From Pseudoalteromonas tetraodonis (GTDB taxonomy: Bacteria; Pseudomonadota; Gammaproteobacteria; Enterobacterales; Alteromonadaceae), in contig NZ_CP011041.1 of NCBI RefSeq assembly GCF_002310835.1, positions 270,001-302,000 of the forward strand: DNA of 32,000 nt, read 5' to 3'. Numbering within the stretch: the first letter of the stretch is position 1; every line of letters starts with the position of its first letter. This document shows, one piece after another, positions 1-32,000 of the stretch. The position numbers and the translations under genes were made by a program. The notes below the pieces were generated by a model. That model was given only the letters and a program-made list of their open reading frames with translations, did no database searches and had not been told where the DNA came from.

Positions 1-66
1 AACGTATGGCCACTTGTTCCACCTGGGGCTGCTAACGATGAAATGATGACGGAGAAAGCACAATGA
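1..66 (+). CDS. ilvG: Acetolactate synthase II large subunit, 3' end only (cut by window edge)
   Basis: Frame 1 reads NVWPLVPPGAANDEMMTEKAQ*. VWPLVPPGA matches the conserved C-terminal tail of enterobacterial IlvG. The TGA (64-66) overlaps the ilvM ATG (63-65) as ATGA. Confidence 0.75.
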   Translation, partial: NVWPLVPPGAANDEMMTEKAQ

Positions 67-305
67 AACATAGTTTAACTATTGCCTTAAAAAGCCAAAG
101 TGTCGCAATCGAGCGCTTTTTACGTGTCGTGCGTCATCGTGGTTTTGATTTAACTCACTTGCAGCTCAATATGGACGATGGCCAATATAATATGGCCATG
201 ACGGTTGATAGCGATAAACCAATTTATTTGCTTACCAGTCAACTAAATAAATTGGTTGATGTGAAACATGTAACGCTACAAAGCTTACAGCAACAAGCTG
301 TATAA
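63..305 (+). CDS. ilvM: Acetolactate synthase II small (regulatory) subunit
   Basis: 80-aa ORF. The LRVVRHRGF and SQLNKLVDV motifs match E. coli IlvM. It is translationally coupled to ilvG. Confidence 0.9.
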   Translation: MKHSLTIALKSQSVAIERFLRVVRHRGFDLTHLQLNMDDGQYNMAMTVDSDKPIYLLTSQLNKLVDVKHVTLQSLQQQAV

Positions 306-407
306 CAAAAAATTTAACAGATTTTACGAGTAACTGTTCACGTGGTTACTCATCAATTTTAAGAATGAGGAATGCCCGCATTTATTGCGGCAAATACTGA
401 GGTAACT

Positions 408-2264
408 ATGGTTAAATTAAGAAGTGCAACGACTACTGAAGGACGTAAACGCGCAGGCGCAAGAGCATTATGGCGTGCAACAGGCATGACCGACACCGAC
501 TTTGGTAAACCAATTATTGCTGTGGTTAACTCATTTACACAATTTGTGCCGGGGCATGTGCATCTTAATCAGCTCAGTGAACTAATGGCTGAAACCATCA
601 CCCAAGCGGGCGGTGTTCCAAAAGAATTTAATACCATCGCCATAGATGACGGTATTGCCATGGGGCACGGCGGTATGCTTTATTCACTGCCATCGCGCGA
701 TTTAATAGCCGACTCGGTAGAGTACATGGTCAATGGCCATTGTGCTGATGCGATGATTTGTATCTCAAACTGCGACAAAATCACCCCTGGGATGATGTTA
801 GCGGCGCTGCGTTTAAATATACCGGTTATTTTTGTATCGGGTGGCCCTATGGAAGCGGGTAAAACTAAATTAGCCAATATCGATATTAAACTCGATTTAG
901 TAGATGCCATGGTTAAAGGTGCCGATGAATCGGTAAGTGATGCCGACTCAGAGCAAGTTGAACGCTCTGCATGCCCTACCTGTGGGTCGTGTTCAGGGAT
1001 GTTTACTGCCAACTCAATGAACTGTTTATTAGAAGCAATAGGCCTTGCGCTGCCGGGTAACGGTACCACGCTTGCGACCCACAAAGACCGTAAACAATTG
1101 TATGTTGAAGCAGGTGCTCGCATCGTTGATTTATGCCGCGAGTATTACCAAAAAGATAACCAAGACGTACTGCCTCGTGCCATCGCTAATAAAACCGCAT
1201 TTATGAACTCTATGGTGGTTGATATTGCCATGGGCGGCTCATCAAATACGGTATTACATTTACTCGCAGCGGCACAAGAAGCTGGCGTTGATTTTGATAT
1301 GTCACACATTGATGAACTTTCACGTAAAACCCCGTTTTTATGTAAAGTTGCCCCAGCTACCGCGCAATACCATATTGAAGACGTACACCGCGCTGGTGGC
1401 ATGATGGCCATAGTACGCGAGCTTGGTAAAGCCGGCTTGGTTGATTTATCGGTTAATCATGTTGCCGGCATGACCATGGGTGAGCTGGTAAAAAAATGGG
1501 ATGCAACGGATCCTAATAACGAAGTGGCGCGAAAGTTTTACCGCGCGGGTCCCGCTGGTATTCGTACTACTAAAGCCATGAGCCAAGATTGCCGTTGGGA
1601 CGAAGGGGATAATGACCGTGAACATGGTTGTATTCGCAGTGTTGAACATGCATTTCGTCAAGATGGCGGTCTGGCGGTACTTTCAGGTAACTTAGCGGTT
1701 GATGGCTGTATTGTTAAAAGTGCCGGCGTTGTCGATGAAATGCTGCACTTTGAAGGCACTGCTGTTGTTTATGAGTCTCAAGATGACTCTGTAGAAGGGA
1801 TTTTAAATGGCGAAGTAAAAGCCGGCGATGTAGTTGTAATTCGTTACGAAGGCCCTAAAGGCGGCCCAGGCATGCAAGAAATGCTATACCCAACCAGCTA
1901 CTTAAAATCAAAAGGCTTGGCTGAAAAATGTGCCTTGATCACCGATGGTCGCTTCTCGGGTGGTACGTCAGGTTTATCAATTGGCCATGTGTCTCCCGAG
2001 GCAGCCAGCGGTGGCGCGATAGCTTATGTTGAAAATGGCGATAAAATTATCATCGATATCGCTACTCGAGAAATCACTTTAGCATTAAGCGATGAGAAAC
2101 TCGAAGCTCGCAGGCAAAAACAATTGGCTCGTGGTAAACAAGCTTATAAGCCGCTTAACCGCGATCGTTATGTGTCATCTGCGCTTAAAGCGTATGCGCT
2201 ACTTGCAACCAGTGCTGATAAAGGTGCGGTGCGTGATTTAGCCAAACTGGAGGAGCTTAGTTAG
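408..2264 (+). CDS. ilvD: Dihydroxy-acid dehydratase
   Basis: Full-length collinearity with E. coli IlvD ([53 protein letters not shown]). The ORF-track start at 372 is over-extended. ATG 408 ([10 protein letters not shown]) aligns with the E. coli N-terminus and has GAGG at 398-401. Confidence 0.95.
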
Positions 2265-2266
2265 GT

Positions 2267-3820
2267 ATGGTTTCTCAAGAACTCGATTATTTTCGCGCTA
2301 TTATCCAAGCCAATATGGAGCCTTTAGCTAAGGTGACTGAGGTGAGTGAAATGGCCGAATTGAGTGCACGATTAGGTAATCATGTTTGGTTAAAGCGTGA
2401 AGATCAGCAACCGGTGTACTCGTTTAAATTACGCGGTGCTTTTAATAAATTAAATAAGCTGCCAAAGGGCTCGGTCGTGATAACCGCATCGGCAGGCAAT
2501 CATGCTCAAGGGGTGGCGCTGAGTGCTTCACACCTAGGGCATAAAGCCACCATTGTTATGCCCGTAACGACGCCTGAAATTAAGGTTAATGCGGTAAGGG
2601 CATTGGGTGGGGAAGTCGTGTTACATGGTCATCAATTTGATGCCGCAAAGGCGTATGCGCTTGAATTAACTGAGCAGCGAAACGGCGTATTTGTCCCTCC
2701 ATTTGATGACCCCGATGTCATTGTTGGTCAAGGCACAGTTGCCCGTGAACTAATGCAACAGCTGAACGACTTAGACGTGGTATTTATTCCTGTTGGCGGC
2801 GGCGGATTGCTGGCGGGTATGGCGGTATACATTAAATCGCTGCGCCCAGATATCAAAGTGATTGGGGTCGAGGCTAATGAAAGCGCTTGTTTAAAAGCTG
2901 CCATGGAAGCGGGAGAGCCTGTAGAGCTAGAAAGAGTAGGAAGCTTTGCCGATGGTGTTGCCGTAAAAATAATTGGTAGCGAAACATTTAGACTGGCGCA
3001 AAAGTTTTGCGATGAAGTGGTGACCGTGTCAGATGATGAAATATGTGCTGCCATGCAAGATATTTTTGTATCAACCCGTGCTATTGCCGAACCTTCAGGC
3101 GCACTTGCAACTGCAGGGCTTAAAAAATGGTCTCAGCAGTCGGGTTTAAAGGGGTTAAACTTAGCGGCTATTTTGTCTGGTGCTAATTTAAATTTTGATC
3201 GCTTACGCTATGTAGCTGAACGTACTGCATTGGGTGAGAAGAACGAAGCATTATTAGCGGTAACAATTGATGAAAAACGCGGTAGCTTTAAACAGTTTTG
3301 TGCCTCTTTAGGTGGGCGCGCTATTACCGAATTTAACTACCGATATGCGGGGCCTGGCGAGGCGCAAATTTTTGTTGGTATTGCACTGCGCCAAGGATTA
3401 GCAGAACTTGAGGAGCTTAAACAAAGCCTAACCGATAATGGCTATTCGTTTTGCGACTTGTCAGATAACGAATTAGCAAAACTGCATGTACGCTATATGG
3501 TTGGTGGTAAAGCGCCAGAGCAGCTACATGAACGCTTACTGCGGTTTGAGTTTCCAGAGTACCCAGGTGCATTAGCGCGCTTTTTAGATACACTGGGTAG
3601 TAATTGGAATATCACTTTATTTCACTACCGTAATCATGGCGGTTCAACGGGTAATGTATTGGCAGGTTTTGCTATTGAGCCAAGTCAATATGAGATGTTT
3701 AATGAGCACTTAAACCGCCTAGGTTACAGTGTTCAAGACGAAACCCATAACCCGTGTTTCACCCAGTTTTTAACCACACAACCTCAAGCAGAAAAGCTTG
3801 AAAAGCTCGCCTTAGCATAA
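2267..3820 (+). CDS. ilvA: Biosynthetic threonine dehydratase (threonine ammonia-lyase)
   Basis: 517 aa. It has the PLP-lysine motif SFKLRGA, the glycine loop PVGGGGLLAG and a long C-terminal regulatory region. It starts 2 nt after the ilvD stop, with GGAGGAG upstream. Confidence 0.95.
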   Translation: MVSQELDYFRAIIQANMEPLAKVTEVSEMAELSARLGNHVWLKREDQQPVYSFKLRGAFNKLNKLPKGSVVITASAGNHAQGVALSASHLGHKATIVMPVTTPEIKVNAVRALGGEVVLHGHQFDAAKAYALELTEQRNGVFVPPFDDPDVIVGQGTVARELMQQLNDLDVVFIPVGGGGLLAGMAVYIKSLRPDIKVIGVEANESACLKAAMEAGEPVELERVGSFADGVAVKIIGSETFRLAQKFCDEVVTVSDDEICAAMQDIFVSTRAIAEPSGALATAGLKKWSQQSGLKGLNLAAILSGANLNFDRLRYVAERTALGEKNEALLAVTIDEKRGSFKQFCASLGGRAITEFNYRYAGPGEAQIFVGIALRQGLAELEELKQSLTDNGYSFCDLSDNELAKLHVRYMVGGKAPEQLHERLLRFEFPEYPGALARFLDTLGSNWNITLFHYRNHGGSTGNVLAGFAIEPSQYEMFNEHLNRLGYSVQDETHNPCFTQFLTTQPQAEKLEKLALA

Positions 3821-3829
3821 TCCTATTTT

Positions 3830-3860
3830 AAGCAGGCATCTTCTGTGGATGCTTGCTTTA
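3830..3860 (+). terminator. Hairpin after ilvA (putative operon terminator, weak U-tail)
   Basis: AAGCAGGCATC (3830-3840) pairs with GATGCTTGCTT (3848-3858), 11 bp including one G-T pair, with a 7-nt loop. It is followed only by TTTA, so the tail is weak. Confidence 0.45.
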
Positions 3861-3928
3861 TCAGCTGCTTTACATATAGTTACGTTAATCACTACGTTTT
3901 TTGGAAACTCTCTTTGTTACTTAAAGGA

Positions 3929-4948
3929 ATGATAATTAGCGCCTGCCTTTTTTGTAGCCAGTTAATGGCGCAGGAATCAGTCACACTACAATTAAAGTGG
4001 ACACATCAATTTCAATTTGCGGGCTATTATATGGCTCAGCAAAAAGGGTATTATGATGAGGCCGGTTTAGACGTTACTATTGTGCCTGCAGATCAAAAAC
4101 GACCCAATAGTTTTGGCGCGGTAGAGCGTGGTGAAGCCCAGTTTGGGGTTGCGCATTCTGGTATTTTACAGCAGCGTATTGCAGGTAAACCCTTTGTCGC
4201 CATGGCTGCCATATTACAGTTTTCTCCTTATTGCTGGATGGTCAAAGAAAGTTCTGATATTTTTCATGCCCGTGATTTTGTCAATAAACGTGTAAGTGAA
4301 GTGAGTAAAGAGAGCAATTCTGAGTTGTTAACTATGCTCAAGCGCAGCGGTATAAATACCGAAAAGTTGGCTATATACAAAGGCGATAAATTACAAAAAG
4401 CATGGATGGAAAATAAAATAGATGCCATCGAAGTCTATGTTACCGACTTACCTTATTATATGGATCAGCAAGGTATTGCTCATCGACTTATATGTCCACA
4501 ACGTTATGGTATGGACGTATACGCAGATATTTTATTTACCAGTGATAACATGATTAAGTACCACCCCGATACGGTAGAAAAGTTTTACCAAGCGAGTTTA
4601 AAAGGGTGGCGTTATGCGGTAATGAATATGGATGAAGCCATCGCCATTACTCAGCAGTTTTATGCCCCTGAACGTAGTTTTCATCAATTAGCTTATGAGG
4701 CCGAAGTGCTAAAAGACTATATTGCGCCGCCAAGCACCAATGTGGGTAATATGTCGATGGCCAAATGGCGTTTAATTGCTGATTTATATGAGATTGACCA
4801 AACAAAGTTTGACGAAGTAAAAGCCGATTTTATTTATAAATATAAAAAACAAGAAACGTTGCAGCTTTCTTGGATGCTGATTGCGGCCATTATTATTAGT
4901 ATTATTTCTATTCCCCTTTATTTACGGTTAATGTTCAAAGCACGCTAA
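3929..4948 (+). CDS. Periplasmic solute-binding-fold (NMT1/SsuA-like) protein with a single C-terminal TM anchor and no output domain
   Basis: ORF 3845..4948. The motif LQLKWTHQFQFAGYYMAQQKGYYDEAGLDV is typical of SBP-like periplasmic sensor modules. A C-terminal hydrophobic helix WMLIAAIIISIISIPLYL is followed by the stop 7 residues later. The start is uncertain. GTG 3845 sits in the loop of the ilvA hairpin. ATG 3929 (or TTG 3914) gives a signal-peptide-like N-terminus ..IISACLFCSQLMA. Confidence 0.6.
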   Translation: MIISACLFCSQLMAQESVTLQLKWTHQFQFAGYYMAQQKGYYDEAGLDVTIVPADQKRPNSFGAVERGEAQFGVAHSGILQQRIAGKPFVAMAAILQFSPYCWMVKESSDIFHARDFVNKRVSEVSKESNSELLTMLKRSGINTEKLAIYKGDKLQKAWMENKIDAIEVYVTDLPYYMDQQGIAHRLICPQRYGMDVYADILFTSDNMIKYHPDTVEKFYQASLKGWRYAVMNMDEAIAITQQFYAPERSFHQLAYEAEVLKDYIAPPSTNVGNMSMAKWRLIADLYEIDQTKFDEVKADFIYKYKKQETLQLSWMLIAAIIISIISIPLYLRLMFKAR

Positions 4949-5043
4949 TGGCTAATTTAACCAATAGAAAAGGTGGGAAAGTTAAGTAATCCCCTTGCTC
5001 TGCGAGGTTAAAAAAATAACCGCTTAATTAGGCGCGAGTGTAC

Positions 5044-5052
5044 TGGTATAAT
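5044..5052 (+). promoter_or_regulatory. Extended -10 promoter element (TGgTATAAT) for the methyltransferase-can-yraR-like operon
   Basis: TGGTATAAT at 5044-5052 is a perfect extended -10, 30 nt upstream of ATG 5082. The -35 is weak (TTAATT at 5024-5029). Confidence 0.55.
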
Positions 5053-5081
5053 TTATTGCCTTTTTAATATTTTAAGCTGTT

Positions 5082-6266
5082 ATGACCTTAACTGAGCAAT
5101 TTACTGCCCTCGATTCGTTACTGATGAATACGCGCTCGTATTGGCAATGTACTGCGTTTGATTTTGACTGTTTACCGTGGCCTGAGTTACACGACCCCCT
5201 AACTGCTTTAACTGATCTGGACGTTGCTGAGTTAGATACTGATCAAGCGCAACTTTATCAGTTTTTTTCACCTTACATACCCGGTATTGAGCAATTAAGC
5301 CAATTAGCTTCACTCCCTGTCATAACAAGCAGTCGAACGGATTATCCGTTTTGGATTAGTAACGGTATTAAAGGACGAAAGTTTACACAGCTACAAGACT
5401 TTGTTGGTGCGCTACCTGCCAATGATCAGCCTATTTTAGAGTGGTGTGCAGGCAAAGGCCATTTAGGACGAATGTTAGCTTTTAATGGTGCGCCGAGCGT
5501 GCACAGTATTGAGCTACAATCTCACTTATGTGAGCAAGGACAAAAAAGTGCGCAGCAACAGGGGCTTGCTATGCAATTTAGCCAAGCTGATGTACTCACA
5601 GATAACACTCAGGATTTTTTTAACCCACAAACCCATGCCGTTGCTTTACATGCCTGCGGTGCGTTACATCAAACTTTTATGCATCAAGCCAGTGCGGCCA
5701 AAGTAACACAAATTAGTTTTTCACCTTGTTGCTATCACTTGTTTACCGAGAATAATTATCAAGCAATGAGCGAACAGGCGAAGCGAAGTGCGCTTAATTT
5801 AACTCATCGAGATTTAAAACTCGCCTTGCAAGAAACCGTCACGGCTCCATCGCGAGTGGGCAAAGTACGAAAAACAGAAGTTGAGTGGCGACTCGGGTTT
5901 GATGCTTTAAGAAAGTCACTCACCGGTGAGTTGGCGTATGTTAGTGTGCCCTCAGTGAATAAAGCAATATTTTCAGATTCGTTTGAATCATTTTGTAAGT
6001 GGGCGGCAGATAAAAAAGCCTTAAAACTGCCAAAAGATATTGATTACAATAAATTTTTATTGATTGGGCAGGCGCGAAAAAAGATAACCGAGCGAGTTGA
6101 ACTGGTTCGACATGTGTTTAGAAGAGCAATAGAAGTTTGGCTTGTGCTCGATCGTGCTTTATATTTGCAACAGCAAGGCTATAACGTCAGTGTTAGTACA
6201 TTTTGTGAGAAGCAATTAACACCCCGTAATATTTTAATTTTAGCCAGTTTAACGCCCTCGACCTAA
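5082..6266 (+). CDS. SAM-dependent methyltransferase (Methyltransf_32-like), substrate unknown
   Basis: 394 aa. It has a glycine-rich SAM motif I (EWCAGKGHLGRML), then SIELQ (motif II-like acidic residue) and ALHACG. An N-terminal extension of about 110 aa has unknown function. Confidence 0.65.
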   Translation: MTLTEQFTALDSLLMNTRSYWQCTAFDFDCLPWPELHDPLTALTDLDVAELDTDQAQLYQFFSPYIPGIEQLSQLASLPVITSSRTDYPFWISNGIKGRKFTQLQDFVGALPANDQPILEWCAGKGHLGRMLAFNGAPSVHSIELQSHLCEQGQKSAQQQGLAMQFSQADVLTDNTQDFFNPQTHAVALHACGALHQTFMHQASAAKVTQISFSPCCYHLFTENNYQAMSEQAKRSALNLTHRDLKLALQETVTAPSRVGKVRKTEVEWRLGFDALRKSLTGELAYVSVPSVNKAIFSDSFESFCKWAADKKALKLPKDIDYNKFLLIGQARKKITERVELVRHVFRRAIEVWLVLDRALYLQQQGYNVSVSTFCEKQLTPRNILILASLTPST

Positions 6267-6276
6267 AAGAGATGTA

Positions 6277-6942
6277 ATGAGAAATTTAAATAACCTACTA
6301 GAAAATAATAAACGCTGGGCATCTAGAACGAGCGAAGCTAATCCCGAATTTTTTAAAATTTTATCGATGCAACAAAATCCAGAATATTTATGGATTGGTT
6401 GTTCTGACTCACGAGTTCCTGCTAATCAAATTGTTGATTTATTACCAGGTGAATTGTTTGTGCATCGTAATGTTGCCAACGTGGTAGTGCACACAGATCA
6501 TAATTGCTTATCGGTTATGCAGTATGCGGTTGAAGTATTAAAAGTTAAACATATTATGGTTGTTGGCCACTACGGTTGTGGTGGTGTACAAGCGGTATTA
6601 AACGAAGATCGCTTTGGCTTTATTGATAACTGGCTACGCCATGTTGGTGATGTAAAAGAAAAGCATTTAGAGCAACTTAATGCTCTACCAGAAAAACAGC
6701 GTCTTGATCGTTTAATTGAGCTTAATGTGATTGAGCAAGTGCGTAACGTATCGCGCACTAGCATTGTTCAAGATGCTTGGTTACGAGGTCAAGAGCTCAC
6801 AGTGCATGGCTGGGTATATGGATTAGAAAACGGTCACCTGCATGATTTAGAGTCGGTAGTTAGCTGCGCTGAAGAAGAATGCACTAGCTATAAAAAGGCA
6901 GTACACCATGTACTGAACAAGTCAGCGGGTAGTCACGCTTAA
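6277..6942 (+). CDS. can: Beta-class carbonic anhydrase
   Basis: It has the CSDSRVP, HRNVAN and HYGCGG zinc-site motifs. It is collinear with E. coli Can (YadF) from the N-terminus (NN.RW....E.P.FF..L...Q.P..LWIGCSDSRVP). Confidence 0.92.
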   Translation: MRNLNNLLENNKRWASRTSEANPEFFKILSMQQNPEYLWIGCSDSRVPANQIVDLLPGELFVHRNVANVVVHTDHNCLSVMQYAVEVLKVKHIMVVGHYGCGGVQAVLNEDRFGFIDNWLRHVGDVKEKHLEQLNALPEKQRLDRLIELNVIEQVRNVSRTSIVQDAWLRGQELTVHGWVYGLENGHLHDLESVVSCAEEECTSYKKAVHHVLNKSAGSHA

Positions 6943-6943
6943 T

Positions 6944-7588
6944 ATGGCTAAAACGGCGTTAATAATCGGCAGTACCGGCTTAGTGGGCAGCCAGTTATTA
7001 CAACAGCTGTTAGCATCTCCTTGCTATACGAAAGTAGTGAGCTTATCGCGCCGCCAATTAGACTTTTCTCATCCTAAATTAACTAGCCATGTTATTGATT
7101 TTGAGAACCTGACACATTACGTTGAGTTATTCAAAGGTGACGTGTTTTTTTCCTGCTTAGGCACCACGTTAAAGCAAGCTGGAAGCGCAGCAGCACAGCG
7201 TAAAGTTGATTTTGAATACCAATTTATTTGTGCGCAAATGGCGGCCAATAACGGTGTTCCTCATTATTGTTTGGTGTCATCAAGTGGCGCAAATGCGCAT
7301 AGCATGAGCCGTTACCTAAAAATCAAAGGGGAACTTGAGCAGCAGGTAAAGCAGCTTGGTTTTTCGCGCTTGAGTATATTGCAACCGTCTTTGTTAGTCG
7401 GCGAGCGATCAGAGCTTAGAATTGCAGAAAAGTTAGGTGAGGTGGTACTGCCACTGTTAACGCGTTTTGGCATCTTCAAACGGTATAGACCAATAACCGG
7501 TGAGCAAGTAGCTAATAAATTGCTAAGGGTGAGCATAGAGCAGCAACAAGCAACGGGTTACTATGTGCTCGACGAGCTATTTGAATAA
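6944..7588 (+). CDS. NAD(P)H-binding atypical SDR-family protein (YraR-like)
   Basis: It has an N-terminal Rossmann motif IIGSTGLVGSQLL and is collinear with E. coli YraR (..FCCLGTT...AGS....,..YL.VKGE.E). It starts 1 nt after the can stop. Confidence 0.7.
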   Translation: MAKTALIIGSTGLVGSQLLQQLLASPCYTKVVSLSRRQLDFSHPKLTSHVIDFENLTHYVELFKGDVFFSCLGTTLKQAGSAAAQRKVDFEYQFICAQMAANNGVPHYCLVSSSGANAHSMSRYLKIKGELEQQVKQLGFSRLSILQPSLLVGERSELRIAEKLGEVVLPLLTRFGIFKRYRPITGEQVANKLLRVSIEQQQATGYYVLDELFE

Positions 7589-7599
7589 CTGAGTGATTA

Positions 7600-7636
7600 G
7601 CGCCATAAAGCAGGTTCGTCTATGGCGTTATATTTA
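7600..7636 (+). terminator. Hairpin between convergent yraR-like and ubiK genes
   Basis: GCGCCATA (7600-7608 region) pairs with TATGGCGT (7621-7628) across a 12-nt loop. It is followed by a U-rich TATATTTATTATT on the + strand. There is no T-run on the - strand. Confidence 0.45.
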
Positions 7637-7900
7637 TTATTCTGCGTCTGTTTTTGCCGATAATTGCTGTTCAAGTATCGCTACTTTTGCTTCTAATTCA
7701 GTTAGCTTTTCACGGGTGCGGATCAGCACTTGGCTTTGAATATCAAACTCTTCACGGCTTACAAAGTCCATTTCGGCAAGCTTATTTTGTAACACTTGCT
7801 TGGTTTTACCTTCAAGTGTATCAGCCAGGTTTTTTACACCTTGTGGCATGTTATTAGTGATCTGTTTCGCAATTTCTTCAAGTTTTGCTGGGTTAATCAT
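7637..7900 (-). CDS. ubiK: Ubiquinone biosynthesis accessory factor UbiK (YqiC/BMFP family)
   Basis: 87-aa coiled-coil protein. MINPAKLEEIAKQ... and VSREEFDIQSQVLIRTREKL closely parallel E. coli UbiK (MIDPKKIEQIARQ..., [20 protein letters not shown]). Confidence 0.88.
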   Translation of the reverse strand: MINPAKLEEIAKQITNNMPQGVKNLADTLEGKTKQVLQNKLAEMDFVSREEFDIQSQVLIRTREKLTELEAKVAILEQQLSAKTDAE

Positions 7901-8013
7901 AGTCGTCCCTTGCCTGTTGCCTAAAATGATAATAACTAATATTACCTTATTGGCTAGGCGTATTGTAGTGATTACGTTAAAATTGCCCGTCTTTTTGCAA
8001 TCAGCTGGTCGTT

Positions 8014-10032
8014 ATGAAACTCAATCCTAAACAAGATGAAGCGGTAAAGTACATTAGTGGTCCTTGCTTAGTATTAGCTGGCGCAGGCTCGGGTAAAACA
8101 CGAGTTATCACCAACAAAATTGCTTACTTAGTACAGAAGTGTGAGTATCAAGCGCGTAATATTGCGGCGGTTACCTTTACCAATAAAGCGGCTAAAGAAA
8201 TGCGCGAGCGGGTTTTGCAAACCTTAGGAAAGCAAGAGTCTAAAGGTTTATGGGTCTCTACATTTCATACACTCGGGCTTGAAATCATCAAAAAAGAGTT
8301 AAAAACACTGGGTTTTAAGCCTGGTTTTTCGCTGTTTGACGACCAAGATACGAATCAACTACTCGGTGATTTAACCGAAGATGAGCTTAAAAAAGACAAA
8401 GACTTACTTAATCTACTTAAAATGCAAATTGGTAGCTGGAAGAATGAACTCATTTTACCAGAGCAAGCTATTCGCGAAGCCAGAGAGCCACAAAAAGCCT
8501 TGTTCGCTCAATTGTACGCACGCTATCAAAACCAACTTCGCGCTTATAATGCACTCGACTTTGATGATTTAATTATGATCCCCACGCTGCTTTTAAGCAG
8601 TAACGCCACTTCACGTGAACGTTGGCAGCAGCGTTTTCGGTATTTACTGGTGGATGAATACCAAGATACTAATACCAGCCAATACCAATTAGTAAAATTG
8701 CTGGTTGGTGAACGTGCACGCTTTACTGTGGTAGGAGATGACGATCAGTCAATTTACTCTTGGCGTGGTGCTCGCCCACAAAACTTGGTGCTATTAAGTA
8801 AAGACTATCCAGGATTAAGATTAATAAAACTAGAGCAAAATTACCGTAGTGCAGGGCGCATTCTTAAAGCGGCTAATATATTAATTGCAAATAACCCCCA
8901 TGAGTTTGAAAAAAAGCTCTTTAGTGAACTTGGCTATGGTGAGCAAATTAAAGTCATTGGTTGTCGCGATGAAGAGCATGAGTCTGAGCGTGTGGTTGCA
9001 GAGATTATTTCTCATAAGTTTATGAAGCGCACCAGCTATAAAGATTACGCGATTTTGTACCGGGGTAATCACCAAGCGCGTGGTTTTGAAAAGTCGTTAA
9101 TGAGTAACCGTATACCTTATAAAATTAGCGGCGGGATGTCGTTTTTTTCACGTTCTGAAATTAAAGATATCATGGCTTACTTACGTCTTTTAGTGAACCA
9201 AGATGATGACAATGCCTTTTTAAGAATCGTGAATACGCCACGGCGTGAAATAGGCACGGTGACGCTTGAAAAACTAGGCACCTTAGCCAATGAAAAACAT
9301 CAAAGCTTGTTTGCCACCTGTTTTGATAACGACTTAGGATACAGACTAAAAGGACGTGGTTTTAATGCGTTAGCTGGGTTTGCCCGTTGGGTGGTTGAGC
9401 TGTCGGATAACGCAGTACGCAGCGATACCTTAGAAGCGGTCAAAGATTTAGTGCGAAATATTAATTATGAAGCCTATTTATATGAATCATCACCGAGTGC
9501 CAAAGCCGCCGAAATGCGGATGAAAAATGTCTCGGAGCTGTACCGTTGGATCACCGATATGCTGACTGGCGATGCCGATAATCCGCCAATGACGTTAGCT
9601 GAAGTGGTTAGTAAATTGACCCTGCGCGATATGCTAGAGCGTAACGAGGAAGAAGATGAAGCAGATGCAGTACAATTACTTACGCTGCATGCTTCAAAGG
9701 GACTCGAGTACCCTTATGTATTTATGGTAGGCATGGAAGAGGGGCTATTACCACACCAAGTAAGCATTGATGAGGATAATGTAGATGAAGAGCGCCGCCT
9801 TGCCTATGTAGGTATTACCCGCGCGCAGCAAGAGCTAACCTTAACGTATGCTAAAATTCGTCGTCAATTTGGTGAAACATCGCAAACGGAGCTCAGCCGG
9901 TTTGTGCAAGAGCTACCACAAGATGACTTAGCCTTTGAAAACAAAAAAGCGCCTAATACTCAAGCTGAACGCATGGAAAAAGGCCAAGCTCGGGTTGCAA
10001 ATTTAAGGGCAATGCTAAAAAAACCACAATAG
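8014..10032 (+). CDS. rep: ATP-dependent DNA helicase Rep
   Basis: 672 aa, collinear with E. coli Rep. Shared motifs include [62 protein letters not shown] and [23 protein letters not shown]. Confidence 0.96.
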
Positions 10033-10045
10033 CATGTGTTTAGCG

Positions 10046-12610
10046 TTATTTTGATTCTGAGCTTATAAGTGTTGAACGTATCGCGCTTTTAAGTGGGTGC
10101 TGTTTGGCAACAAACAAGTTCAAGCCATGCTTATCTAAAAGGGCTCTGAAGTTTAATATTGACGGGCCTTTAGCAATCACTTTAATGTGTTTAAGTTTAG
10201 TGATAGCCAGCAAACCTTGTAGCTGCAAGTCATAGCATTCCTGCTGCAATATTCGTTTACTGAAAGTGGAGCTTAATAGTAAGTAATCAAATTCTATCTC
10301 GGTCACTAAATTAAGCTCGCATTTATCCTTTGCGAAATTATTTAGACCAATAGAGTAGCCCAGCGCTTTAAGCTGTTTTAAGTTTTCTAGTTGCAGCGCA
10401 CTGGCGTAACGTAATTCTTGATCATCAAACAACAAACAAAGTGGATCAATGTTTAATGGCTGCTTTAGTGCAGCAGTTAATAAAGAGAACTCATGCTTTT
10501 CTAAAAGCAGACTTGAGCAAGGCAGAAGAGCAACGCTTATTTCAGAGTCTTTCGCTTGTTGATACGCTTGTAAAATCAGTTGGAGTTCTACTTTTATATG
10601 CTGTTCTTTATCACTTGCAAATTTCTTTAAAATATCAAAACTAGTAAAGCCAAGTACAGGGTGTTCACCAAACGCTTCAAATAATGAGGCATATTGATAA
10701 TGCTCATCCATAGAAATAATATCTGAGCTACGAAACGTCATAGGTAATACATCAAGATGGTGCAATGTTTGTGACTCATGTTGCAGCATTGGCTCTGTGA
10801 GTAACGGGTGAAATAATTCGAAGCGATTTTTACCAGAGTTTTTAGCGTAATACATTGCGGCATCAGCATCTCTAATAATTTCATCTGTATGTTTATAGCT
10901 TTGTTTTGAATAAGTGATACCAATACTCGCGCCGCTTTGCACACAAATACCTTTTGTACAAAAAGGTTTTCGCATGATGTTGATGATTCGATTTGCAACA
11001 TCTTCAGCTTGGTTTGGCTCGGTTAAATGAGTGAGTAAAATTACAAATTCATCTCCCCCTAAGCGTGCTAATAAATCATGCTCACGGATACATTGAGAGA
11101 ACAACTGACCCACGCTAATTAAAAATTCGTCTCCGGCATGGTGCCCAAGCTGGTCGTTTATATCTTTAAATTTATCAAGGTCAATAAACAGTACCGCAAA
11201 GTGCTCATCAGGGTGACGTTGGTAAAACTGTAGCGTTTTTTCTAGCTGCGTTAAAAATAAATTACGATTAGGCAAGCTTGTTAATGAGTCATGGTGCGCA
11301 TCGTGATACAGCTGCTGCTCTATTTTTTTACGCTCATCAATTTGCATCTGTAAATGCAAATTTGCTTGGCTTAGCTCTTTGGTTTTTTCGTTTACTCGAG
11401 AAGCGAGCTCTTGGTGGCTCTTTTTCAGCGCCTGTGAGGCTAATTTTGTTTGTAATACCGTGGCAATTTGATGCGATACAAAGGTTATGAGTTCTGCATC
11501 ATCTTGTGTGAAAAGGTGTTCATTATTATAAGCTTGGCAAACAATTAAACCTATAACTCCTTGCGATGTTTTTAGCGGAGCGCCAAGCCAGCTGGTGGCT
11601 CTTCTAGATTCATCAATTGGTTTTTCACGCTCTACAATGCCACTATCTAATAACTCTTGTGCTCTTTGCGGGTGAATTATTTGTGTTTCTTCGGTGCTGA
11701 TCACCAGCTCACTGTACCCTTTTGCAAAGCGCCTTGGTTGGGTGCTGCCTTGAAATTCGTCAACACTGTAAGGAAAACTAATCCAGCCCGTTTCTTTATC
11801 ATACAAGGCAATATAAAGATTTTTTGCGTAAGTGATGGTTTTTATTATTTCGTGTATTTGAAAATAAGCATCATCTAGGTTTTTAGCTTGAGTTGTCAGC
11901 TCTGAAATTTTAAATAATATTTGCTGGCGTTGCAGGGCGCTTTTTCGCTGTTGTATTTCAACATTTAAAGCATCATTGCTTTGCGTTAATGCACGGGTTC
12001 TTAGTTTTACTTCTGATTCGAGCAACTCTCGTTTCTTAACGCGTTCAATAGCTGTCGCTAAATAAAGTGACATTGCTTCAAGTAGGTTTATTTGTTGCGA
12101 ACTATAACCTTGCTCAGTGTCGTAACTTTGCGCTGCTAATACGCCAATAATATTTTTTTCTTGATAAACTGGAACGCCTACCCAGTGTTCTGCAGGTGTA
12201 CCTAATGCTTTAAATAAGCCTTGCTGTGCAGCATCATGCATTTGTTGCTTAGTGAAATAAGTGGTCTTTCCTTGCTTAAACACATAACCCGTTGCGCCTT
12301 CTTCAAAATTATTCTCCCGATTAAGTGGTACAGAAATTCCATCTTTTTCATCAGAAAAATAAGACAGTTCCAACTGTTGTGATTGCGGCTCAACAAGCAC
12401 CACATAAAAGCTTTTACTCGGGACATACTTTTGTAAAATGTCATGAATAGCTGGGTAAAGTAAGGTTAATTCGGCAACAGTACTTGCTTGCTCTGATAGC
12501 TGTATCAGGGCATTGTGGAGGTGGTAGGCATGTTTGTACTTTTTCAATAGTGCTTTTAGTCGTTTATTTTGGCGCACTACGCTACTCGGTACAATGAGTT
12601 TATCTTCCAA
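10046..12610 (-). CDS. Cytoplasmic GAF-GAF-GGDEF diguanylate cyclase with a degenerate C-terminal EAL-like domain
   Basis: 854 aa. Two GAF-like regions are each followed by a coiled-coil linker. The GGDEF (LARLGGDEFV) is intact and has a canonical I-site, REHD, 5 residues upstream. The C-terminal ~250 aa are EAL-like but have EAF in place of EAL and lack DYLKID-type motifs. The start is TTG 12610 without a clear SD, so it is uncertain (alternative GTG 12577). Confidence 0.8.
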   Translation of the reverse strand: MEDKLIVPSSVVRQNKRLKALLKKYKHAYHLHNALIQLSEQASTVAELTLLYPAIHDILQKYVPSKSFYVVLVEPQSQQLELSYFSDEKDGISVPLNRENNFEEGATGYVFKQGKTTYFTKQQMHDAAQQGLFKALGTPAEHWVGVPVYQEKNIIGVLAAQSYDTEQGYSSQQINLLEAMSLYLATAIERVKKRELLESEVKLRTRALTQSNDALNVEIQQRKSALQRQQILFKISELTTQAKNLDDAYFQIHEIIKTITYAKNLYIALYDKETGWISFPYSVDEFQGSTQPRRFAKGYSELVISTEETQIIHPQRAQELLDSGIVEREKPIDESRRATSWLGAPLKTSQGVIGLIVCQAYNNEHLFTQDDAELITFVSHQIATVLQTKLASQALKKSHQELASRVNEKTKELSQANLHLQMQIDERKKIEQQLYHDAHHDSLTSLPNRNLFLTQLEKTLQFYQRHPDEHFAVLFIDLDKFKDINDQLGHHAGDEFLISVGQLFSQCIREHDLLARLGGDEFVILLTHLTEPNQAEDVANRIINIMRKPFCTKGICVQSGASIGITYSKQSYKHTDEIIRDADAAMYYAKNSGKNRFELFHPLLTEPMLQHESQTLHHLDVLPMTFRSSDIISMDEHYQYASLFEAFGEHPVLGFTSFDILKKFASDKEQHIKVELQLILQAYQQAKDSEISVALLPCSSLLLEKHEFSLLTAALKQPLNIDPLCLLFDDQELRYASALQLENLKQLKALGYSIGLNNFAKDKCELNLVTEIEFDYLLLSSTFSKRILQQECYDLQLQGLLAITKLKHIKVIAKGPSILNFRALLDKHGLNLFVAKQHPLKSAIRSTLISSESK

Positions 12611-12730
12611 TGATGTTTAACCAGTTATAATTTTTTGTATAGTTATTAATCATTATAGTTCCACTTTTAACATTTTGCGTCAAGTAGATATTTATCTTAA
12701 TTATGCTGCGAAAAATCGATAATTAGAAAC

Positions 12731-12757
12731 AAAAAAGGCTTACTGTGAGTAAGCCTT
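12731..12757 (-). terminator. Rho-independent terminator of the cytochrome c5 gene
   Basis: The - strand reads AGGCTTACT-cac-AGTAAGCCT followed by TTTTTTG (the + strand A-run at 12731-12736). Confidence 0.8.
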
Positions 12758-12784
12758 TCATTTATAGTTTTAGCCTGACTGATT

Positions 12785-13177
12785 TTATTTAGCAGTCATA
12801 AAGTCGATTGCTGCGCTTATTTCATCATCAGAACAATCCATACATGTACCACGTGGCGGCATTGCATTGAAGCCGTTGATTGCATGATCTAATAAGGTAT
12901 CTTTTCCTTTAGCAATACGAGGAGCCCAATCGTCAGCTGATTTAGGAGCGCCTAAAGCACCTGTACCATGACAAGCAAAACAGGCCGCTTGATATACTTG
13001 CTCGCCTGAACGAGGCCCTGTTGGTGCAGCAACCGCTACTTTTTCACCTTCAAGGTAAACAGCACCGATAGGCGCTAAACGTTTTTTAATTGCATCTTCA
13101 GTCATAGAGTTATCATATGGCTGTGCGTATGCGGTGGTTGCTAGCACAAGTAATGCTGCAGCTGATAGTTTTTTCAT
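12785..13177 (-). CDS. Cytochrome c5 (monoheme, periplasmic)
   Basis: It has a signal peptide MKKLSAAALLVLATTAYA, a single CFACH heme motif and a downstream Met. The C-terminal Cys pair CMDCSDDE is characteristic of c5-type cytochromes. Confidence 0.85.
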   Translation of the reverse strand: MKKLSAAALLVLATTAYAQPYDNSMTEDAIKKRLAPIGAVYLEGEKVAVAAPTGPRSGEQVYQAACFACHGTGALGAPKSADDWAPRIAKGKDTLLDHAINGFNAMPPRGTCMDCSDDEISAAIDFMTAK

Positions 13178-13400
13178 TTTGCCTTGCCCACTTCAATTTG
13201 AACGTGATCAATCACGATTTTAAATGACGGAATTTAAACCAATTATAACTCCACTAAGTCATTTATAAAATGCTCAGAGTCGATTTTATTTAGAAATACG
13301 ACTAATGATTGTCTTAACTCAATAAAATTACATGGTTTAGCGCATAGTTAAATTATAAAACGGGATCATCACGCCTTTAATGCGATCAAAGCCCTTACGA

Positions 13401-14048
13401 CTAACTCATAGCTAATACGTTACGCACTAACTTATCGATTCCTGCATCTGCATCCATAATAGACTGTGCCAACATATAGGCCGGTGTCGTAACGAGTTTA
13501 TTGCTTTTATCAATAACAATATCATCCACTTTACACTCTACGTGTTCAGCGCCTAATGTGCTAAGAGCCTCGGCTGTGTCGCTATCATTACCAATAGTAA
13601 GCTGAGGTTTATGATAAATAAAAGGCAATAGAGCCGGTGCAATACACATGTAACCCGTGGCTTTTTTTGCATCCGCAAACGCTTTACAAGCGCTAAGTAC
13701 TGCCTCGTTTACTTTAGCGTTAGTGCCATTAATAGCAAAGTCAGATAGATTTTTAGCTACCCCGAAGCCCCCAGGGACAATGAGTGCATCAAATTGTGTA
13801 ACGTCTAATTCAGCGAGTGACTTTATATTGCCACGGGTGATGCGAGCTGATTCAACTAATACATTTCGCGGCTGTGCTATTTCTTCACCAGTGATGTGAT
13901 TAATGGTGTGGTACTGCTCTATATCAGGTGCAAAGCACTGATACTGAGCATTATTTTTTTCAATGTGTAATAAAGTCAGTACCACCTCATTAATTTCACT
14001 ACCATCAAACACACCACAACCTGCTAAAATTACAGCTATATTTTTCAT
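13401..14048 (-). CDS. elbB: ElbB (DJ-1/PfpI-family glyoxalase-like isoprenoid biosynthesis protein)
   Basis: It is collinear with E. coli ElbB (MKKIGVILSGCGVYDGSEIHEAVLTLL..., ALIVPGGFG.AKNLS.FA, VTTPAYMLAQ). ATG 14048 (MKNIAVILAGCG) is preceded by GGAG 9 nt upstream. The track start at 14063 is over-extended. Confidence 0.9.
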   Translation of the reverse strand: MKNIAVILAGCGVFDGSEINEVVLTLLHIEKNNAQYQCFAPDIEQYHTINHITGEEIAQPRNVLVESARITRGNIKSLAELDVTQFDALIVPGGFGVAKNLSDFAINGTNAKVNEAVLSACKAFADAKKATGYMCIAPALLPFIYHKPQLTIGNDSDTAEALSTLGAEHVECKVDDIVIDKSNKLVTTPAYMLAQSIMDADAGIDKLVRNVLAMS

Positions 14049-14199
14049 ATCATTTCGCTCCATTAAAGTCTCTTAAATAAAGTTTAACACGATGAATCAG
14101 CCGATTTAAAAATTTATTTGCTCGTTTTTTAGGCGCAAAGCACGTTGTTATGCGCTATATGCCATTTAGTGATTAGTAGCCATGAAAAAAATTATAAAG

Positions 14200-14219
14200 G
14201 ATCGCTATGATCTTTGATC
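14200..14219. repeat. Cluster of three GATC (Dam-type) sites within 20 bp
   Basis: GATC occurs at 14200-14203, 14209-14212 and 14216-14219. The cluster lies immediately upstream of an extended -10-like TGCTAGAAT (14225-14233). Confidence 0.6.
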
Positions 14220-14303
14220 CATTATGCTAGAATGCTCATCCAGTTATTTAAATGGACGTAAATAATTAAGGTGGGTTATAAAATCAGTGACGGTATAAAT
14301 GCT

Positions 14304-14486
14304 TTTTCCACATTAATAAAAAAATAATAAAAAAGAACCTCGAATTATCTTTTTTTAAACAAAACAATAAATTACAAATTAATCTAGGCATTTCAAGGTG
14401 CTTCGGATGAATTGCTTGTGGGTGTTATCTACATAGTTATCCACAACTTACTAAAAATGTAGCGCGATTACTCACATTAATTCACA
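14304..14486 (+). promoter_or_regulatory. Array of DnaA-box-like 9-mers upstream of polA
   Basis: All boxes are in + orientation. TTTTCCACA at 14304-14312 fits TTWTNCACA. TTATCTACA at 14425-14433 has 1 mismatch. TTATCCACA at 14437-14445 is a perfect consensus. TTACTCACA at 14468-14476 has 1 mismatch. TAATTCACA at 14478-14486 has 1 mismatch. Confidence 0.55.
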
Positions 14487-14558
14487 GTCGTTTTATTTAC
14501 TGCCTTATGGCATGCTTACACTCATATTACTTTTTTGTATTTAGGATCCAATTTTACC

Positions 14559-17294
14559 ATGGCTCAGATCCCCGAAAACCCGCTTATTTTAGTTGATGGC
14601 TCTTCATATTTGTTTCGTGCTTATCATTCACCACCACATCTAACCAACTCTAAGGGTGAGGCCACCGGTGCCATTTATGGCGTGGTAAACATGCTTAAAA
14701 GTTTAATCAAACAATATGATCCCTCACATATGGTGGTGGTATTTGACGCCAAAGGTAAAACCTTCAGAAATGATATGTACAGTGAGTATAAAGCGAACCG
14801 TCCGCCAATGCCTGATGATCTGCGTACTCAAATAGCGCCGCTGCACAGTATTATCAAAGCAATGGGTTTTCCGTTAATTAGTATTGAGGGCGTGGAAGCC
14901 GATGACGTAATCGGTACTTTTGCACGGATTGCCTCTGAGCAACAACGTCATGTGCTGGTATCGACTGGTGATAAAGATATGGCGCAGTTGGTCAATGAGC
15001 ATGTAACCTTGATTAATACCATGACCGACAGCATTTCAGATCCCGAAACTGTGGTTGAAAAGTTTGGTGTTGGACCTGAACTTATTATCGACTATTTAGC
15101 TTTAATGGGCGACAAAGTAGATAATATTCCTGGCGTTGAGGGTTGTGGACCTAAAACAGCGGTTAAATGGTTACAAAAGTACGGATCGCTTCAGGGCGTA
15201 ATTGATAATGCTTCTGATATAAAAGGTAAAATAGGCGAGAAACTGGCAAAAGCGATTGATCATTTACCGTTAAGCTATGAGCTTGCCACTATTAAATGTG
15301 ATGTTGAGGTTGAATCTGATCTTGATACTTTTAAATTACAAACACCGAATAAAGACGAATTAATTGCCTTATACGGTGAATGTGAGTTTCGTCGTTGGCT
15401 AGCTGAATTGCTAGACAACCCAAAAGATGCCGACACACATTTAGCAGTCCCAACGCAAGAGAATGAGCTGCCAAAAGTTGAAGATGCGCACTATGAAACT
15501 ATTTTAACTGAGGCCCAATTTGAGACATTAATAGAACAGCTTAATGAAGCTGAGCTATTTGCTTTTGATACAGAAACAACCAGTTTAGAGTATATGAAAG
15601 CGCAATTGGTCGGTATGAGCTTTGCGGTTAAAGCAGGGGAAGCGGCTTATTTACCAATAGCACACGATTACCCCGGTGCGCCCGAGCAGTTAAGCCTTGA
15701 ATTTGTGATGCAAAAGTTGGGGCCGATATTAGCAGACGAAAATAAAGCTAAAGTAGGTCAAAATCTAAAATACGATAAAAGCGTGCTTGCCAATGCAGGC
15801 TATGAATTAAATGGTATTAAGTTCGACACTATGTTGGAGTCTTATGTATTTAATAGCGTAGGCACCCGTCATGATATGGACTCGTTGGCGCTTAAATATT
15901 TAGGCCACAAAAATATTAGCTTTGAAGATATTGCAGGTAAAGGTAAAAAGCAGCTTACATTTAATCAAATAGAACTTGAAAAAGCAGCGCCTTATGCCGC
16001 TGAAGATGCCGATATTACTTTGCGTTTGCACCAAGTGTTATGGCCGAAACTTGAAGCGGATGAAAAACTAAAATCGGTGTTTGAAGATATAGAAATGCCA
16101 CTAGTAAGTGTTATTTCTGATATTGAGCGCACCGGTGTTGCTATCGACAGCAACATGTTGGCCACGCATAGCCAACGTTTAGGTGAGCGATTACTTGAGC
16201 TTGAAAAAGAAGCGTTTGAAATCGCGGGCGAACCGTTTAACTTAAGCTCACCAAAGCAACTACAGGTGCTGTTATTTGAAAAGCTCGAATTGCCCGTTAT
16301 CAAAAAAACACCTAAAGGCGCGCCCTCTACAGCAGAAGAAGTACTACAAGAGTTAGCGCATGATTACCCATTGCCTAAAGTGATTATTGAGCATCGTGGT
16401 TTATCTAAGCTCAAATCAACCTACACCGATAAGTTACCCTTGATAGTCAATGAACGCACGCAGCGAGTGCATACTTCTTATCACCAAGCGGTAACAGCAA
16501 CAGGTCGATTAAGCTCAAGCGATCCTAATTTACAAAATATTCCTATTCGTTCAGAGGAAGGGCGTCGTATTCGTGAAGCGTTTATTGCCGCAGATGGGTA
16601 TAAAATTGTGGCTGCCGATTACAGCCAAATAGAACTGCGTATTATGGCGCATCTCTCGCAAGATAAGGGATTACTAAGCGCATTTGCTAATGGCTTAGAT
16701 GTTCACAGTGCCACGGCTGCTGAAGTATTTGGGGTTGAGCTTGAAGAGGTAACATCAGATATGCGCCGTAAAGCTAAAGCGGTAAACTTTGGCTTAATTT
16801 ATGGCATGTCAGCATTTGGCTTAGCACGTCAACTTGATGTACCACGCCATGAAGCGCAGCATTATATTGATAAATATTTTGAGCGTTTTCCAGGTGTTTT
16901 AGAATACATGGAAACAACGCGTGAGAAAGCGGCCGAAAATGGCTATGTAGAAACAATTTTTGGCCGTCGCTTACATTTACCAGAAATAAATGCGCGCAAT
17001 GGCGCTCGTCGCAAAGGCGCTGAGCGCGCAGCAATTAATGCACCGATGCAAGGCACTGCGGCTGATATTATTAAAAAAGCGATGTTAAGCGTGCATGCTT
17101 GGGTTAATCAGCAAGCACCTAATACAGTTAAGCTGCTCATGCAGGTACACGATGAATTGGTATTTGAGATTAAAACAGAATGTACTGAGCAATATACCAA
17201 ACAGATTTGTGAGCTGATGTCACAAGCGGCGCAGTTAGATGTACCACTTATTGTTGAAGCTGACGAAGGTGATAACTGGGAACAAGCACACTAA
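14559..17294 (+). CDS. polA: DNA polymerase I
   Basis: 911 aa. [23 protein letters not shown] aligns with the E. coli PolA N-terminus ([23 protein letters not shown]). It has the 5'-nuclease, 3'-5' exonuclease (FDTETTSL) and polymerase motifs ([21 protein letters not shown]). The track start TTG 14535 is over-extended. Confidence 0.97.
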   Translation: [911 protein letters not shown]

Positions 17295-17353
17295 TTTAGC
17301 GCTACTGTACTGGTTTTAATATAGGCCAAATACAGAGTCAAAAAAGAGAATCA

Positions 17354-17375
17354 TAAAGCGCCGCTAGGCGCTTTT
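17354..17375 (+). terminator. Rho-independent terminator of polA
   Basis: AGCGCC (17356-17361), loop GCTA, GGCGCT (17366-17371), followed by TTTT. Confidence 0.8.
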
Positions 17376-17507
17376 TCTTTATCTTGCAGGTTAAAAAAAA
17401 GTTAAATTAAACAGCAGTTTGTATTAAATCGTTAGAGGTTCGTCAATTCGCTACGATTATCAATAATATGCTTGTATTTTTACACTTGCTTTTGGTAAAG
17501 TGCCGCC

Positions 17508-17621
17508 CGTCCTCATCCTGTAGGACATCCTGTTGATGATGCATCGTAAGATGCAACGTATTAATAGCTTCTCCCCAGTTTGCTATATCGGCCTATCATA
17601 TATTTGATGGGCCGTTTTTTT
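17508..17621 (+). ncRNA. Candidate small RNA (~115 nt) downstream of polA, at the spf-syntenic position but not recognisably Spot 42
   Basis: A putative sigma70 promoter is TTGTAT (17472-17477), 18-nt spacer, TAAAGT (17496-17501). Hairpins are GTCCT/AGGAC (17509-17526) and TGCATC-GTAA-GATGCA (17540-17555). A strong terminator is CGGCCTATCA (17589-17598)/TGATGGGCCG (17605-17614) plus T7 (17615-17621). The 5' end is inferred only. Confidence 0.55.
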
Positions 17622-17794
17622 ATTGTCTTGCATCCAAGCGTTAAATTTATTCTCTAATTGCACTTAGCGTTTCAAGTGATACCATCAGTCTACTTAGCAT
17701 TTTCGATTTACCACACAGTAACTAATGATTTTCAGCTGGGCTGATCAAAGTATTATTTTTACCGGTATAAGTCTTTTTATTTTAGGAGTGCATT

Positions 17795-18382
17795 ATGTTT
17801 AAAACGTTAGCTATCGCAGGTTTATCTTTATCATGTTTACTAGTTTCAGGTGCTGCATCGGCAAACTGGCAACTATTGAACGATAAAAGCCAATTAAGTT
17901 TTGTATCAATTAAAAAAAATAGCATTGCTGAAGCAAGTCACTTTACTCAGTTAGCTGGGCAGCTGAGCGATCAGGGTCAATTTAGCGTAAACGTTGATTT
18001 AACCTCAGCCGAAACCTTTATCCCTATCCGTAACGAACGTTTAAGTAAGATATTGTTTGAGTCTGACACGTTTGCAAACGCAGTATTAACCGCTGACTTA
18101 TCTGATAAGTTGTCACTTATTAAGCAACCAGGGCAGTACGTATTAAAAGGTATTAGCGCTGAGCTAGACTTTCATGGTCATAAAAAGCCACTTGCTGTTG
18201 ATGTACTCGTAAGCAGTGCGGCCAATGGAGATTTAAGTGTGGCATCATTCACTCCTATCATTATCAACAGTGATGACTTTAAGATCACCGAAGGGGTAAT
18301 GCAGTTACAAAAATTAGCCGGATTACCTTCAATTGCTACTGCCGTGCCAGTTACTTTTGCACTGACATTTAAAAAACAGTGA
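17795..18382 (+). CDS. YceI-like periplasmic (polyisoprenoid-binding fold) protein
   Basis: It has a signal peptide MFKTLAIAGLSLSCLLVSGAASA and a YceI-like pattern (W.L...S.LSFVS.K., IPIRNERL...LFESD.F..A). An SD AGGAG precedes the ATG. Confidence 0.6.
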   Translation: MFKTLAIAGLSLSCLLVSGAASANWQLLNDKSQLSFVSIKKNSIAEASHFTQLAGQLSDQGQFSVNVDLTSAETFIPIRNERLSKILFESDTFANAVLTADLSDKLSLIKQPGQYVLKGISAELDFHGHKKPLAVDVLVSSAANGDLSVASFTPIIINSDDFKITEGVMQLQKLAGLPSIATAVPVTFALTFKKQ

Positions 18383-18897
18383 TTTCACTTAACGAGCTTA
18401 GCAAGCAACTCAGCGAGCCAAGCAAACCTTTTGAACAATGGCAGCCCGCTCACTGCGGGCAGTTACCATTATTGATTGATGAGCAAGGTAAATGGTTTTA
18501 CGCAGGTAGTGAAATTACCCGTCAATCAATGGTGAAACTTTTTGCCAGTGTATTATGCAACGAAGATGGGCAGTTTTACTTAAAAACACCCGTAGAAAAA
18601 ATCGCGATTGAGGTGAAGGATGCGCCTTTTATTATTGTAAATTGGCATAGTGAAAAGACATCAGAGGGAAGTGTTATTTGTTGTATTGATAACTTAAACC
18701 GCACATGGCTATTAAGTCGTTCTGAGTCACTTTATATCAATGACTACAAAGGTGCGGCTGTGCCTTATATGCAGTTACCCTACGGCTGCTTTGCGCGAGT
18801 TGCGCGAAATGTGTTTTATCAGTGGGCTGAAATAGCCGAAACAGATGAGCTCGGCTATTTTATTACCTCCGCACAGCAGAAATTTTACTTACAGTAA
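18379..18897 (+). CDS. DUF1285-family protein
   Basis: 172 aa. The GTG start overlaps the yceI-like stop (GTGA). The pattern ..IDEQGKWFYAGSEITRQSMVKLFASVL...DGQFYLKTPVEKI.IEV.DAPF is typical of DUF1285 as I recall it. Confidence 0.6.
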   Translation: MISLNELSKQLSEPSKPFEQWQPAHCGQLPLLIDEQGKWFYAGSEITRQSMVKLFASVLCNEDGQFYLKTPVEKIAIEVKDAPFIIVNWHSEKTSEGSVICCIDNLNRTWLLSRSESLYINDYKGAAVPYMQLPYGCFARVARNVFYQWAEIAETDELGYFITSAQQKFYLQ

Positions 18898-19554
18898 TTA
18901 TTCGCTATCTGGCGCTACTAAATCAGCAGGTGGAACGGCCACGATTGGGCCTAAATACCACTCATCTAGCTTTTTAGCGACTTCTGGTAAGCCGGTGCCT
19001 TTAAGTGATGAAAATGCATGAACCGTAATATCGCCATCTAATTCACTTAACTCACGACGTACGCTAAGAACTTGTGATTTACGCGGACCTTGCTTTAGCT
19101 TATCGGCTTTAGTTAATAGTGCCAATACCGGAATTTCACTGCCTACAGCCCAATTAATTAAGTCGCGGTCTAAATCTTTTAATGGATGACGAATATCCAT
19201 TAATACCACAATACCTTTTAAACTTTGACGTTTTTGCAGGTATTCGCCTAGCGATTTTTGCCATTTCTTTTTCATTTCAATCGGCACTTTTGCAAACCCA
19301 TAGCCAGGTAGGTCAATTAGGCGCATATTATCTACATCGGCAAGTTCAAAGGTGTTGATCAGCTGAGTACGGCCGGGTGTTTTACTGGTTCGTGCTAACT
19401 TTTGATCGGTTAGGGCATTTAGCGCACTTGATTTACCTGCATTAGAGCGACCGGCAAACGCGACTTCAATTCCCGTATCAGCAGGTAATTTAGTGATGTC
19501 TGGCGCGCTTGTAACAAAAGACGCAGTGTTATACTTGATACGAGATTTGAGCAC
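18898..19554 (-). CDS. engB: Ribosome-biogenesis GTPase EngB (YihA)
   Basis: It has [17 protein letters not shown] (G1), DLPGYG (G3) and LTKADK (G4), and is collinear with E. coli YihA. The GTG start has AGGAG 5 nt upstream. Confidence 0.93.
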
Positions 19555-19835
19555 AGGCTCTCCTAAAACTTAAAAAAATAACATTGGGTAAACCAAATTC
19601 ACCCGTGGCGCGTATTTTATACTATAAAGTAGCTATTAAAAAGTGTATTTGAGCATGTAAGATCATTGCTGACAGTACATTTTAACTGGCTTAGCGTTTA
19701 ATTTTACTCAAAACCCTATAATTTATAGGTTTAATGTGTGTAGAAAACGTGCCAGAGAATTTAATATCGTGTAGAATATAAAAATCACAACATCCATATT
19801 GTAGATGATACAGGGTCGGAAACAGAGAATTCACC

Positions 19836-20468
19836 ATGAAAAAAATAGCACTATCTTTAACTATATTGCTTGGTGCGTTGTCAGCAAGCAACGCAACAGC
19901 ATTTGATGGCGATGTAAACGCAGGTAAAGAAAAATCAGCAACGTGTGCGGCTTGTCACGGCCCAGACGGTAATGCGCCGGTTAACATCTACCCAAAAATT
20001 GCAGGCCAACACGCAGATTACATATACAAGCAACTTACTGAATTTAAATTAGGTATGACTTCGGGCGGTAAAGAAGGTCGTATGAATCCAGTAATGAGCG
20101 GTATGGCAATGCCATTAAGTGATCAAGATATGAAAGACTTGGCTGCTTACTTTGCTTCTTTGAACATGTCTGAAGGTGCTACACCGAAAGATGTTCAAGA
20201 AACAGGCGCAATGTTATATAAAGCAGGTGATGCTGAGCGCGGTATCCCATCATGTGCGGCTTGTCATGGTCCACGTGGTAATGGCTCTTCACTTGCTAAA
20301 TTCCCAAAGATTTCTTTCCAACATCCAGAATACATCAAGTCACAACTTGAACAGTTCAGAGATGGTGTTCGTAATAACGACCTAAATGGTGTTATGCAGG
20401 ACATTGCAAAGAAACTAACAGATAAAGACATTGAAACACTCTCTAAATACCTTGGTGGTCTACACTAA
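19836..20468 (+). CDS. Diheme cytochrome c4
   Basis: It has a signal peptide and two CAACHGP heme motifs in duplicated ~100-aa halves. engB-cc4 adjacency is also known in Pseudomonas. Confidence 0.9.
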   Translation: MKKIALSLTILLGALSASNATAFDGDVNAGKEKSATCAACHGPDGNAPVNIYPKIAGQHADYIYKQLTEFKLGMTSGGKEGRMNPVMSGMAMPLSDQDMKDLAAYFASLNMSEGATPKDVQETGAMLYKAGDAERGIPSCAACHGPRGNGSSLAKFPKISFQHPEYIKSQLEQFRDGVRNNDLNGVMQDIAKKLTDKDIETLSKYLGGLH

Positions 20469-20520
20469 AGTCGTATTTATTTAGATGTTGTTAACATAAT
20501 ATAATGTTAATTAGTGAAAA

Positions 20521-20543
20521 AGGCAGCTTTAGCTGCTTTTTTT
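20521..20543 (+). terminator. Rho-independent terminator of the cytochrome c4 gene
   Basis: AGGCAGC (20521-20527), loop TTTA, GCTGCTT (20532-20538), with a T-run to 20543. Confidence 0.85.
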
Positions 20544-20740
20544 GTGCCTGCCGTGACCGATAAAGCTCCTTCTCTTGTAAGACATTGACCATACTTTGGT
20601 GTAAGAAAAATCTCATTTTATTTTTATTTTTTAATGTAACTTATTGTAATTTATATTTTTTAGTGTTTTTTGTCATATGTAGTACAAGAAAAAAGATATA
20701 AATTAGTTGTAACAAAATTATTAACGAGTAAATTAACCCC

Positions 20741-21045
20741 TGTCGCAAAAACAATAACAAATAGGAAAACGTTATAAGGATAGTAGCGCGGCACGACTGA
20801 ATAGCACATAGAGTGTGCTACCAAAGGAAATATCAAAAAAGTGTTAGGAAGACCGAAAATAATAAAATACTCATGGAAGTTTAATAATAAAAACAAAATG
20901 GAATGCTACACGGAAGATAAATAATAAAAATACGGATAGAAAATAATAATAAAAACAATAAAGACTAAAAAGTCGAAGGGAGAAGTGTCCATATAATGGC
21001 GCTCAGATTAGTAGGCGGTAGAGATGTTTTCTCTACCGCCTTTTT
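20741..21045 (+). ncRNA. Csr/Rsm-family-like GGA-repeat regulatory RNA candidate (CsrA sponge)
   Basis: Nine GGA motifs lie on the + strand between 20763 and 20981, and there is no TCC on that strand over 20760-20985. The spacers are A-rich degenerate repeats. The terminator is GGCGGTAGAG (21014-21023)/CTCTACCGCC (21031-21040) plus T5. A putative promoter is TTGTAA (20707-20712), 16-nt spacer, TAAATT (20729-20734). The predicted 5' end TGTCGC.. resembles CsrB/RsmZ 5' ends. The position matches E. coli csrC, which lies between yihA and yihI. The 5' end is not established. Confidence 0.7.
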
Positions 21046-21200
21046 ATTTGTCCTGTTACAATACCCCCCGTTTAAAAAAAGCACCTTAACTGTGCTTTGG
21101 CGCGCAAAACGCCCAAACTGAATTCTCCTGGCTAGGCCAGCACCGCGATGCCCATTGAGTTGCGCCTCGCTCAAAACCTCTTAAGTGAGACGATCAAGAT

Positions 21201-21785
21201 ATGAGTAGAAAGAAAAAGTCACGTAAAATTCCATCAAATGGTCCCGTTCGTTTAAGTCAAGATAAGCTTAAAGAAATGCGCGCATTGAAAGAGCAACGTG
21301 TTAAAAAAACTAAGGGCGCTAAGCCTGGTTCACGTAATGCACCGGATGCATTGAGTAATGACACTCAAAAAGCAGGTTCGGCTGCTAAAGATAAACGCGT
21401 TGGTAGTAAAAAAGCAGTGCCATTGGTTGCACCTGCTGCTGAACCAAAAATCGAAATGAAACGTAACCTTAAACCTGTAGCAGAGCTTAAAAAGGCTGTT
21501 GAACCAGAATTAACGCCTGAACAAGAGTTAGAAGCCCTTGAAAATGATGAGCGCTTACTTAAATTAGTTGAGCGTCATGAGCAAGGTGAAATGCTAACGG
21601 GTAAAGATGCAAAATACTTTAATAGCCGCATAGCGCGTCACCAAGTGCTTTGTAAATTATTAGGCATTGAAGATGAAGAAGAGTTTGAAGATGACTTCAG
21701 CGATGAAGACAGTAATTCAGACTTTGATCAATACCTATCAAACGATCTAGCGAATGAATGGCTAGATGACGACGAAGATAAGTAA
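21201..21785 (+). CDS. yihI: Der GTPase-activating protein YihI
   Basis: It has a basic N-terminus and an acidic C-terminus. KDKRVGSKKAVPL parallels E. coli YihI KDPRIGSKTPIPL, and LEALENDERL parallels LELLETDERL. Confidence 0.85.
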   Translation: MSRKKKSRKIPSNGPVRLSQDKLKEMRALKEQRVKKTKGAKPGSRNAPDALSNDTQKAGSAAKDKRVGSKKAVPLVAPAAEPKIEMKRNLKPVAELKKAVEPELTPEQELEALENDERLLKLVERHEQGEMLTGKDAKYFNSRIARHQVLCKLLGIEDEEEFEDDFSDEDSNSDFDQYLSNDLANEWLDDDEDK

Positions 21786-21797
21786 TAAGGACACGCA

Positions 21798-22313
21798 ATG
21801 AGTACAGCAGTGATCTTAGCCTTAGTTGTAGGTGCTGCTATTATAGCGGGCTTGGCATTTTATGCGGGTCAGTTGCTCTATAAGCTAAATGTGCAAAAAA
21901 AGCTAATTAGCAAAAAACAGACAGAGCAACAGCAAAAGCTAAAACAGTCGCGTTTAAAGCGTAATGCGAAGTTAGCCGATAGTATTCATTTAATTGCACG
22001 TGCTATGAATGAAAAGCAATGTGATTACTCTGAGGGGTGCTTACGTATTTGGGTGCTTATGTCGCAATATAGTTTTGATACTGAGCGCGACCTAACGAGT
22101 GCATACCCGGGTATTTATAAAATGTACGACGTGGTAAAAGAAATGCCAACCCATGATTCGCGCAAAAAGTACGCTAAAAAAGAAATTTTTAAGCAAGACA
22201 CGGCGCGCTGGCGCGCAGAAGAATCACTGAGTGATGAAATTGAAGCTGACTGTAAAAAAATTATTGTTGAGTTTAAAGCAGCCCAAGGCAGCGAAAACGT
22301 GGTTTTTAACTAG
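21798..22313 (+). CDS. N-terminally membrane-anchored conserved protein (DUF2489-like)
   Basis: 171 aa with an N-terminal TM helix AVILALVVGAAIIAGLAFYAG. It lies between yihI and hemN, as in vibrios from memory. The family assignment is tentative. Confidence 0.55.
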   Translation: MSTAVILALVVGAAIIAGLAFYAGQLLYKLNVQKKLISKKQTEQQQKLKQSRLKRNAKLADSIHLIARAMNEKQCDYSEGCLRIWVLMSQYSFDTERDLTSAYPGIYKMYDVVKEMPTHDSRKKYAKKEIFKQDTARWRAEESLSDEIEADCKKIIVEFKAAQGSENVVFN

Positions 22314-22336
22314 CGCTTAGATTTTACGGCATATAT

Positions 22337-22367
22337 AAAAAAAGCAGACCTTGGTCTGCTTTTTTTT
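22337..22367. terminator. Bidirectional rho-independent terminator between the DUF2489-like gene and hemN
   Basis: The sequence is an A-run, GCAGAC-CTTG-GTCTGC (22344-22359), then T8. It reads as a terminator on both strands. Confidence 0.85.
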
Positions 22368-22385
22368 ATGCGTGCTAGTTTTAAA

Positions 22386-23759
22386 TTATATAACGCGTGA
22401 GAAGCGAGTGGCATTTATCTGTTTTTGTAAATGCGCATCAAAGCACATACAAATAATACGAATAAATAAATTCCCTTTTGGTGTTACGCTAATTAGGTTG
22501 TTTTCTATTGTTACCATTTCATCGGCAATTAATGGTGCGAGTGCCTCTAAAGCATCTTGAAAGTAGTCATTAAAGCTGATTTTATGTCTGTTAGCGAATA
22601 CGCTCATATCAAGCTCAAACTGGCAAATAAGCTGCTTAATCGCATCGGCGCGAATAAGATCATCTTGGGTTAAATGCATGCCTTTATTAATGGCACTGCC
22701 TGCTTGCTCATCAACTGCTTGATAATAATGTTTTAACTCTTTTTTATTTTGTAATATCGCTGTGCCTATTTGTGAAATAGACGAGACACCTAAGCCCAAT
22801 AAGTCGCACTCGCCATGAGTGGTGTAGCCTTGAAAATTACGATGCAGCTGATTCGTATTTTGTGCAATGGCTAGCTCATTATCAACTTTTGCAAAGTGAT
22901 CCATACCTATAAATTGATAGCCCGCCTGCGTCATTTGCTCTAGGGTATTTTTAAACATGGTGAGCTTATTATGCGCACTGGGTAAATCGGCGTCTTTAAT
23001 TTTACGTTGGGCGGCAAAACGTTCTGGTAAATGAGCGTAGTTAAATACTGAAACGCGGTCAGGGTTTAAGGCAATAAGTTGCTCAATCGTTTGTGTAAAG
23101 CTCTCAGGTGTTTGTAGTGGCAGGCCATAAATCATATCAGCATTAATTGATTTAAAGCCCAACTGTTTTGCTTGGGTAATTAATTGCTTTACCTCATCAA
23201 CATGCTGAGGGCGATTAACAGCCAGCTGAACCTGATCATTAAAATCTTGAATACCAAATGACACACGATTAAACCCCAACTCGCTTAAATCAACCAGCAT
23301 ATTGTCAGCCAGTGAGCGAGGGTCGATTTCGATACCGCGCTCGCAGGTATCGCTAAAGTTAAAGTGTTGCTCTAGTAGCGTTACTAAGCGCGTCATTTGC
23401 GCTGCGGTTAAAAAAGTTGGTGTGCCGCCCCCCAAATGTAATTGCTCAACCCGATAATCTTGAAACAGCGGCGCTTGTGCTGCAATTTCTTTAGCTAAAA
23501 AGTCTAGGTAGGTATCGGCTTTAGATTGGTGGCGAGTAATGACTTTATTACAGCCACAGTAATAACAAAGCTGACTACAAAAAGGAATATGAATATATAA
23601 AGACAACGAACGGGTTTGCGATGATTCAATAGCGCTAATCAAATCTTGTTGCTGATAACCATCAGCTAACGAAAGCGCGGTCGGGTAAGACGTATAACGC
23701 GGGCCCGATACATTGTATTTGTTTATTAAAGTTTGATCCCATTGAGGAAGTTTAATCAT
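22386..23759 (-). CDS. hemN: Oxygen-independent coproporphyrinogen III oxidase (radical SAM)
   Basis: It has KYNVSGPRYTSYPTA and the radical-SAM motif CSQLCYYCGC. ATG 23759 gives 457 aa and has AGGTG 6 nt upstream. The track start GTG 23768 is probably over-extended. Confidence 0.95.
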   Translation of the reverse strand: MIKLPQWDQTLINKYNVSGPRYTSYPTALSLADGYQQQDLISAIESSQTRSLSLYIHIPFCSQLCYYCGCNKVITRHQSKADTYLDFLAKEIAAQAPLFQDYRVEQLHLGGGTPTFLTAAQMTRLVTLLEQHFNFSDTCERGIEIDPRSLADNMLVDLSELGFNRVSFGIQDFNDQVQLAVNRPQHVDEVKQLITQAKQLGFKSINADMIYGLPLQTPESFTQTIEQLIALNPDRVSVFNYAHLPERFAAQRKIKDADLPSAHNKLTMFKNTLEQMTQAGYQFIGMDHFAKVDNELAIAQNTNQLHRNFQGYTTHGECDLLGLGVSSISQIGTAILQNKKELKHYYQAVDEQAGSAINKGMHLTQDDLIRADAIKQLICQFELDMSVFANRHKISFNDYFQDALEALAPLIADEMVTIENNLISVTPKGNLFIRIICMCFDAHLQKQINATRFSRVI

Positions 23760-23790
23760 CACGCGCACCTTATCTTTTAAGTTGCTGCGT

Positions 23791-23832
23791 ATTGTAAAAA
23801 AGCAAAGAGGAGGAGGTTTTGATCTACAACAA
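23791..23832 (-). promoter_or_regulatory. Class II FNR/Anr-type promoter of hemN
   Basis: The - strand reads TTGTT-GTAG-ATCAA (23832-23819), then exactly 22 nt, then TACAAT (23796-23791). This centres the box at about -41.5 relative to a predicted TSS near 23784. Confidence 0.7.
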
Positions 23833-23857
23833 AAAAAGGTGCCGCAGCACCTTTTTA
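23831..23857 (-). terminator. Rho-independent terminator of yjgA
   Basis: AGGTGC-CGCA-GCACCT (23837-23852) is flanked by an A7 run and a T5 run. On the - strand it is followed by T7. Confidence 0.85.
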
Positions 23858-23875
23858 ATATATAACGCGGCTGCG

Positions 23876-24400
23876 TTACATTATGGCGTCTTTTAAGTAC
23901 TGAAATAACTCTTTGTAGCTTCTCGCTGGTTTTTCGGCTTTTACTTCTTTGGCAGCATTACGCACCATTTGGCGCATTTTTTGGCGCTCAAGAGCTGGAT
24001 ATTGTTCAATTGTTTCGTTGATTAAGTCATCGCCTTGTTCAATTAAATCACTGCGCAGTTGCTCAATTTTTTTGATCATAACCTCAGCTTGGTTATTTTT
24101 ATTAAGCATGACATCAATGATCGCTTTAATTTCTTCAATATTTTCTACTGTACGAAGGGTTTTTGCGATGTAATTTAAATGTCGGCGGTAAGCATCACTT
24201 TTATTACTTATTTTATCAGCAACCACCATTGCTTCTTTTAAGTCATCATTGAGCGGCAGGCGTTCACGCTGCTTTTTACCCATTTTGGCAATTTCAGATC
24301 CTAACTGATGAAACTCTTGCGCTTCGCGCTTAAGTTCACTTTTTGATACATATATAATTTCTTCTTCAATTTCAGCAGGCTTGCCTTTTTTCTTCGCCAT
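23876..24400 (-). CDS. yjgA: Ribosome-associated protein YjgA (DarP, DUF615)
   Basis: VSKSELKREAQEFHQLG parallels E. coli YjgA VSKSEIKRDAEELKRLG. It is divergent from pmbA, as in E. coli. Confidence 0.88.
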   Translation of the reverse strand: MAKKKGKPAEIEEEIIYVSKSELKREAQEFHQLGSEIAKMGKKQRERLPLNDDLKEAMVVADKISNKSDAYRRHLNYIAKTLRTVENIEEIKAIIDVMLNKNNQAEVMIKKIEQLRSDLIEQGDDLINETIEQYPALERQKMRQMVRNAAKEVKAEKPARSYKELFQYLKDAIM

Positions 24401-24545
24401 GGGGTGCTCTTAAATAAAAATAACTTCATCTATTATACGCGATTCTTTTAGTGATTAATATTAGCTGATGTGGTGCAGTGAGTGTGTTAGCATTTAAATA
24501 TAAAAAATGTGTGCAATATGGCCTTCAGGGCTCAGGACAGAATTT

Positions 24546-25895
24546 ATGAAAAGCCAACACCAAGATCCAATTTATTCGCAAATCTCTCAAGTAAAAGACG
24601 CTGTATCAGAAGTACTTGAACATGCTAAAAAACTAGGTGCTACCGCTGCAGAAGCTGCTATGTCTAGCACTTCGGGGCTGTCGGTAAGTACGCGCATGGG
24701 GGAGGTAGAAACCATTGAGTTTAATCAAGACGGTGGTTTAGGTATTAGCGTGTATGTTGGCAATAACAAAGGCTCGGCATCAACGGCTGATTTAAATCCT
24801 AAAACATTACGTGCTGTGGTCGAAAAAGCCATCGATATTGCTAAATTCACTTCAGACGATCCATGTAATGGCATTGCTGATAAAGAACTGCTTGAGTTTG
24901 CCCCTAAAGATCTAGACTTGTTTCATCCTTGGGATGTAAGCCCAGAGCAAGGGATTGATTTATGTCATGCCGCAGAGCAAGCCGCATTAAACGCCGATGA
25001 GCGAATTGTGAATTCAGATGGCGCTAGCTTTTCATCGCATCAAGGTTTGCGAGTATATGGTAACAGCCATGGTTTAATTGCCGGCTTTCCACGTACTCGC
25101 CACAGCATAAGCACTATGGTGATAGGTAAAGAGGGCGAGCATATGCAGCGCGACTCAGCCTACACGATTTCTCGCGATCAAGCGGGGTTAAAAGATGCTG
25201 CAAGTGTTGGACTTGAAGCTGCAGCAGAAACCCTAGCAAAACTAAACAGCCAAAAACTAGGCACCATGAAAGTGCCGGTTATTTTTAGAGCCGATATTGC
25301 TAATTCATTGTTTGGCCATTTGGTATCAGCAATTGGTGGTGGCGCACTGTATCGTAAATCCAGCTTTTTATTGGATAGCTTAGGCACGCAGGTATTTAGC
25401 AAAACCGTTAATATTTCAGAGCGTCCGCACTTACTTAAAGGCTTAGCATCATCGCCATTTGATAGCGAAGGGGTTAAAACTCTCGACAGAGAAATAATTC
25501 ACGGTGGCGAGTTACAAACGTATTTATTAGCAAGCTATGCTGCACGTAAAATGAATATGACCCCAACAGGGCACGCTGGCGGTATTCATAATTGGTTAGT
25601 AGAACAGACGCATCAAGATTTAACTGCATTATTAAAAACCATGGGTACGGGCTTATTAGTTACAGAATTGATGGGGCAGGGCGTGAATACCGTAACCGGT
25701 GACTACTCTCGCGGTGCGGCTGGTTTTTGGGTTGAAAATGGGGAAATACAATACCCAGTAAGCGAAATTACGATTGCTGGTAATTTAAAAGATATGTTCA
25801 AAGGTATTTCCGCTATAGGTGGCGATATAGAGCGTCGCGGCGGGATTCAGACTGGTTCAGTACTGATTGAACAAATGCAAGTAGCAGGTGCTTAA
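24546..25895 (+). CDS. pmbA: Metalloprotease PmbA (TldE)
   Basis: It is collinear with E. coli PmbA, including the near-identical C-terminus GDYSRGAAGFWVENGEIQYPVSEITIAGNLKDM. ATG 24546 gives 449 aa. The track start at 24507 is over-extended. Confidence 0.95.
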   Translation: MKSQHQDPIYSQISQVKDAVSEVLEHAKKLGATAAEAAMSSTSGLSVSTRMGEVETIEFNQDGGLGISVYVGNNKGSASTADLNPKTLRAVVEKAIDIAKFTSDDPCNGIADKELLEFAPKDLDLFHPWDVSPEQGIDLCHAAEQAALNADERIVNSDGASFSSHQGLRVYGNSHGLIAGFPRTRHSISTMVIGKEGEHMQRDSAYTISRDQAGLKDAASVGLEAAAETLAKLNSQKLGTMKVPVIFRADIANSLFGHLVSAIGGGALYRKSSFLLDSLGTQVFSKTVNISERPHLLKGLASSPFDSEGVKTLDREIIHGGELQTYLLASYAARKMNMTPTGHAGGIHNWLVEQTHQDLTALLKTMGTGLLVTELMGQGVNTVTGDYSRGAAGFWVENGEIQYPVSEITIAGNLKDMFKGISAIGGDIERRGGIQTGSVLIEQMQVAGA

Positions 25896-25945
25896 TACCC
25901 ATCCGCAATAATATTTATTTCAGTGAATTGGTATAAACCCACTTT

Positions 25946-25985
25946 GCTTGCTTAAATTAAGCTTAATTTAAGCAAGCTTTCTTTT
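25946..25985 (+). terminator. Perfect 32-bp palindrome plus T-tract (pmbA terminator and/or operator)
   Basis: GCTTGCTTAAATTAA-GC-TTAATTTAAGCAAGC (25946-25977) is followed by TTTCTTTT (25978-25985). Confidence 0.65.
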
Positions 25986-26004
25986 GATGTTTCTAAGGTG
26001 TGAT

Positions 26005-26484
26005 ATGGCTAAAGATAGATATGCGCCAAAACCGTTAACCGATATTATGGCTGGGCTGAACAACCGCTTAGCAGCCTATGCGGGAAAAAGCCAAGCACTG
26101 GATACACAGCAACAATTGTTGCGCGATTTCTTAGGCCCTAAGTTAGGTGAAAAGTGCCGAGTAAGTAATTACCGTGACGGCACCTTAATGATAGAAGCCG
26201 TTTCTGCACCTATTGCCCTTAGGCTTAATTATTTAAAAATGGACATGCAATCGCATTTTAGAGCCGCGGGTATGGCCGAGCTTGGGCAAATAAAAATTAC
26301 TGCCAATCCACAGGCAACTCAACGGTTAAGCACTCGACTTAAAGTGGCTGATGGCAAACCAACGAACTCCCTTAAAATGAGTGAACAAACGGCTGATTAT
26401 TTAAATGCGATCGCCGATTCTGCTCCACCGTCATTAAAAGAAAAGCTTCAACGCTTAGCTTTACATGGTAAAAATAAACCTTAA
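26005..26484 (+). CDS. dciA: DUF721 protein, DciA-type replicative helicase loader candidate
   Basis: CRVSNYRDGTLMIEAVSAPIALRLNYLKMDM is the DUF721 core (C/W-x-V-x-x-x-x-G-x-L-x-[IVL]-x-x-x-S-x-x). The neighbourhood near secA/mutT matches vibrios and pseudomonads. ATG 26005 is preceded by AAGGTG. TTG 25984 lies inside the terminator T-tract. Confidence 0.7.
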   Translation: MAKDRYAPKPLTDIMAGLNNRLAAYAGKSQALDTQQQLLRDFLGPKLGEKCRVSNYRDGTLMIEAVSAPIALRLNYLKMDMQSHFRAAGMAELGQIKITANPQATQRLSTRLKVADGKPTNSLKMSEQTADYLNAIADSAPPSLKEKLQRLALHGKNKP

Positions 26485-26723
26485 TTAAATACCATTTAAC
26501 ACCTTGCTCGGTTTGTTTTGCTGGCTTTAAAATACTTTGTTACATATTCGATTTTATTGTTATTTAAATCAGGTTTATGATGCCTAGTTAGTACTTCCTA
26601 AATTAGGTTGTAGCTGATGCGTATTTCATTAAGCAGATAATAGACTGCATCCTATTGTTGTTTTTTTGAGTTATCAAATCTTAATGAAATGCGTATTTAT
26701 TCTAATTAATATACGGAATTCTT

Positions 26724-28796
26724 ATGAAAAAAATAACAATGACTGCCGCCAGTATTGCATTGGCGTTAGGTTTGGTTGGTTGCGGCGAAAAGCCACAAGA
26801 AATGCAAGCAGAAGCAACAACAGTAACCGCACCGGTAGCAACCCCTGGTGCCTTAGGTGTTGATTTACAAAATATCGATAAAAGTGTTCGTGCACAGGAT
26901 GATTTTTACTACCACGTAAACGGTAAATGGTTAGAAAAAACTGAAATCCCTGGCGATAAGTCAAACTATGGGTCGTTCTCACAGTTATATGATGAATCGC
27001 AAAAAGCAATGAAAACAGTACTAGAAAATGCCAGTACCAATAGCAGCGCAAAGCCAGGTTCAGATGAATATAAGATCGGCGCATTTTATACTAGCTACAT
27101 GGCTGAAAATGCTCGTGAAGAGTTAGGGATGTTACCACTTGAGCCAGCTATTAAAAGCATTGATACAGTAAAAGATAAAGCCGCGTTGGTCACACTGATG
27201 GCACAGCTACAAGTTAAAGGCGGAGATCTTCCTTTTGGCTGGTATGTTAATAATGACGCTAAAAACTCAAGTGAAAATGCGCTTTATGCCTATCAAGCGG
27301 GACTTGGTTTACCTGACCGTGATTATTATTTAAAAGATGATGAAAAATTCACAAAAATTCGCGCGGCATATCAAACCTATATTACCGATATTTTAGCTAA
27401 AGCTGGCGTTAATAATGCCGCTGATGCAGCCAAAGCGATACTTGCCCTTGAAACGACACTTGCTGATGCACAGTGGAGTCGGGTACAAAGTCGTGATGCA
27501 ACAAAATCATATAATAAAATGTCAGTAGCTGAAGCTAACACGTTAATGGGAGATTTTGATTTAAGTGCTTACTTTGAAGCCGTTGGTGTTGATGCCCAAG
27601 AGTTGATTGTGCGCCAACCAAGTTACTTTGAAAAATTTGCAGACATTTTCAAAAATACAGACTTATCGGTTTGGCAAAACTACTTAAAATTCCATTTCGT
27701 TAGTAATTACGCGCAGTTGCTAAATAAAGACTTAGTGGATTTGAAATTTAATTTTTACAGCACCACATTGCGCGGTGTTGAAGAGCAAGCGCCACTTTGG
27801 AAGCAAGCCGTTGATGCATCAAACAGTGTACTGGGTGAAATTTTAGGTAAAGTCTACGTTAAAGAGAACTTCCCGCCAGAAGCGAAAGCGCGCATGGAAG
27901 AATTAGTTGATAACGTGATTAAAGGCTATTCAGTGGCAATTGAAAACCTTGAGTGGATGAGCCCTGAAACAAAAGTTGCGGCGCAAGAAAAGCTGGATAA
28001 GTTTACGCCTAAAATTGGTTACCCAGATAAATGGAAAGATTATTCAGATTTAGTAATTAATCCTGATGAACTAGTAGGTAACTATATTCGCTACAGTGAG
28101 TGGGCTTATGCAGATATGATTGCTAAATTAGGTAAGCCAGTTGATCGCTCTGAGTGGCATATGACGCCACAAACAGTGAATGCTTACTACAACCCAGTGA
28201 ATAACGAAATAGTATTCCCTGCGGCGATTTTGCAGCCTCCATTCTTTAATTTAGAAGCAGATGATGCGGTTAACTATGGTGCTATTGGTGCGGTTATTGG
28301 CCATGAGTTAGGCCATGGCTTTGATGACCAAGGTGCAAAATACGACGGTGATGGCAATTTACGTAATTGGTGGAGCGAGTCAGACCTTAAGCAGTTTGAA
28401 CAGCGAAGTGCTGCCTTAGTTGCGCAGTATAATCAATATAAACCGTTTGAAGATGCCAGCGTTAATGGTGAGCTGACACTGGGTGAAAACATTGGTGATT
28501 TAGGCGGCTTAACCGTCGCTTATAAAGCGTATCAATTATCGCTGGGTGATTCTAAAGCGCCCATTATTGAAGGCTATACGGGCGACCAACGCTTCTTTAT
28601 GGGCTGGTCGCAAATTTGGCGTCGTAAATACCGTGATGAAGCATTGCGCAATCGTTTAATGACCGATTCACATTCACCGAGTCATTATCGCGTGATTGGT
28701 ATTTTGTCGAACATGCCGGAATTTTACCAAGCGTTTGATGTTAAAGAGGGCGATAAAATGTATATCAAGCCTGAAGATCGCGTAAAAATTTGGTAA
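26724..28796 (+). CDS. M13-family zinc metallopeptidase lipoprotein (PepO / endothelin-converting-enzyme-like)
   Basis: It has a lipobox LGLVGC, the HExxH motif VIGHELGHGFD and GENIGDLGG (the ENxADxGG motif). Its 690-aa length is typical of M13. Confidence 0.92.
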   Translation: MKKITMTAASIALALGLVGCGEKPQEMQAEATTVTAPVATPGALGVDLQNIDKSVRAQDDFYYHVNGKWLEKTEIPGDKSNYGSFSQLYDESQKAMKTVLENASTNSSAKPGSDEYKIGAFYTSYMAENAREELGMLPLEPAIKSIDTVKDKAALVTLMAQLQVKGGDLPFGWYVNNDAKNSSENALYAYQAGLGLPDRDYYLKDDEKFTKIRAAYQTYITDILAKAGVNNAADAAKAILALETTLADAQWSRVQSRDATKSYNKMSVAEANTLMGDFDLSAYFEAVGVDAQELIVRQPSYFEKFADIFKNTDLSVWQNYLKFHFVSNYAQLLNKDLVDLKFNFYSTTLRGVEEQAPLWKQAVDASNSVLGEILGKVYVKENFPPEAKARMEELVDNVIKGYSVAIENLEWMSPETKVAAQEKLDKFTPKIGYPDKWKDYSDLVINPDELVGNYIRYSEWAYADMIAKLGKPVDRSEWHMTPQTVNAYYNPVNNEIVFPAAILQPPFFNLEADDAVNYGAIGAVIGHELGHGFDDQGAKYDGDGNLRNWWSESDLKQFEQRSAALVAQYNQYKPFEDASVNGELTLGENIGDLGGLTVAYKAYQLSLGDSKAPIIEGYTGDQRFFMGWSQIWRRKYRDEALRNRLMTDSHSPSHYRVIGILSNMPEFYQAFDVKEGDKMYIKPEDRVKIW

Positions 28797-28843
28797 TTTA
28801 AGCTGAAATTAGCTTAAGCGGTTAGCCCCACTAATCGCAAAAT

Positions 28844-28878
28844 AAAAAGCCAGTGAGCATGATGCCCACTGGCTTTTT
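28844..28878. terminator. Bidirectional terminator between the convergent M13 peptidase and mutT genes
   Basis: An A5 run, GCCAGTG (28849-28855), then CACTGGC (28867-28873), then a T5 run. Confidence 0.8.
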
Positions 28879-28904
28879 AGTTACTTTTATACCTGATGAT
28901 AAAA

Positions 28905-29303
28905 CTAGCTATATTTCGTTTTTATGGCGCTGATAATCTCGACATTGGCTGCAGGAAAATCATAGTTATCAAGTTCGTCTATACTTACCCATTCGCTTGG
29001 TTGCCCTTCTGCGCCATGAGCTTGACCATTAAAGTTACTGACCACGTGTACATTAAGTCGTACGCATTTATCGCCATAGTCGTGCTCTATAGTGACAAGT
29101 TCGCTTGAGCTATGAATAGTCAGTCCTACTTCTTCAAATAATTCACGCTTCAGTGCTTGAAAAACACTTTCTCCGGCTTCAACTTTTCCGCCTGGAAATT
29201 CCCATAAGCCACCTTGGTGCTGTTCATCTGCACGTTTACAAATAAACACATTGTTATTTTTTTTAATTACACCCACAGCAACATTGATGATTACTTTAGT
29301 CAT
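28905..29303 (-). CDS. mutT: 8-oxo-dGTP diphosphatase MutT (Nudix)
   Basis: It has the Nudix box GGKVEAGESVFQALKRELFEEVGL. ATG 29303 (MTKVIINVAVGVI) is preceded by GGGAGAGG. The track start at 29324 is over-extended. Confidence 0.88.
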   Translation of the reverse strand: MTKVIINVAVGVIKKNNNVFICKRADEQHQGGLWEFPGGKVEAGESVFQALKRELFEEVGLTIHSSSELVTIEHDYGDKCVRLNVHVVSNFNGQAHGAEGQPSEWVSIDELDNYDFPAANVEIISAIKTKYS

Positions 29304-29324
29304 TACCTCTCCCTTAAATAGCAT

Positions 29325-29352
29325 AAAAAAAGCGACGCAAGCGTCGCTTTTT
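29325..29352 (-). terminator. Rho-independent terminator after secA (between secA and mutT)
   Basis: AGCGACG-CAAG-CGTCGCT (29331-29348). On the - strand it is followed by a T6-7 run (the + strand A-run at 29325-29330). Confidence 0.8.
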
Positions 29353-29373
29353 ATCTAACGTAACAAAGTGGTG

Positions 29374-32000
29374 TTATTTTAATTTACCACAACATTGTTT
29401 GTATTTTTGACCTGAACCACATGGACATGGATCGTTACGACCCACTTTTGGCTCGCTACGCGCCATAACCTGAGCGCTTTGTGGTGCTTCACCACCTACA
29501 TGCTCTGCTTCTTCATGTTGATATTCGCGAGGGGCATTTTCACTTTTACGGTGTTGCTCTTCTACTTTTTCAACATCTTCTTCGGCGCGAACTTGCACTT
29601 TACTTAAAATACCGACGACATCGACTTTTAAGTTTTCTAGCATTTCAGAGAACAATTCAAACGACTCACGTTTGTACTCTTGCTTAGGATTCTTTTGTGC
29701 ATAACCACGTAAGTGAATACCTTGGCGTAAGTGATCCATTGCAGCAAGATGGTCTTTCCAATGTTGGTCAAGACTTTGAAGCATAATGGCTTTTTCAAAC
29801 TGGCGCAGTACAGAATCGCCGACCATTTCTTCTTTTTGCTTGTAAGCTTGTTCAACCGCTTCTTCAATACGCTCACGCAGTTTTTCTTCGTACAGTTTAT
29901 TGTCATCAGCTAACCACTGCGAAAGTGGTAACTCAATCAAGAAGTCTTGTTTTAAGCGTTCTTCAAGCCCTGGGATATCCCACATTTCAGCCAAGCTTTG
30001 TGGGGCAATGTATTGATCAATCACACCCGCGAGCACATCACCACGGATAGCGGTAATCGTTTCTGAAATATCACCTTCTTCAAGCAATTCGTTACGTTGA
30101 GAATAAACAACACGACGTTGATCGTTTGCTACATCATCGTACTCAAGTAGCTGTTTACGCACATCAAAGTTACGTGCTTCTACTTTACGCTGGGCGTTTT
30201 CGATTGCGCGGTTTACCCATGGATGTTCAATGGCTTCACCACGTTGCATACCTAGTTTACGCATCATGTTAGTCATGCGCTCACCGGCAAAAATACGCAT
30301 TAACGCATCATCCATCGATAGGTAGAAACGGCTTGAACCGGCATCACCTTGACGGCCAGAACGACCACGTAACTGGTTATCAATACGACGTGATTCATGA
30401 CGCTCAGTACCAATAATGTGTAAGCCGCCAGCATCAATTACCGCATCATGGCGAATTTTCCATGCTGCTTTTATTTCAGCAATTTGTTCGTCAGTTGGGT
30501 TCTCAAGTTTTTCAACTTCGCTGTTCCAATTACCACCAAGTACAATATCGGTACCACGACCGGCCATGTTGGTGGCAATGGTGACTGTGCCTGGTAAGCC
30601 CGCATCAGAAACAATGTCTGCTTCTTGTGCGTGGAATTTAGCATTAAGTACGTTGTGCTTAATTTTTTCTTTGCGTAAAAACTGCGATAAGTACTCAGAG
30701 CTTTCAATTGAGATAGTACCTACAAGTACCGGCTGACCACGTTCTTGACAGTCTTTAATGTCTGCTAAAATCGCTTCGTACTTTTCTTCTTGAGTTAAGT
30801 AAACTAAATCAGCGCGATCATCGCGGATCATTGGTTTATTGGTTGGCATAACCACAGTGTCTAAACCGTAGATAGACTGAAACTCAAACGCTTCTGTGTC
30901 GGCTGTGCCTGTCATACCTGCTAGCGTTTCGTACAAGCGGAAGTAATTTTGGAACGTAATAGAGGCTAATGTTTGGTTCTCGTTTTGAATTTTCACACCT
31001 TCTTTTGCCTCTACAGCTTGGTGTAAACCTTCTGACCAACGACGTCCTTCCATAGAGCGACCTGTGTGCTCATCAATAATGATGACTTCGTTTTCTTTAA
31101 TAACGTAGTCAACATCTTTTTGATAAAGCTTGTGCGCACGAAGAGCTGCATAAACATGGCTAAGTAGGGTAATGCTCGCTGCTGAATATAGTGAGTCACC
31201 TTCTTCAATTAGGCCGCGCTCGGTAAGTAACTCTTCAACTTTTATTTGCCCACGCTCAGTAAGATGAACTTGCTTAGATTTTTCATCGATGGTGAAATCG
31301 CCATCACCTTCAATTCCTTCCTCGTCTTCTTTTTCTTGTAATTCAAGTAGAGGAACGATGGTATTTATTTCAGTGTATAGCTCAGAGCTATCTTCAGCGG
31401 GACCAGAAATAATCAGTGGCGTACGTGCTTCATCAATAAGGATTGAATCCACTTCATCCACTACAGCATAAAATAATGGGCGTTGTACGCGCTCATCAAT
31501 ACTAAATGCCATGTTGTCACGCAGGTAATCAAAACCAAATTCGTTATTGGTACCGTAAGTGATGTCAGCTGCATAAGCTTGTTTTTTCTGTTGTGGCATC
31601 ATGCCCGGAACATTACAGCCTACGGTTAACCCTAAAAATTCAAATAATGGGCGATTGGTTTCAGCATCACGTTTGGCCAAGTAGTCATTCACGGTAATGA
31701 CATGAACACCTTTACCTGTTAGACCATTTAAATAAGCCGGCAGTGTCGCTGTGAGTGTTTTACCTTCACCGGTACGCATTTCTGCGATACGACCTTGGTG
31801 TAAAACCATACCACCTAATAACTGCACGTCGAAATGACGCATACCGTTTACACGTTTTGATGCTTCACGTACCACTGCAAATGCTTCTGGTAGAATATCG
31901 CCTAAGCTTTGTCCGTTATCGTAACGCTCTCTAAACTCGGCTGTTTTAGCTTTTAAATCTTCATCTGAAAGCGCTTCTAGCTGCGTTTCAAGTGCATTGA
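29374..32000 (-). CDS. secA: Preprotein translocase ATPase SecA (N-terminal ~40 codons lie beyond the window)
   Basis: It has the C-terminal zinc finger [17 protein letters not shown] and the motor motifs MRTGEGKTL and [20 protein letters not shown]. The frame stays open from 31875 to 32000 (..[37 protein letters not shown]), so the track start at 31875 is an internal GTG. Confidence 0.97.

Follow-up and report, generated by a model that had tools for sequence, protein, structure and literature searches.

The region between polA and engB raises the question of which RNA occupies it in Pseudoalteromonas. In Vibrio, Escherichia and Shewanella the model library used here places Spot 42, the product of spf, after polA, and in the 32,000-nucleotide stretch of Pseudoalteromonas tetraodonis DNA analysed (hereafter the window) the same slot holds a terminator-bounded unit with C/U-rich motifs. 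An earlier note, made from the letters alone, had left two options: a highly diverged functional analogue of Spot 42 or a different sRNA in the same locus. Almost no base-pairing sRNAs have been characterised in Pseudoalteromonas, a major genus of marine bacteria and a model of cold adaptation. A July 2026 preprint (10.64898/2026.07.10.737749) places a predicted "spf homolog" in this intergenic region, and from its gene-context table we infer that the predicted element is the RNA described here. The RNA is an as yet uncharacterised representative of a familiar type, for which that preprint already gives a prediction. The reading that we favour, and hold to be rather probable, is that of an independently transcribed trans-acting sRNA gene, an Hfq-type base-pairing repressor found genus-wide, which would be the counterpart of a second sRNA of Shewanella and not the orthologue of Spot 42.

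Organization of the transcription unit

All features listed in the earlier note were found at the positions it gave (Table 1), including the spf slot itself, after polA, on the same strand and before the convergent engB. The proposed sigma70 promoter is upheld by its conservation, although a generic promoter scan made no call there, and its -10 hexamer TAAAGT (17496-17501) is present but had to be corrected to an extended -10. The hairpin GCATC-GTAA-GATGC was confirmed at 17541-17554 and shows compensatory changes. Two small hairpins had been described and both were found, but a third, invariant one (ATAGC/GCTAT) had been missed. The 8-mer CATCCTGT does occur twice, and only twice in the 32 kb (17514-17521 and 17526-17533); however, the copy in the loop of hairpin 1 turned out to be lineage-specific rather than genus-wide. 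A CTTCTCCCC tract at 17568-17576 lies within the loop of hairpin 3. On the plus strand the RNA folds with -38.5 kcal/mol (z = -4.8), and about 50 G-U cells of the alignment would become A-C mismatches on the minus strand; the minus-strand reading, with no U tail, a poorer fold and these many mismatches, was rejected. The direct repeat upstream of the promoter is possibly a regulator site. Between the sRNA and engB most Pseudoalteromonas carry the yceI-DUF1285 pair.

Table 1. Features of the polA-engB region; positions refer to the window, except in the last row
Feature	Position	Strand	Basis or remark
polA (DNA polymerase I), upstream anchor gene	14535..17294	+	Pfam DNA_pol_A, 5'-3' and 3'-5' exonuclease domains
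polA intrinsic terminator, separating polA from the sRNA unit	17355..17383	+	terminator scan: 8-bp stem, T-rich tail
Upstream direct repeat GTTAA-N6-GTTAA (about -119 to -104)	17390..17405	+	conserved form GTWAA-N6-GTWAA (42 upstream variants)
Upstream block GTTAGAGGTTCGTCAATT (about -78 to -61)	17431..17448	+	near-invariant GTTAnAnGTTyrTCAAT in the upstream alignment
sRNA promoter	17472..17508	+	-35 TTGTAT 17472-17477; extended -10 TGgTAAAGT 17493-17501; G/C discriminator GCCGCCC 17502-17508
sRNA, ~113 nt	17509..17621	+	5' end inferred from promoter geometry; 3' end = U tract
Hairpin 1, GUCCU/AGGAC stem, loop CAUCCUGU	17509..17526	+	loop = 8-mer copy 1
Seed A CAUCCUGUUGAUGAUG, single-stranded linker	17526..17541	+	includes 8-mer copy 2
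23-codon ORF MMHRKMQRINSFSPVCYIGLSYI, rejected as gene	17536..17607	+	frame not conserved
Hairpin 2, GCAUC-GUAA-GAUGC	17540..17555	+	sequence and length vary
Hairpin 3, AUAGC/GCUAU stem, loop UUCUCCCCAGUUU (seed B)	17564..17586	+	stem same in all 34 distinct sequences
Rho-independent terminator, 10-bp stem + U7 tail	17589..17621	+	terminator scan; stem 17589-17614, 10 pairs, 6 G-C, then T7
yceI-like gene + DUF1285 gene	17795..18897	+	Pfam; outside the sRNA unit
engB (yihA), downstream anchor of the spf locus	18898..19554	-	Pfam MMR_HSR1; 99% identical to P. tetraodonis YihA
Second sRNA of Shewanella, examples	L007 5885-5996; L011 5376-5488; L145 2781-2886	minus (L145)	

Conservation and covariation of the RNA

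The sRNA unit is a conservation island, far beyond chance, and counts among the most conserved non-coding elements of the locus. Every one of the 57 other Pseudoalteromonas loci examined contains the RNA; ten of them had been retrieved without use of the RNA sequence, three via PolA alone and seven via EngB alone. In the three PolA-retrieved genomes it is kept directly after polA (nhmmer E 1e-16 to 1e-20), it was found in 7/7 of the EngB-retrieved lineages (83-119 bits with covariance model R1), and in 47 metagenome loci it stands in the same context. The best 120 EngB homologues all belong to Pseudoalteromonas, with Psychrosphaera, Flocculibacter and Algicola not among them. With model R1 the sRNA of the window reached 130 bits, and 34 other Pseudoalteromonas loci gave 83-145 bits. 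In a comparison of four Pseudoalteromonas lineages that share 81% identity at the PolA C-terminus, pairwise identity reached 0.98 and 0.92 in two sequence blocks versus 0.41-0.54 in the flanks; the blocks AUCCUGUUGAUGAU and AUAGCUUCUCCCCAG are invariant.

The pattern of conservation is that of a plus-strand RNA gene, as the earlier note had supposed: promoter, hairpins and terminator are conserved in relatives, and paired positions covary. Compensatory substitutions in hairpin 2 and the terminator amount to 14 pairs with double changes, 97.7% paired, while 0/500 shuffles were as good and slid controls dropped to 30-42% paired. In hairpin 2 both sides change in 4/7 pairs with 99% of the cells paired, and in the terminator stem compensatory changes affect 9/10 pairs. 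No sequence lacks the stem of hairpin 1, in which lineage L137 shows a single compensatory change from U-A to C-G; the loop of this hairpin is swapped for AUA in L135 and for GUUUUAC in L137. Seed A is identical in the ten independently retrieved lineages, save for its first and last base in L137, and the core UCCCCAG of hairpin 3 in 34/34 distinct sequences, loop positions 2-3 differing in L082 and L087. Hairpins 1 and 3 are nearly invariant and, because both hardly vary, lie beyond the reach of confirmation by covariation. Upstream, TTTG-N-TA(A/C)AGT is invariant in all variants, and the discriminator varies in sequence among lineages yet stays G/C-only.

The RNA is also independent of its neighbours. 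It is retained where polA has moved away (L138), where a TonB_C gene has been inserted upstream (L140) and in three lineages that lack yceI and DUF1285 (L135, L136 and L137; 83-88 bits), in which it is the sole element of a polA-engB spacer of 214-282 nt.

Relationship to Spot 42

The RNA could be a strongly diverged Spot 42 orthologue, with the fold and the role in carbon metabolism kept and the sequence similarity lost; we regard this as unlikely. Slot and strand are those of spf, in L135-L137 the RNA stands alone in the spacer as spf does in E. coli, and length and the hairpin/linker/hairpin/terminator layout resemble those of Spot 42, in line with the structural similarity plus synteny reported in the July 2026 preprint. 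Model R1 weakly matches Spot 42 genes (19-21 bits, E 0.05-0.14), but these matches rest on the terminator and are outscored by an unrelated site. The Rfam Spot_42 model (RF00021) in turn gave no match at E<=10 in 17280-17800 and none at its gathering threshold (80 bits) in the window or in loci L001-L003, whereas the positive controls in Shewanella, Vibrio, Enterovibrio and Escherichia scored 87-129 bits and even truncated or altered Spot 42 was detected in L006 and L015, at 36 and 61 bits. Neither the hallmark GUAGGGUACAGAGG nor the conserved 5' sequence GUAGGGUACAGAGGU... of Spot 42 has a match with three or fewer mismatches anywhere in the window, and local alignment to Spot 42 with the terminators removed gave p 0.09-0.68. 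The earlier statement that the RNA does not align with Spot 42 thus held when put to the covariance model. No CRP-like TGTGA-N6-TCACA occurs between 17300 and 17510 with two or fewer mismatches, and no small ORF is conserved. Finally, an orthologue of Spot 42 would be expected once per locus, and the closest relative of the Pseudoalteromonas RNA lies beside Spot 42 in 9/9 Shewanella species, which indicates two separate lineages. It is this co-existence that favours a different sRNA in the same locus over a diverged analogue. The polA-adjacent RNA of Pseudoalteromonas is not Spot 42 and, in our reading, not its orthologue either.

A second sRNA beside Spot 42 in Shewanella

In addition to Spot 42, each of the nine Shewanella species examined (9/9) has a second unannotated sRNA with the UAGCUUCUCCCCA hairpin loop that is found in Pseudoalteromonas; Rfam has no family for this sRNA, and a search of the literature brought up no description. 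Covariance model R2, built from the nine Shewanella sequences only, ranked the Pseudoalteromonas sRNA first in 4/4 sources (window, L003, L135 and L137) at 19.9-27.2 bits, with E-values of 6e-3 to 9e-5 that are rough, the models having been briefly calibrated. In L135 and L137 the score was 27 bits (E about 1e-4) and in the window 19.9 bits, barely more than the 19.3 of the best background match; R2 gave no match to Spot 42 genes. A 15-mer derived from Pseudoalteromonas only, searched with two or fewer mismatches in 1.37 Mb, matched nothing but Pseudoalteromonas and the Shewanella spf-engB spacer, and local alignment to the Shewanella RNA gave p 0.0075-0.07 versus 0.09-0.68 for Spot 42. In the Pseudoalteromonas RNA, too, a UUGUUGA-type linker leads to the UAGCUUCUCCCCA hairpin, and a terminator comes after it. 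Other searches were silent or weak: R1 in a global run against Shewanella failed to discriminate (10-13 bits), nhmmer with a three-sequence Shewanella core was not significant against the window (E = 2.1), and nhmmer with the Pseudoalteromonas seed blocks had its best outside match in L007 at E = 0.25. The promoter palindrome TTTAGAGTAWWTACTTTAA, present in 9/9 Shewanella species, was not found in the Pseudoalteromonas upstream alignment. Homology, with moderate support from the statistics, may explain the similarity of the two RNAs.

Possible mode of action

The RNA has its own promoter, a terminator with six or more U and a conserved accessible seed, features by which Hfq-type sRNAs are classed, and it may depend on Hfq, pair with Shine-Dalgarno regions and be under stringent control. 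The C/U-rich motifs pointed out in the earlier note are predicted to be exposed, CAUCCUGU being unpaired with a probability of 0.5-0.9 and the loop of hairpin 3 open, although an alternative fold, UGUUGAUG : UAUUGAUAG, would mask part of seed A.

We propose the following sequence of events. The sigma70 promoter, with its extended -10 and G/C-only discriminator, would start transcription at about G17509, and the strong intrinsic terminator would end it at about 17621; the G/C discriminator points to an expression that is high in growing cells and switched off under stringent conditions. In the resulting RNA, which would correspond to the second sRNA of Shewanella with an added 5' hairpin, hairpin 1 would protect the 5' end, the invariant single-stranded seed CAUCCUGUUGAUGAU would follow and, after a variable spacer hairpin, the third hairpin would present the invariant C/U-rich loop UUCUCCCCAG, the terminator hairpin and U tail being of the kind bound by Hfq. 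One seed or both would pair imperfectly with purine-rich stretches at the ribosome-binding regions of several mRNAs, for instance GGGGAGAA or ACAGGAUG, and so block translation and promote mRNA decay.

With its two invariant seeds the RNA lends itself readily to target prediction and to genetics. Targets were sought with RNAduplex in 23 Pseudoalteromonas loci in addition to the window; the full-length RNA yielded nothing but meaningless long-range pairing, and with the seeds no target was common between loci. The best lead, though not a convincing target, is seed B against the ilvD-ilvA junction of the window, at -18 to -20 kcal/mol, a value only in about the 1% tail of the background with 72 tests.

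The RNA might instead act mainly as a sponge or decoy and pair, for example, with GGA repeats of the CAGGAUG type in the Csr sRNAs Pf1-Pf3 or with CsrA sites of mRNAs, a reading to which we give little credence. CAUCCUG exactly complements CAGGAUG, and the reverse complement of CAUCCUGU gives ACAGGAUG, the classical repeat of the CsrB type. Three Csr sRNAs, with 9-25 GGA motifs, exist in Pseudoalteromonas (PMC11882849; PMC9927453). This complementarity is, however, so far a coincidence of sequence, and the same motif is read equally well as an anti-Shine-Dalgarno seed.

Still less probable is a cis-acting leader, attenuator- or riboswitch-like, governing read-through into the yceI-DUF1285 operon. 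The unit ends in a terminator, immediately precedes a co-oriented yceI in every locus with yceI (about 40 loci), and stays with yceI in L138, where polA is elsewhere, and in L140, where the TonB_C gene has been inserted upstream. Nevertheless, the RNA is not a yceI leader, because the three lineages L135-L137 carry it without yceI, its terminator facing the convergent 3' end of engB, and the model is largely refuted by them. Moreover, the distance from terminator to yceI ranges from about 80 to about 360 nt with no conservation of the spacer, no anti-terminator pairing is conserved because the terminator sequence varies freely, and a promoter-like site precedes yceI (17729-17756). Just as improbable is a small-protein gene or dual-function RNA, suggested by the ATG-ATG start and open frame of a 23-residue peptide in the window and recalling the 15-residue SpfP encoded by Spot 42 (preprint 10.64898/2026.08.28.747715): across 28 variants the peptide would range from 4 to 29 residues and fall into two reading frames without relation to each other, the frame and length shifting because the indels of hairpin 2 are not multiples of three, and conservation tracks RNA structure through compensatory changes, not codons, so that the ORF offered in the earlier note as an alternative or additional reading has to be abandoned.

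Comparison with known systems

A search with all Rfam models, which the earlier note had called for, returned no family at gathering threshold and at E<=10 only noise (STnc240, tsr26, VrrA, mmgR and others; 12-22 bits); no tRNA or tmRNA was found. The sole weak Rfam resemblances of both the Pseudoalteromonas and the Shewanella RNA are to MmgR (RF00519), anti-hemB (RF02837) and PsrR1-like RNAs, at 13-24 bits. With these C/U-rich anti-Shine-Dalgarno sRNAs both have in common a C/U-rich loop followed by a terminator; as the families come from unrelated phyla and the scores are far below gathering thresholds, the resemblance is one of class and not of family.

The slot after polA holds different sRNAs depending on the lineage: Spot 42, ErsA-like RNAs, the second sRNA of Shewanella and, as reported for Vibrionaceae, VSsrna24. 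Occupying the same slot does not make two RNAs the same, which calls for caution with homologues named from synteny and fold alone. VSsrna24, a second Hfq-bound and carbon-controlled sRNA downstream of spf (PMC3295665, PMC7148568), shares the intergenic region with the Pseudoalteromonas RNA but differs, by its description, in measuring about 60 nt and being restricted to Vibrionaceae.

ErsA of Pseudomonas likewise lies just after polA and before engB, measures about 115-130 nt and has a similar layout of hairpin, U-rich linker, C-rich loop and terminator. Its seed is U-rich and unstructured (PMC5819304), and a C-rich hairpin loop lies near its 3' end. Model R2 weakly matches ErsA genes and similar post-polA RNAs of Idiomarina and Cellvibrio (about 20-32 bits). 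The ErsA model (Pseudomon-1, RF01719; threshold 50 bits), which scored 70-138 bits in the Pseudomonas controls, gave no match here at E<=10. Direct sequence similarity to ErsA was considered and discarded (local alignment p > 0.6). ErsA-type genes have a sigmaE/AlgU-type promoter, unlike the Pseudoalteromonas RNA: the motif GAACTW-N15-17-TCNNA follows polA in 23 other loci with ErsA-type genes, is absent upstream of the sRNA and has its sole window match at 12099.

A tentative extension, which we consider possible but rather doubtful, is that the polA-engB spacer of Gammaproteobacteria harbours two ancient sRNA lineages, Spot 42 and an ErsA-like one, the second of which would have been rewired from sigmaE to sigma70 in Shewanella and Pseudoalteromonas, with Spot 42 lost from Pseudoalteromonas. 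The ErsA-like lineage would be recognised by a linker rich in U and G together with a hairpin loop rich in C, and would be driven by sigmaE in Pseudomonas, Idiomarina, Cellvibrio and others. The Pseudoalteromonas RNA would have gained the 5' hairpin with its seed and a growth-linked promoter of the stringent type, an envelope-stress RNA being thereby repurposed for the growth-phase niche of Spot 42. If the ErsA-like link were true, the locus would offer a tractable case of an sRNA whose seeds were kept while its promoter logic was rewired.

Returning to the reading that we favour, the closest counterpart is the second sRNA of Shewanella, which resembles the Pseudoalteromonas RNA in locus, strand, length (104-116 nt) and UAGCUUCUCCCCA loop, with the U/G-rich UUGUUGA linker upstream and a terminator downstream. 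It differs in being without hairpin 1 and CAUCCUG, in having a true Spot 42 as its neighbour and in its unrelated promoter with the conserved palindrome. Spot 42 itself is alike in being an independent sigma70 unit of ~110 nt with an intrinsic terminator in the same slot and orientation, and base pairing through several seeds is probably common to both. The Pseudoalteromonas RNA differs from it in its C/U-rich seeds, its extended -10 and G/C discriminator, and in having neither an SpfP-like ORF nor a CRP site.

Anatomy and conservation of the sRNA

The features from which an earlier note had proposed a terminator-bounded sRNA after polA were all found where it had placed them when the window sequence was checked, among them CATCCTGT, which occurs twice in the candidate and exactly twice in the whole 32 kb, and the strong intrinsic terminator, called by our scan at 17589-17614 (10 pairs, T7 tail). 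The + strand folds with −38.5 kcal/mol (z = −4.8 against dinucleotide shuffles). Two features had been overlooked: a third hairpin, ATAGC/GCTAT (17564-17586), whose loop holds CTTCTCCCC, and the extended type of the −10 element, TGgTAAAGT (17493-17501), followed by seven G/C bases.

The EngB of the window is 99% identical to that of P. tetraodonis, and the PolA C-terminus shares 81% identity with other Pseudoalteromonas. With PolA as the sole query, three Pseudoalteromonas genomes were retrieved, and in each the element lies directly after polA (nhmmer E 1e-16 to 1e-20). Scanning metagenomes with one of its 20-mers gave 54 loci; 47 are true homologues in matching gene context, and the other seven are chance matches within coding sequence. 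Since that scan fixes 20 bases by construction, seven further lineages, including P. citrea and P. luteoviolacea, were retrieved through EngB homologues alone, and all seven carry the element (83-119 bits with R1, the covariance model of the Pseudoalteromonas RNA). Promoter, hairpins and terminator are kept across the Pseudoalteromonas loci. The four sequences anchored by PolA show a pairwise identity of 0.98 for the 5′ block and 0.92 for the middle block, falling to 0.76 for hairpin 2, 0.67 for the terminator and 0.41-0.54 for the flanks. Insertions or rearrangements are frequent on the polA side of the sRNA among these loci, the sRNA remaining beside yceI in all such cases; 1.3-2.1 kb separate it from polA in four metagenome lineages (L098, L122, L124, L131).

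In an alignment of 35 sequences 97.7% of the cells are paired, and both sides have changed at 14 pairs (nine in the terminator, four in hairpin 2, one in hairpin 1), so that covariation supports hairpin 2 and the terminator; the covariation score was reached by none of 500 shuffles, pairing drops to 30-42% when the partners are slid by 1-3 columns, and an independent MAFFT alignment gave the same picture. Judging from this alignment the transcribed strand is the + strand, because transcription of the other strand would turn about 50 G-U cells into A-C mismatches, and the minus strand folds more poorly and is devoid of a U tail.

Because the loop of hairpin 1 is AUA in one EngB-retrieved lineage (L135), and the whole hairpin reads GUCCC-GUUUUAC-GGGGC in another (L137), this hairpin is, on comparative grounds, a structural 5′ stem-loop whose copy of CAUCCUGU is dispensable. 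Of the two 8-mer motifs to which a possible role in pairing had been ascribed, the second is conserved and the first is replaced in those lineages. Both AUCCUGUUGAUGAU, after hairpin 1, and the middle block AUAGCUUCUCCCCAG(A/U)UUGCUAU are identical in the 10 independently retrieved lineages, two metagenome lineages deviating from the latter at two or three positions. Among the conserved segments, CAUCCUGU (nt 19-26) and the CUCCCC loop are predicted to be the most open when the 35 sequences are folded by partition function. In an alternative fold UGAUGAU can pair with UAUUGAUAG, both segments being invariant.

Upstream, TTTG-N-TA(A/C)AGT is invariant in the Pseudoalteromonas alignment, with a weak −35 element 17-18 nt upstream of the −10 region. 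Between the −10 element and the start of hairpin 1 lie 6-7 bases which, despite differing in sequence among the variants, are almost always G or C. Stringently controlled promoters of E. coli have such a discriminator, and we infer that a G/C-only stretch in a genome of 41% G+C is likewise the signature of a discriminator under selection. Two further blocks are conserved: GTTAnAnGTTyrTCAAT, at about −78 to −61 (17431-17448), and the direct repeat GTWAA-N6-GTWAA, at about −119 to −104 (17390-17405), whose 11-bp spacing recalls direct repeats recognised by response regulators, for example ArcA boxes.

Coordinates of features in the window and in the comparison loci (L-numbers)
Feature	Source	Position	Strand	Remark
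polA	window	14535-17294	+	
sRNA	window	17509-17621	+	~113 nt
yceI-like gene	window	17795-18382	+	downstream of candidate sRNA
DUF1285 gene	window	18379-18897	+	
engB	window	18898-19554	-	cytochrome c4 gene next in order
ilvD-ilvA junction site	window	~2241-2254		ilvD 372-2264, ilvA 2267-3820
Shewanella second sRNA	L007; L011; L026	5885-5996; 5376-5488; 5324-5427	+	
Shewanella second sRNA	L142; L143; L144	2797-2905; 2778-2887; 2842-2947	-	
Shewanella second sRNA	L145; L146; L147	2781-2886; 2777-2888; 2678-2793	-	
Vibrionaceae UAUUUCUCUCCCGUU element	L014; L017; L019	~5535-5583; ~5525-5570; ~5700-5750	+	
sigmaE/AlgU-type motif after polA	L009; L012; L041; L006	4922; 4936; 4921; 5147	+	
sigmaE/AlgU-type motif after polA	L032; L064; L075; L080	4986 and 5161; 4916; 4993; 5078	+	
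Altered Spot 42 genes	L004; L006; L015	5018-5090; ~5035-5108; 5038-5174		
CsrC/CsrB/RyhB sites	L057; L015; L014	6190-6442; 440-722 and 1467-1527; 1664-1729		

Identity of the sRNA

Spot 42, the occupant of the polA-engB slot in E. coli, was rejected on the model match, the 5′ hallmark, the alignment and the CRP-like site. The Rfam library recognised Spot 42 downstream of polA in the positive controls (Vibrio, Enterovibrio, Escherichia and Shewanella; 87-129 bits), and even altered forms of it (Motilimonas, 61 bits; an Alteromonadaceae MAG, 36 bits). In agreement with the earlier judgement by eye, its Spot 42 model had no match in the Pseudoalteromonas loci, nor any at E<=10 in 17280-17800; the 5′ hallmark was not found anywhere in the window, local alignment to Spot 42 without terminators stayed at chance level (p 0.09-0.68), and no CRP-like site was found upstream of the sRNA. 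ErsA was likewise rejected, by model and promoter: its model RF01719, which found ErsA after polA in Pseudomonas at 70-138 bits, had no match at the Pseudoalteromonas sRNA, and upstream of this sRNA there is no copy of the sigmaE-type promoter motif standing before ErsA-like RNAs in 23 loci.

Most Pseudoalteromonas have the yceI-like and DUF1285 pair (17795-18897 in the window) between sRNA and engB, and where yceI exists the RNA adjoins it despite the relocation of polA in P. citrea (L138) or the insertion of a TonB_C gene upstream in strain T1lg65 (L140 5718-6176). A yceI leader was rejected: the pair is missing in two lineages (L135/L136 4652-4933; L137 4685-4898) with polA and engB directly convergent, and these keep the RNA, its terminator facing engB. 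The 23-codon ORF, offered earlier as an alternative, is dismissed as a peptide gene, its frame and length (4-29 residues) varying among variants.

The probable closest relative was found on reading the polA-engB spacers of other Alteromonadales. In Shewanella a second terminator-bounded unit of 104-116 nt lies 70-100 nt downstream of Spot 42; with six more species retrieved, it stands beside Spot 42 in all nine (alignment A8). It is unannotated, has no Rfam family, and no description of it was found in the literature. Its promoter has a conserved palindromic motif, TTTAGAGTAWWTACTTTAA, its 5′ hairpin is variable and covarying, its terminator covaries, and its core CUUGAGUCUUGUUGAAUUUAGCUUCUCCCCAAAAGAGCUAA is almost invariant and includes a UAGCU/AGCUA hairpin presenting CUCCCC. 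Both RNAs have, in the same order, the hairpin-loop motif UAGCUUCUCCCCA and a UUGUUGA/UGUUGA linker. Within 1.37 Mb of gammaproteobacterial loci a Pseudoalteromonas-only 15-mer (<=2 mismatches) matches only Pseudoalteromonas and the Shewanella spf-engB spacer, when chance would give ~1.3 matches anywhere and ~0.03 if only the correct strand of syntenic spacers is counted. Local alignment of the two RNAs gave p 0.0075-0.07. The Pseudoalteromonas RNA was the top match of R2, a covariance model based solely on the nine Shewanella sequences, in all four sources: 27 bits in L135 and L137 (E about 1e-4, E-values being rough owing to short calibration of R1 and R2), 21 in L003 and 19.9 in the window, against 19.3 for the best background match there. 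R2 had no match to Spot 42 genes (<=13.8 bits), and the converse tests, from Pseudoalteromonas to Shewanella and by nhmmer, were weak. We consider it probable that the two RNAs are homologous. With its Shewanella relative co-existing with Spot 42, the Pseudoalteromonas RNA is better assigned to a second lineage of the locus than to spf. In Enterovibrio norvegicus (L019 5300-5460, + strand) an element after Spot 42 has a promoter motif as in Shewanella (TTAGAGTAAATACTTTAG, then TATAAT), a 3′ end CAUCUCCAUGUUGAUUCU and a terminator; R2 gives it just 15 bits.

Mode of action

A trans-acting base-pairing sRNA, probably Hfq-dependent, is the best-supported reading from sequence, in view of the separate promoter, the stem-loop at the 5′ end, seeds that are invariant and accessible, covariation in the spacer and terminator hairpins, and the U7 tail. 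Since the seeds are complementary to the purine-rich ribosome-binding sequences ACAGGAUG and UGGGGAGAA, they would most likely pair with ribosome-binding regions and repress translation of several mRNAs. A single target lead emerged from the window and local flanks: seed B, the hairpin-3 loop, could pair through GCUUCUCCCCAGUUUG with CAAACUGGAGGAGC at the ilvD-ilvA junction, just upstream of ilvA, and this duplex (14 bp, 2-nt bulge, −18 to −20 kcal/mol) lies at about the 1% tail of the background, not significant after 72 tests.

Comparison with known systems

Beyond Pseudoalteromonas and Shewanella, R2 matches at E<0.1 are mostly found on the + strand of the polA-engB spacer (Cellvibrio L032, 32 bits; Idiomarina L009 and L041; L030; ErsA in L060 and L044), many of these RNAs having a sigmaE-type promoter before them and a C/U-rich tract near the terminator. 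In Vibrionaceae, VSsrna24 is an Hfq-bound, glucose-repressed sRNA downstream of spf (PMC3295665, PMC7148568). Because of these matches, promoters and VSsrna24, the slot appears to hold several sRNAs. A short conserved Vibrionaceae element, UAUUUCUCUCCCGUU followed directly by a G/C-rich terminator, abuts the engB 3′ end and may be VSsrna24 (~60 nt). Across 80 gammaproteobacterial loci the + strand has 37 copies of the sigmaE/AlgU-type motif GAACTW-N15-17-TCNNA, 23 of them <=500 nt past the polA stop, also in many Pseudomonas loci; this suggests that ErsA-like envelope-stress sRNAs after polA reach well past Pseudomonas, to Idiomarina, Cellvibrio, Methylococcales and others.

Spot 42 itself is shortened to ~73 nt in Alteromonas and the Alteromonadaceae MAG, the GUAGGGUACAGAGG... 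5′ half being fused directly to a terminator, and has an internal insertion in Motilimonas; these altered genes fall below the Rfam gathering score (36 and 61 bits, or undetected). CsrC (Escherichia), CsrB and RyhB (Motilimonas) and RyhB (Vibrio) also lie near polA/engB, a neighbourhood unusually rich in sRNA genes across Gammaproteobacteria.

An sRNA candidate at this locus is already in the literature, since a July 2026 preprint (10.64898/2026.07.10.737749), a prediction without experiments, places "spf homologs" in Pseudoalteromonas on the grounds of synteny, conservation and a fold resembling that of E. coli Spot 42. In its gene-context table the neighbours of the candidate are DNA pol I and YceI, with a lipase in place of DNA pol I in P. 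simplex and YihA in place of YceI in P. piratica, where a DUF1285 gene lies elsewhere; by gene context this is the same spacer. New here are the covariation support and exact anatomy of the sRNA, the rejection of the ORF and leader readings, the finding that it lacks the sequence and model features by which Spot 42 and ErsA are defined, and its link to a Shewanella sRNA not described before. It is an uncharacterised example of a well-known kind of sRNA.

What the first reader, a model, noticed from the sequence alone, without database searches (positions are those of the whole stretch)
20576..21045. Csr/Rsm-type GGA-repeat sponge RNA candidate at the csrC-syntenic locus, with atypical A-rich repeat spacers
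The 730-nt gap between cytochrome c4 and yihI has no credible CDS. On the + strand there are nine GGA motifs: AGGA at 20763, 20777, 20825 and 20846; TGGA at 20874 and 20899; CGGA at 20911 and 20933; and AGGGA at 20977. Over 20760-20985 there is no TCC at all, which is a strong strand asymmetric signal. No GGA occurs in the 200 nt upstream. The motifs are spaced by degenerate repeats of AATAATAAAAA-like sequence with a period of roughly 25-35 nt. At least one motif sits in a hairpin loop (CGTTAT-AAGGAT-AGTAGCG, 20771-20789). The unit ends in a strong terminator (10-bp GC-rich stem at 21014-21040 plus T5). A candidate promoter (TTGTAA, 16-nt spacer, TAAATT at 20707-20734) predicts a 5' end TGTCGC at about 20741, reminiscent of the GTCGAC/TGTCGAC starts of CsrB and RsmZ. 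In E. coli csrC lies between yihA and yihI, so the locus is syntenic. Two TGTAAG half-sites (20576-20581 and 20600-20605) match half of the GacA/UvrY box TGTAAG-N6-CTTACA, but I see no complete palindrome. The unusual feature is that most GGAs are embedded in long single-stranded A-rich (ARN-like) tracts rather than in the stem-loops typical of CsrB, RsmY and RsmZ. This raises the possibility of a dual CsrA/Hfq (distal-face) binding RNA or a lineage-specific Csr RNA family.
Basis: partly seen in the sequence, partly recalled or inferred. Interest (0 to 1): 0.7.

Follow-up and report, generated by a model that had tools for sequence, protein, structure and literature searches.

The report
Known CsrA sponge RNA (Pf3/CsrC)
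The gap holds the gene for a small RNA already published in a sister species (Pf3, the counterpart of E. coli CsrC) that soaks up the regulator CsrA. The only fresh point is that its A-rich stretches are strictly conserved (AAN)n tracts that look like docking sites for a second regulator, Hfq.

Summary
There are nine GGA on the + strand at 20764-20979 and no TCC between 20568 and 20987. A strong terminator lies at 21013-21041, and the gap has no credible ORF.

The element is not new. It aligns end to end (about 90% identity) with Pf3, a Csr sRNA of Pseudoalteromonas fuliginea. Pf3 is already shown to bind CsrA by EMSA, glycogen assay and RIP-seq (PMC11882849). A csrC was also predicted in P. 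haloplanktis in 2006 (PMC1488887), probably at this locus.

I found it in all 78 complete species-level Pseudoalteromonas loci, with GGA positions, promoter, 5' end TGTCGC and 3' domain conserved.

TGTAAGACATTGACCATA matches the footprinted Salmonella csrC site at 16 of 18 bases and lies at -165, against -168 in E. coli.

No Rfam Csr/Rsm model reaches threshold.

One point is absent from the papers I read. The A-rich "spacers" do not drift. They are five (AAN)3-7 tracts with invariant AA and a wobbling third base (p = 3e-9), predicted single-stranded and absent from E. coli CsrC. This is the Hfq distal-face, CrcZ-like signature, so a dual CsrA/Hfq sponge is plausible but untested.

Verdict: already known, with a modest new lead.

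The parts
20576..20593 (.). csrC-type UvrY/GacA-family binding site (weak-symmetry inverted repeat), TGTAAGACATTGACCATA, at -165 from the predicted +1
   Evidence: Matches the Salmonella csrC site TGTGAGACATTGACCATT at 16 of 18 bases and the E. coli csrC site at 15 of 18. UvrY-P footprints the E. coli site (PMC4682653). None of 5000 shuffles reaches 16. The best match sits at exactly -165 in 64 of 78 loci. The E. coli site is at -168.
20600..20617 (.). Second TGTAAG box with a degenerate palindrome partner (TGTAAG-N6-CTCATT)
   Evidence: A site scoring at least 9 of 12 falls about 105-110 nt upstream of the -35 hexamer 61 times over 79 loci. The two arms change together in relatives (TAGGA..TCCTA in L002 and L047).
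20707..20712 (+). -35 hexamer TTGTAA
   Evidence: GTTGTAAC is invariant or nearly so in 77 loci. It aligns with the E. coli csrC -35 region (A3). The ortholog's promoter fragment drives GFP (PMC11882849).
20729..20734 (+). -10 hexamer TAAATT (TAGATT in many relatives)
   Evidence: GTA(A/G)ATTA is conserved genus-wide. It aligns with E. coli csrC GTAAAGTA.
20741..21049 (+). Pf3/CsrC-type sRNA, about 309 nt (predicted 5' end TGTCGC to the terminator U-tail)
   Evidence: Aligns at about 90% column identity with published Pf3, located through the paper's own coordinates. Orthologs occur in 78 of 78 complete loci, 280-328 nt long except two expanded ones. MFE z-score is -3.3.
20741..20746 (+). P1 stem, 5' arm (UGUCGC)
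   Evidence: Pairs with 20788-20793. 93% of cells are paired, with one compensatory CG to UA change.
20747..20761 (+). (AAN)5 tract T0, AAAAACAATAACAAA
   Evidence: Predicted unpaired probability 0.85.
20764..20766 (+). GGA 1 (AUAGGA)
   Evidence: Invariant columns in 73 sequences.
20771..20787 (+). Hairpin presenting GGA 2 (20778-20780) in its loop
   Evidence: All five pairs have changes on both sides across relatives. Present in the MFE structure.
20788..20793 (+). P1 stem, 3' arm (GCGGCA)
20802..20820 (+). Variable hairpin
   Evidence: The surrounding segment 20791-20822 is the least conserved of the RNA (mean column entropy 1.46). An 8-bp stem forms in the MFE. It is replaced by a tandemly amplified 46-nt unit in L071 and L072.
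20826..20828 (+). GGA 3 (AAAGGA)
20847..20849 (+). GGA 4 (UUAGGAAGACCG)
   Evidence: The following GACCGA block is nearly invariant.
20858..20866 (+). (AAN)3 tract T1
   Evidence: AA columns are 100% A and N columns vary. Unpaired probability 0.91.
20875..20877 (+). GGA 5 (CAUGGAAGU)
20883..20897 (+). (AAN)5 tract T2
20900..20902 (+). GGA 6 (AAUGGAAU)
20912..20914 (+). GGA 7 (CACGGAAG)
20920..20931 (+). (AAN)4 tract T3
   Evidence: Unpaired probability 0.98.
20934..20936 (+). GGA 8 (UACGGAUA)
   Evidence: Invariant columns.
20942..20962 (+). (AAN)7 tract T4
   Evidence: Unpaired probability 0.97.
20963..20974 (+). Small hairpin GACU-AAAA-AGUC
   Evidence: Present in the MFE. 91% of cells are paired.
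20972..20990 (+). Nearly invariant 3' block GTCGAAGGGAGAAGTGTCC, containing GGA 9 (20979-20981)
   Evidence: 18 of its 19 columns are invariant in the 40 aligned sequences and the other is at least 90% conserved. Used as a probe it recovered 53 genuine Pf3 loci from metagenomes.
20984..21003 (+). Conserved hairpin AGUG-U-CCA...UGG-CGCU just before the terminator
   Evidence: Present in the MFE. 91% of cells are paired, but the pairs are mostly invariant, so covariation cannot test it.
21013..21041 (+). Intrinsic terminator stem-loop (12 bp)
   Evidence: 99% of cells are paired and 5 pairs have compensatory changes.
21042..21049 (+). U-tail UUUUAUUU, which together with the closing U at 21041 reads UUUUUAUUU
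   Evidence: Invariant.

Best explanation
The gap encodes the Pseudoalteromonas ortholog of Pf3, the csrC-class member of the Csr/Rsm sponge RNAs.

Proposed mechanism, with each step marked as shown or inferred:
1. A BarA/UvrY-type (GacS/GacA-type) response regulator binds the weak-symmetry repeat at -165, perhaps helped by the second TGTAAG box. It activates a sigma-70 promoter (TTGTAA, 16 nt, TAAATT). This is inferred from site homology.
2. Transcription starts at about 20741 (TGTCGC) and stops at the terminator at 21013-21049, giving an RNA of about 309 nt. The ends are predicted, not mapped.
3. The RNA displays nine A(N)GGA motifs. One sits in a hairpin loop supported by covariation. The others lie mostly in single-stranded stretches.
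4. These motifs bind CsrA dimers and titrate CsrA away from mRNAs. This is shown for the P. fuliginea ortholog and inferred here.

Between the GGA sites lie five strictly conserved single-stranded (AAN)3-7 tracts. Their role is not known. The most likely one is binding the distal face of Hfq (see rivals and novel case).
For: Identity:
- The paper's Supplementary Data 1 places Pf3 at NZ_JJNZ01000017.1:37490-37948, which is my L035:4761-5219, and at NZ_JWIG01000001.1:877685-877224, which is L038:4759-5220.
- Window 20596-21052 aligns with both from end to end at 90% mean column identity.
- Pf3 has 9 GGA motifs and lies in an intergenic region.
- Its promoter fragment drives GFP. It shifts with CsrA in EMSA. 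It raises glycogen in E. coli. It is a top CsrA RIP-seq peak.

Locus:
- Window order is engB/yihA(-), cytochrome c4(+), RNA(+), yihI(+).
- E. coli order is yihA(-), csrC(+), yihI(+).
- Kulkarni et al. predicted a csrC in P. haloplanktis. They state that csrC homologs always lie near yihI and yihA and have their own upstream site.

Regulation:
- The upstream site matches the Salmonella csrC site at 16 of 18 bases, at the same distance from +1.

Conservation:
- The RNA is present in 78 of 78 complete species-level loci, with 8-10 GGA each.
- It is present in 53 of 53 genuine metagenome loci.

Structure:
- 91.7% of cells are paired, against 31-51% for slid controls.
- 12 pairs have compensatory changes.
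Against: - There are no transcript, 5'-end or binding data for this strain. Function is transferred from an ortholog about 90% identical.
- No Rfam Csr/Rsm model reaches threshold. CsrC scores 8.8 bits against a cut-off of 61, and only on the terminator.
- There is no significant similarity of the RNA body to E. coli CsrC.
- GGA density is low for the class: 9 in 309 nt, against 14 in 246 nt for CsrC.
- Single-sequence GGA enrichment is only moderate (18 of 2000 shuffles).
- The promoter scores 8 of 12 to the sigma-70 consensus.
Confidence: 0.9

Rival explanations
1. Dual sponge. Besides CsrA, the RNA binds Hfq hexamers through its five (AAN)n tracts on the distal face, with the U-tail on the proximal face. 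It would titrate or share Hfq as CrcZ does in Pseudomonas. That would place the CsrA and Hfq regulons under one UvrY-controlled RNA. This adds to the best explanation and does not replace it.
For: - There are 24 AAN triplets in runs of 3 or more, against 9.5 +/- 3.9 in dinucleotide shuffles (0 of 300). The same holds in 91% of 76 species.
- AA columns have mean entropy 0.18 and N columns 0.93, Mann-Whitney p = 2.8e-9.
- The tracts are more conserved than most of the segments that carry the GGA motifs.
- Predicted unpaired probability of the tracts is 0.86.
- 4 of the 16 (AAN)>=4 runs found on both strands of the 32-kb window lie inside this 220-nt stretch.
- E. coli CsrC has no such run.
- Rfam's only sub-threshold RNA-body matches are three pieces of CrcZ.
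- CrcZ binds the Hfq distal face through six A-rich stretches with Kd of about 7 nM (PMC5501646).
- Hfq is reported to bind the Csr-class RNA RsmY (PMC5583355).
Against: - There are no binding data.
- The Pf3 paper reports no Hfq interaction for Pf3.
- The U-tail is interrupted (U5-A-U3).
- A-rich unpaired linkers could be selected for other reasons.
- CsrB and CsrC of enterobacteria work without Hfq (my own knowledge).
Confidence: 0.35
2. The (AAN)n tracts are structural or turnover elements only. They would be unstructured, non-pairing linkers that keep the GGA sites accessible and correctly spaced for bridging by CsrA dimers. They could also serve as RNase E entry sites for CsrD-type controlled decay. 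No second protein would be titrated.
For: - The tracts are predicted unpaired (0.86), and the GGA sites between them are accessible (0.65, against 0.44 for the rest of the RNA).
- The genome is A+T rich.
- RNase E prefers A/U-rich single strands, and CsrB/C decay depends on CsrD and RNase E (my own knowledge).
Against: - A need for 'no structure' would tolerate A to U or A to C changes at any position. Instead the two A positions of each triplet are 91% A, and only the third base varies.
- Tract register and length are kept across a genus whose YihI proteins have diverged to about 52% identity.
Confidence: 0.3
3. It is not an independent RNA but a 5' leader or attenuator of yihI.
For: It has the same orientation as yihI and lies directly upstream of it in this clade.
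Against: - A 12-bp GC-rich terminator with a U-tail lies 150 nt before yihI.
- In the pigmented clade a 224-aa methyltransferase gene sits between the RNA and yihI, yet the RNA is unchanged.
- The ortholog acts in trans on CsrA.
Confidence: 0.03

Closest known systems
Pf3 sRNA of Pseudoalteromonas fuliginea BSW20308 (Duan et al. 2025, Commun Biol, PMC11882849)
   Same: It is the same gene. It shares the locus between cytochrome c4 and yihI. It aligns end to end at about 90% identity, with 9 GGA, the same upstream box, promoter, 3' domain and terminator.
   Different: It comes from a different species (closest to Pseudoalteromonas sp. M30B23), with a few substitutions and indels. The paper does not discuss the yihI/csrC synteny or the A-rich tracts; searches of its text for 'yihI' and 'A-rich' returned nothing. 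It treats the AAT-rich BLAST matches to zebrafish as possible homologs.
CsrC of E. coli and Salmonella (Rfam RF00084)
   Same: - Same position and orientation, directly upstream of yihI and next to yihA.
- Same kind of weak-symmetry UvrY site at the same distance from +1 (16 of 18 and 15 of 18 matches; -165 against -168).
- The -35 and -10 regions can be aligned.
- Multiple A(N)GGA sites and an intrinsic terminator.
   Different: - The RNA body shows no detectable similarity (RF00084 8.8 bits against 61; nhmmer 3 bits).
- Cytochrome c4 is inserted between yihA and the RNA.
- GGA sites are fewer and mostly unstructured.
- CsrC has no (AAN)n tract.
CsrB, RsmY, RsmZ and RsmX (Rfam clan CL00106); Pf1 and Pf2 of Pseudoalteromonas
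   Same: The mechanism class is the same: UvrY/GacA-activated RNAs with many GGA sites that titrate CsrA/RsmA. The 5' end TGTCGC resembles GTCGAC of CsrB and RsmZ (my own knowledge).
   Different: - No covariance-model match.
- Pf1 and Pf2 carry 25 and 21 GGA in about 510-560 nt, against 9 here.
- The upstream site is csrC-type, not the symmetric csrB-type.
CrcZ and CrcY of Pseudomonas (Rfam RF01675)
   Same: Several single-stranded AANAANAA-type tracts are spread along an RNA of 300-400 nt. In CrcZ six such stretches bind the Hfq distal face with Kd of about 7 nM.
   Different: - The matches are far below threshold (16.8, 14.3 and 9.3 bits against 95).
- CrcZ has no GGA array.
- CrcZ is driven by CbrB and RpoN (my own knowledge), not by a UvrY site.
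- Hfq binding has not been tested here.

Membership tests
Pf3 (Pseudoalteromonas Csr sRNA, PMC11882849) | Sequence similarity to the published Pf3 over its whole length | tested here: met
   Pf3 was located through the paper's own BLAST table (L035:4761-5219 at 100%; L038). Window 20596-21052 aligns end to end at 90% mean column identity.
Pf3 (Pseudoalteromonas Csr sRNA, PMC11882849) | Nine GGA motifs, an intergenic position and a rho-independent terminator | tested here: met
Pf3 (Pseudoalteromonas Csr sRNA, PMC11882849) | Binds CsrA and antagonises it | not testable with these tools
   Shown for the P. fuliginea ortholog only, by EMSA, glycogen assay and RIP-seq.
CsrA-regulating sRNA (five criteria of Kulkarni et al. 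2006) | Located in an intergenic region | tested here: met
   The 732-nt gap between c4 and yihI has no credible ORF.
CsrA-regulating sRNA (five criteria of Kulkarni et al. 2006) | High concentration of AGGA/ARGGA motifs | tested here: met
   9 GGA and 7 ANGGA in 272 nt. This is the highest count in the window, although one coding region has 7 GGA. The motifs are conserved in 73 sequences.
CsrA-regulating sRNA (five criteria of Kulkarni et al. 2006) | Rho-independent terminator | tested here: met
CsrA-regulating sRNA (five criteria of Kulkarni et al. 2006) | GGA in loops or free regions of the predicted structure | tested here: met
   Mean unpaired probability of the GGA sites is 0.65, against 0.44 for the rest. 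GGA 2 sits in the loop of a covarying hairpin. This is a prediction only.
CsrA-regulating sRNA (five criteria of Kulkarni et al. 2006) | Conserved upstream activator site (csrB, csrC or rsmY type) | tested here: met
   A csrC-type site at -165, matching the Salmonella csrC site at 16 of 18 bases.
csrC class (positional and regulatory definition) | Lies in the neighbourhood of yihI and yihA | tested here: met
.
CsrC, Rfam RF00084 | Covariance-model score at or above the gathering threshold (61 bits) | tested here: not met
   8.8 bits, on the terminator only. No hit at the gathering threshold.
CsrB RF00018, RsmY RF00195, PrrB_RsmZ RF00166, RsmX RF02144 | Covariance-model score at or above the gathering threshold | tested here: not met
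   No match appears even at E <= 10 in a 781-nt search.
CrcZ, Rfam RF01675 | Covariance-model score at or above the gathering threshold (95 bits) | tested here: not met
   Three fragments score 16.8, 14.3 and 9.3 bits. This is a resemblance of A-rich motifs only.
Hfq distal-face ligands ((ARN)n; CrcZ-like or class II sRNA-like) | Single-stranded (A-R-N)n tracts of at least 3-4 repeats | tested here: met
   Five tracts of 3-7 AAN repeats, with invariant AA, a wobbling N and unpaired probability 0.86.
Hfq distal-face ligands ((ARN)n; CrcZ-like or class II sRNA-like) | Direct binding to Hfq that is lost with a distal-face mutant | not testable with these tools
   I found no data, and the Pf3 paper reports none for Pf3.

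The most novel reading that the evidence does not exclude
Pf3, the CsrC ortholog of Pseudoalteromonas, would be a bifunctional sponge. Nine A(N)GGA sites titrate CsrA. Five interleaved, strictly conserved (AAN)3-7 tracts bind the distal face of Hfq, as in CrcZ. One UvrY-controlled RNA would then set the free pools of both global post-transcriptional regulators. In this lineage the csrC gene would have traded GGA hairpins for Hfq sites.
Probability: 0.3. Interest if true: 0.6.

Novelty: already known. Interest (0 to 1): 0.25.

Why it matters
As a Csr sponge it adds nothing new. The RNA is published as Pf3, and a csrC was predicted in this genus in 2006.

Three small points come out of this work:
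1. Pf3 is the positional and regulatory ortholog of enterobacterial CsrC, because it shares the yihI neighbourhood and the UvrY site. The Pf3 paper never mentions yihI.
2. Pf3 is universal in the genus: 78 of 78 species-level loci, against 70% of genomes by BLAST in the paper.
3. Its A-rich tracts are under codon-like AAN selection without being coding. This explains the puzzling 'zebrafish homologs' in the paper. It also gives a concrete, cheap experiment for CsrA-Hfq cross-talk, which the paper raises only in general terms.

Tried and rejected
- **Rfam at gathering threshold, whole window:** nothing. In E-value mode on the gap it gave only terminator look-alikes and weak CrcZ fragments.
- **Homology of the RNA body to E. 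coli CsrC:** an nhmmer profile of 73 Pf3 sequences against the E. coli locus scored 3 bits, on the terminator only. Smith-Waterman against shuffles was borderline and inconsistent between species. Rejected. Only the promoter and the UvrY site are demonstrably homologous.
- **Reaching other genera:**
  - The YihI protein search returned only Pseudoalteromonas in the 120 hits listed.
  - The metagenome probe for the invariant 3' block gave 53 Pseudoalteromonas-type loci and 13 chance hits in GC-rich coding DNA.
  - It is still open whether csrC-locus RNAs of Vibrio, Shewanella or Colwellia carry AAN tracts.
- **Coding explanation for the 3-nt periodicity:** rejected. The tracts lie in different frames, in-frame stops occur, no + strand ORF exists, and the antisense ORF is not conserved.
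- **RNAalifold's long-range pairing of 20840-20843 with 21000-21003:** not adopted. A local alternative using 20984-20987 is equally invariant, so covariation cannot decide between them.
- **Second GGA-rich stretch at about 9506-9790:** it lies inside a 672-aa ORF.
Full report
**1. Observation**

The sequence is as described.
- The + strand carries GGA at 20764, 20778, 20826, 20847, 20875, 20900, 20912, 20934 and 20979.
- TCC is absent from 20568 to 20987.
- There is no GGA between the cytochrome c4 stop codon and 20763.
- The stretch ranks first in the 32-kb window for GGA minus TCC.
- The RNA body has 9 GGA, against 1.4 expected from window-wide frequency (Poisson 1.7e-5). Dinucleotide shuffles give 4.6 +/- 1.5, and 18 of 2000 reach 9. 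ANGGA occurs 7 times against 2.2, and 4 of 2000 shuffles reach 7.
- A 12-bp terminator stem at 21013-21041 with a U-tail follows.
- The small ORFs of the gap have no Pfam match, and the antisense 78-aa ORF is not kept in relatives.

**2. Surroundings**

The flanking genes are:
- an EngB/YihA-type GTPase on the - strand (18898-19554);
- a di-haem cytochrome c4 (19836-20468, +);
- YihI (21201-21785, +);
- DUF2489, and then hemN on the - strand.

In E. coli K-12 the order is yihA(-), csrC(+), yihI(+), hemN. The synteny claim is therefore correct, apart from the inserted cytochrome c4 gene.

**3. Relatives**

A scan of one genome per species with cytochrome c4 returned 80 Pseudoalteromonas loci. 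The window is closest to Pseudoalteromonas sp. M30B23.
- All 78 loci with a complete gap keep c4 followed by yihI.
- All 78 carry a cluster of 8-10 GGA at nearly the same distances from the c4 stop: about 300, 314, 358, 379, 407, 432, 444, 467 and 511.
- This holds even though YihI identity to the window protein falls to about 50%.
- The alignment shows a nearly invariant GTTGTAAC (-35), GTA(A/G)ATTA (-10), a 5' end TGTCGC, a 3' block GTCGAAGGGAGAAGTGTCC and the terminator.
- A metagenome probe for the 3' block found 66 stretches. 53 are the same locus, with c4 at 80% identity or more wherever the gene lies on the contig. 13 are chance matches in unrelated GC-rich coding DNA.

**4. Identity**

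The literature search settled this.
- Duan et al. 2025 (PMC11882849) describe Pf3 in P. fuliginea BSW20308. It has 9 GGA motifs and lies in an intergenic region. Its promoter fragment is active in a GFP fusion. It shifts with CsrA in EMSA, raises glycogen in E. coli, and is among the top CsrA RIP-seq peaks.
- Their Supplementary Data 1 places Pf3 at NZ_JJNZ01000017.1:37490-37948 and NZ_JWIG01000001.1:877685-877224. These are exactly my L035:4761-5219 and L038:4759-5220.
- The window aligns with both from 20596 to 21052 at 90% mean column identity.
- Kulkarni et al. 2006 (PMC1488887) had already predicted a csrC in P. haloplanktis, between PSHAa2751 and PSHAa2752. I could not check which genes these are. 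They state that csrC homologs always lie near yihI and yihA and carry a distinct upstream site.

The finding is therefore a known RNA.

**5. Regulation**

- The first, TGTAAGACATTGACCATA (20576-20593), is in fact the full csrC-type site.
- Zere et al. 2015 (PMC4682653) show by ChIP-exo and DNase I footprinting that UvrY-P binds a weak-symmetry repeat upstream of csrC. The sequence is TGTGAGACATTGCCGATA in E. coli and TGTGAGACATTGACCATT in Salmonella. A further TGTAAG half-site lies nearby.
- The window site matches these at 15 of 18 and 16 of 18 bases. None of 5000 shuffles reaches 16.
- It lies at -165 from the predicted +1, against -168 in E. coli. In 64 of 78 loci the best match sits at exactly -165.
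- The -35 and -10 regions also align with the E. coli csrC promoter.
- The second box (20600-20617, TGTAAG-N6-CTCATT) recurs at a constant distance from the -35 hexamer: 61 sites scoring 9 of 12 or better over 79 loci. Its arms co-vary.
- Deep-branching and pigmented species add a more symmetric csrB-like repeat at -188.

**6. Architecture of the RNA**

Predicted span 20741-21049, 309 nt.
- Stem P1 pairs UGUCGC with GCGGCA (20788-20793). It encloses the first A-rich tract, GGA 1 and a hairpin that shows GGA 2 in its loop.
- All five pairs of that hairpin change on both sides among relatives.
- A variable hairpin follows at 20802-20820.
- Then comes a long, mostly unpaired array in which GGA 3-8 alternate with A-rich tracts.
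- Two small conserved hairpins flank the exposed GGA 9.
- The terminator closes the RNA.
- Over 40 sequences, 91.7% of cells in this structure are paired, against 31-51% when partners are slid by 1-3 columns. 12 pairs show compensatory change.
- The base two positions before GGA is A in 82% of motifs, which is the A(N)GGA core.

**7. The A-rich 'spacers'**

They do not.
- They form five tracts: 20747-20761, 20858-20866, 20883-20897, 20920-20931 and 20942-20962. They contain 5, 3, 5, 4 and 7 AAN triplets.
- Without using any alignment, the window RNA has 24 triplets in runs of 3 or more, against 9.5 +/- 3.9 in dinucleotide shuffles (0 of 300). In 91% of 76 species no shuffle reaches the observed value.
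- In the alignment of 73 distinct sequences, the two A columns of each triplet are 91% A (mean entropy 0.18). The third column varies freely (entropy 0.93). Mann-Whitney p = 2.8e-9.
- Segment entropies of the four internal tracts are 0.19-0.48 and that of the 5' tract is 0.67, against 0.58-1.03 for the segments that carry the GGA motifs and 1.46 for the segment with the variable hairpin.
- The periodicity is not coding. The tracts are in different frames, are interrupted by stops, and no ORF covers them.
- The tracts are predicted unpaired (0.86).
- 4 of the 16 (AAN)>=4 runs on both strands of the whole window lie in this 220-nt stretch.
- E. coli CsrC has none.
- The only sub-threshold Rfam matches in the RNA body are three fragments of CrcZ.

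**8. Mechanism**

Shown for the ortholog, inferred here: a UvrY/GacA-type activator turns on the promoter, and the RNA sequesters CsrA through its GGA sites.

Inferred from sequence only: the (AAN)n tracts have the form of the (A-R-N)n motif bound by the distal face of Hfq in Gram-negative bacteria (my own knowledge).
- CrcZ uses six A-rich stretches to bind the Hfq distal face with Kd of about 7 nM (PMC5501646).
- Hfq is reported to bind the Csr-class RNA RsmY (PMC5583355).

I therefore rate a dual CsrA/Hfq sponge at about 0.3-0.35. The alternative is that the tracts are only linkers or RNase E entry sites. It is about equally likely. However, it explains poorly why only the third base of each triplet is free to vary.

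A role as a yihI leader is very unlikely. The terminator is strong. In the pigmented clade a methyltransferase gene separates the RNA from yihI.

**9. Membership**

- The element meets all five sequence criteria of Kulkarni et al. for CsrA-regulating sRNAs.
- It meets the positional and upstream-site definition of the csrC class.
- It fails the Rfam covariance models for CsrC (8.8 bits against 61), CsrB, RsmX, RsmY, RsmZ and CrcZ.
- It shows no significant similarity of the RNA body to E. coli CsrC.

So it is a member of the published Pf3 family and the positional and regulatory ortholog of CsrC. It is not a member of RF00084 as that family is modelled.

**10. Verdict**

The novelty class is 'already known'. 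What remains is a testable lead (Hfq), the CsrC orthology argument, and the genus-wide presence of the RNA. Interest is 0.25.

Noticed in passing
L071:5041-5387 (Pseudoalteromonas sp. C2R02); also L072 (P. denitrificans DSM 6059); a single copy in L063: A 46-nt unit (AGAGATGAAAGTTCAGCAGAGTAAAAACTGAATAAAGATTCCAATA) is tandemly amplified about 7 times inside the Pf3 body. It replaces the variable hairpin and doubles the RNA to 605-652 nt. The unit has no GGA and folds only weakly. Amplifying a non-GGA module inside a sponge RNA suggests a further ligand.
   Followed up: partly
L056:5269-5943, and the other loci with gaps of about 1320 nt (L047-L080, mostly the pigmented clade): A 224-aa SAM-methyltransferase-like ORF (Pfam Methyltransf_23, E = 7e-23) lies between the Pf3 terminator and yihI. 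Pf3 therefore stays linked to cytochrome c4 and not to yihI.
   Followed up: partly
Upstream regions of L056, L058, L063, L067, L071 and L073 (about -188 from +1): Deep-branching and pigmented species carry an extra, more symmetric csrB-like repeat. An example is TGTGAGATATCTCTCACC, which matches the E. coli csrB site at 15 of 18 bases. It lies upstream of the csrC-type box.
   Followed up: partly
All 78 complete loci L001-L080; metagenome loci L082-L147: Pf3 is present in every species-level representative with an intact c4-yihI gap, and in all 53 genuine metagenome loci. The Pf3 paper found it by BLAST in only 69.9% of 672 genomes, which is probably an effect of the BLAST threshold.
   Followed up: yes
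window 20858-20962 (A-rich tracts): The Pf3 paper discusses BLAST 'homologs' of Pf3 in zebrafish and wasp genomes that consist of TAA/AAT-rich repeats. The low-complexity (AAN)n tracts explain these matches, so there is no need to invoke homology.
   Followed up: yes
window 20614-20670: A T-rich tract (ATTTTATTTTTATTTTTTAATG...) lies between the UvrY boxes and the promoter. It is complementary to the A-rich tracts of the RNA (inverted repeats I1-I9). It lies upstream of the predicted +1, so it is probably promoter architecture (bent DNA or an UP-like element) and not an RNA partner.
   Followed up: no
window 20523-20536: The cytochrome c4 terminator (GCAGC-TTTA-GCTGC flanked by A and T runs) reads as a terminator on both strands. 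It is the source of the weak STnc130 and STnc40 Rfam look-alike matches.
   Followed up: yes
window 9506-9790: The second-richest GGA stretch of the window (7 GGA, 1 TCC) lies inside a 672-aa ORF (8014-10032). It is coding sequence, not an RNA candidate.
   Followed up: yes
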